Virus record (IMG/VR): IMGVR_UViG_3300010376_002105 | Location: 1 to 35,107 of that record | DNA: 35,107 nt | Source of the DNA: a virus | Lineage: Duplodnaviria; Caudoviricetes | Reading direction: 5' to 3' (one strand) | Shown here: positions 1-35,107 of the stretch, in pieces | How positions within the stretch are numbered: position 1 is the stretch's first letter | Layout: every line of letters begins with the position of its first letter | Translations under genes and position numbers: made by a program | The notes under the pieces: generated by a model | Told to the model about the DNA's origin: nothing | Database searches by the model: none | Seen by the model: the letters and a program-made list of their open reading frames with translations, nothing else

Positions 1-384
1 ATGGGACGCGCAAGTCGCTCGAAGCCACAAAGGGCAGGGCTCAATTCGGAGCAAATAACCGCGATCTGCATCGCCGCACGCACGTGCCGGCTCGAGGCAA
101 AGCGCGACCGGCGGATCGACGAGCTGCTCGTCGCCGCGAAGGCCGTCGCCGACGCGAATCTCTTTTTCGACGGTGATAAAGGCGCGCTCGTCTGCGTCGA
201 GTGCGAAGTCTCGCAACTGCGGCAGCCGCTCGGCCATGCGCGGCCGTTTCCGCACGCCGATACCTGCCGCACTGGCGCCGCGCATCGTGCCGTCGAAGCG
301 CTCGTCGGGATGTCGGAGATCTGGCCGCCGGTGATCGGCTTCGAGCCGTTCGTCTTTAACCAGGTGAAAGGCGGCCGCCGATGA
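1..384 (+). CDS. hypothetical phage early protein, possible Zn-binding (CVEC...H..C)
   Basis: 127-aa ORF; ATGA overlap with the next gene; contains an RBS-like AAAGG for it; true start may lie upstream of the window. Confidence 0.6.
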   Translation: MGRASRSKPQRAGLNSEQITAICIAARTCRLEAKRDRRIDELLVAAKAVADANLFFDGDKGALVCVECEVSQLRQPLGHARPFPHADTCRTGAAHRAVEALVGMSEIWPPVIGFEPFVFNQVKGGRR

Positions 385-614
385 CTGAGCAGCATCGCAT
401 CGCCGGCGCGCGTAAATACGCCGAGTCGCTGCTGCGCGAGCTATCAGAGCTCGAGAGTCTGCGCGGCGCGAAAGATCCCATTCACTCGCATTCAACTGCG
501 GCCGGCGCGCTCGCTCTCTGCGACGACGTTCGGCTGCTGTTGCTCGATCTACGCGACGACTACCGGCGCCGCCAAGTTCGCGAGGCCGAGACGAAAAAGG
601 CGAGCAAGCGATGA
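381..614 (+). CDS. hypothetical phage protein
   Basis: 77 aa; ATGA overlaps at both ends indicate translational coupling. Confidence 0.65.
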   Translation: MTEQHRIAGARKYAESLLRELSELESLRGAKDPIHSHSTAAGALALCDDVRLLLLDLRDDYRRRQVREAETKKASKR

Positions 615-913
615 CATTTCCGAACATTCCCGGCGTCTGCCGATACTGCGGCGACAAAAGCGAAGACGACGGCGGCGAGATCGACGGGGATCGCTTTCGA
701 TGGTTTGACGCTCGCCGAACCTGCTGCTCGCGATGGGAGTGTCAAAAAGCCTTCGTGAAGCTGGTCAAGGACAACAAATCGACGCAAGCGCGCATGAATC
801 GCAGACGCACGCCGGCCGAGATCGAGGATCTGCGCAAACAAGAACGCGCGGCCAAACGGAAGCGCAATCGCGCGACGCTCACTGTGCGCGGATTACTGAA
901 GGGGGATGCATGA
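611..913 (+). CDS. hypothetical protein with Cys cluster (CRYC...CCSRWEC) and basic C-terminus
   Basis: 100 aa; ATGA coupling at both ends; putative Zn-finger nucleic-acid-binding protein (inference). Confidence 0.65.
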   Translation: MTFPNIPGVCRYCGDKSEDDGGEIDGDRFRWFDARRTCCSRWECQKAFVKLVKDNKSTQARMNRRRTPAEIEDLRKQERAAKRKRNRATLTVRGLLKGDA

Positions 914-1071
914 GAAGTGCGGACGATTTTAACGAGCGGCGCCAGTTTGCGCGCCGGCGCCAGGTCTGGCCGTGGGTCGTCGTCGCGATCGGCGTCGAGT
1001 ACCTGCTGCTTTGGGCGTTTCGCTCGTTCTTTATCGAGCTCGGCCGGACGTGGTTTGGGGGCGCCAGGTGA
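910..1071 (+). CDS. small membrane protein (53 aa)
   Basis: ATG at 910 after AAGGGGG; hydrophobic stretch WPWVVVAIGVEYLLLWAF; GTGA overlap with the next gene. Confidence 0.6.
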   Translation: MRSADDFNERRQFARRRQVWPWVVVAIGVEYLLLWAFRSFFIELGRTWFGGAR

Positions 1072-1529
1072 TCGAGAAAAGAATCGAGCGGAAGCTGCGC
1101 TGCGAGCTGACCGAAGACGAGCTGAAGATCCGCGCGGCGTCACTGGCCGACACGGTGCGAACGATGCGCGAGACGCAGCGCGCGCGCAAAGAAAACGCGA
1201 AGCAGTTCGGGGATCTGATCGCAGGGATCGAGGAGAGACAGCGCGAGCTGTCGGATGCGATCGAGACCGGGATCGAAGAGCGGCTCGTCGCCTGCGTCGT
1301 GCGTCTTCATCATCCGAACGTAGCGACGAAGACGATCATCCGGCTCGATACCGGCGAGCTCCTCGAAGAGTGCGCGATGACGGCCGAAGAGTGTCAAACG
1401 CGCATGTTTCCCGCGATGCCGGCCGCGATGCCGGAACTGATCGAGAATCCGACGCTGGCAGAGCTCGAGGAGTCCCATACCGACGGAACGGATGCGATCG
1501 CGAGGGACGAGCACGAGGCGGCCGACTGA
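1068..1529 (+). CDS. hypothetical coiled-coil phage protein
   Basis: GTG start overlapping the previous stop; helical charged N-half, IIRLDTGE motif, then QTRMF and an acidic tail. Confidence 0.7.
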   Translation: MIEKRIERKLRCELTEDELKIRAASLADTVRTMRETQRARKENAKQFGDLIAGIEERQRELSDAIETGIEERLVACVVRLHHPNVATKTIIRLDTGELLEECAMTAEECQTRMFPAMPAAMPELIENPTLAELEESHTDGTDAIARDEHEAAD

Positions 1530-1792
1530 TGAGCTGCGCGGATGGGATGGGGGCGTCTCTCCGCACCGGGCCGACGGGTAACGGCAAGCCTGCCGGCGCA
1601 ATTCTCGGCGGCCAGATGTACGACGTGAGCGACTCGCAGATCCGGAGTCTGCTCGCGAATCGTGAGCTGCTGCGGCGAGCTCTCTCGATCGCCGCGCTCG
1701 AGGCCGCCAAAGGCGACGAGGCCGGCGCCGTCTGCCGGGTGATTTGTTGGATCTCAGACGCCGACGAGCAGATTCGAAGGGGTGCGAAGTGA
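1529..1792 (+). CDS. hypothetical protein
   Basis: TGATG overlap with the previous gene; 87 aa; the start could instead be the internal ATG near 1616. Confidence 0.55.
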   Translation: MSCADGMGASLRTGPTGNGKPAGAILGGQMYDVSDSQIRSLLANRELLRRALSIAALEAAKGDEAGAVCRVICWISDADEQIRRGAK

Positions 1793-1884
1793 TCAACGCA
1801 GAGAAAGCTCTCGGCGCGAAGATCGAGCCGCCTATCGCGGCGTCAGTGGCCGCCGGCGGCGTGCAACTCGATCTCTTCTTTTAA
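1789..1884 (+). CDS. 31-aa peptide ending in the beta-clamp-binding motif QLDLFF (not in the ORF track)
   Basis: GTGA overlap with the previous stop; AAGGGG RBS; translation MINAEKALGAKIEPPIAASVAAGGVQLDLFF*. Confidence 0.55.
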   Translation: MINAEKALGAKIEPPIAASVAAGGVQLDLFF

Positions 1885-1938
1885 TTCGTTTCTTTCGTTG
1901 TTTCAACGTTGGTTGTCTGCAGGAAAGAGGGTAAGCAA

Positions 1939-2751
1939 ATGAGCTGGAGAGCTTCGGCATACGTAAAGGAACTGATCGTATGCCCAAACGGCGATCAGAT
2001 CTCGCGAAGCGAGAAGATGGTCGCGCTGATCCTGGCCGATTCGCATCAAGACGGGGTCGGCCGTTACACGTTTCCGAGCGTGCCGACGCTGGCCTATTAC
2101 GCGCTGATGGACGTGAGTACGTGCCGGCGCGCGCTCGAAGGCCTCGAGCAAAAGGGCGTGATCTCGCGCACGCGCGGCGATCGCCAGGGCCGCGGCCAGG
2201 TCACGTTTTACAGGTTCGTCGAGCTCGACGAGCCGGCAGTATCAGCAGAAAAAGGGCGGCAAAATGACTCCCTTTTTTTTGACAAAAACGATGCAAAAGG
2301 GGTGCAAAAGGGCGGCATTTCTCGGGATGCATATAGGAGGAACGAGAACGCTAACGAGAACAAAAAACCTAACCCCCCTAACCCCCCTGTCGGGGGGAGT
2401 GCGCGTTTTGAGAGTCGCGACGCGCTGCCGATCGACGACGAACAGCGAAAAGCAGCAGAGCGAATCCTCGAGCAGATCTGCAACGCGCTCGGGATCGTAC
2501 GCCGACGAGTGCGACGAGAGATCCTCGAGGCGATCGAGCTCGAGATGACAAAGGGTGACTGGCCGACGATCGGCACGCGAATGATCGCGGCCTATCGCGA
2601 GCTGACTGCAAACGCGCATCTGCTGCGCTGCGCTGCGCCAGGTCCGGCGAAGTTTTTCGCGCTCGGCACCTGGAAAGATTCGCGGGCCTGGCCTTGGGAC
2701 GAACAGAAGCTCGAGCGGCAATCGGCTGCGAGCGTGGGGGCGAGACGATGA
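1939..2751 (+). CDS. phage replication initiator, N-terminal winged HTH (HTH_36-like, lambda O analog)
   Basis: MSW..., K.V.L.LAD...FPSV.TLA....S..T.RRAL..LE.KG.I.R pattern; central low-complexity linker carrying DNA repeats; RBS AGGAAAGAGG. Confidence 0.8.
   Translation: MSWRASAYVKELIVCPNGDQISRSEKMVALILADSHQDGVGRYTFPSVPTLAYYALMDVSTCRRALEGLEQKGVISRTRGDRQGRGQVTFYRFVELDEPAVSAEKGRQNDSLFFDKNDAKGVQKGGISRDAYRRNENANENKKPNPPNPPVGGSARFESRDALPIDDEQRKAAERILEQICNALGIVRRRVRREILEAIELEMTKGDWPTIGTRMIAAYRELTANAHLLRCAAPGPAKFFALGTWKDSRAWPWDEQKLERQSAASVGARR
2250..2400. repeat. putative phage replication origin (iteron-like repeats plus A/T tracts)
   Basis: AAAAGGGCGGCA at 2250-2261 and 2306-2317; TGCAAAAGGG tandem at 2292 and 2303; T8 run; AACGAGAAC twice; CCTAACCCCC twice; lies inside the initiator gene as in lambda O. 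Confidence 0.55.
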
Positions 2752-3017
2752 CGAGATTTTTTGTAATTGCGAGCACGACACGCGGCGTGATCGAGCCGGC
2801 AGAGATCCTCGAAGACGCAGATCAGTACCGCGCGCTTTATCAGCTCGAGCGCGACCAGGTGACGCCGGCGAAGTATGGCGATACCACGGTCCTATGGGAT
2901 CGCAAAGGGCAGCCGTTTGTCGACTTGCGCGCGACGAACGAGCAAAAACGGAAAAGGTCGATCGGCGATCTCGTGCCGCGGGTCGATCCAAGAGTTCGCG
3001 CGGAGATCGTTCGATAG
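2748..3017 (+). CDS. hypothetical protein
   Basis: ATGA overlap with the replication gene; 89 aa. Confidence 0.6.
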   Translation: MTRFFVIASTTRGVIEPAEILEDADQYRALYQLERDQVTPAKYGDTTVLWDRKGQPFVDLRATNEQKRKRSIGDLVPRVDPRVRAEIVR

Positions 3018-3028
3018 GAGCTGACGAG

Positions 3029-3319
3029 ATGGCGAGAAAAAGACGAACGGCGGAAGAGGATCAATTTAACGCAGTCGTCGGAGCGATGCTCGAGCGCGCG
3101 CGTCGCGAGCGAAAGGTTTCGCTCTCGGAGCTGGCGAAAGAGCTCGGCGTTAGCGTGAAGCAGGTTCACTTTTGGGAGATCGGCGAGAACCGGCTTCCGA
3201 TGTTTCAGATCTACAGAATCAGCCGCTTTCTCAAGGTTCCGGTTACTTCACTGCTGCCGATGGTAAATGTAACTACAAATCCGGAAAATCGCTGCGCAGT
3301 GCTGCGAAAGAGCTGCTAA
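3029..3319 (+). CDS. XRE/Cro-C1 family HTH transcriptional regulator
   Basis: LERARRERKVSLSELAKELGVSVKQVHFWEIGENRL matches the HTH_3 pattern; AGGAG RBS. Confidence 0.88.
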   Translation: MARKRRTAEEDQFNAVVGAMLERARRERKVSLSELAKELGVSVKQVHFWEIGENRLPMFQIYRISRFLKVPVTSLLPMVNVTTNPENRCAVLRKSC

Positions 3320-3379
3320 TTTCAAATTCGACATCTTTCCCGAAGAGCTAATCGGGCGGTGCGCGTGCTGATCATCGCG

Positions 3380-3422
3380 GGAGTGCAAAAGACATGCAGA
3401 ACTGTCTTTGCACTCCTTTTTT
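3380..3422 (+). terminator. intrinsic terminator between the early/middle and late regions
   Basis: GGAGTGCAAAAGACA / TGTCTTTGCACTCC 14-bp stem with one bulge, followed by TTTTTT. Confidence 0.8.
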
Positions 3423-3451
3423 ATTGGCCGAAACATCTGAGGGACTCGAGA

Positions 3452-3994
3452 ATGCGATCGCGCAAAACGCTGATGCTGTACGGGGCGAATACGACGCTCG
3501 GATGGCGCGTCGTGCGGATGATCTCGCCGGAAGAAGGCGAGCGGCGCGAAGCGACCGGATCCTACCGGCGCGTTTACGACGGCATGACGAACGCGCTGCT
3601 CGGTTTTCAGATCGTCGGCGTGGATATTCAGCGCGGCGACGAGGATCTGCCGACGCGTCGATCGTCGCATTCGATCTCGTCTGGAGAGAACCGGACGAAC
3701 GCCGGCCTCGACGGAAAGTCGCACACTTTCGGCCTGGCCGAAGATCTGCGGCTCGAGCGGAAAGTTCCGGAGGATCACGTCGAGCGCGTGCAGGAAAAAG
3801 TTCGCGTTTATCCGCTGCTTCGCGATAAGGCGTCGATCGTGCGTCGCGTCGCGGCCGAGAGCTGCGGCCAGGGGATCGTCTACGTCGGCGGCGGCACGCC
3901 GGCCGGCTGCAATCTGCGCGAAGAGCTGCAGCTTCGTAACGGCGACGAGCAGCTCGAGGAGCTCGTCGCGCTTTCTGAAAAGGCTTGCGCCTAA
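3452..3994 (+). CDS. hypothetical protein (first gene of the late region)
   Basis: ATG at 3452 after GAGGGA; 180 aa; no recognised motif. Confidence 0.6.
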   Translation: MRSRKTLMLYGANTTLGWRVVRMISPEEGERREATGSYRRVYDGMTNALLGFQIVGVDIQRGDEDLPTRRSSHSISSGENRTNAGLDGKSHTFGLAEDLRLERKVPEDHVERVQEKVRVYPLLRDKASIVRRVAAESCGQGIVYVGGGTPAGCNLREELQLRNGDEQLEELVALSEKACA

Positions 3995-4020
3995 AACCAG
4001 GTCAATCAGCGGGGGAACTG

Positions 4021-4236
4021 ATGGATCCAGCATGGGTGACAGCCGGCGTCGGCGTGATCGCGATCGTCGTAACAATGGCGGCCGGCGTTCGCAATTCTGG
4101 CGCACGCGAGCAGCAGTTGCAGGCGCACGAGACGAGGCTTAACAAGCACAGTGCAGAGCTCGACGATCTGCGCAAAGGCCAGGCCGCGCACGGCGAGCGG
4201 ATCGCCGCGGTCGAAGCGCGCCAGGGGGCAAAGTAA
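4021..4236 (+). CDS. small membrane protein, holin/antiholin- or XhlA-like
   Basis: N-terminal TM (WVTAGVGVIAIVVTMAAGV) plus coiled-coil C-terminus; TAATG overlap with the endolysin. Confidence 0.65.
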   Translation: MDPAWVTAGVGVIAIVVTMAAGVRNSGAREQQLQAHETRLNKHSAELDDLRKGQAAHGERIAAVEARQGAK

Positions 4237-4676
4237 TGCAGCTGACAGAGCATTTCTCGCTCGAAGAGCTTACTTTCAGCTCGACGGCATTCGCGCGCGG
4301 CATCGATAACACGCCGGCGCAGGTGATCGTCGAGCACTTGCGCGTTCTGGCGCAGGGTCTCGAGCAGGTTCGCGCGATTCTCGGCAAGCCGATGCACGTC
4401 GACAGCGGTTTTCGCTGCGCAGAGCTGAATGCGCTCGTGCGCGGCGTACCGACGTCTGCGCATCTTTCAGGCTTCGCCGCGGACTTCGTTTGTCCGGCGT
4501 ACGGCGCGCCGATCGAGATCGTGAAAAAGCTGACGTCGCCGCCGAGTGTGATCGAGTTCGATCAGCTCATCCAAGAAGGCACTTGGGTTCACATCTCTTT
4601 CGCGCCGACGATGCGGAACGAAGTTTTAACCGCACATTTTCACGGCGGCAATGCGACTTACAGTCGCGGCCTTTAA
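4236..4676 (+). CDS. endolysin, peptidase M15A (Peptidase_M15_3) family
   Basis: MQLTEHFSLEELT, SGFRC..LN..V.G..TSAH..G.AAD, DQLI.E..WVHIS zinc-peptidase motifs. Confidence 0.92.
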   Translation: MQLTEHFSLEELTFSSTAFARGIDNTPAQVIVEHLRVLAQGLEQVRAILGKPMHVDSGFRCAELNALVRGVPTSAHLSGFAADFVCPAYGAPIEIVKKLTSPPSVIEFDQLIQEGTWVHISFAPTMRNEVLTAHFHGGNATYSRGL

Positions 4677-4707
4677 ACATAGATATTCCATAAACACGAC
4701 GCAGTAA

Positions 4708-4748
4708 GCGCGGCGAGCTCGGGGGAAGGATCCTCGAGCTCGTCGCGT
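4708..4748 (+). other. 18-bp RNA hairpin between the endolysin and the next lysis gene
   Basis: GCGCGGCGAGCTCGGGGG / TCCTCGAGCTCGTCGCGT; the only non-Watson-Crick pairs are four G-U; 5-nt loop. Confidence 0.6.
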
Positions 4749-4771
4749 ATTTGAACGAGAAACGAGGCTTT

Positions 4772-5503
4772 ATGAACTGGAAAAACATCATCGATCATCC
4801 GAAGACGACGGTCGTCGGATTTCTGATCGCGGTCGTGATCGCGGCGCCGATTCTCGAGAAGTTCGATTTCGCGCACGCATCGATCGCGAGTGTGTGCGGT
4901 CTGATCGGCGCAGTTGCGACTGCGCTGCTCGGCGCGTTTCTGCAGGATCCAAAGTCGAAGGCACCGCTCGCCGTGCTGATCTTCGTTCTGATGTTTGCGC
5001 CGGCAGTCTTCGCGCAGCAGGCGGATCCGACGCAGCCGTCGGCGGCCGGCATTTCGTTCTCGACGTCGTCTGAAGCAGTCGCTTTCTATTCAAAAGGCGT
5101 CTGGACTGCAGGCAATGACACGACCGAAGTGCTCTCGGTCGCGAGCGTCGGCAAGCATAAGACAAACGACATCTCGGTAATCGGGAAAGAGATCATCGCA
5201 TCGGATTTTACGTCGTATCTCGGCGGCTTCCGATATGAGCCGGATCTTTCCGGATTCCTGGCAAAGACCCAGATTCCGGTCGCATCGTTTCGAGTCTTTG
5301 TCGACGCAAGCGTCGGGACGTCGATGCTGCCGGCGAATACAAGCGCGGTTACTTGGCTCGCCGGCGGCGGCGCGCGTTACGCGCTCAATAGTTCGGGCTC
5401 GCTGCAGTGGACGACGATCACTGCGAATTACATGCGGGTCGGCAACGAGAACGTAACGAAGATCTCGACGGGTCTGCAGTACTTCTTTCATAAGGCCTCG
5501 TGA
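4772..5503 (+). CDS. holin-like N-terminus fused to an internal signal peptide and a putative outer-membrane beta-barrel
   Basis: Two TMs (PKTTVVG..., ...LLGAFLQDP), then KSKAPLAVLIFVLMFAPAVFA|QQ, then amphipathic beta-strands ending KISTGLQYFF. Confidence 0.6.
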   Translation: MNWKNIIDHPKTTVVGFLIAVVIAAPILEKFDFAHASIASVCGLIGAVATALLGAFLQDPKSKAPLAVLIFVLMFAPAVFAQQADPTQPSAAGISFSTSSEAVAFYSKGVWTAGNDTTEVLSVASVGKHKTNDISVIGKEIIASDFTSYLGGFRYEPDLSGFLAKTQIPVASFRVFVDASVGTSMLPANTSAVTWLAGGGARYALNSSGSLQWTTITANYMRVGNENVTKISTGLQYFFHKAS

Positions 5504-6207
5504 TGCGGTTTCGGCTTTTCATTGTCGGCGTCGTCGTGATTGTCTTCGGGATTCCTGCAGCTCTGCTCGGCCTGGCCGTTTGGGGATGCTTCGGTCTGAC
5601 GCATCACGCGATCGTCGCGATCGACAAGATCGGCGACGCCGGCGTGCAGCTCGGCCGAGCTGGCGATACGATGACGGCCGCGGCGGCTCGCATCAATGGG
5701 AAGCACGGCACGATCGCGATGCTCGACGAGGATCTCGGCGCGACGAAGTCGCTGATCGTTCACGCCGATCTAGTCGCACGGCATGAGCAGCAGCAGCTCT
5801 CAAAGTGGGACGCGCGCGGCGCCGAGCTTTACGCGAACGTAAACGGCAGCGTTACAGATCTGCGATCGACAATCACGAAGGCCGGCGCGACAGAAGATGC
5901 GGCGACCAGGTTCGTCGATACGCTGCGCGCTGCAGCAGCTGACAAAACGAACGGGCTCGGCGCCGTGCTGGCGAATGTAAACGGCGGCGTCGCAGACGTT
6001 CGATCAATGGCAGGCGACGGTCGACGTATTACGAAGGCGACGGCCGGCGCGATGGAGCACGTCGAAGCGATCACGGCCGACGGTCATAAGGTCGCCGATC
6101 ACTACGAAAAAGCGATCGACACAAAGTCGCCTTGGTATATGCGCGTGCTGCCAGGTTGGCTGCAAGAGGCGGCGAAGGTTGCGGTCGAGTACGAAGCGAC
6201 GCACTGA
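5503..6207 (+). CDS. inner-membrane-anchored helical protein, i-spanin (Rz)-like candidate
   Basis: N-terminal TM (FIVGVVVIVFGIPAALLGLAVWG), long Ala-rich helical domain, PWYMRVLPGW near the C-terminus; last gene of the lysis block. Confidence 0.55.
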   Translation: MRFRLFIVGVVVIVFGIPAALLGLAVWGCFGLTHHAIVAIDKIGDAGVQLGRAGDTMTAAAARINGKHGTIAMLDEDLGATKSLIVHADLVARHEQQQLSKWDARGAELYANVNGSVTDLRSTITKAGATEDAATRFVDTLRAAAADKTNGLGAVLANVNGGVADVRSMAGDGRRITKATAGAMEHVEAITADGHKVADHYEKAIDTKSPWYMRVLPGWLQEAAKVAVEYEATH

Positions 6208-6608
6208 TGCCATACACGCCGAAAGTAGTCTGCAGGGGCGGATGCGGTCGACCAGTTGTTAGCGGTTACTGCGAGGTCTGCAGATCGAAAGGCCGACCAG
6301 GTCTCGAGCGGAAGTCGTCGGCGAAGCGCGGTTACGGTCGACGCTGGCGTCGTTATCGGGATGCTTTTCTCGAGACGCATCGGCTCTGCACTGGCATCGT
6401 AAGGCTCGCAGATGGCCGGCAGATCACGAGGCACGTCGGGATCGTGATACTCGCGACGGATGTCGATCACGTGATCGCAGTCGAAGGCGAGACGGATCCG
6501 CTCTTTTACGTCGAAGAGAATCACCAGGCGTTATGTCACGAGTGCCACAGCTTTAAGACTGCACTCGAGAACGGCGCCTTCGGCAACGCGAAAGCATTCG
6601 CGCGCTAG
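6207..6608 (+). CDS. HNH endonuclease, HK97 gp74-like terminase cofactor
   Basis: C..GC...YC; RGYGRRW.R.R..FL..H.LC; ATDVDH; N.QALC..CHS.KT; located just upstream of TerS. Confidence 0.93.
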   Translation: MPYTPKVVCRGGCGRPVVSGYCEVCRSKGRPGLERKSSAKRGYGRRWRRYRDAFLETHRLCTGIVRLADGRQITRHVGIVILATDVDHVIAVEGETDPLFYVEENHQALCHECHSFKTALENGAFGNAKAFAR

Positions 6609-6700
6609 AGGGGATATGGGGGTCTGAAAGTTTTTGGGCAAGGTCTGAAGACCGTGGCCTAGCACCGTTCACGTATCCACAAAATCAAGGTTTTCGCAGT
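6609..6700. other. putative cos/packaging region
   Basis: Non-coding gap between HNH and TerS with a GGGGGTC..AAAGT...GACCG...CACAAAAT layout typical of HNH-TerS cos phages; GGTCTGAA repeated at ~6621 and ~6642; cut site not determinable. Confidence 0.5.
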
Positions 6701-6822
6701 TAGCAAGCAAAGGTTAGCGATCGGCGAATCGGCTGATTGTATGAGGTTTCTCGGCTCAGAAATGGCGCCAGGCGCGCGCCGCGGGGCCCTTCTCGAGTCG
6801 CGAAAGGTCCGGACATCACGAA

Positions 6823-7281
6823 ATGGGAAGGCCGCCGAAGCCGACGAATCTGCTCGAGCTTACGGGAGCATTCCGCAAAAATCCCGGCCGGCGCAAAGCG
6901 CGCGAGCAGGAACCGCAGCCGCCGGCGATCGCGCTCGAGATGCCGGCCAGGTTTCAGATCTTCCATCCGGACATCGGTTTTCAAGACGCCGAGAAGATGC
7001 GCGGCTATTGGAACAAATGTCTCGAGATGTGGCCGTGGCTCACATTCAGCGATTCAGACGCGCTCGAGTTTTACTGCGATCTGAAACTGAAGGTCGCGAA
7101 AGGGAAGGCCGACGGGACCGAGAAAAACCTGATCGCGAAGATGATCTCGGAATTTGGCGGCACTGGCGCCGGCCGCGCAAAGCTCGGCGTGCAGGCCGCA
7201 AAGCTCGGCGGCGCACCGAAGGCCGCCGCGGCGCCGGCGGATCCGCGCGCTGCATTCCTGGCGCGCCGAAAGTTTGGTTAA
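6823..7281 (+). CDS. terminase small subunit (P27-like)
   Basis: N-terminal MGRPPKPT.L..L.G...NPGR motif; D.DALE.YC; EFG.T..GRAKL; directly upstream of TerL. Confidence 0.85.
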   Translation: MGRPPKPTNLLELTGAFRKNPGRRKAREQEPQPPAIALEMPARFQIFHPDIGFQDAEKMRGYWNKCLEMWPWLTFSDSDALEFYCDLKLKVAKGKADGTEKNLIAKMISEFGGTGAGRAKLGVQAAKLGGAPKAAAAPADPRAAFLARRKFG

Positions 7282-7284
7282 TTC

Positions 7285-8982
7285 ATGGGTCGCGAACGCA
7301 CGGTCGCCGAGAAATACATCGCCGACGTGCTCGCCGGCCGGATCCCGGTCTCGAAGCTCGTTCGGCTGCAGATCGAGCGGCACGTTCGGGATCTGAAAGA
7401 GGGAAAAAGCCGCGGCCTCTTTTTCGATCGCGAGGCCGCGCAGGACGTAATCGATTATTTTCCGCTTTTCTGCTGCGGCGTCGACGGCGATTACTTCGGG
7501 AAGCCGCTCGAGCTCGATCCGGCCTGGCAGGCTCTGCTTTGGATCCTGTACGGGTGGAAACGGAAAGACGAAAAAGGTCGCACGCGCCGGCGTTTCAAGA
7601 TCGCTTATTCGGAGATGGGCGCCGGGAATCTGAAGTCGCTCATTCTTTCGGGGCTCTGCCTTTACGAGCTGCACGCGTTCGGCGCTCTCGGCGCGCAGGT
7701 GTACGCCGCGGCGACCGATCGCAAAACCGCGCGGCGCGTCTTCGACACTGCGTCGACAATGGCGCAGCAGTCGGATTACCTGCGCGATAACCTGCTGATC
7801 GGAAAAGAGGCGATCGCGGATCCCGCGACGGGCTCGAAGTTTGAACCGTGCGCGGCCGAAGATCAGAACCTGCAAGGCCTGCGGCCTTCGTTCGTTTGTA
7901 TCGACGAGCTTCACGCGCACGCGTCGGCCGGCGTCTGGAATGCGTTTTACTCGCGTCTCGGTAAAACGGATCAGCCGCTGATGTTTGCGATTACAAATTC
8001 CGGCATGGACCGGAATTCGGTTTGCTACAAGCAGCGCGAGTACTCCGAGAAGGTGCTCGAGGGGATCATTCCCGACGATACCTGGTTTGCGTGGATCTGC
8101 GGCCTCGACGCCGCCGACATCGAAGCGGAAGACGGTTGGGAAAACGAGACGAACTGGCCGAAGGCTAATCCCTGTTGGGGAACGGCCATCCGGCTCTCGG
8201 AGATGCGAGAGCAGGCGACGAAGGCGAAGGGGGATCCGAGTTCTCTCAATACGTTCTTGCGTTTTCGGCTCTGCGTCTGGACGACTTCGTTCTCGGCGTG
8301 GATGCCGATCGACAAATGGGATCTCGGCCGGCGGCCGCTCGAGAGTCTCGAGCTGCTGCGCGGCCGGCGATGCCGCGGCGGCCTAGATCTCTCGACGACG
8401 ACCGACGTCTCGGCCTTCGTGCTGCTCTTCGATCCGACGGCCGACGATCCGTTTTATCGCGTGCTGCCGTTTTTCTTTCTGCCGAAAGATAACATCGCCT
8501 TCCGAGTGCGGCGCGATCGCGTGCCGTACGACGTATGGGCTCGCGAAGGGATTTTTAACTTAACGCCTGGCGGCTCGATCGATTACCGAGCTATTCGGGC
8601 GAAGATCCTCGAGCTTCGCGACGTCTTCGAGTACGACATCGCGCAGATCTACTTCGATCGCTGGAATTCGAGCGACATCGTTACGAATCTCGGCGAGGAC
8701 GGCTTCGAGATGGTTCGCGTCGGCCAGGGCTTCGCCGGCATGGCCTATCCGACGAAACGTCTGCTCGAGCTCGTGCTCGGCGGCGAGATCGCGCACGACG
8801 GAAACAAAGTGCTTCGATGGATGGCTTCGAACGTAATCGTGCAGCAGGATCCGGCCGGCAACTCGAAGCCGGATAAAAAACGGAGTCGCGAAAAGATCGA
8901 CGGAATTGTCGCTCTGATCATGGCCGTTACCGGCATGATGGGCGCCGTCGACAATTCGCCGGCGATCGATTTCGCAGGTTAA
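7285..8982 (+). CDS. terminase large subunit (Terminase_1 family)
   Basis: L.PAWQ adenine motif, RRF..AY.E, variant Walker A GAGNLKS, Walker B FVCIDELH, nuclease motifs GLDLS.T.D and KIDG.VA. Confidence 0.97.
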   Translation: MGRERTVAEKYIADVLAGRIPVSKLVRLQIERHVRDLKEGKSRGLFFDREAAQDVIDYFPLFCCGVDGDYFGKPLELDPAWQALLWILYGWKRKDEKGRTRRRFKIAYSEMGAGNLKSLILSGLCLYELHAFGALGAQVYAAATDRKTARRVFDTASTMAQQSDYLRDNLLIGKEAIADPATGSKFEPCAAEDQNLQGLRPSFVCIDELHAHASAGVWNAFYSRLGKTDQPLMFAITNSGMDRNSVCYKQREYSEKVLEGIIPDDTWFAWICGLDAADIEAEDGWENETNWPKANPCWGTAIRLSEMREQATKAKGDPSSLNTFLRFRLCVWTTSFSAWMPIDKWDLGRRPLESLELLRGRRCRGGLDLSTTTDVSAFVLLFDPTADDPFYRVLPFFFLPKDNIAFRVRRDRVPYDVWAREGIFNLTPGGSIDYRAIRAKILELRDVFEYDIAQIYFDRWNSSDIVTNLGEDGFEMVRVGQGFAGMAYPTKRLLELVLGGEIAHDGNKVLRWMASNVIVQQDPAGNSKPDKKRSREKIDGIVALIMAVTGMMGAVDNSPAIDFAG

Positions 8983-9003
8983 CCGAAGACGGGAAAACAG
9001 AAC

Positions 9004-10758
9004 ATGCGAATTCAGTTTTACAGCGAACCGATTACTCTCGGCCTGGCCGAGCTGCGGTCGAATCCGCTCGAGAATCCCGGCGTGCCGCTCTCTTCGCCGG
9101 CTCTCTGGCAATGGCTCACAGGCGGCGAGCCGACGGCTTCCGGCGAGACCGTAAACGAGACGAACGCGCTCAAGATTATTACGGTTTATCGCTGCGTTCG
9201 TTACATCGCCGAAGCGATCGCGTCGCTTCCGTTCGAAGTTTGGGAGCACTCGACGAACGGTCGCGAGAAGGCCGTTAATCACGATCTTTTTTATCTGATG
9301 ACGGTCGAGCCGAATCCGGAAATGTCGGCCTTCACGTTTAAAGAGAACTTCGCCGGCTGCCTGGCGCTCACTGGCAACGCGTACGCGCAGATCGAGCGTA
9401 ATCGCTGGCAGGATGTCGTCGCGCTCTGGCCGTTACATCCGCACAAAACGCGCGCGGTCCGCGACGGTAATCAGCTCTATTACGAGACGACCGACGGCGA
9501 GACGAGCGGTAAAGCGCGGCGGATCGCGCCGGCCGACGTTCTGCACTGTCCGCTTTTTTCCTTCGACGGGATCGCCGGCCTTTCGCCGATCGGCCTGGCG
9601 CGCGAGGGGCTCGGCCTGGCGAAAGCGACCGAGAAGTTCGGCGCGCGTTTCTTCGGCAATGGTTCGCGGCCTGGCGGCGTGATTTTTAACAAGGGGCCGA
9701 AGCCGGATCCGAAGACGCGGAAAGAGATCGTCGAGTCGTGGAATACCGAGCACGGCGGCGGCCGTCAAGGTTCGATGGCTTTCATGTGGGGCGGCGAGTG
9801 GGATTACAAGCAGGTCGGGCTCTCGCCGGAAGATTCGCAATTTCTCGAGACGCGCAAATTCGAGCGCGCCGAGATCGCGGCCGGCATCTTCGGCGTGCCG
9901 CCGCACGTCGTCGGAGATACGTCGCGGATGAGTGGCAATAACGCAGAGCAGGAAGGTCTGCGCGTCGTGACCGATACTTTCCGGCCTTACCTGGCGCGGA
10001 TCGAGAACGAGTTCGATCGGAAGCTGATGCCGCGGGTCGGCCGGAAGGCGAACAAGTTCTTCGCCGGCTTCGACATCACGGAAAGATTGCGCGGCGATTT
10101 CAAGACGCAGCAGGAAGGCTTCGCGGCCGGCGTGCAGTGGGGATGGTACTCGCCGAACGATGTCCGCAAAAAACTCGGCGAGAATCCTGGTCCGAAAGAG
10201 CTCGACGTTTATCGCGTGCCGGTCAATATGCAGGCCGCGACGACGCTGCTCGAGCAGCCGGCCGAGCCGAAGCCGGCCGCCGCGGCGGATCCTGGCGCCG
10301 ATCCTGGCGGGGATCCGGATGCTGCCGGCGAGCCGGGCTCGGATCCTGGCGCCGATGCCGGCCAGGCGCCGACGCCGGCTGAGCGGAAGCAGCTCGACGT
10401 CTACGTTCGGACGTACGGCGGAATCTATCGGCGTTCATTCCGGCAGCTTTGCAGGCGTGAAAAGAGGGATTTCGGCGCCATTCGCGCGACGATCGGGCCG
10501 ATTCTCGAGAGCATGGCAGGCCTCGCGATCGAGATGAATTCGGCGCCGGCCGAGCTCGTCGAGCAGCTCGCCGCGGGCCTGGTCGACGACGTCGCAAAAG
10601 CGATGGAAAAACGCGCGGCAAAATGGCCGGCCGAGATCTCGATCGCGGCGGCCGACGAGCTCGCCGGGCCGGAATTTCTGAAAGCAGTTCGCTCGGTACA
10701 CATCAACGCAGCACGAGACACGGTCGCGGCCAGGGCCGCGGCAGAGGTGACAGAGTGA
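9004..10758 (+). CDS. HK97-family portal protein with a C-terminal extension
   Basis: VYRCV..IAE.IASLP, L..GNAY, GLSPI, FFGNG.RPGG, DSQFLETRKF, FGVPPH, SPNDVR; ~170 extra aa after the usual end. Confidence 0.96.
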   Translation: MRIQFYSEPITLGLAELRSNPLENPGVPLSSPALWQWLTGGEPTASGETVNETNALKIITVYRCVRYIAEAIASLPFEVWEHSTNGREKAVNHDLFYLMTVEPNPEMSAFTFKENFAGCLALTGNAYAQIERNRWQDVVALWPLHPHKTRAVRDGNQLYYETTDGETSGKARRIAPADVLHCPLFSFDGIAGLSPIGLAREGLGLAKATEKFGARFFGNGSRPGGVIFNKGPKPDPKTRKEIVESWNTEHGGGRQGSMAFMWGGEWDYKQVGLSPEDSQFLETRKFERAEIAAGIFGVPPHVVGDTSRMSGNNAEQEGLRVVTDTFRPYLARIENEFDRKLMPRVGRKANKFFAGFDITERLRGDFKTQQEGFAAGVQWGWYSPNDVRKKLGENPGPKELDVYRVPVNMQAATTLLEQPAEPKPAAAADPGADPGGDPDAAGEPGSDPGADAGQAPTPAERKQLDVYVRTYGGIYRRSFRQLCRREKRDFGAIRATIGPILESMAGLAIEMNSAPAELVEQLAAGLVDDVAKAMEKRAAKWPAEISIAAADELAGPEFLKAVRSVHINAARDTVAARAAAEVTE

Positions 10759-11408
10759 AACAGATCGAACGGCGTCACGCGACGACAGAGTTCCGAGTTT
10801 CGGCGGCGAACGAGCCGGCGAGCATTTCCGGATATGCCGCGGTCTTCGACTCGCACAGCGAAGATCTCGGCTATTTCTGCGAGCTGCGCGAAGAGATCGA
10901 TCCGCACGCCTTCGATAGCGTGATGGCCTCGAATCCCGACGTGCGCGCGTTTTTCAATCACGATCCGAATATGGTGCTCGGCCGCACGACGGCCGGAACG
11001 CTGCGGCTCTCGGTCGACGCGCGCGGCCTGCAATACGAGATCGATCCGCCGGATACGCAAGTCGCTCGCGATCTTATGGTCTCGATGCGCCGGCGCGATA
11101 TTACCGGCTCGAGCTTCGGTTTCGTTTGCAAGCGCGACCAGTGGACCGACAATCCCGACGGATCCGTTACTCGCCGGATCCTCGAGTTCGATCAGCTGCT
11201 CGACGTCTCGCCGGTTACTTTCCCGGCCTATCCGGCCTCGAGCTCTGAAGCGAATTCGCTGCCGGCTTCGATGCCGGCCGAGTTCCGTTCGCGCTTCGAG
11301 AAACGGCGCGCCGCAGATCCGAAGCCGGCCGAGCCGCCGGCGCCGGCCGCGATCGACGACGGCGACGAGAACCGTAAGCTCTCGATCCGCCTGGCGCTCG
11401 AGCTGTAA
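10755..11408 (+). CDS. HK97-family prohead protease (peptidase U35/S78)
   Basis: GTGA overlap; ISGYAAVF.S.SEDLG, E.I...AF, FNHD...VLGRT..GTL.L..D.RGL, SSFGF, DVSPVTFPAY. Confidence 0.96.
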   Translation: MKQIERRHATTEFRVSAANEPASISGYAAVFDSHSEDLGYFCELREEIDPHAFDSVMASNPDVRAFFNHDPNMVLGRTTAGTLRLSVDARGLQYEIDPPDTQVARDLMVSMRRRDITGSSFGFVCKRDQWTDNPDGSVTRRILEFDQLLDVSPVTFPAYPASSSEANSLPASMPAEFRSRFEKRRAADPKPAEPPAPAAIDDGDENRKLSIRLALEL

Positions 11409-11451
11409 AGGATCCTCGCGAAGTTCTGACTTTCGACGAAAGGGGGATGCG

Positions 11452-11589
11452 ATGGATCTGAAGACTGCTCTGCTGATCCTGATCGGACTCGTGCGCAAGC
11501 TCGCGCAGGTCCGGCACGCCGGCGAAGCTGCCGAGCTCGTGAAAGAGCTCGACGTTCTCGAGGCCGACGCCAAGTCTGCCAAGAAGTAA
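11452..11589 (+). CDS. 45-aa small protein (not in the ORF track)
   Basis: AAGGGGG RBS; MDLKTALLILIGLVRKLAQVRHAGEAAELVKELDVLEADAKSAKK*; phage-like codon usage; fills the protease-MCP gap. Confidence 0.6.
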   Translation: MDLKTALLILIGLVRKLAQVRHAGEAAELVKELDVLEADAKSAKK

Positions 11590-11736
11590 AAACCCCTGAC
11601 AATTTGCGCCGCTCTCTCGCCGCTCGTCGGCTGCCTTCAATGGCGCGGGGAGAGCTGCGTCGCCGCGAAGCGAATCGTCTGCGCGCGATCGCTGTCCGGC
11701 ACTGCTTCAAAAAAATTCACTTCCGGAGTTTCCGAA

Positions 11737-13026
11737 ATGACAGCACGTGAATTGCGCGAAAAGCGCAACAAAATTCTTGTCGACGCGCAGGCAATCATGC
11801 GCGGCGATAACGTGTCGGCCGAGCAACGCGCGGCCGTCGATACGATGCTCGCCGAAGCCGGCACGCTGCTGGCCGATGCGCAGCGTCTCGAGCAGATCGA
11901 GCAGCTCTCGCGCGAAGCCGAGGCCGAGCAGCGGTCGAGCGGCCGGATCCCGCGCTCGAATCCGAGCGGCCAGACCGAGCCGGCAGCCGACGCTCGTTCG
12001 TGGGAAGAGCGTCGCGCCGCAACAAACCGCGCTCTGCGCGCCGTCTTCGGCACGACCGACACGCCGGCCGCAAACGAAGCTCGCCGCCTGGCCGTCGAGT
12101 CGCGCGATCTGACCGTCGCCGCGAATGGCGGCGTGATGATCCCGGTCGGCGTGACCGATCCGCGGATCGCTCGCCAGTCGTACGGCTCGATCTATGACAT
12201 CATCGGCAAGCTGCGCACCGTGACCGGCGAGGCCGTCAAGGTTCCTTACTTGAACGACACGCAGAATCTCTTCGTGCTCAACTCGGCCGGGATCACGGTC
12301 ACCGATCCGGCGACCGGCGGCGTCACGTCGCAGATCGACGACATCCGCATGAATCCGATTTTGATCGAGTATTCCCTGATCCAAGACACCGGATTCGATC
12401 TCGTCGGCTACATCCAGAAGGCCTGCCAGACGCGTTATCTGCGCACGGCGTCGAAGTGGGCAACGCTCGGCAATACGTCGAACGTCGCCGGCTACGCGAC
12501 CGCGGGCGGCTATAACACCGGCGTCACGGCGAATACGACGCTCGTCACGAAGTACTCCGATATTACTTCGCTGATCGCCGCGCTCGATCCGGCTTACTCG
12601 ATCGGCGCCAATTTCACGATGTCGAATGCGACGCTGATGAACCAGGTTATGCAGATAACCGACACGAATCAGCGGCCGATCTTCCTTCCGTTCAACGACG
12701 GCGGGATCTCGGGCTTCGCCGGAACGATCTTCGGCTTCCCTGTCAAGATCAATCCGTTCCAACCGAACAACGCTGTCGGCGCGCTGTACATGCATTTCGG
12801 CAGCTTCGAAGACGGTTACTGCTGGCGCGAAGTCGGAACGCCGGACGTCGATGCACCTGGTCGCCTGCCGGGCCAGGGCGTCGTGATGCTGCGCCGGCTC
12901 GACGAACGGTATGCCGAGCTCAACAAGGTCGGATTTGTGGCCTTCGCGCGCGTCGGCGGCAGCGTAACGAATCCCGGCACGCTCGGCGCAACGCCAGCGC
13001 CGGTCGTCGCGCTCATCGGCAAGTAA
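11737..13026 (+). CDS. HK97-fold major capsid protein with N-terminal delta (scaffold) domain
   Basis: Coiled-coil N-terminus, GGVMIP, D.GFDL.GYI, D.NQRPIF, TIFGFPV.IN, RLDERYAE...VGF.AF.R.GG. Confidence 0.95.
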   Translation: MTARELREKRNKILVDAQAIMRGDNVSAEQRAAVDTMLAEAGTLLADAQRLEQIEQLSREAEAEQRSSGRIPRSNPSGQTEPAADARSWEERRAATNRALRAVFGTTDTPAANEARRLAVESRDLTVAANGGVMIPVGVTDPRIARQSYGSIYDIIGKLRTVTGEAVKVPYLNDTQNLFVLNSAGITVTDPATGGVTSQIDDIRMNPILIEYSLIQDTGFDLVGYIQKACQTRYLRTASKWATLGNTSNVAGYATAGGYNTGVTANTTLVTKYSDITSLIAALDPAYSIGANFTMSNATLMNQVMQITDTNQRPIFLPFNDGGISGFAGTIFGFPVKINPFQPNNAVGALYMHFGSFEDGYCWREVGTPDVDAPGRLPGQGVVMLRRLDERYAELNKVGFVAFARVGGSVTNPGTLGATPAPVVALIGK

Positions 13027-13046
13027 TCAACCAAAAACACTAACTC

Positions 13047-13074
13047 GAGAGGCCGGCAGCGATGCCGGCCTTTC
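13047..13074 (+). terminator. hairpin after the capsid gene (partial terminator or mRNA stabiliser)
   Basis: GAGAGGCCGGCA-GCGA-TGCCGGCCTTTC; GNRA loop; short U tract. Confidence 0.65.
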
Positions 13075-13101
13075 GCATAACTGCGCTTTCTCGAGGTCGC
13101 G

Positions 13102-13983
13102 ATGCCCCTGGCATACAAAGAAACGAGCTCGCCGATCGTCGAGCCGGTCTCTCTCGACGAGGCGAAGGATCAGCTCGTCATCGACGCCGGCAATACCGAC
13201 GACGACGCGTTTATCGGCCGGCTGATCGTCGCGGCTCGACAGTACGTCGAGAAGGTTGCGAACCGCGCGATCTATCCGCGCGGGATGCAGCTCAATATCG
13301 ATCATTTTCCTTTTCCCGACTATGCGAGCGGGACGGTTAATCCGAACGATCGTCACTGCTTATACGGCTATTTCTGGCACGCGCTCGCGATCCGGCTGCC
13401 GAAGCCTGGCGCGCTCTCGGTTGAGTCGATCAAATACATCGATCTGACGCGCACGCTGCAGACGCTCGATCCGTCGACTTACTATCTCGACGCGACGGCC
13501 GAACCTGGTCGCGTCGTGCCGCAGCCGGGCCTCTACTGGCCTTATACGCAGTCGTGGCTGCCGGGCTCGGTCGTCGTGAGCTATACGGCCGGGACGTACG
13601 TTCTGCCGGTCGCCGGCGAAGCCGTGCAAGTGCCGGCCGCGAATGGCGCGAATCCGATTGGGCTTCCGCTCGCGCAGCTCTCGAAGTTCGTCGGAATGAT
13701 CTCTCTCGTCGACGCCGGCGGGAATCCGGTCGCGTTCACTCTGAAGCGCGGCACGATCGCCGCGGCGCCGGCCGTCACGGTCGATCCTTCGAAGGCCGGC
13801 CAGGTGCTAACCGCGGCGTACTACGTCGACAACTGTCCGGAGACCGTAAAGCAGTCGATTCTGCTGCTCGTCTCGCACTGGTACAGCAACCGCGACGCCG
13901 CGGCCTCGCAGCCGCCGAAACAGATCGAGCTCGGCGTCGCAGATCTGCTCGCCGGCGAGATCTTCGAAACGATGGGTTACTAA
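13102..13983 (+). CDS. head-tail connector/adaptor (HK97 gp6 / phiE125 gp8-like) with internal insertion
   Basis: EPVSLDEAK.QL.ID...DDA.I..LI.AAR.YVE; V.SIKY.D; V.V.YTAG; P..VKQ.ILLLV.HWY.NR. Confidence 0.9.
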   Translation: MPLAYKETSSPIVEPVSLDEAKDQLVIDAGNTDDDAFIGRLIVAARQYVEKVANRAIYPRGMQLNIDHFPFPDYASGTVNPNDRHCLYGYFWHALAIRLPKPGALSVESIKYIDLTRTLQTLDPSTYYLDATAEPGRVVPQPGLYWPYTQSWLPGSVVVSYTAGTYVLPVAGEAVQVPAANGANPIGLPLAQLSKFVGMISLVDAGGNPVAFTLKRGTIAAAPAVTVDPSKAGQVLTAAYYVDNCPETVKQSILLLVSHWYSNRDAAASQPPKQIELGVADLLAGEIFETMGY

Positions 13984-13984
13984 C

Positions 13985-14350
13985 ATGGCCGAGCCTTGGG
14001 TTATCGCAGCCGGCGAGCTGCGACACAAAATTCAGATTCAGAAGCCGAGCGCGACGCGCGACGACGGGGGAGAACCGATCCCGATTTGGGATCTGCTGCT
14101 CGAGACGCGCGCGAAGATCGAGAACACAAATTCGCGCACGTTTCGAGAGTCGTTCTCGGCTAACGCACTTTCGTCGACGTCGACCGACGTGATCACGATT
14201 CGCTGGCCTGGCGCCGCGGTCACGATCGCGCCAGGTATGCGCGTGCAGTTCGGCGACAACTTCTTTCTGATTCAAGCGGTCGACAACGTGCTGCGGCGTA
14301 ATCGAAAAGTCGTGCTCGCCTGCATCGGCGTCGACTCTGACAGCAATTGA
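13985..14350 (+). CDS. head closure / head-tail joining protein (SPP1 gp16-like)
   Basis: AGELRHKI.IQ....RD..G....W; ITIRW; I.PGMRV; F.I..V. Confidence 0.9.
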   Translation: MAEPWVIAAGELRHKIQIQKPSATRDDGGEPIPIWDLLLETRAKIENTNSRTFRESFSANALSSTSTDVITIRWPGAAVTIAPGMRVQFGDNFFLIQAVDNVLRRNRKVVLACIGVDSDSN

Positions 14351-14359
14351 GGGGCTAGC

Positions 14360-14989
14360 ATGGCCGACGAGATCGATCTGAAAGTCGATACGCGCGAGCT
14401 CGAGGCCGCGCTTAAAAAGCTGACGGCGAAGCTGCGCAGCTCGGTTATGAGGCGCGCGCTCGAGGCCGCCGGCGACGTGATGCTCGAGGCCGTCGTTAAC
14501 CATACGCCGGAACGAACCGACGAAGAGACGCCGGACGGAACTTCGCTGCCGCCGGGAATGCTTAAAGCGTCGATGACGAAAGAAGTCATCGCGCCAAACG
14601 AGAACGGTCTGCTCTCGGAAAGCGTTAGCCGCGGAACGGCGTTCTCGGCCGGCAATCCGCGCGTGAAAGTCGGTCCCGAAAAAGTCGGCCGAGCGAATAA
14701 GTTCGGCCGGGTCGCCTATTGGGTCAATAACGGATGGATTCTCACTTCGCACGGCGCATTTAACTCGGCGAAGAACCAAAAGAAAGGCCTCGATCTGCGG
14801 CACAAGATCCGGCCGATCGATGGGAAGCATTTTCTCGAGGCCGCCTTCGACGAGTCGGCAGAGCAGGCCGTCGACGTCTTTCTCGCGACGTTAGCGGATG
14901 GAATTTTCAACGCGCAAGCGGAGTCATCCGCGGCCGCTCCGGACGGTAACACCGATTTCGCAATGGATGGCGAGACGGTTCACTTCTAG
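14360..14989 (+). CDS. HK97 gp10-like tail completion protein
   Basis: ELEAALKKL...RRAL.AAG...P...G.LK.S; AYWVNNG; HFLEAAFD; position in the neck module. Confidence 0.8.
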   Translation: MADEIDLKVDTRELEAALKKLTAKLRSSVMRRALEAAGDVMLEAVVNHTPERTDEETPDGTSLPPGMLKASMTKEVIAPNENGLLSESVSRGTAFSAGNPRVKVGPEKVGRANKFGRVAYWVNNGWILTSHGAFNSAKNQKKGLDLRHKIRPIDGKHFLEAAFDESAEQAVDVFLATLADGIFNAQAESSAAAPDGNTDFAMDGETVHF

Positions 14990-15000
14990 GAGTTCGACTA

Positions 15001-15423
15001 ATGCCAGGTGTAGGAACCGGAACGATCTTTTCGCTGCTGACTGACGGTTTACGTTCGTTCATTCTGGCGCAGCCGGCGATCGCCGCGATCGTCGCCGATC
15101 GCGTGCAGCCGATCCCGGCGCCGGAAGATCTCTCGCGGCCGATCATCGTTTACTCGAGTCCGAGCGACATAAGCGAGAACGCGAACGATGGGCCGGTCGG
15201 CGTCGCGACGACGCGCGTCGTCTTCGACTGCTACTCGACGCAGTATCGCGACGCGCGAGGTCTCGCGCTCATGCTCAAAGCTCTTTTGAACGGCTATGCC
15301 GGCACGCTGCCGGATGGCACTGTCGTACAACTCGCAGAGTCTGCGAATCTCGCCGATCGCTTCGACGACGGGTCGCACGTCTCCTGCACGTCTTTCCACG
15401 CGCTGATCACATACGGCGATTAA
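15001..15423 (+). CDS. tail terminator (DUF3168-like)
   Basis: L.A.P.IAA.V.DRV.P..AP.....P.IVY; RV.FDCY...Y..A..LA...K..L.G. Confidence 0.8.
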   Translation: MPGVGTGTIFSLLTDGLRSFILAQPAIAAIVADRVQPIPAPEDLSRPIIVYSSPSDISENANDGPVGVATTRVVFDCYSTQYRDARGLALMLKALLNGYAGTLPDGTVVQLAESANLADRFDDGSHVSCTSFHALITYGD

Positions 15424-15463
15424 CCAAACGGCGGCGCCTGGCGCGCACGCATAAGGAGAAACT

Positions 15464-15937
15464 ATGCCCACAGCAACTCCGAGTAAGGGTTTCATCGGGC
15501 GGGGTACGATCGTCTCGATCGGCGTGCCGGGAACCCCTGAAACTTTCACACCTGTCGCGCAGATGAGAACCGCGCAGTTCAACGGGCAAAAGATCAATTT
15601 CGAGGACATCTCGAATCTCGATTCGCCGCTCGTGAATAGCACACTGCTCAAAGAGATCATGCCGGCGACGGCCGACGCCGGCACGCTCGACATAACCGGG
15701 ATCTTTCTGCCTTCTGACGCTGGGCAGCTCGCGATCGCCGCGGCTTACGGCGGCGGGCTCACCGACTTTACCGTGCAATTGCCGAAGGGACCAGGCCAGA
15801 CGACATCGGGGAATAAATACGCGTTCTCCGGTTACGTCGCCGAGCAGCCGATTCCCGACATTCAATTCGACAAAGTCGTGACGGTCAAATTCAAGATTCA
15901 ATTGCAGACGATCATCACGGCGACGCCGGGCGTCTAG
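15464..15937 (+). CDS. major tail tube protein (lambda V / Phage_tail_2-like)
   Basis: AAGGAG RBS; G.GT.V.IG...TPETFT.VA; ED.SNLDS; D.GT...TG.F.P.DAGQ; FSGYV. Confidence 0.88.
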   Translation: MPTATPSKGFIGRGTIVSIGVPGTPETFTPVAQMRTAQFNGQKINFEDISNLDSPLVNSTLLKEIMPATADAGTLDITGIFLPSDAGQLAIAAAYGGGLTDFTVQLPKGPGQTTSGNKYAFSGYVAEQPIPDIQFDKVVTVKFKIQLQTIITATPGV

Positions 15938-15962
15938 TTCTTCCGCCTGCCGTTTCTCCTGC

Positions 15963-15995
15963 CGGCGAGCTGCTCTCTCGGCTCGCCGTTCTTTT
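15963..15995 (+). terminator. intrinsic terminator after the tail tube gene
   Basis: CGGCGAGC...GCTCGCCG stem followed by TTCTTTT. Confidence 0.7.
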
Positions 15996-16021
15996 AACCG
16001 TTCCACTTTTGAGAGGCAATT

Positions 16022-16411
16022 ATGCGCAGCAATCCAACAAAGCCGGCGACCGAGCTCTCGATCGACGGATGGCAAGCAACCGAAAAAGGCCTCGAGCGGA
16101 AGGCCGGCGCGAAGCTCGAGCTCGAGCTCGTCTTCGAGCTGGAATCGATCGCCGACGCCGAAGACGTTAGCGGCCTGGCACTGATTACCGGGCTCAGCAA
16201 GAAAGAAGTAAACTCGCCGCGGATCTCGCTCGTGCGGATCATGCTTTGGGCGTCGGCTCGGCCGCTGCAGCCGGAATTCACGCTCGAGGATGCGAAAAAG
16301 CTCGTCGATCAGCATACCTGGTCGGGGATATGGGGAAAGATCCTCGAGGCGTGGATCGCCGGCATGAGTAAACCGAAGGCCGACGCCGACCCTCTGACGG
16401 CTCAGAGCTGA
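16022..16411 (+). CDS. tail assembly chaperone (gpG analog)
   Basis: Position between the tube and TMP genes; L.F....IADAE...G..L; R.MLWA; overlaps a -1 frame ORF. Confidence 0.75.
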   Translation: MRSNPTKPATELSIDGWQATEKGLERKAGAKLELELVFELESIADAEDVSGLALITGLSKKEVNSPRISLVRIMLWASARPLQPEFTLEDAKKLVDQHTWSGIWGKILEAWIAGMSKPKADADPLTAQS

Positions 16412-16737
16412 CGGCGGCCGAGCTTTGGGCGAGAACCTGGTCGCACGCGATCGTCGATCTCGGGATCTCCGAGGCGCAATTCTGGCATATGACGCTGGCG
16501 CAGCTCGAGCTGCTTCACGATCGCTTTGAGCGCCGCGAGCAGCGCGAGGAGCTGCTCGTCGGCCTGCTCGCATCGGTTACGGCGAACTATTCGATGCGGG
16601 GTCCGGAAGAGCCGCTCTCGGTTACCGACTTTATGTCGCCGCGGTATCGGCCGAAGCCGGTCGAAGAAGACGAGGCCGTTCTCGCGGCCAGGTTCGACGC
16701 ATTCTTTAAGAATGCGGCCAGGCCGAGCCAAAGGTAG
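16372..16737 (+). CDS. tail assembly chaperone T segment, probably made as a G-T fusion by -1 frameshift
   Basis: The -1 frame is open from 16372 and reads ...AELWARTWSHAIVDLGISEAQFWHMTLAQL..., so the typical LG.S..FW.MT motif lies upstream of the first ATG (16489). Confidence 0.7.
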   Translation, partial: TEGRRRPSDGSELTAAELWARTWSHAIVDLGISEAQFWHMTLAQLELLHDRFERREQREELLVGLLASVTANYSMRGPEEPLSVTDFMSPRYRPKPVEEDEAVLAARFDAFFKNAARPSQR

Positions 16738-16751
16738 CCAGGCGGGCAAGC

Positions 16752-18052
16752 GGGTAACTTCCGGTTGTCGGTTATCCGACCAGATAACGACAGAGATAAG
16801 CAAAATGGCTAAGAATCGATAGAAGGTAGCCTGTTGCTCATTTCACCGTTCGGAGCGCGTTAATGTTTCGTATTCGTTCAGAGGCACTCGTTACGGCAGT
16901 TTATTTGACGGCATTGTTAACGAGCGTTCCATACACCTCAGCTACGGCCCAGCAGGTTGCGGTTATTCCTGTGCCCGATCAGGCAACTCCCTACACATTT
17001 CACGTGACGAAGAGCGAAGTGGTGATAGACGTTATCGCGGTTGATGCCCAGAATCGTCCTGTCCTCAACCTGGCTCCCGCAGATTTGAAACTCTTCGAAG
17101 CCGACCCACCGCGCAAAACGGCCAAGTCAATTGCAAGCCTCCGCGTCGTCGATCCGTCTTCTTCCCCGTCAACGCCATCTGCCTTGCCGCAGACAGATTT
17201 CCTCGGCCTTGTCCATGGCAGCTGTATGCTTACCTACATCGCGCACTACCAACTTGCCTATGACCCTGGACCCGATGGATCGATACCCGGTATTCACACT
17301 GTCGAAATCCAGACGAAACGCCGGGGTGTAAGGCTTTTCTACCGCCACGGCTATTTTGTCAGCCCGCCAATTGCTCCCGAAGACCCCGGGCACAAGCCGA
17401 GGATCCTCGCCACAGTTATTGCGACGACGCAAACGAGCAACCAGCCGGTCACTCCGAAGTTTCAGACAGACAGTGTAGCGGGCTTCTCGGCTCAGAGGGC
17501 GCTCGACTATGCGGTCAACTCGTTCGGATCAACCGTGCCCAACGCAGGTTCGCTCTGTGCAGATGTGTACGAGATTCCAGTGGAGACAAAACGGCTCCCC
17601 GACTTTAAGCGTCTGAGTTCAATCGGTATCATCTACACAGACTTCCTGGCGGTCTCGCGTGCGGCGAACGTCGTCGGCATTGGGCTCCCTAATATAACCA
17701 CTCGGACCGAATGGATCGGCCTCGACTATTACGGCAGAATCTGGATTACCCATCCTGGCTCCTACGAGTTCCAGATGATCTCCGATGACGGTGCCTTGCT
17801 CGAAATCGACGGTAAGCCCGTCATCGACCTCGACGGAATCCACGCTGGCAAAATGGGGTCGGGACAGATCACTTTGGAAGCGGGTCCGCATACACTGCAT
17901 ATCCCTTATTTTCAGGGACCGATTATGGCCGTATTAACGGTTTGGGTAAAGGCCCCAGGCGAGCCGCTGACCATCTTCGACACGCGAAGTTTCGCTCCGC
18001 AGCCTGCGACGACTATGTCAGGTCGATGAGCATCGCAAACCGGAAGTCACCC
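16752..18052. mobile_element. inverted-repeat-bounded single-gene cassette inserted in the tail operon
   Basis: GGGTAACTTCCGGTT (16752-16766) and AACCGGAAGTCACCC (18038-18052) form a 14/15 inverted repeat; the interior lacks the phage word bias. Confidence 0.65.
16863..18029 (+). CDS. secreted protein: acidobacterial VWFA-related N-terminal segment plus C-terminal PA14 domain
   Basis: Signal peptide (..SATA|QQ); F.V...V.IDV..VD...RPV.NL...D..LFE; Y.LAY.P...H.VEI...R.G..L.YR.GY; PA14 signature WI...Y.GRIWI..PG.Y.F...SDDGA.L.IDG..VID.DG.H...YFQGP. Confidence 0.8.
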   Translation: MFRIRSEALVTAVYLTALLTSVPYTSATAQQVAVIPVPDQATPYTFHVTKSEVVIDVIAVDAQNRPVLNLAPADLKLFEADPPRKTAKSIASLRVVDPSSSPSTPSALPQTDFLGLVHGSCMLTYIAHYQLAYDPGPDGSIPGIHTVEIQTKRRGVRLFYRHGYFVSPPIAPEDPGHKPRILATVIATTQTSNQPVTPKFQTDSVAGFSAQRALDYAVNSFGSTVPNAGSLCADVYEIPVETKRLPDFKRLSSIGIIYTDFLAVSRAANVVGIGLPNITTRTEWIGLDYYGRIWITHPGSYEFQMISDDGALLEIDGKPVIDLDGIHAGKMGSGQITLEAGPHTLHIPYFQGPIMAVLTVWVKAPGEPLTIFDTRSFAPQPATTMSGR

Positions 18053-18106
18053 ACACTTCGACAAACCTTCGCCCCTCAACCGTCACCGAGTGGCATTGAC
18101 CGTCGC

Positions 18107-18115
18107 TGTTATACT
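18107..18115 (+). promoter_or_regulatory. extended -10 promoter (TGtTATACT) for the small moron gene
   Basis: TG-N-TATACT upstream of an AAGGAGG RBS and ATG 18139. Confidence 0.5.
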
Positions 18116-18138
18116 CTCCCGTTTCGAAAGGAGGGTAT

Positions 18139-18315
18139 ATGGCAGGCAGCATCTTCGAGGAGTATGCAACAGAGCAGGCGGCCGAGGACTCGCTCAGGGA
18201 AAGAGTCGAGAACGAGGCTCATCGGATCACGGTGCTTAAAATCGGGTTCGGCGTTTTCGTCGGGAATCTGTTCACGGCGATCGTCGTCGCGATTGTTTAC
18301 GCTCTTATGAAATAA
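18139..18315 (+). CDS. 58-aa membrane moron protein, superinfection-exclusion candidate (not in the ORF track)
   Basis: AAGGAGG RBS; MAGSIFEEYATEQAAEDSLRERVENEAHRITVLKIGFGVFVGNLFTAIVVAIVYALMK*; acidic N-terminus and one C-terminal TM. Confidence 0.75.
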   Translation: MAGSIFEEYATEQAAEDSLRERVENEAHRITVLKIGFGVFVGNLFTAIVVAIVYALMK

Positions 18316-18337
18316 CGAAAAGAAATCTGCATCAGAG

Positions 18338-18362
18338 AGCCGCTCTTCGGGGCGGCTTTTCT
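18338..18362 (+). terminator. intrinsic terminator of the moron
   Basis: AGCCGCTC-TTCG-GGGCGGCT-TTTCT with a cUUCGg tetraloop. Confidence 0.8.
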
Positions 18363-18374
18363 ATTGGAGAAAGC

Positions 18375-20231
18375 ATGGCCGTTAACGCAAAAGTCGCGTC
18401 TGCTTACGTTGATCTCGTCGCTCGCACCGAGGCCTTCGAGAAGTCTCTCGACGATGCGAAAGGCGCCGTCGGCAGATTCAAGTCGACGTTACATTCGGAG
18501 ATGAAAGAAGCGCGCGGCTCGATCGCGCTGCTCGGCGAAGAGGTCGGGATTCATCTTCCGCGGCACCTGCAGACGTTTCTCGCCAGTCTGCCAGGCGTCG
18601 CGCCGGCTCTCTCTGCGGCGTTCTCGAGCGTCGCCGTTCTGGCGCTCGCCGGGATCGTCGTCGAGACCGGGAAAAAGGTTTACGAGTTTTTCGAGAAGCA
18701 GGAGCAGGCCGCGAAAAAGAATTCCGAGGCCTGGTCGGAAGCTGCGAAGGATATCGCCGGCCTAAACTCGACGCTCGAGCTCTCGAATTCGAAGATCGCC
18801 GACACGATCGCGAAGCTCGAGAAAAAACCAGGCGAGAACGGGATCCGGACGGCGCTGCTCGAGGCTTCGGAGCAGGCCGACAAGCTCGGCGAAAAGCTCG
18901 ACAAAGATCTCGACAAGCTGACGAACGTACACACGTCGTCGGCTCTCGGCAGTATCTTCGGCGCCGAGTGGGGCGACGAAGGCGTTAACCAGGCGGCGCA
19001 GGCCGGCGCGCATCGGCTCGAGCAGCTCATCGGCGAATATAACGACGTACTGCAGCGCGCCGCCGATCGCGGCGACAAGGACAACTATAACCAGGTTCGG
19101 CAGGATGAGCTCGCGCGCATCGCTGCGGATCCGACGATAAACAAGAGCATAGAAACGATCAGCGAATATCTTCGCGTGAATCAGGATCTCGCCGGCACAA
19201 AGAACGTCAACTTCGACCAGGCCTCGCGCGCTTACTCGATTCTCTCTGGCGCCGTGCAGGCTCTCAATCAGCAGCAGACGCAGGAGCTCGGCAATCAGCA
19301 GGTGAAAGCTCTCGAGGCTGCGCCGAAAGGCGATCACGCTTTTACGGTCGATACGCTCGCACTCGATATGCAGGATGCGATCGCGCGCGAGAGCTTCCGG
19401 CGCGGGATGGAGCAGTCGTTACTGCTATGGGGGCCGGGTAATGGGCCGCCGCTCGGATGGACCGGCGACCAGGGGCCGGCGAACCGCGACATCTTCGGCG
19501 ATCTGCGGCCGAAGGTCGAGCTCGCTGCGTCGACATTCGACAAAGTACACGACGCCGCGCTCGATCTCGCCGAGCAGTTTACGAATCTCGGCGCGACGAT
19601 CTCGCACGCGCTCACGCGCACGATCAACGAATTTAACGATACCGTGATGCGCGCGATGACCGGCGATCACGGCGGAAGTTTCCGGCAGCTCGCGCAGCAT
19701 GGCGCCGAGAATCTCGGCCGGGTCGGCCTGCAGTACGCCGAAGGAACGCTAATGAAGGCGTTACTCGGCGATCGGCATACGAAGCCGGACGGCAGCAAAG
19801 CGAATCCGATCTATACGCGTGACGCCGATAAACCGTCGGCCGGCACTTCGGGCCTCGCCGGCGCTGCCGGCCGCGGCCTGCTCGGGATCCTTAACGACTC
19901 CGATTGGTTCGGTCGTCTCTTCGGCGGCCGGATCTTCGGCGCCGGCGGGATCTTCGGCGGCGGCCATGCACTCGGCGGCGATGTCGCGGCCGGCGTGCCG
20001 ATCGACGTCGGCGAGCTCGGTCCGGAACGGTTTACGCCGATGGTCCCTGGCCGCATCACGTCGGCCGGCGCAATGGGCCGCGGGCCTTCGATCGGTTACA
20101 TCGACGCGCGCGGCACGGATCCCGCGCTCGTGCGAGCTCACGTCGAAGCCGGCATGAGAATCGCTCACGCTCGCTCGGTTCACGATGCGACGCACCTGGT
20201 CGCCGATCGGCAGATGCGCCGGCCGCAGTAA
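18375..20231 (+). CDS. tail tape measure protein
   Basis: N-terminal ASAYVDLVART..FE..L; Ala/Gln-rich helical body; C-terminal GGGHALGGDV..G.P..VGE.GPE.FTP...G.I motif. Confidence 0.9.
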   Translation: MAVNAKVASAYVDLVARTEAFEKSLDDAKGAVGRFKSTLHSEMKEARGSIALLGEEVGIHLPRHLQTFLASLPGVAPALSAAFSSVAVLALAGIVVETGKKVYEFFEKQEQAAKKNSEAWSEAAKDIAGLNSTLELSNSKIADTIAKLEKKPGENGIRTALLEASEQADKLGEKLDKDLDKLTNVHTSSALGSIFGAEWGDEGVNQAAQAGAHRLEQLIGEYNDVLQRAADRGDKDNYNQVRQDELARIAADPTINKSIETISEYLRVNQDLAGTKNVNFDQASRAYSILSGAVQALNQQQTQELGNQQVKALEAAPKGDHAFTVDTLALDMQDAIARESFRRGMEQSLLLWGPGNGPPLGWTGDQGPANRDIFGDLRPKVELAASTFDKVHDAALDLAEQFTNLGATISHALTRTINEFNDTVMRAMTGDHGGSFRQLAQHGAENLGRVGLQYAEGTLMKALLGDRHTKPDGSKANPIYTRDADKPSAGTSGLAGAAGRGLLGILNDSDWFGRLFGGRIFGAGGIFGGGHALGGDVAAGVPIDVGELGPERFTPMVPGRITSAGAMGRGPSIGYIDARGTDPALVRAHVEAGMRIAHARSVHDATHLVADRQMRRPQ

Positions 20232-20261
20232 TTCACAAATTCACGAATTCGCAACTTCGGA
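20230..20261 (+). repeat. degenerate 8-bp tandem repeat after the TMP gene
   Basis: AATTCACA-AATTCACG-AATTCGCA-ACTTCGGA. Confidence 0.5.
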
Positions 20262-20271
20262 GGGGCATTCG

Positions 20272-20664
20272 ATGCCGCTGATAACTATCGCTGCGACAAA
20301 TTTGAACGATTGGCAGGGAAACACGAGCGGGATCTTTCTGCTGATCTACACGAACGACGATTTCACGGCGCAGTCGGGCGCCATTCATCCGAAGAGCGTT
20401 CGCGAGAATCCGCTCTCGCTCGGGACGTTCTTTCACTCGGTCCCCTGCACTGTCGCGAGTGGCGTGCTGCAGATCCCACAGGTGCAGCTCGACTCGACTG
20501 AAGATTCTCCCGACAATCCCGGCGCGACGTATTCCGCGGCGATATGGGACAGCGCATCGGGAAAGACCGTTCAATCCTTCGGAACGAAACCGAGCTTCAC
20601 AGTGCCGGCGGCGCCGGCGTCGACGAGCTGGTCGACGATCTTCACCGGAGAGGCGGAAGAATAA
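20272..20664 (+). CDS. beta-rich putative virion protein (fibre anchor/adaptor-like)
   Basis: GGAGGGG RBS; 130 aa; resembles the N-terminal domain of the next gene; TAATG overlap with it. Confidence 0.65.
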   Translation: MPLITIAATNLNDWQGNTSGIFLLIYTNDDFTAQSGAIHPKSVRENPLSLGTFFHSVPCTVASGVLQIPQVQLDSTEDSPDNPGATYSAAIWDSASGKTVQSFGTKPSFTVPAAPASTSWSTIFTGEAEE

Positions 20665-23600
20665 TGAAACGCAGAATTGTCTATTTCGCACTTTTCATCG
20701 CTGCAGCTCTCGCCGGCGCGCAGGCACCGAATCCGCTGCCGACATACTGGCCGTGGACCGGCGTAACGCCGGCGCCTGTACCGATCACGGCGAGCGCGAT
20801 CGCCGACGAGTTCGGGAATCCTTACTCGAATGTGAGTCTCTGTTTTACGCCGGTCGACGGTAACGGAAAGACGACCGGATTTCGCGTCGGTCCCGTTCAA
20901 GTGATGGCCGTTCGTCGCTGCGGCCTGGTCTCGAGCGGCGCGCTCGCCGCGGGTCTCAGCCTGGCGCCGACGCCGACGGGGATTTACTACCATCCGGAAG
21001 TTATCGACCGGAAGACGGGGAACGTTCTTCGCGATTACTGCGCGACGGCGATCACCGGCTCGAGCTGGACTCTCGACAGTTACGACTGCGCGCCGCCGAA
21101 CGCGCCGCCGCCGACCGCGGGCTCGATCGGCGCCGCGGCGACCGGCCAGCTCGCGATCTACGTCGGCGCGAGTCCGACGACGACGCTCGCCGGGATCCCG
21201 TTTCAAGGTCTCTTGAATACCGGCTCAATGCTCACGACGGGGATCACTTCGAGCGGCGCGCCGACGGCGACGTGCGACGCCGCGCATCTCTTCGTCAAAG
21301 CGTACGATCTGACAAATCTCGGCCAGGAATACACGTGTCTGCAGAAGACCGACTCGAGTTATGCCTGGCAGCTTACGGCCGGCGGCGGCTCGAGCTCTGG
21401 CGGCGGCGACGTTACGACGATCAATACATCGCTGCCGGTTAGTACGTACTCGATCGGATCCGGCATGTGTCACATTACCGACTCGACCGGGCCGGGAAAT
21501 GGCCTCGTGCAAGGATCCGCGACCGAGCTGCTCTTCGCCGCCTATAACGGCCAGGGATGCAACTCGAAGGCGCAGCAGTATCCCGGCACTTGGTACTGCA
21601 ACCAGGGTGCGAGCTCTGACTGCCAGGCGCCGAAGGGATCCGGAAACGCGACCAGTGCAGACACGTTCTCACAGCAGCTCTATCCGAACGAGGATCCGCC
21701 AGACACCGGCGCATATGACTATTTCTTTCAGCACGGCTTCGGCGACGTCGCGACGTGCCGAAATTCGTTCTCTGGTTGGGGTCACTTTTACGGCGATTGT
21801 ACGCAGATCATCACGGCCGGCCTATACGCCGGTTATGCATGGGCCGGGACGGCGAATCATATGAAGCTGCGCGCGTCAGCCGCGGCGCAGAGCGGCACGG
21901 CGACATTCGCGCCGCCGGCTTCGTTCGCTGCCGGCAATTATGCGCCAGGTACGCCGATGTGCGCGACGACCGGCGGCACGCTCACATTTCAGACGATGCC
22001 GGCGACCGGCGTGATTTGGTACACGTGGATTGTGAGCGGGCAGCCGGGAACCGATACGGCGAACGTCTTTATCGACGGTACTGCAATCGGCTCGATCAGC
22101 TCTGGCGCCGGCGGCGGATGGGGTACGAATTGGGAGTCGGTAATGTGGTGGGGGCAGCGTTTCGTTATTCCTAATTCGAATACGGGGTCGCACACTCTCG
22201 CGATCACGACGACGAGCGGGAATTTCTGCAGCGTCTTCGCGATCACGCCGGGAACGGAATTTAATGGTCTCGAGAAGCCGAACGTCTACGAGTCCGGTTA
22301 TATTCCTGGCGCCGGCGGATTCCTGGCAGCATACGAGCACGACGTTTATCAGAACGCAGCCCTGCAGGCGAAGGCCGACGGACTGCACGTCGAATTTTCT
22401 GATCTCTTCGGCCAGGGATGGCCGGAAGGCCGCGGCGATACTCGCTGGTTTGAGTACAACAACGGCACGTATCCCGGCGGCCTGGTCTGCACTGGACAAT
22501 ACTCTCCGCATTACAACAACTGCGGAAACCTGTTTAACGCCTGGCAGTTCTTGCGATCGGCAGGCCGCACGCCGTCGCCGACGCCGAATGTAAGCGGAGA
22601 CGGCTCGACCGTCATCTGCACGCCGAACGGTAAGAGCGTGCAGTGCGCGGCCGGCGCCGGCGTGGCGAGAATGGCAACGCCGAATAACTTCACGACCGGC
22701 GAGCAGCATATAAGCACGGGCGCCGCGACGACGAAGGGACTCACGATCCAAGGGAAGACGGGCGTCGTCACGCCGACGATCGCGAGCAATAACGGAGGCT
22801 CTCACTGTAACGGCACTGACACGTTCACATTCGGCGCCGGCAATCTGCTCGTGATCGGCACGGATAACGCCGCGGCGGCGCCGACGTCGAGCGGCGGAGA
22901 GACGTTTACTCTCGTCGCCGATCTGCAGCAAGGATGGTTGCACGCATTTTGGATCGCGCCGAACCTGGCCGGCGGATCGGAGACGATCACGTGGAACGCC
23001 GGCTATTTCTGCAACGTGACCGAGTTCGCGAACGCATCCACGGCAGCGAATCCTCTCGACGGCTCTGCCGTGAAGATTATCGATCCGGCCGGCAATAGCG
23101 CACCAAAGACGGTGAGCATCACGACGACGCAGCCGAACGATCTGCTCGTGACTATCGATACGCACGATAACGCGGACGCGCCGAGCGGGGGATCTTGGGT
23201 CGAGCTCTACAGGTACGGCAATCAATCGGCCTTCGCTACGGAGACGGCAGCGACGCCAGGAGCGTATTCCGCGACGTGGGGTCATTACGCTTACGGCGAT
23301 CCTAACTCCTGGGCGATCTTCGCCATCAAAGGCGCGACAGGAACGCAGCTCGTCGATCTGCAGGGATGGCAGACACCGGACGGGGTTACTCACGGCGCGA
23401 TCGATGGGCCGACGGCGAAGTACAAGGATTACGACGCGCCGGCCGCGGCGACGACTTGCTCGCATTTCGTCAACGGCGTACTAAAGCCGGTCTCGCCGGC
23501 CGCGGACTGCTTTGCGCCGGAAACGCATACGGCGAGCAATTCTTCCGAGCTCGACTTTACGAGCTGCCTTAGTGCGGGCGTGCAGAATTATCAGCTCAAT

Positions 23601-24050
23601 TTCACGGGCTTGTATGCCGCATCTGGAAACTATTTTGTCAATCTTCAATTTTGGAACGGCACGGCGTACGACACGACGGCAGCCGACTATTCGACGAGCC
23701 GTTTTTTCTATCAGCTATTAGGCGGAACGGGTCAGGGGAACAACTATGCAGTGCCTTTAGCGGGGATCGCGATCGAGGCGCAGGCTAACACGTGGGGAGC
23801 GGATACCGGGACGACCGTCGCGAACGGAACGCTCATCCTACACGTGCCGACGAACCTGGCGAACGATTACGTCAATATCGACGGGGCCGTGGTCACGCGC
23901 TCGGGTGCGACGACTCAGAACGCCTATCACTTGAATGTAAGTGGGCTCTGGAATCAAAACATCACGCCGACGAAGTTCCGCCTGATACCAGAAAAGAGCG
24001 GCGACACGATCGCCGGAGGCGTCGTTACCTGTCAGCCGCTCGCGCAGTAG
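20664..24050 (+). CDS. large multidomain tail-fibre/receptor-binding-like protein with a Sec signal peptide
   Basis: MKRRIVYFALFIAAALAGA|QA; 1128 aa rich in T/G/S/A; 24 Cys; degenerate SGNH-like blocks; C-terminal TASNSSELDFT...Y.L.F..L domain of a type seen in phage fibre proteins. Confidence 0.65.
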   Translation: MKRRIVYFALFIAAALAGAQAPNPLPTYWPWTGVTPAPVPITASAIADEFGNPYSNVSLCFTPVDGNGKTTGFRVGPVQVMAVRRCGLVSSGALAAGLSLAPTPTGIYYHPEVIDRKTGNVLRDYCATAITGSSWTLDSYDCAPPNAPPPTAGSIGAAATGQLAIYVGASPTTTLAGIPFQGLLNTGSMLTTGITSSGAPTATCDAAHLFVKAYDLTNLGQEYTCLQKTDSSYAWQLTAGGGSSSGGGDVTTINTSLPVSTYSIGSGMCHITDSTGPGNGLVQGSATELLFAAYNGQGCNSKAQQYPGTWYCNQGASSDCQAPKGSGNATSADTFSQQLYPNEDPPDTGAYDYFFQHGFGDVATCRNSFSGWGHFYGDCTQIITAGLYAGYAWAGTANHMKLRASAAAQSGTATFAPPASFAAGNYAPGTPMCATTGGTLTFQTMPATGVIWYTWIVSGQPGTDTANVFIDGTAIGSISSGAGGGWGTNWESVMWWGQRFVIPNSNTGSHTLAITTTSGNFCSVFAITPGTEFNGLEKPNVYESGYIPGAGGFLAAYEHDVYQNAALQAKADGLHVEFSDLFGQGWPEGRGDTRWFEYNNGTYPGGLVCTGQYSPHYNNCGNLFNAWQFLRSAGRTPSPTPNVSGDGSTVICTPNGKSVQCAAGAGVARMATPNNFTTGEQHISTGAATTKGLTIQGKTGVVTPTIASNNGGSHCNGTDTFTFGAGNLLVIGTDNAAAAPTSSGGETFTLVADLQQGWLHAFWIAPNLAGGSETITWNAGYFCNVTEFANASTAANPLDGSAVKIIDPAGNSAPKTVSITTTQPNDLLVTIDTHDNADAPSGGSWVELYRYGNQSAFATETAATPGAYSATWGHYAYGDPNSWAIFAIKGATGTQLVDLQGWQTPDGVTHGAIDGPTAKYKDYDAPAAATTCSHFVNGVLKPVSPAADCFAPETHTASNSSELDFTSCLSAGVQNYQLNFTGLYAASGNYFVNLQFWNGTAYDTTAADYSTSRFFYQLLGGTGQGNNYAVPLAGIAIEAQANTWGADTGTTVANGTLILHVPTNLANDYVNIDGAVVTRSGATTQNAYHLNVSGLWNQNITPTKFRLIPEKSGDTIAGGVVTCQPLAQ

Positions 24051-24102
24051 CAAACCTGGCCGGCGCGCGATCGCCGGCCTTAACTTTTGAGGGGGATCGA
24101 AA

Positions 24103-25230
24103 ATGTCTGTAGTCGTTCGGCCGTCAGTTCCGCGGGGTCCGTCGGATGGTACGCTCGGCGTGTTTTACGCGCCGTGCGACTACATGCCGAAAGTGCTCTC
24201 GCCGTCGTCGATCGAATGGGACGAGCACGACGTCGTCGCGCAGACGGTCTCGCCCTTTTCGGGACAAACCCAAACGTTCGATTGGCAGGCGGCATGGTGG
24301 GAAGCGCGCGTCAGTCTGCCGCCGATGCCGCGGCATTCTCACGACGCCTGGTCGGCGTTTCTCTCGAGGATGCGCGGCTCGCTTAAAACGTTCATGCTCG
24401 GCGATCCGAAGGCGCGACTTCCGAAAGGATCCGCAATGGGCTCGCCGGTCGTGAGCGGCGCCGGCCAAACCGGATACTCGGTCGCGACGCGCGGATGGTC
24501 GCCGAATCAGCCGTCGCTCTTTCTGCCTGGCGATTTTATTCAGATCGGGATCCGCCTGCACAAAGTAACGGATCTCGTCTCGTCGGACGCGAACGGTCTC
24601 GCGACGCTGCCGATCTGGCCGCCGCTGCGCGACAAGCCGGCCGATAATATGCCGATCGTCACGCGCAACTGTAAAGGCGCCTTCGTTCTGAAGGCCTCGA
24701 ACGGAAACAAGCACTCGACGAACGTCGGCCTTTACGGTTTCTCGGGTTTCGACATCCGCGAAGCTCTGCCGGTTCAAGGCGCGACCGGCGCGATCGCCGG
24801 CGGCTACACGCCGCCGCCGGAAGGGGGCGGCACTGGCGGCGTGCCGACGTTTAACATCGTCGCGGTTACGACGTGGTTTAACACAAACGGATCGAATATG
24901 GGCAGCGTCGCCGCGGGCGGCCTGGTCGGCACTGTGAGCATCGGCGGCGCCGCCGCGGTCGCGATCCCTGATTTCTCGTTTACGCAGGCAGCCGGGCCGC
25001 CGACAGCGACCGCGGATTATTACGCGTTTTTCTGTCTCGGCCAGGATCTGCAATGGCGTACGTTTTGGGGCGGCCTGCTCGCTTCGGGAGGGATCCCGAA
25101 TAGTGCTCTCGTCGCGGCGCGAAAGGCGGCCGGCGACATCGTCTTTCTGGCCGAATGGCATTATGTGCCGCAAGGTCAGTACCAGGTGCTCGGCTACGGC
25201 GGCGGCAGCGTCGGCGTCTACCAGGGGTGA
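24103..25230 (+). CDS. distal tail (Dit/gpM-like) protein with a C-terminal extension
   Basis: SPFSGQ.Q...W....WEA.V.LPPM, W.AFL..MRG...F..GDP, G.P.V.GAGQTG, PGD.IQIG, L.IWPPLR, REAL, then a Gly/Pro linker and an extra domain. Confidence 0.75.
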   Translation: MSVVVRPSVPRGPSDGTLGVFYAPCDYMPKVLSPSSIEWDEHDVVAQTVSPFSGQTQTFDWQAAWWEARVSLPPMPRHSHDAWSAFLSRMRGSLKTFMLGDPKARLPKGSAMGSPVVSGAGQTGYSVATRGWSPNQPSLFLPGDFIQIGIRLHKVTDLVSSDANGLATLPIWPPLRDKPADNMPIVTRNCKGAFVLKASNGNKHSTNVGLYGFSGFDIREALPVQGATGAIAGGYTPPPEGGGTGGVPTFNIVAVTTWFNTNGSNMGSVAAGGLVGTVSIGGAAAVAIPDFSFTQAAGPPTATADYYAFFCLGQDLQWRTFWGGLLASGGIPNSALVAARKAAGDIVFLAEWHYVPQGQYQVLGYGGGSVGVYQG

Positions 25231-25234
25231 AACG

Positions 25235-25816
25235 ATGCCGTTACAAATGTCTGATGGAATGGCCGCGGCACTGGCGGCGCCGATCGTGCGGCCGGCTCTG
25301 CTCGTGAAGATGCAATTCGCCGACTCGATCGGTTATGCCTGGTCGGGTCTCGGCGATCTCACCTGGTCGGGGATGACTTTCAAAGGCGTCGGCGACTTCG
25401 GCGGCGTGGATCCGATCGAGGAAGGCTTCGACGTCGAGAACCGCGGGATAAAGCTCTCGCTCTCGGGGATCTCGTCGACGCTGGCGCCGGAAGTGCTGAC
25501 AGAGACGCGGATCCTTAATCCGGTAACGATATGGCTCGCGCTCTTCGATACGACCGGCGCGATCATTCCGGATCCGATCGTCGCATGGGTCGGTTATATG
25601 GATCAGCCGCGGATCGTCGACGGCGGCGATCAGATCACGGCCGAGATCGCCGTCGAGGATGATCTCGGAGATCTTAATCGCGCGTGCTTCCGTCGCTATA
25701 CGAACGAAGATCAGCAGAGCGATTATCCCGGCGATACGGGGATGCAGTACGTCGCCGGCCTGCAGGAACAAATCACATTTTGGGGAACGCAGCCGAGCTC
25801 GATTAACAATGTCTAG
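25235..25816 (+). CDS. tail hub / gpL-like (DUF2163-related) protein
   Basis: P.LLV...F......WSG.G.L.W.G..F.GVG..G....IEE; L.LSGI; G.MD; RRYT.EDQQ..YPGD.G..YV; I.WG. Confidence 0.8.
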   Translation: MPLQMSDGMAAALAAPIVRPALLVKMQFADSIGYAWSGLGDLTWSGMTFKGVGDFGGVDPIEEGFDVENRGIKLSLSGISSTLAPEVLTETRILNPVTIWLALFDTTGAIIPDPIVAWVGYMDQPRIVDGGDQITAEIAVEDDLGDLNRACFRRYTNEDQQSDYPGDTGMQYVAGLQEQITFWGTQPSSINNV

Positions 25817-26243
25817 CCTGCGACGTCTTCCGGACTGGCAGTCGCGACTGAGCGAATACGTTCTTCAGAACGCGCGCCGGCCGTTTCGTTATGGCGAGCT
25901 CGACTGCGGTCTCTTCGTCGCCGGCGCGATCGAAGCGATGACCGGCGTCGACGTCGCGGCCGAGCTGCGCGGTTACACGTGCCGGCGCCAGGCCTTCGAC
26001 CGCATCGCCGCGGCGTGCGGATCTCGATCGATGTCTGCAATCGCTGATCACCTGGCCGCGAAGTTCGGGATCCTCGAGATCTCGCCGGCGCTCGCGCAGC
26101 GCGGCGACGCCGTGCAGCTCGAGCGCGGAGCGAAGGCGAAGCTCGGCGTCGTCGCAATGAACGGTCTCGAGATCTTGATTCCGTATCGCGCCGGCCTGCT
26201 GCGCGTGCCGAAGCAGCTCGTCGTGCGGGCCTGGCATGTTTAA
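25809..26243 (+). CDS. DUF6950-like NlpC/P60-related tail tip protein
   Basis: R.PDW..RL..Y......RPF.YG..DC..F.A.AI.AMTGVD; AQRGD; AW.V. Confidence 0.85.
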   Translation: MSSLRRLPDWQSRLSEYVLQNARRPFRYGELDCGLFVAGAIEAMTGVDVAAELRGYTCRRQAFDRIAAACGSRSMSAIADHLAAKFGILEISPALAQRGDAVQLERGAKAKLGVVAMNGLEILIPYRAGLLRVPKQLVVRAWHV

Positions 26244-26338
26244 CTGCGGCCTTCTTCAACTGAATCTCTAGATATCCATACCCGGGTGTCCCTTTGCGGC
26301 GAGCCGACAAGGTACACTTTTTCGCAAAGGTGCTCCCG

Positions 26339-26857
26339 ATGAACAAGTGTGTTGAGATTGGGCTATTGACCCTTTGTGTCTTTCTCTGCGGATGTGACGC
26401 CGACCGGATCGCGAAGCTCGAAAAAGAAAATGCGGACTTGAAAGCTAAGGTCGAGAAAGTCGAGAAGCAACAAGCCGCCTCTGATTACGATCTTCAGGCG
26501 AAATGCGCCAGAGACGCGCGAACGTGGTTCAACCAGAGTTGGTCACACGATAAAACGACGCTGCTGCTCGACTTCAGCAATCACTACAGCGCCGCACACA
26601 ACAAATGCTTCATCGTCGTCGAGTGGCATTACAGTTCCGGTCTTGCCGGTCGCGTCTCGGATACTTCATGGACGAACGACACGAGTCTGTGGAACGTCTA
26701 CGAGAATACGAAGGACGCTGAGTTCGTTGAAAATCATTACATCGATCTGAAGACGAACATCAGCCCGCGTGATGACGTGATCACATGCCAGGTGACGGGA
26801 GATAACTGCAAGACATACGCAGACTTCAACAATCGTGCCGCCCAGTACGTAAAGTGA
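26339..26857 (+). CDS. lipoprotein moron
   Basis: Hydrophobic signal ending in a lipobox-like LCG|C; coiled coil; four further Cys; NHY....NKCF; lacks the phage word bias. Confidence 0.75.
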   Translation: MNKCVEIGLLTLCVFLCGCDADRIAKLEKENADLKAKVEKVEKQQAASDYDLQAKCARDARTWFNQSWSHDKTTLLLDFSNHYSAAHNKCFIVVEWHYSSGLAGRVSDTSWTNDTSLWNVYENTKDAEFVENHYIDLKTNISPRDDVITCQVTGDNCKTYADFNNRAAQYVK

Positions 26858-26944
26858 AAAGCGCGGAAAAACGAGCCGTTACGCCGTGCGCGAGATCGAG
26901 CAGCTCGAGCGGCCGGCGCAGGCGTCGCTCTTTTAGGAGTTCGA

Positions 26945-28771
26945 ATGTCGAAAGCAATCACAGAAGTCGCGATCGGCGCCGCAGCGATCGGCGTCTCGAT
27001 CGCGGTCCCTGGTCTCGGGATCGCGATGCCGTCGATCATCACGAAAACGCTGCTGTCGCTCGGCGCGTCTGAGCTCATGACCGGCCTGGCCGACGCGCTC
27101 AAGAAAAACCAGGGCGGATTATCGGTCGCCGTCACGACGCCGATCGGGCCGTGGGCTTACGTCTACGGGACGCAGAAAGTCGGCGGCGTCGAGATCTTCA
27201 GACAAAGCAATAACAATACCGGCGTGGCCGGCGCGACGACATCGAACTGGAAACAGCTTCACAGGGTTTACGTTCTCGCCTGCCATCCGTGCGCGCTCGG
27301 TCCCTGGCAGTTGCGGATCGACGGCAAACAAGTTCTGATGAATCCGGATACGGCGACGACGGCGAGCTTTAAAAGCTACTCGCCGACGCAGGTGCAGGCG
27401 AATATATTGTCGATCTTGCGCGACGCAGATGGACTCGTGACCGTAAAGCTCGATCGCGATTTCGGGAATCTCGACGGCCAGTCGATACAGATTACCGAGT
27501 GCAGCGATCACTCGTTTAATCAGATCGCGATCGTGACGCTGCCGGATCCAAGCGACGGAACGGTTTTTCAGTTCGTCTCTGGCGGGCCGGTTACTTCGGT
27601 CGCAAATTCCGGCCAGGCCTGGTCGCTCTTCGCCGATTATCAAGATAAGATCCGGGTCGAGTTTCTCGACGGTACGCACACGTCGACGTTCGAAGTGCTC
27701 GGGAACGCCGGCACGGCATGGGGGCCGAACGATAAGCTGCTCGGCCGCTGCGCGGTTTACGTGCAGATGGGTTACGACTCGACGATCTTTCCGTCGCAGA
27801 TCCCGAACGTTAGCTTCGTGATCGACGGCAAAAACGACATCCTCGATCCGCGCACGAATACGCGCGGCTTTACCAGGAACGCCGCGCTCTGCATCGCCGA
27901 CTATATGAGCATTCCGCGCACGAAAGGCGGCTTCGGCCTGGCGATCGGAACGGATCAGCCGACGGCGCAGCTGATCGCCGCGGCGAATATCTGCGACGAG
28001 ACGGTCGATCTCGCTTCCGGCGGCCACACTAAGCGATACACCTGCAATACGTTTTTTCAGCTCAACGAAACGCGCGGCACGATCCTGTCGAAGATGCTCT
28101 CGAGCTGCGCCGGCCGCATCGTTCGGCAGCAGGGGCAAAGATGGGTGATGCCTGGCGCCTGGCAGGCGCCGACGCTCGAGCTCTACGATTCGGATCTGAT
28201 CGGGCCGATCGAGTGGAACGGCCGACTCTCGATCCGCGCGACGGCGAACGCGATAAAAGGAACGTACGTCTCGCCGGAAGGTGCCTATCAGCAGGCCGAC
28301 GTGCCGGCGTATATGCAGGATTACAAGCACGGATTCGGCGCGATGACGGATCCCGGCCAGGGCGATAAATGGCTGCTCGAGGATAACGGCGAGCGGCTCT
28401 TTCAAGAGGCGAGCTTCCCCTGCACGGATTCCGCGGCCGAAGCGCAGCGGCTCGAGAAAATCGCGCTGCTGCGTCTGAGGCATCAAGGCCGCGGCCGGAT
28501 CCGCGCGAGCATGAAGGCGTATCGCACGATCGCGACCGACACGATTCATCTCTATCATCCGCGCTGGAATACGCCAGGTACTCAAGACTGGAATCCGCGC
28601 ACGCTCGAGGTCACGAAGAAACGGCTCGTCATAGACAAGTCGGCCGGCGCGCCGACGATCGCCGTCGAGCTCGAGGTCGCCGACACAGGATCCGATATTT
28701 TCGACTGGTCGACGGCCGAAGAGCTGACCCCAGCCGGCTATCAGCAGACATACACCCCGGCGAGTCTCTGA
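26945..28771 (+). CDS. tail tip / host specificity protein (lambda J-like), possibly C-terminally truncated or split
   Basis: YVYG..KVGG, W....KL.G...VYV...YD...FP..IPN.SF..DGK..I.DPR, N.ALCIADY, AAANICDETV, RYTCN, N.IKGTYVSP. Confidence 0.88.
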   Translation: MSKAITEVAIGAAAIGVSIAVPGLGIAMPSIITKTLLSLGASELMTGLADALKKNQGGLSVAVTTPIGPWAYVYGTQKVGGVEIFRQSNNNTGVAGATTSNWKQLHRVYVLACHPCALGPWQLRIDGKQVLMNPDTATTASFKSYSPTQVQANILSILRDADGLVTVKLDRDFGNLDGQSIQITECSDHSFNQIAIVTLPDPSDGTVFQFVSGGPVTSVANSGQAWSLFADYQDKIRVEFLDGTHTSTFEVLGNAGTAWGPNDKLLGRCAVYVQMGYDSTIFPSQIPNVSFVIDGKNDILDPRTNTRGFTRNAALCIADYMSIPRTKGGFGLAIGTDQPTAQLIAAANICDETVDLASGGHTKRYTCNTFFQLNETRGTILSKMLSSCAGRIVRQQGQRWVMPGAWQAPTLELYDSDLIGPIEWNGRLSIRATANAIKGTYVSPEGAYQQADVPAYMQDYKHGFGAMTDPGQGDKWLLEDNGERLFQEASFPCTDSAAEAQRLEKIALLRLRHQGRGRIRASMKAYRTIATDTIHLYHPRWNTPGTQDWNPRTLEVTKKRLVIDKSAGAPTIAVELEVADTGSDIFDWSTAEELTPAGYQQTYTPASL

Positions 28772-28811
28772 ACCGTGTCTTCGGCGACAGATCGTCGACT
28801 CAGTAATGTCT

Positions 28812-31265
28812 TTATATGTTACCTTGAGCAATCAGCTTATTCCGGAATGCATCTGACAGTCGTGGAGGCGAATAGAGAATGCGATCAAGCCATGTGACAA
28901 CATCATAGAAGTAACTGTCGGCCTGGATGTACTTAGTGAGCACATCGTCTATTTCGCTTTTCTCATGGCGCCGAATCAGAGCAGACAAAGCCCCAATTCG
29001 AAACGCTTTCTCTTTATCGTGCAAACATTCTCTTAAGACCTGATCAAGATTGAAGGATGTCTGCGAGATTAGCCAAGACATCGCGATCTTCGAGAGACCG
29101 CTATTCTCGCTAAGGACCAGTTCACGCCACGTTTCCAATGGATCTGAGGAAAGTTTCAGCGCACCTAGGGCTGCTTTCTTTTGTCGCTCACCGTAAGTAT
29201 CAAATGCCATCTTTAGCAGGTCTTGCACTTCATCTGAAGTTCCAAATTGTAGGACAACCTCAAGAGCGGCATCACGTGCACGATATGTGTCTTGCTTCAG
29301 ATAGGACTTTGCAATCTTGACACCTTCAGGAAACGGGTTCTTTGCAAGCCCTCGCAATGCAGCTTCCGCGAACTGCTCGCCGATGAATTGGTCCAGATTC
29401 TCGAACGATTCCTCAATTCTTCTTACTTCTTCAGGTCCCTGCGTTTCTCGAACTGGACGGAGGCTCTCTTCCCTGATTCTGCGAAATCCATCCGTGAAAT
29501 CTTGGATAAGAGTTGGCGCGATACTCTCGAAGTGATCTAGGGCGAGAGCTTCATAGGCTAAGCGCCCTTCAATTGAGTACCAATTGACAACCTCTTCTAG
29601 ATTATCTTTGCTGAAGGTACGAAAGAAACTGAGAATGACTGCATCATCCTTCGGGATCGAGTCATCTTCGTGCCCTCCTAGCGCCCCGACAAGCCCACCA
29701 TAGAGGGCGGCGTGCTGAGGATCGGGATCTTGCAATGCTTTTCGGACAAGATCAAGCGAAGGGAGAATTCCATTCTTCGCCAAAACCTGCAGCGAAATAG
29801 CTCTCACGGGTAGGGATGAATCGACCGAATATTTTTTGGCGATTTCGACCGAAATCTTTTCTCTCCTTGAGAGTTCCTGTAGGCACAATTGCCGTATCTG
29901 TTCCCATGAGCCATCCAATCCCTTCAGAAGAACAGCTTCACTTGCGTTGGATACATTCTGCTTCAAGACTTTCATCCAATCGGAAGAGATAGACTCATCT
30001 TTTGAAATCGCCTCTGTTAACGCATCATCGGGATGGAGGCGAACCAATATTCGAAATCTTGCGTCCTCCGCGCCGTTTATGATCCAGGAGTCCTTCTCTC
30101 CGGCCTTAAATTCCTCAAGAAATTTGATTGTCGAATCATCTCCAACTTCCGCAAGAAGCTTAAAAGCACTCTCGCGAACCCACAAAGATTCATCCTGGAT
30201 TGGGAGCATTGAAATCTGATGTTCCGGGATTGCAGCTTTCAGAAGAGTGAGGAGTTCCAATGCGCCTATGCGGACTTCGTCCGCGCGGTCATACATCGCA
30301 AGTTCAAAAATCCGGTTTTGGGCTTGAACATCGTCCTGATCTTGAAACCAAAACCATCCCGGATTCACATCCCCACTCTCACCGACGAAAGAACGAATCA
30401 ATTGAAGCTTTTCATCTTCTGCCGGTTTCAATTCATTTCGATGCTTATAGAGCAGATTGATTTCATGTGTATCAATAAGAGAATTCGTATATCGCTTAGA
30501 GATGAGTGTTTCCGACAGTAGAAAGAGACGCGCTACCTCAAATTCACTGAGGGTTCCCTCGCGTTCAAAGAAGCGGAGTCCATCGCTGGACGCTGCGCTG
30601 ACAAGCGTCTCTGATGTTGATTTGAGTTGAGGAGGAAGATAATTCGTCAAATCGGACGTTCCAGCGATCTCGATGTCTGCAGTTCCAACCAGATTAGAAC
30701 TCGATAGAGATGTTGCGTTCTTTTCTGGGATCTCCGGATGGTGAGCTGCAAATTCGAAGAGGTATTGGGGAAGCCAGAGATGGAGTTTGTCTCTCCAATC
30801 ATCGGAATGTTCGACTCTTGCGAATTTCACTTCATTGAGTTGAATCTGCTGCTTTTTGAACTCGAGTACCTTCTTTAACTGATCTCCGGGGTCTTTCGTT
30901 CTGCTTTCTTCCACATCTTTGAAGAACAGACAGATTTCGGGGCTTCCACTCCGTCTTCTGTTCGACTTTGCGCGCTCAAACTCTTCTTCAAACCCGGACG
31001 AATATCCTCCTGTTGGTTGACCCCACCTTTCCCAAAGGAGGCCGATGAAGAGATCGCAAGTGTCCAGAATCGGATTGATTGAATCCTGAGGTCTACCGAA
31101 TAGTGGAGGCGTGTCTTCCCAGAGACGAAGCTTAATGTCCCATCCCTGTCTGTTTGCGGTCGACTTGTTAACAAGTTCGACAACACGTTCGGCGATCTCT
31201 CTTTCCTTTTGAACATCACTCGGAGAGGCGAGAAAAATAGTAAAAAGCTGCTGAGTTCTCTGCAT
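28812..31265 (-). CDS. DUF4062 (TIR/deoxyribosyltransferase-like) domain plus HEAT/ARM-like repeats; defence candidate
   Basis: IFLASPSDV..ER, WE...P..GRPQ..IN..L..CDLFIGLLW.RWG.PTG...SG.EEEF; repeated VR..A...L helical units; lower GC. Confidence 0.8.
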   Translation of the reverse strand: MQRTQQLFTIFLASPSDVQKEREIAERVVELVNKSTANRQGWDIKLRLWEDTPPLFGRPQDSINPILDTCDLFIGLLWERWGQPTGGYSSGFEEEFERAKSNRRRSGSPEICLFFKDVEESRTKDPGDQLKKVLEFKKQQIQLNEVKFARVEHSDDWRDKLHLWLPQYLFEFAAHHPEIPEKNATSLSSSNLVGTADIEIAGTSDLTNYLPPQLKSTSETLVSAASSDGLRFFEREGTLSEFEVARLFLLSETLISKRYTNSLIDTHEINLLYKHRNELKPAEDEKLQLIRSFVGESGDVNPGWFWFQDQDDVQAQNRIFELAMYDRADEVRIGALELLTLLKAAIPEHQISMLPIQDESLWVRESAFKLLAEVGDDSTIKFLEEFKAGEKDSWIINGAEDARFRILVRLHPDDALTEAISKDESISSDWMKVLKQNVSNASEAVLLKGLDGSWEQIRQLCLQELSRREKISVEIAKKYSVDSSLPVRAISLQVLAKNGILPSLDLVRKALQDPDPQHAALYGGLVGALGGHEDDSIPKDDAVILSFFRTFSKDNLEEVVNWYSIEGRLAYEALALDHFESIAPTLIQDFTDGFRRIREESLRPVRETQGPEEVRRIEESFENLDQFIGEQFAEAALRGLAKNPFPEGVKIAKSYLKQDTYRARDAALEVVLQFGTSDEVQDLLKMAFDTYGERQKKAALGALKLSSDPLETWRELVLSENSGLSKIAMSWLISQTSFNLDQVLRECLHDKEKAFRIGALSALIRRHEKSEIDDVLTKYIQADSYFYDVVTWLDRILYSPPRLSDAFRNKLIAQGNI

Positions 31266-31388
31266 GTTGTTTCTCAAAATTATCGAGGGATGGCCTCAGA
31301 AAGGCAAAGAATCGTCTCTAGGACGCGGTAATGTTGACTGCAGGTTTTACGGAAATGAGCAATTTCTTGATCGGTTCGCCCAATCCGA

Positions 31389-32330
31389 TTACGTCTCTTT
31401 GACCACGTCTTGTGGCTTCTTGTCGCGCCGCAATCCGACGAACGACGCGTGCCGCAGCCGGTCGTCCGGTGTCCACTCGGCGAACTCGATCTCGGCAACT
31501 GCCTGAGGTTTGAGCCACTGGCATTCCTTCATCTTCTCTGCAGTGATCCCCTGTCCCCATACGCCGGCGCGCTTGTCCGGCAGGTTCGCGAAGGGACACT
31601 GCGCGATCTCCAGCTGCTTGACCTGGTCGTGCACCTCGCGCCGCATCGGCGGATTGAATCCGGCTCGGACGCTGCCGGCGAATCGCAGCTCCTTTCCGCG
31701 GTAGAAGCCGACCAGGAGCGCGTCGAGACCGAGGTAACTCGGCGTGTAGCCGCCGATCACAAACTCCTGCCGGCGATCGAAGCGCAACTTCACCCATGAG
31801 CCCGATCGCCCTTCGCTCACGTAGGAGCTGTCAGCTCGTTTGGCAACAATTCCCTCGAGCCCCTGCTCTCTGACGAAGCGTTCCAGGCCTGCCAGGTTGT
31901 CAGTCCACTCTGCGACCTGAACGTGACTGCTGCGCTTCACCGTCGACCGGAGCAGCGCGCGACGATCAGACAGCGGCAGCGTCTTGACGTCCTTGCCCTT
32001 GTGGACCAGGATGTCGAACGCAAAATACATCAGGTGGGCCGAGCCGCTGCGGTAATTCTGCAGCAGGTTGAAGCGAGGCAGGCCATCCTCATTCAGGGCC
32101 ACCAGCTCACCATCGAGCACCGTTTCCGATGGCAGCTTCTCGAGCTCCAGCGCGATCGGCATGAACTGGCTGGTCAGGAGCTTCCCTTGCTTTGAGTAGA
32201 GGATGACATGATCGGTGCGTACGGCTACGGCGCGAAAGCCGTCGAGCTTCACTTCATACGTCCACCTGCCGCCGGTGGGCAGCTTCTTCACGGCGACGGT
32301 CTCCATCGGCTTTATGAAGCGGGCGTTCAC
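31389..32330 (-). CDS. ligD: ATP-dependent DNA ligase (LigD ligase domain only)
   Basis: Motif I EVKLDGFR, LDGELV, FAFDIL, EGIVAKR, WVK, EFVIGGYT, V.EIEF.EWT...LRH.SF.GLR.DK. Confidence 0.93.
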   Translation of the reverse strand: MNARFIKPMETVAVKKLPTGGRWTYEVKLDGFRAVAVRTDHVILYSKQGKLLTSQFMPIALELEKLPSETVLDGELVALNEDGLPRFNLLQNYRSGSAHLMYFAFDILVHKGKDVKTLPLSDRRALLRSTVKRSSHVQVAEWTDNLAGLERFVREQGLEGIVAKRADSSYVSEGRSGSWVKLRFDRRQEFVIGGYTPSYLGLDALLVGFYRGKELRFAGSVRAGFNPPMRREVHDQVKQLEIAQCPFANLPDKRAGVWGQGITAEKMKECQWLKPQAVAEIEFAEWTPDDRLRHASFVGLRRDKKPQDVVKET

Positions 32331-32351
32331 GACCCGATCATAGACTCCCCC

Positions 32352-33302
32352 TCAAGGGCTGGGTTCGATGCCGATCCGATCATTGACAGCCGCTCGAATG
32401 CGCTGCTTGGAACCCAGGTATCGTTCCGTGGTCTGAATGGAGACGTGGCCGAGCAGGAATTGGATCTGCTCCAACTCGCCACCGGCAGCTTGGCATAGTC
32501 GAGCGCATGTCCGCCTCAGGTCATGGGGTGCAAGCCTGACGACGCCAATCTTTTGGGAGTTGTGCTTCACGATGTGCCAGACCGCCTTCTCGGTCACTCC
32601 GTCTCCCCAGATCGTTCCTACCCGGCTCACTCTGCGGAAAACCTTTCCCTGTCGGATTCCCGCTGAAGTGAGCCATTGATCCAGCTCAGCCCATACCCAA
32701 TCTGGGATTGGCACTGTTCGGATGTGTCCGGCCTTGCCGACAAGGTCAACGATCGCCCAATGCTCCTCGCGTTGCTGAATGTCGGTCAGCCTAAGATGTG
32801 CCGCTTCGCGTCTTCTCAGGCCGCATGCCAGCAACAAAGCAAGCAGCGCTCGATCTCGCTTTCCTTTCAGCACCCGACTGTCTGGCGCCTGCCACAGTGC
32901 TTGCCCCTGCTCTGGCGTGAGCCAATTGCCGAGGCGAACCCCGAGCTTCTTTAGCCCCTTGACCCGGCGGATGCCTGCAGCAAGGTCGGAACTGAGCAGG
33001 CCGCAGTCGGCGGCTTCATACGCCAGCCGTCGAACCGCGCCTAGTCGGAGGTTGATTGTGCCCGGTGCGAGCATCCTCGATTCCAGATGGCTTCGGTACC
33101 GGAGGACTACAGTCCGATTGAGCGCCAGACGCGGCTCAGAGCAGTACCATTCAATAAACTCATCGATTGCGTGCTGGTACCCGCGCTGGGCGTCAGGACT
33201 CGTAAGGCTGTTCAGGACCGCAATTTTGGCATGTTCAAGATCGGGAAGCCGCAGAACCCTGCGCGGCTTCTTTCGCCTGTCTCGGGGACGCTTCGACTTC
33301 AT
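32352..33302 (-). CDS. tyrosine recombinase / phage integrase family
   Basis: RDRALLALL..CGLRR.E, GK.G..R.VP, HDLRRTCA, QFLLGH.S..TTERY catalytic residues; the start could be 33335. Confidence 0.95.
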   Translation of the reverse strand: MKSKRPRDRRKKPRRVLRLPDLEHAKIAVLNSLTSPDAQRGYQHAIDEFIEWYCSEPRLALNRTVVLRYRSHLESRMLAPGTINLRLGAVRRLAYEAADCGLLSSDLAAGIRRVKGLKKLGVRLGNWLTPEQGQALWQAPDSRVLKGKRDRALLALLLACGLRRREAAHLRLTDIQQREEHWAIVDLVGKAGHIRTVPIPDWVWAELDQWLTSAGIRQGKVFRRVSRVGTIWGDGVTEKAVWHIVKHNSQKIGVVRLAPHDLRRTCARLCQAAGGELEQIQFLLGHVSIQTTERYLGSKQRIRAAVNDRIGIEPSP

Positions 33303-33384
33303 GATTCGGTGGACCTCCAGCGCCAACAGAATCATGGTTTCGCGGTTCCCGACTGGGCCGTGCTAGGCGGGTCTGCAATCTGTT

Positions 33385-33506
33385 CCCGCGTAGTCCGGTT
33401 TACCGACAATCCGACCGGAATCTTGATATGCTACGCTCTCGGTGAAAGTTATGGCGAAAAGTTGGCGAAGCGCCCGCGTAAGTTCCGGTTAGCCGACAAC
33501 TCGGGA
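33385..33506. repeat. two related recombination-site-like motifs upstream of the recombinase
   Basis: CCCGCGTAGTCCGGTTTACCGACAATCCGACCGGAATC (33385-33422) and CCCGCGTAAGTTCCGGTTAGCCGACAACTCGGGA (33473-33506). Confidence 0.7.
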
Positions 33507-33609
33507 ACTATCGACGACAATACGTCCAGAACCCCCAATCCGAGCGCAAAATCGTCCTCCTTCTGCCTCGAGACAAAGTGGCCACTCTCGACCGAATGTG
33601 CACGACTTG

Positions 33610-34527
33610 TCAGCCATAGAAGTTCTGCAGGCCCCAGAAATTTAAGCCGTGCACAAGTACAGCAGGGAGCAGGCTCTTGGTGCGATGGGTGAGGTAGCCC
33701 CAAAGAAAACCAATCGGCATGATCTGCAGAGTTGATAGGAACGCAGAAAGCCAAGTGCCGTGGAGGTTTGCTGCATGGAATTCCGGTATGTGCAAGCACG
33801 CCCACAAGAATGTCGCTGTCACGAAGCCCATGCCGGTGCTCCTGAATGCGGCACCTAGACGCGTCTGCAGGAGCATACGCGTGAACTCTTCACTGAGAGC
33901 TGCCTCCACAAAGCCAATCCATAGCAGCCACCACAGACCCCAGGAGTGAATGAGCTTCTTCCAGAGAATCCCACCGGGCGCAACAACAAAAGCCATGGTC
34001 CCGATGAGTCCCACTACGACGGGGCCAAGGTACCAGCGTTTCATCGTGATGCCCAGTTCCCGAAGTTTGTATCGATACCCAAAAAGATACAGTAGCGCCA
34101 GACCGATCGGGAACACGAACATCATCAGGACGAGAAAGATCCCACGTTCGATCGGAGGTAAACCAACAGGTCCAGCCCAGGGACCGCGAAAGCGAAGGAA
34201 GAGACCACAGAAACCGAGTGCCGTAAATCCCAAGATGACGGCCGCTTCCGTGCCGACGGAATGATGGATCGGGAATCCCACCGCTGCCTGGGAGCTGGAG
34301 GTGACGAAATCCGTTACGAAGACACCGAGCCAAATAGCAGCAATATATCCAATCGCGTGCGGTATCTGATTTGTGCGAGCGCCCAAGTCTATAACGCGTA
34401 CGCATGCAGCGAGGACGATAAGCGCGGCGATGGGATAGCTGCGGACTATACCGTACTGGCGGCAGAAGGCGCAACGGATGCGGTCTTCTACCGAGAGCCG
34501 AGGCGTGGTCGAAGTAGCACTGCTCAT
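33610..34527 (-). CDS. CPBP family intramembrane glutamic endopeptidase (CAAX protease/Abi)
   Basis: Multiple TMs; EEFTR.LLQ, LWA.LH, G..WGYL..RT.SL...V..HG..F motifs; start placed at the ATG inside the flanking repeat. Confidence 0.9.
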   Translation of the reverse strand: MSSATSTTPRLSVEDRIRCAFCRQYGIVRSYPIAALIVLAACVRVIDLGARTNQIPHAIGYIAAIWLGVFVTDFVTSSSQAAVGFPIHHSVGTEAAVILGFTALGFCGLFLRFRGPWAGPVGLPPIERGIFLVLMMFVFPIGLALLYLFGYRYKLRELGITMKRWYLGPVVVGLIGTMAFVVAPGGILWKKLIHSWGLWWLLWIGFVEAALSEEFTRMLLQTRLGAAFRSTGMGFVTATFLWACLHIPEFHAANLHGTWLSAFLSTLQIMPIGFLWGYLTHRTKSLLPAVLVHGLNFWGLQNFYG

Positions 34528-34594
34528 TCCGCTAGCCCAGCATAGCGCAACGATTGAAATAGGAGACAGATAGCGTAACCGCACCGCCTGTAAC

Positions 34595-34683
34595 TCCCGA
34601 ATGACCGGCAAACCGGAAATTATGCCGGATTGTGGGACCAACTTCCGGTTAACCGACTAACCGCCCGGAATCCGACAACTCGG
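34595..34683. repeat. back-to-back cassette-end motifs between the CPBP and TIGR03435 genes
   Basis: 34595-34625 is an inverted copy (24/31) of 33476-33506; 34645-34672 is a direct copy (24/28) of 33395-33422. Confidence 0.75.
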
Positions 34684-34690
34684 TCAACCA

Positions 34691-35107
34691 CTAGTTCTCA
34701 GAGGGTTGTTGGATGCGATCAATGACGAGGGTTTTGATGGGACCGCGCCCACGTTTGATCTTGAGGCCAAGGCGGTCCACTACTCTGAGGGCTGCGGTGA
34801 CAAGCTCGTGGTTGTCAGGATCGTCGGGCGGTAAATAGAAATCATATGACCCGGTAATTCCGGTTTCGTTCAGAACTGGAAGTTGAAGATACCGGCTAAG
34901 CCTCTGCGCGAGGTAATCAGTGCTGGTGTTGATGCCCATCGCCTCTCCATCAGCAATCCCGCCCTGCTTCGCAACCACAATGGCCCGAGGATCCGATGCA
35001 GCGTCTTTTGGTGGCTTGAGTTGGAGCGGCTTGTTGCCAAGGGTGAGTATGTAGACTTCGCCTTCCTTTGTTTCAAAGTGGGACTTAAAGCCGAAGCGAT
35101 CGCGGAG
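34691..35107 (-). CDS. TIGR03435 family protein (acidobacterial), 5' end outside the window
   Basis: L.DRFG.K.H.ETKE..VY.L; LA..LS..L..PV.NETG.TG.YDF.L; A....LGLK....GP...LVID.I..PSEN. Confidence 0.9.
   Translation of the reverse strand, partial: LRDRFGFKSHFETKEGEVYILTLGNKPLQLKPPKDAASDPRAIVVAKQGGIADGEAMGINTSTDYLAQRLSRYLQLPVLNETGITGSYDFYLPPDDPDNHELVTAALRVVDRLGLKIKRGRGPIKTLVIDRIQQPSEN

What the first reader, a model, noticed from the sequence alone, without database searches (positions are those of the whole stretch)
4772..5503. Holin + internal signal peptide + outer-membrane beta-barrel in one lysis gene
Seen: residues 1-60 look like a two-TM small holin (HPKTTVVG...LLGAFLQDP). Residues 61-81 read as a complete signal peptide (KSK, hydrophobic core, AVFA|QQ, cleavage at nt 5014/5015). 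The remaining ~160 aa are alternating-pattern strands (YLGGFRYE, FRVFVDASVG, WLAGGGARYAL) ending KISTGLQYFF, which fits the G-x-x-Y-x-F beta-signal recognised by BAM. Known: holins are normally standalone inner-membrane proteins, and OM barrels such as Lom have an N-terminal signal. Inference: a polyprotein processed by signal peptidase I that delivers a holin and an OMP in 1:1 ratio.
Basis: partly seen in the sequence, partly recalled or inferred. Interest (0 to 1): 0.78.

Follow-up and report, generated by a model that had tools for sequence, protein, structure and literature searches.

The report
Phage lysis polyprotein with swappable cargo
In this soil prophage, the gene after the cell-wall-cutting enzyme joins a small membrane protein (likely a holin) through a buried export signal to a predicted outer-membrane barrel; related phages keep the signal but swap the barrel for another beta domain or a predicted lipoprotein, so one chain is likely cut into parts for both membranes and may breach the outer membrane without the usual spanins.

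Summary
Observation confirmed. 4772-5503 (+) encodes 243 aa: two hydrophobic segments, a signal-like third ending AVFA|Q (nt 5014/5015), and a domain predicted as an 8-stranded outer-membrane barrel (pLDDT 91; NspA Z 14.7). It follows an M15 endolysin in a prophage whose terminase is 76% identical to an Acidobacteriaceae one. The join is no artefact. The cleavage-type site follows the last hydrophobic segment in 94 of 95 fused homologues, against 25 of 174 upstream segments. Both halves also occur as separate genes, and fused and split forms alternate at least 14 times on the barrel tree. New here: the same modules fuse to a second beta domain or, through a lipobox (104 of 105), to a helical lipoprotein; barrel and lipoprotein never share a locus (0/26, 0/39). 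Corrections: the membrane product would be 81 aa with three segments, the protein ends FFHKAS, and fusion is optional. Holin identity is inferred: no holin family matches, and module-lipoprotein copies also sit in host chromosomes. Cleavage and the barrel's role in lysis are untested. This scan noted similar genes on other DNA (three unchecked notes). Not found in the papers searched.

The parts
4772..5503 (+). Fused gene, 243 aa precursor (P0001)
   Evidence: homologues
4772..4951 (+). Residues 1-60: two-TM small membrane module (HPKT...QDP type), predicted N-in/C-in, likely holin
   Evidence: cores 13-28 and 41-53, positive-inside counts; stand-alone 56-83 aa genes ending at the same ..AKD/ARD point in L068-L070
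4952..5014 (+). Residues 61-81: internal signal-peptide-like segment (KSK, hydrophobic core, V-F-A|Q), predicted SPase I site after A81
   Evidence: 12 of 21 residues differ from the near-identical P0003, against 6 of 210 in module plus barrel, while the pattern is kept
5015..5500 (+). Residues 82-243: Q-starting mature domain, predicted 8-stranded outer-membrane beta-barrel with a short Pro/Ala linker
   Evidence: AF2 pLDDT 91.2, pTM 0.82; NspA Z 14.7, rmsd 2.1, 127 aligned; OmpW 13.6; OmpA 13.1; face analysis
5465..5488 (+). Last strand with beta-signal pattern S-x-G-x-x-Y-x-F (motif definition recalled), followed by HKAS
   Evidence: sequence; S 127, G 126 and F 122 of 146 rows
4236..4676 (+). 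Endolysin, Peptidase_M15_3, no N-terminal hydrophobic segment (would need a holin)
   Evidence: Pfam E 6e-15; phrog_894 E 4e-36; TM count 0
4021..4236 (+). 71-aa one-TM plus coiled-coil protein; rival or helper holin candidate
   Evidence: weak XhlA hit, 17.7 bits against cut-off 34.7; similar genes in many cassettes
4708..4748 (+). 18-bp RNA hairpin between endolysin and the fused gene
   Evidence: z -3.57; stem kept and loop changed in L001
5503..6207 (+). 234-aa protein: N-terminal TM or relaxed lipobox (WG|C), long likely helical rod, amphipathic end; i-spanin-like candidate, present in only a few cassettes
   Evidence: no family hit

Best explanation
The gene sits directly after the endolysin of a prophage and encodes one precursor that is likely cut by host signal peptidase I into an 81-residue inner-membrane protein (likely the holin) and a predicted 8-stranded outer-membrane barrel, which likely serves the outer-membrane step of lysis. 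Steps: (1) TM1 and TM2 would insert N-in/C-in (inferred from charge bias). (2) TM3 would act as an internal Sec signal and thread the rest into the periplasm (inferred). (3) SPase I would cut A81|Q82 (inferred from a conserved site). (4) The released domain would be folded into the outer membrane by BAM through its last strand (predicted). (5) At lysis the small membrane product would let the signal-less M15 endolysin out, while the accumulated barrel would weaken the outer membrane in cassettes with no recognisable o-/u-spanin (weakest step). The design arises when the stop between a holin-like gene and the next exported-protein gene is lost and that gene's own signal peptide stays functional. 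The cargo slot takes barrel A, beta family B or a helical lipoprotein. My odds by step: barrel 0.93, cleavage 0.85, module is a holin or holin partner 0.65, barrel acts in lysis 0.4.
For: Barrel: eight best rows, Z 13.0-15.1, are membrane barrels; avidin-type soluble barrels 9.1 or less, designed soluble ones 11.2; one face hydrophobic and almost uncharged, the other Gly/Ser/charged. Signal: 94 of 95 fused and 68 of 72 stand-alone barrels carry small-x-[AGS]|Q after the last core, against 25 of 174 earlier cores. Fast divergence with a kept pattern, 12/21 against 6/210, Fisher p 1e-10. Signal-to-barrel linker is 0-49 aa, in many cases too short to span a periplasm uncut (inference). The same slot holds an SPase II lipobox, G|C, in 104 of 105 fused lipoprotein forms. 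No in-frame start before the signal in the window. Topology: among 66 three-core proteins, K/R in the N-tail in 65, none in loop 1 in 51, present in linker 2 in 56. Context: a peptidoglycan-hydrolase candidate lies within 2.5 kb in 19 of 26 distinct barrel loci and 33 of 39 lipoprotein loci (16 and 30 without one unverified type). A separate small hydrophobic gene lies upstream of the stand-alone barrels in L008, L012, L016, L043 and L139. Barrel and lipoprotein never co-occur (0/26, 0/39). No lipobox candidate near 15 of 21 barrel genes. L003 against L140/L141: same endolysin and module, different beta cargo.
Against: No holin family hit at cut-off for any module. The ESM Atlas gives holin clusters only at 0.85, a lead. 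A second holin candidate (4021-4236) is in the same cassette. Module-lipoprotein fusions also lie in Acidobacteriaceae chromosomes beside a PurN-like gene with no phage genes seen in about 3 kb (L057, L064, L065), which is odd for a lethal holin. Eight-stranded barrels are usually narrow, non-lytic proteins (established knowledge: OmpA, OmpX, Lom). No conserved catalytic His/Ser/Asp set. Two barrel loci with full flanks (L006, L017) show no recognised endolysin. Several stand-alone lipoprotein loci have no module directly upstream. The search profiles held signal and N-terminal columns, which favours fused, Q-bearing hits. Foldseek against PDB gave no hit at E 0.001 or better (best OmpX 1.1e-3).
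Confidence: 0.58

Rival explanations
1. Cleaved polyprotein, but the barrel is a passenger of the lysis region, like lambda Bor/Lom or Cor (recalled): a surface protein for superinfection exclusion, receptor masking or lysogen fitness, with no part in lysis.
For: Best fold matches are small non-lytic OMPs (NspA, OmpX/Ail, OmpA). The cargo is swapped between near-identical phages (L003 against L140/L141), as variable surface genes often are. A strong hairpin separates the gene from the endolysin. Module-lipoprotein copies are kept in host chromosomes. Phage-encoded 8-strand barrels are common in BFVD.
Against: Fusion to a holin-like module would tie expression to a lethal late product. No promoter-like site in 3300-6900 (sigma-70 consensus only). 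Barrel and lipoprotein exclude each other, and most barrel cassettes have no spanin-type lipoprotein.
Confidence: 0.27
2. The N-terminal module is not a holin but a small inner-membrane helper (antiholin, Lcc6-like factor or membrane anchor); the true holin is 4021-4236 or another gene.
For: No holin profile hit; chromosomal copies beside a PurN-like gene; a one-TM coiled-coil gene in most cassettes. LambdaSo needs an extra 65-aa TM protein, Lcc6, besides its pinholin (10.1101/2024.01.23.576932, abstract).
Against: Size, two-TM N-in/C-in topology and position match class II holins (definition recalled). Stand-alone copies of 56-83 aa exist. Several different two-TM modules fill the same slot, as holins do.
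Confidence: 0.25
3. The precursor stays uncut, or is cut slowly: TM3 tethers the barrel to the inner membrane, so that barrel insertion pulls the two membranes together or jams BAM, a reversed unimolecular spanin.
For: One chain carries determinants for both membranes, as u-spanins do (10.1101/515445, passages). Internal position could slow SPase I. 15 of 95 fused proteins lack K/R in the 9 residues before the picked core (where about 10 cores were mis-picked).
Against: Cleavage-type site kept in 94 of 95; SPase II-type twin in 104 of 105; linkers as short as 0-3 aa; 80 split forms.
Confidence: 0.1
4. Artefact or neutral read-through: a lost stop codon or assembly error with no biological meaning.
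For: Fusion is optional and has switched many times; the closest barrel relative, P0004 (63% identity), is stand-alone.
Against: 101 fused homologues from many assemblies, with DNA checked in more than 20 loci; independent near-relative L001 has the same open frame with a re-written but intact signal.
Confidence: 0.05

Closest known systems
Holin-endolysin-spanin cassette (lambda S/R/Rz/Rz1; class II holins such as phage 21 S, recalled)
   Same: Small two-TM protein next to a cytoplasmic endolysin, between late regulatory genes and HNH/terminase.
   Different: Module is fused to an exported cargo; no holin family hit; no o-spanin lipoprotein found in the window cassette. PMC6116005 (passages) describes holin, endolysin and spanin as mechanistically independent proteins.
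Unimolecular spanin (T1 gp11 type)
   Same: One polypeptide with inner- and outer-membrane determinants in a lysis cassette.
   Different: u-spanins have an OM lipoprotein and an IM transmembrane determinant in one working chain (10.1101/515445, passages). Here the order is reversed (orientation of gp11 recalled), the OM part is an integral barrel, and a cleavage site separates the halves.
Disruptin gp28 of phiKT (spanin-less lysis)
   Same: Candidate answer to the same gap: 91 of 677 genomes of phages of Gram-negative hosts had no identifiable spanin (10.1101/515445, passages).
   Different: gp28 is a 56-aa cationic peptide made in the cytosol; this is an exported barrel or lipoprotein.
OmpA/OmpX/NspA/OmpW 8-stranded barrels, including lambda Lom (Lom recalled)
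   Same: Predicted fold: NspA Z 14.7 (rmsd 2.1, 127 aligned), OmpW 13.6, PagL 13.5, OmpA 13.1; beta-signal.
   Different: 8-17% sequence identity, no Pfam hit, an extra short helix after strand 4, and an internal instead of N-terminal signal.
FbcH of Bradyrhizobium japonicum (cytochrome b-c1 precursor cut at an internal signal; recalled, paper not seen)
   Same: Bacterial polyprotein: membrane protein, internal signal, second protein.
   Different: Both FbcH products stay in the inner membrane as one respiratory complex; not phage, no OM barrel, no SPI/SPII cargo swap. Searches returned no paper on its processing.

Membership tests
8-stranded outer-membrane beta-barrel (OmpA/OmpX/NspA type) | Eight antiparallel strands superposing on solved 8-strand OM barrels | tested here: met
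   Predicted model: (Z 13-15 to NspA, Thermus OMP 3dzm, OmpW, OmpA)
8-stranded outer-membrane beta-barrel (OmpA/OmpX/NspA type) | One hydrophobic uncharged face, one small/polar face, aromatic ends | tested here: met
   clearest in strands 4, 5, 6 and 8 (charged fraction 0.01-0.03 on the hydrophobic parity); inside/outside assignment inferred, no coordinates inspected
8-stranded outer-membrane beta-barrel (OmpA/OmpX/NspA type) | C-terminal beta-signal polar-x-G-x-x-hydrophobic-x-aromatic (recalled) | tested here: met
   S232-T-G234-L-Q-Y237-F-F239 with a 4-aa tail; strict pattern in 90 of 143 rows without gaps
Pfam OMP families (OMP_b-brl, Ail/Lom, OmpW, PagL) | Sequence hit at gathering threshold | tested here: not met
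   (0 of 88 proteins at cut-off)
8-stranded outer-membrane beta-barrel (OmpA/OmpX/NspA type) | BAM-dependent outer-membrane location | not testable with these tools
   needs fractionation
PagL lipid A deacylase | Conserved catalytic His-x-Ser near the C-terminus (recalled) | tested here: not met
   No His column at 60% or more; H111 is in 82 rows but is Ala in the window protein
Class II holin | Under 100 aa, two TM, N-in/C-in | tested here: met
   module residues 1-60; stand-alone copies. After SPase I cleavage the product would carry a third segment
Class II holin | Encoded next to an endolysin | tested here: met
   window 95 nt after the M15 endolysin; 19 of 26 barrel loci; chromosomal copies lack this
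Class II holin | Hit to a curated holin family | tested here: not met
   best: phrog_126 E 0.47; ESM Atlas holin clusters 0.85; none
Class II holin | Timed lethal membrane lesion that releases endolysin | not testable with these tools
   needs lambda S complementation
Class II holin | Dual-start holin/antiholin motif | not tested
   only noted: in-frame TTG 7 codons upstream
Sec/SPase I substrate | Basic n-region, hydrophobic h-region, small residues at -3/-1 | tested here: met
   own pattern counts, (SignalP not available)
Sec/SPase I substrate | Signal at the N-terminus | tested here: not met
   signal begins at residue 61; no in-frame start codon in the 18 codons before its core
Sec/SPase I substrate | Cleavage in vivo | not testable with these tools
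   needs N-terminal sequencing
Unimolecular spanin | OM lipoprotein lipobox plus a C-terminal IM transmembrane segment | tested here: not met
   single Cys at 42 in TM2; C-terminus is a beta-strand
Two-component spanin (as cassette partner) | o-spanin lipoprotein gene in, overlapping or next to an i-spanin gene | tested here: inconclusive
   relaxed lipobox scan of + strand 3300-7300 finds only the rod gene itself; a crude scan can miss short nested genes

The most novel reading that the evidence does not exclude
Acidobacterial phages use a lysis design without spanins: a signal-peptidase-processed polyprotein delivers the holin to the inner membrane and an exchangeable outer-membrane effector (8-strand barrel A, beta family B, or a four-helix-bundle lipoprotein) to the outer membrane, where it carries out the outer-membrane breach. 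Host SPase I or II is the processing enzyme, as in polyproteins of enveloped animal viruses.
Probability: 0.3. Interest if true: 0.9.

Novelty: new variant of a known kind. Interest (0 to 1): 0.7.

Why it matters
About 15% of phages of Gram-negative hosts have no spanin (10.1101/515445, abstract), and lysis in Acidobacteria phages was not found described (0 papers). This family gives named candidates for the missing outer-membrane step that can go straight into lambda S and Rz/Rz1 complementation tests. Apart from function, about 95 barrel and 105 lipoprotein fusions show that a signal peptide behind two TM segments keeps its SPase I or SPase II site under selection. That implies Sec, BAM and Lol accept cargo from internal signals, and that N-terminal-only signal predictors mis-annotate such genes.

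Tried and rejected
Family scans of the protein, its halves and its homologues against Pfam, PHROGs and NCBIfam gave nothing at cut-off. PDB sequence search gave only a designed TM barrel at E 0.38. No match among annotated phage genomes for P0001 or the L012 module. The genome-contig scan with a barrel alignment confirmed none of 33 pattern hits. In 301 genomes drawn from the family of G001, 11 matched the barrel alignment, mostly weakly: module-lipoprotein genes, one fused gene, one stand-alone and host OMPs sharing the last strands. Internal restart as the usual source of the barrel was rejected: 10 of 23 fused genes have no start codon before the signal, and only 2 have start plus RBS plus basic residue (the script stopped after the 23 barrel genes, so lipoprotein genes were not tested). 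Soluble beta-sandwich rejected. PagL-type enzyme rejected. Barrel with the 5503-6207 rod in complex prediction: no answer, score 0.00, not evidence either way; rod homologues were found by only window/L001 and L017/L031/L032, with L043 similar by eye. The lipoprotein cargo folds as a helical bundle (pLDDT 85) with only generic matches (best Z 14.5 to a designed bundle; none at E 0.001 in BFVD). No RNA holder listed. The upstream hairpin is not general: z of -2.5 or lower upstream only in window and L001 of 23 genes. The Q-rule paper (PMC5837995; abstract start and passages) calls the rule Bacteroidetes-specific and does not mention Acidobacteria, so I do not count Q+1 as proof of pyroglutamate formation. 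Literature searches found no description of this design; subscription papers and bioRxiv supplements are not covered.

Full report
Observation. Hydrophobic cores lie at residues 13-28, 41-53 and 64-80, and A81|Q82 falls at nt 5014/5015. The protein ends FFHKAS, four residues after the beta-signal. The window is a prophage: HNH, terminase, portal, prohead protease and capsid follow, and an integrase lies at 32352-33074. The gene is 95 nt downstream of an M15 endolysin (Pfam E 6e-15) that has no hydrophobic N-terminus. Its terminase is 76% and 63% identical to those in two Acidobacteriaceae MAGs, so the host is probably an acidobacterium (inference).

The C-terminal domain. AlphaFold2 with 146 sequences gives pLDDT 91.2, pTM 0.82, eight strands and one short helix. 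The eight best structural matches (Z 13.0-15.1) are membrane barrels: a Dot/Icm porin chain, NspA (Z 14.7, rmsd 2.1, 127 aligned), a Thermus OMP, a designed TM barrel, OmpW, PagL, OmpA and OprF. Avidin-type soluble barrels reach 9.1 and designed soluble ones 11.2. Foldseek ranks OmpX and NspA first but only at E about 1e-3; phage OMP-like models match in BFVD (5 at E 0.001 or better). In the alignment one face is hydrophobic and almost uncharged, the other Gly/Ser/charged, and the last strand keeps S, G and F in 127, 126 and 122 of 146 rows. No catalytic His is conserved. No Pfam, PHROG or NCBIfam family matches.

The fusion is real, optional and recurrent. Searches gave 193 proteins (one search listed the best 150 of 180). 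With a barrel-only profile, 188 scored 25 bits or more: 101 fused, 80 stand-alone with an N-terminal signal, 7 fragments (automatic classes). These profiles held N-terminal columns, which favours fused hits, and one 'stand-alone' (P0039) proved to be a mis-called piece of a fused gene. On a FastTree of 121 barrels the fused/alone label changes 26 times, at least 14 forced by well-supported branches (shuffled mean 34.6); the window barrel's nearest non-twin, P0004, is stand-alone. The upstream modules fall into one large chained cluster of 81 and eight small clusters. In all four distinct stand-alone barrel loci I could read, a separate small hydrophobic gene lies upstream (L008, L012, L016, L043); in L016 it is about 400 nt away. 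The window's own module type occurs as 56-83 aa stand-alone genes ending at the same point (L068-L070).

The internal signal. After dropping 14 proteins by hand (doubtful starts, chimeras, the duplicate P0002) and one with no core called, a small-x-[AGS]|Q site follows the last hydrophobic core in 94 of 95 fused and 68 of 72 stand-alone proteins, but only 25 of 174 upstream cores. Charge bias in 66 three-core proteins fits N-in, loop out, linker in, so TM3 points the cargo outward (65, 51 and 56 of 66). Between P0001 and its twin P0003, 12 of 21 signal residues differ against 1 of 60 in the module and 5 of 150 in the barrel, yet the pattern is kept, which is how signal peptides evolve. The window has no in-frame start codon in the 18 codons before the signal core, nor do 9 more of 23 fused genes; only 2 of 23 have a plausible restart. 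So in this phage the barrel can be exported only from the full precursor. Cleavage is inferred; SignalP and DeepTMHMM were not available.

P0007, P0008 and P0010 carry the window's module and signal but a different beta-rich domain (family B; not folded). L003 and L140/L141 have the same Tlde1-type enzyme and the same module and signal, yet barrel A in one and family B in the others; L139 holds family B split. In the Acidobacteriaceae prophage L045 the same module runs into a signal ending G|C and a helical cargo. That family gave 1777 hits; among the best 120 listed, 105 are fused, 104 with G|C, and 15 stand alone (ranking favours fused). The cargo folds as a helical bundle with only generic matches. 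A peptidoglycan-hydrolase candidate lies within 2.5 kb in 19 of 26 distinct barrel loci and 33 of 39 lipoprotein loci (16 and 30 if the unverified L014 type is dropped; Tlde1-domain proteins are counted as candidates by inference). Five of the seven barrel misses are cut contigs. No locus holds both barrel and lipoprotein within 3-5 kb. A relaxed lipobox scan found no candidate near 15 of 21 barrel genes, and in the window cassette only the rod gene 5503-6207.

Mechanism. Shown: the three-part sequence, its conservation, the split forms, the cargo swap and the position. Predicted: the barrel fold. Inferred: Sec insertion, SPase I cut, BAM assembly, holin activity. Weakest: that the barrel performs the outer-membrane step. 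For this last step speak the mutual exclusion of two unrelated OM-type cargoes in one slot and the lack of o-/u-spanin candidates. Against it, small barrels are usually narrow and harmless (established knowledge), and cargo swapping also suits a variable surface or exclusion factor.

Results against the holin reading. No module hits a holin family. The best leads are phrog_126 at E 0.47 and ESM Atlas holin clusters at 0.85. A one-TM coiled-coil gene (4021-4236, weak XhlA hit) is a rival candidate. Module-lipoprotein fusions also occur in Acidobacteriaceae chromosomes next to a PurN-like formyltransferase with no phage genes seen in about 3 kb (L057, L064, L065). Several stand-alone lipoprotein loci have no module directly upstream.

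Comparison and novelty. The cassette works like holin-endolysin plus an OM factor, but the protein is not a u-spanin (no lipobox, reversed order) and not a member of any curated holin or OMP family. I read passages of PMC6116005, 10.1101/515445 and PMC5837995, and the abstract of 10.1101/2024.01.23.576932; all other papers were seen as search listings only. FbcH, Lom, Bor, Cor, holin classes and the beta-signal and PagL motifs are recalled. Nine searches found no such polyprotein; the library lacks most subscription papers. This scan's own notes report holin-signal-barrel genes on other DNA (e1-8184329, e1-8697254, e1-6471142) and other internal-signal fusions in bacteria; they are unchecked and not independent support. 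A word search for the lipoprotein version returned nothing.

Verdict. A real, conserved and apparently undescribed precursor design; polyprotein processing is likely, holin identity is plausible, and the barrel's role in lysis is open. Interest 0.70.

Noticed in passing
L045 3214-4044; L094, L097, L100, L102, L110 and others: Same two-TM modules fused through an internal lipobox (G|C) to a helical lipoprotein: an SPase II twin of the finding, 1777 hits, also stand-alone.
   Followed up: yes
L057, L064, L065, L081 (also L056, L063, L067): Module-lipoprotein fusion in Acidobacteriaceae chromosomes; in L057, L064, L065 next to a PurN-like gene, in L057, L064, L081 behind a 92-94 aa helical ORF; no phage genes seen nearby. 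Possibly domesticated.
   Followed up: partly
window 4708-4748 (+): 18-bp hairpin between endolysin and fused gene, stem kept in L001. Similar long hairpins lie just downstream of the cargo gene in L009, L014, L024 and L045.
   Followed up: partly
window 5503-6207 (+); L017 5442-6107; L043 4512-5150: N-anchored long rod with a conserved W...P amphipathic end, directly after the barrel gene; i-spanin-like, relaxed lipobox only in window and L001.
   Followed up: partly
L004 5567-5818; L045 4103-4393; L068 1227-1499 (-); L080 1090-1365 (-): A recurring 83-96 aa protein of no known family follows the cargo gene in both barrel and lipoprotein cassettes.
   Followed up: partly
L108 3948-4511 (also L086, L118, L128, L133): PLD-like domain protein (Pfam PLDc_2 E 5e-18) with a signal-like N-terminus inside lipoprotein-type lysis cassettes; a possible lipid-attacking lysis accessory.
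   Followed up: partly
L003 2637-3020; L012, L013, L015, L037, L110, L140: Tlde1-domain proteins (PF10908) occupy the endolysin position in several cassettes.
   Followed up: partly
L043 3622-3918 and 3875-4447: Split form in which the module gene overlaps the barrel gene by 44 nt in another frame: one frameshift away from a fusion.
   Followed up: partly
L014 6081-6590: 169-aa protein with no Pfam or PHROG hit whose relatives sit next to six cargo genes; probable unclassified endolysin.
   Followed up: partly
window 26339-26857 (+); 16863-18029 (+); 18139-18315 (+): Predicted lipoprotein, a PA14-domain exported protein and a 58-aa one-TM protein inserted among tail genes; moron-like.
   Followed up: no
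window 28812-31265 (-); 31389-32306 (-); 33610-34386 (-): DUF4062 plus HEAT-repeat protein (817 aa), an ATP-dependent DNA ligase next to the integrase, and a CAAX protease at the prophage edge.
   Followed up: no

Follow-up and report, generated by a model that had tools for sequence, protein, structure and literature searches.

Alternating sites of two spacer classes delimit candidate exchangeable accessory-gene modules beside a Xer-like recombinase family of Acidobacteriota

The closest described relatives of the locus studied here are the dif modules of Acinetobacter, for which exchange has been modelled as excision of module pairs or as cointegrate formation followed by resolution at matching spacers (PMC13141974). 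Further points of reference are integrons, Cre/lox and engineered recombinase-mediated cassette exchange (PMC10250229), and the XerC-like protein of Tn6022 (PMC11014353). The enzymes known as simple tyrosine recombinases have an R-K-H-R-H/W-Y catalytic set and consist of a core-binding and a catalytic domain (PMC8138268). Genomes of Acidobacteriota have been reported to be swollen by small-scale duplications and by 'phage integrase' genes of unexplained role (PMC3469429, PMC3174227), and Solibacter has 27 XerD-like integrases, for which the accessible part of PMC3469429 describes no sites; the accessible text of PMC8138268 and PMC10250229 does not mention Acidobacteria. In the literature searched, which lay largely outside subscription journals and included accessible parts of PMC3025954 and bioRxiv 2022.12.17.520857, we found no description of a module system with two classes of sites. 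Here we describe such a system from Acidobacteriota, which is real, widespread and apparently unpublished.

The window, i.e. the whole stretch of DNA analysed, is a virus record of 35,107 bp whose plus strand carries HK97-type terminase, portal, protease, capsid and tail genes. At its right end, after the tail-fibre gene, it switches to minus-strand genes encoding a low-GC DUF4062/HEAT protein, a LigD ligase domain, a tyrosine recombinase, a CPBP protease and a TIGR03435 protein (Table 1); the source contig (L081, 40,297 bp) shares its right end with the window. A first-pass annotation had noted here an inverted repeat around the CPBP gene and a direct repeat on the stop-codon side of the TIGR03435 gene. 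Both were reproduced (24/31 bases between 33476-33506 and the reverse complement of 34595-34625, and 24/28 between 33395-33422 and 34645-34672), and AACTTCCGGTT was found at 34640-34650. Rfam, promoter and terminator scans of the site region gave nothing above chance, and no Rfam match above cut-off was obtained in 28000-35107.

Because homologues of the recombinase are mostly 315-317 aa long, its likely start is at 33302 (316 aa), and because homologues of the CPBP protein align from residue 16-23, that gene probably starts at 34527. The recombinase contains R163, K190, H260, R263, H286 and Y295, all of which are invariant in 50 recombinase sequences except H260, which is nearly so. Its predicted structure comprises a helical N-domain and a catalytic domain only, and with this catalytic set and no arm-binding domain it classifies as a simple tyrosine recombinase. 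The predicted fold matched XerA, Cre and IntI at like scores (TM ~0.45), XerA and Cre being the nearest. The absence of an IntI-type insertion, noted before, was borne out by an insertion-free alignment to XerA/XerD and by the TIGR02249 (IntI) model, which matched in two pieces at 39.6 bits, far below its cut-off of 265. The XerC/XerD equivalog models were also far from their cut-offs (103 bits against 335/330), and the protein is 28-30% identical to host XerC/XerD and falls in a separate clade of a quick tree in which the placement of the outgroup is unreliable.

To define the sites beside this gene we turned to other loci. Relatives of the recombinase were numerous: a scan that covered part of the genome contigs returned them for 577 of 607 candidate stretches, and among scored proteins all 7,999 were relatives. 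From the contig scan 80 loci were kept, 78 of them titled Acidobacteriota and most located on large chromosomal contigs. A 13-6-13 anatomy with two classes was taken as a working hypothesis and then tested, using a model learned solely from the recombinase-adjacent sequence of these 80 other loci (81 seeds). De novo expectation maximization on the flanks returned a motif that follows the stop codon and a second, related motif approximately 80 bp before the start, with log-likelihoods of 496 and 446 versus 107 for control flanks. The site is a 32-bp dyad of two 13-bp arms around a 6-bp spacer, and the spacer defines two classes, R (GCCGAC-type) and L (GCCGGT/GCCCGT-type): GCCGAC occurred in 30 of 41 downstream seeds, and GCCCGT, GCGCGT, GCTCGT or GCCGGT in 29 of 40 upstream seeds. 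The same two classes dominated a spacer-blind census of 217 strong-arm sites, and the refined model detected 272 sites of at least 14 bits in 1.22 Mb versus 2 in shuffled DNA.

When the window was scored with the model from the other loci, the five best positions (31.0, 28.5, 24.2, 20.4 and 16.8 bits at 33479, 34591, 34639, 33389 and 33500, respectively) all fell between 33389 and 34670. The next-best position in the whole 35 kb reached 12.9 bits, and among 20 shuffled windows none reached 20 bits, the best being 16.9. Of the five related sites proposed earlier, four are thus strong, but the fifth (33500-33531) is weak and overlaps its neighbour. On the plus strand the order is recombinase, R, a decayed L with its linker, R, CPBP, L, a 16-bp linker, R and TIGR03435. 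The linker behind the decayed L site (to 33478) recurs in run X4, where a contig has it after an L spacer that is still intact (33446). With R in place of L upstream of the recombinase gene and no closing site on its other side, the array of the window is a partly decayed copy. No closing site was found in the window to the left of the LigD gene or of the DUF4062 gene, even at low threshold, and the pairing of recombinase and LigD was not found elsewhere among the loci compared.

Table 1. Sites, modules and genes of the window discussed in the text.
Feature	Position	Strand	Basis or remark
Decayed site, one base short, left of PA14 gene in tail operon	16755..16785	+	Sequence reading
PA14-domain gene, likely old cargo module in phage tail region	16863..18029	+	No counterpart in 88%-identical phage L156
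Decayed site, one good arm, degenerate spacer, right of PA14 gene	18018..18049	-	Sequence reading
LigD-type ATP-dependent ligase domain gene	31389..32330	-	Directly behind recombinase; most relatives have an R site there
Simple tyrosine recombinase (core-binding + catalytic domain), 316 aa	32352..33302	-	Catalytic set intact, own clade
S1, class R, spacer ACCGAC at 33402-33407, upstream of recombinase gene	33389..33420	+	20.4 / 21.9 bits
Decayed class-L site, outer half of one arm and one-off spacer left, then linker to 33478	33420..33451	-	Sequence reading
S2, class R, spacer GCCGAC at 33492-33497, R end of CPBP module	33479..33510	+	31.0 / 34.0 bits
Weak overlapping class-R site, spacer GACGAC, likely remnant	33500..33531	+	16.8 / 15.8 bits
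CPBP / Rce1-like intramembrane protease, cargo gene, 305 aa from likely start	33610..34527	-	PF02517, E 1.3e-10
S3, class L, spacer GCCGGT at 34609-34604, L end of CPBP module	34591..34622	-	28.5 / 34.4 bits
16-bp linker of empty L-R adaptor (doublet)	34623..34638	.	Start-to-start 48 bp, within common 44-49 bp class
S4, class R, spacer ACCGAC at 34652-34657, R end of next module	34639..34670	+	24.2 / 28.8 bits
TIGR03435/DUF3738 gene, 3' part, cargo of next module, cut by contig end	34691..35107	-	Family match

Across the loci the sites follow a common grammar. A site adjoins the recombinase gene in 70 of 80 loci, and among the 76 with full flanks 35 have L upstream and R downstream of the gene, the full L/R pair being missing at the thresholds used in 41. 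Sites away from the gene mostly share its polarity (160/193), and neighbouring sites alternate between R and L in 207 of 294 pairs versus 139 in permutations (best of 2000: 161). With a heuristic gene caller (coding approximately 72%), 265 of 272 sites are intergenic. The segments running from L to R are bimodal in length (n = 74): 38 measure 31-148 bp and 26 are the approximately 1,045-bp recombinase unit, for which gene the loci had been selected, with 10 of other sizes. Segments running from R to L measure 0.5-5.6 kb. Cargo sits from R to L, and the L-to-R segment is mostly an empty adaptor of 31-150 bp or the recombinase gene itself.

Single genes make up 53 of 103 cargo segments and lie in either orientation (27:26, with some of the loci overlapping). 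Annotation was obtained for 127 of 128 representatives of the cargo clusters, 71 with and 56 without a family match. Kinases form the largest cluster (16 proteins), ADOP permeases (7) occur with PadR regulators (5), and TIGR03435 proteins, HAF repeats, hydrolases, methyltransferases, regulators and some metabolic enzymes are also present; no ribosomal, replication or translation gene was found among the annotated representatives. A tRNA-linked pattern was not seen (1 tRNA gene in 35 loci). Group II introns and IS110 copies were observed within or adjoining sites.

Sequence comparisons between loci show that likeness stops at the sites. For recombinase modules of at least 85% identity, 66 of 94 non-edge alignment ends lie within 25 bp of a site (background 1.2%), and for non-recombinase modules at the same identity 10 of 26 ends do so, second recombinase copies included. 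Among 31 module alignments of at least 80% identity, four cargo pairs run from site to site, and many of the others are IS copies, overlapping loci or partial matches. Two of these lie within the Occallatibacter savannae genome G003 (L084/L090, 1.6 kb, 97.5%; L087/L091, 0.5 kb, 97.1%) and two between genomes (L041/L103, 2.3 kb, 87.7%; L002/L029, 0.9 kb, 93.2%). At base level, identity begins or ends at the spacer, R in some cargo pairs and L in others, with new neighbours beyond, and R-to-L polarity is kept in all four. L087/L091 also share the linker as far as the previous L spacer, which is the unit expected from L x L excision.

These breakpoints bear on the possibility that the segment L-recombinase-R is an IS-like transposon, the empty L-R doublets being its miniature derivatives and the intervening genes bystanders. 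Such an element would explain why the recombinase unit is compact (approximately 1,045 bp site to site in 26/74 L-to-R segments) with new neighbours on both sides, and why doublets are very abundant in soil runs, where summed depth is 1,627 over 34608-34671 versus approximately 10 on genes. Yet the copies of cargo segments that lack the enzyme begin and end precisely at the R and L spacers and have arms of their own. In addition, neither spacer changes from locus to locus, as one derived from the target should, and R/L alternation and shared polarity also speak against such an element. We regard this explanation as quite improbable.

Altogether, these results establish a 13-6-13 anatomy, two classes, alternation, a common polarity, accessory cargo and a likeness that ends at both spacers. 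From this organization, and by analogy with known recombination systems, we think it probable that the alternating R and L sites cut accessory DNA into modules that are exchanged by the adjacent Xer-like recombinase between sites of the same class only. Four recombinase subunits would bind the arms and exchange strands within the spacer, and because strand exchange in Cre/lox and Xer/dif needs matching spacers, R would recombine only with another R and L only with another L. Directly repeated sites of one class would release a circle consisting of cargo and one adaptor, which could re-enter at another site of that class; alternatively, joining at R and then resolution at L would swap one cargo for another, which would amount to natural cassette exchange. 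The empty adaptor would preserve R/L alternation without a second gene. The CPBP gene (R 33479, L 34591) would be swapped, or would leave together with an adjoining adaptor, and is not expected to invert by itself.

The first-pass annotation had instead presented the CPBP gene as a cassette bounded by inverted repeats that might invert, and this part was not supported. A segment flipped between its ends would fit their inverted arrangement (24/31) and the first four of six spacer bases, which they share, and pdif sites tolerate one spacer mismatch (PMC13141974). But the two spacers belong to different classes (GCCGAC versus GCCGGT) and differ at two positions, the classes are fixed across 80 loci, all four end-to-end cargo copies have the same R-to-L polarity, and no strand-switch joint occurred in four runs of contigs, which drop rare forms. 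As a general account of the gene we find inversion highly improbable: flipping of the CPBP module is unlikely because its ends differ at two of six spacer bases, and the gene is likely swappable rather than invertible because it sits between an R and an L site. The near match of the CPBP spacers, and the 5/6 bases shared on the same strand by those of S3 and S4, would leave room for rare cross-class events.

The same runs were inspected for alternative forms of the locus. In run X1 a single unitig covers the CPBP module (33484-34619). The run also contains a TIGR03435 flank of 98% identity whose match to the window breaks off at 34653, two bases into the spacer of S4, and which continues into 602 unlike bases. 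A 55-bp contig of run X4 matches the join across S4 of the window itself, and runs X2-X4 otherwise gave scattered pieces only. The empty-site alleles, circles and inversions of the CPBP module that the annotation had led us to look for had no supported joint in the four runs of contigs, a form of data from which rare forms drop out. Joints from 33504/33509 to 34595/34598 span unread sequence and are taken for other modules with similar ends rather than for empty alleles. None of three CPBP homologues (47-70% identity) is bounded by sites (metagenome contigs, three loci including the source contig; 401 genomes of the class, one match). Comparison of the G003 island with 30 congeneric genomes yielded edge genes and short pieces only, with no pair of filled and empty alleles.

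Doublets were also considered as attC-like sites that fold as single strands, in an integron-like system with a different integrase. They are imperfect palindromes of 63-180 bp, many of which fold into hairpins, their inner arms pair better than permuted ones over all 63 doublets (8.32 versus 7.14, p 0.0005), and the group II introns and IS110 copies in or beside sites are in keeping with such a system. However, within one genome the pairing equals that of permuted arms (8.81 versus 8.86, p 0.61, 21 doublets), which attributes the overall excess to lineage-specific arm sequence. Moreover, crossovers map to both R and L spacers, cargo orientation is 27:26 and the IntI insertion is absent, and the doublet of the window does not fold into an L-R hairpin. 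An attC-like role of the doublets is therefore very improbable, and likewise the earlier observation that the sites do not resemble attC was upheld.

At the genome scale the sites form islands. Matches to strict R and L patterns were clustered in five genomes; in G003, 45 of the 51 strict-pattern matches listed lie within 10 kb of another, against 7.5 expected. The full model found 117 sites in 398 kb fetched around strict-pattern matches, whereas control regions selected evenly, 400 kb in all, contained none. Among 121 Acidobacteriaceae genomes, tallies that take in two genomes flagged unpublished (G207, G223), the strict pattern is present in 90 and the control pattern in 47, and the L pattern has 280 matches versus 55 for its reversed control. 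In one genome (G315) the repeated pattern matches are identical to each other with low scores and were discarded as likely another repeat. A transcription-factor operator or a REP-like repeat with no tie to recombination would account for the dyad shape, the intergenic placement and the presence of the strict pattern in 90/121 genomes (control 47/121). This explanation is hardly credible to us, given sites at both 3' and 5' gene ends, two alternating classes, the islands, the empty 400 kb of control DNA and homology breakpoints located at sites to within a few bases. Instead of occurring genome-wide beside core genes, the motif is intergenic, lies in islands and flanks accessory genes.

The recombinase family itself was detected in 24 of 121 Acidobacteriaceae genomes and in 7 of 201 genomes across the phylum. 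At least four strict L matches occurred in 9 of 23 genomes with the gene versus 16 of 97 without it (Fisher p 0.02, G003 left out), and a rank test of site matches against recombinase presence was not significant (p 0.13, G003 left out), so that the genome-level association of sites with the recombinase is modest. The proposal that sites co-occur with this family thus stands for the loci, 70/80 of which have an adjoining site, but not for the 16/97 Acidobacteriaceae genomes with at least four L matches and no detected family member. Likewise, the sites had been read as cassette ends or binding sites of this recombinase family; they are module ends tied to it, but the link to the enzyme is looser than was implied. 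Genome G268, a single 4.69-Mb contig, has L-R modules and no family member, its only matches being XerC/D-like at 28%.

The sequence of the arms is informative about the enzyme. In a divergent subclade B (15 loci) the same two spacer classes are found with other arms, also at sites distant from the gene. Model A detected 221 sites in 52 clade-A loci and 2 in the 15 clade-B loci, and model B detected 38 in clade B, a partly circular figure as it was trained there, and 26 in clade A. Arm sequence therefore follows the recombinase subclade, which speaks for the family enzyme rather than host Xer. On the other side, neither model A nor model B detected a site for a homologue of 65% identity carried by a Granulicella plasmid. 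A subfamily of 45-50% identity in G730 was set aside, with no sites at the ends of its gene.

The alternative that host XerC recombines the sites, alone or with the family recombinase, and that the family gene is a partner or passenger, has several points in its favour: sites persist in genomes without the family gene, the 6-bp spacer is that of Xer/dif-type sites, and a mobile XerC-like protein that acts together with the XerD of its host has been described (PMC11014353). One arm type also approaches a predicted acidobacterial XerC arm, the left arm of S4 sharing 9/11 bases with that predicted for Solibacter when compared by eye (7/11 with the dif-like site of G315). The claim that the sites match no dif arms is thus correct for XerD but too strong for XerC. 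Against host Xer, none of 778 arms matches the D arm at 9/11 or better and only 5/778 come that close to the C arm (versus the G315 site), and the inner ATAA of dif is kept in just 2/778; a dif pattern was found in 1 of 5 genomes, and the arm comparison rests on the G315 site and two predicted dif sites. Furthermore, the G315 dif-like site scores below zero under the site model, the arms vary with recombinase subclade inside one host family, and the XerC/XerD loci themselves lack sites. We judge a host XerC-driven system unlikely.

The viral setting of the window extends to a second place. Copies of the motif had been reported at 16752 and 18038; they are present but decayed, the first by a missing base and the second in its spacer and outer arm. 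Together with the PA14 gene they lie between the tail chaperone and the next tail gene, and the 88%-identical phage L156 has neither the gene nor either site. In the same tail slot, phage contig L165 carries L-type sites with other small genes and L157 a one-armed L-like site, and the remaining related phage contigs inspected have no site there. It would so appear that modules lodge in phage tail operons too, with the copies in the window decayed. Because the L156 allele is without any site, the first module entry was not into a phage att site. No relatives of the recombinase were found among viral contigs and GenBank phages, nor an integrase of any kind in the related phage records, which are short fragments. 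The prophage would be a vehicle and landing ground of the module system, not its origin.

Acidobacteriota are among the most abundant soil bacteria, and site-specific modules offer a concrete route for gene flow among them. The sites also provide a searchable tag on accessory genes, as attC does for integrons, and a compact recombinase with two natural heterospecific sites corresponds to the design constructed by engineers for the exchange of cassettes. Several arrays and intact recombinase genes are present in Occallatibacter savannae AB23, an isolate available in culture. It is conceivable, although we put it forward tentatively, that these modules are a third natural gene-cassette class beside integrons and dif modules, with a self-encoded recombinase, two exclusive spacers and empty adaptors, which exchanges cassettes across chromosomes, plasmids and phages and helps explain the long-noted expansion of Ser/Thr kinase, PadR-ADOP and TIGR03435 paralogues in Acidobacteriota.

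Like integrons, the modules line up accessory units, most with one or two genes, in arrays close to a tyrosine recombinase gene, there are orphan arrays that lack the enzyme, and the sites are parasitised by group II introns and IS110-family elements, to which the attC-targeting elements of integrons are a parallel. In contrast to integrons, the recombinase has no IntI insertion (TIGR02249, 39.6 bits, cut-off 265), either of the RYYYAAC...GTTRRRY cores is found in just 10/389 sites, cargo orientation is random (27 versus 26 of 53 single-gene modules), and there are two crossover classes with no attI-like single entry point seen. Cre/lox and engineered cassette exchange (PMC10250229) share with the system 13-bp arms, a recombinase gene with an adjoining site, a payload flanked by two heterospecific spacers and a fold for which XerA and Cre are nearest. 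Unlike lox, a 13-8-13 near-perfect palindrome with an 8-bp spacer, the acidobacterial sites have 6-bp spacers and degenerate arms, and occur as natural arrays in tens of copies per genome rather than as one resolution site. The XerC-like protein of Tn6022 is also a mobile simple tyrosine recombinase with a dif-shaped site nearby, but its hybrid site depends on host XerD, for which it has retained a perfect half-site (PMC11014353), whereas neither arm of the acidobacterial sites is XerD and the sites alternate in arrays.

The likeness to the dif modules of Acinetobacter (pdif, XerC/XerD, Rep_3/OrfX plasmids) is the closest: accessory genes lie between short dyads with a 6-bp spacer, two module types alternate with cargo in either orientation, and exchange proceeds there, and would proceed here, by pair excision or by cointegrate formation and resolution at matching spacers (PMC13141974). 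In contrast to dif modules, the acidobacterial sites lack a XerD arm, and polarity and pairing are apparently set by two fixed spacer classes instead of C/D arm order. The system has a dedicated recombinase gene that forms a module of its own, one of the two module types consists mostly of empty adaptors of 31-150 bp, and the modules reside in chromosomal islands, plasmids and prophages rather than in Acinetobacter Rep_3/OrfX plasmid backbones. As judged from its organization, the module system is predicted to operate in the manner of dif modules, yet it belongs neither to these nor to the integrons.

The L-R adaptor, the gene-free doublet of an L and an R site, was very abundant in soil sequencing runs. 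Its summed contig depth reached 1,627 in X1 and 556 in X4, whereas the genes flanking the adaptor had a depth of about 10 or less.

In Occallatibacter savannae, two outward-facing R sites flank the recombinase gene together with a 79-aa gene located behind it, and the polarity of the array switches at this R-recombinase-R unit. As in Occallatibacter, an R site lies upstream of the window recombinase. In the window, the recombinase gene is followed by a stand-alone LigD ligase domain gene, a homologue of which (55%) was detected near an array in locus L214. The window also contains a DUF4062 and HEAT-repeat gene, and the N-terminus of its product (residues 9-188) matches the candidate defence model PDC-S60 (E 5e-29).

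Coordinates of features in the window and in related loci
Feature	Location	Strand	Remark
L-R adaptor	window 34608-34671		
LigD ligase domain gene, stand-alone	window 31389-32330	-	starts 21 bases past recombinase stop
DUF4062 + HEAT-repeat gene	window 28812-31277	-	low GC, about 47%
R-recombinase-R unit, Occallatibacter	L084:17573-18895; L087:16858-18185; L090		
Slot 3' of tail chaperone gene	window 16729-18338; L156:7963-8457; L165:3560-4891; L157:9645		
IS110-family elements	L096:9662; L100:15110; L002:11142-12242		just inside sites
Group II introns	L041:19341; L050:8078; L090:3879		

A variable site of the phage group to which the window belongs is the slot 3' of the tail chaperone gene, where the related phage contig L165 has, between L-type sites, a small ORF that looks Flp-pilin-like on inspection of its sequence, together with another small gene.

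Several loci carry IS110-family elements beside the sites; 2 copies in genome G002 are 98.7% identical to each other and start 40-48 bases from a spacer. Moreover, group II introns were found at the identical base of an L-site arm in 3 unrelated loci (families RF02005 and RF00029 were confirmed in L050 and L090), possibly representing an intron lineage that targets these sites.

A sister subfamily of the recombinase (43-50% identical) is present in many copies, often broken, in one genome, G730 (L188, L193, L195-L197, L208-L212), where no R or L sites were found at the ends of its genes; it also occurs on Acidisarcina, Paludibaculum and Deinococcus plasmids (plasmid hits H2-H7). The single-contig genome G268 contains orphan L/R modules (L198-L204) and no member of the recombinase family, and these modules are comparable to integron arrays without an integrase.
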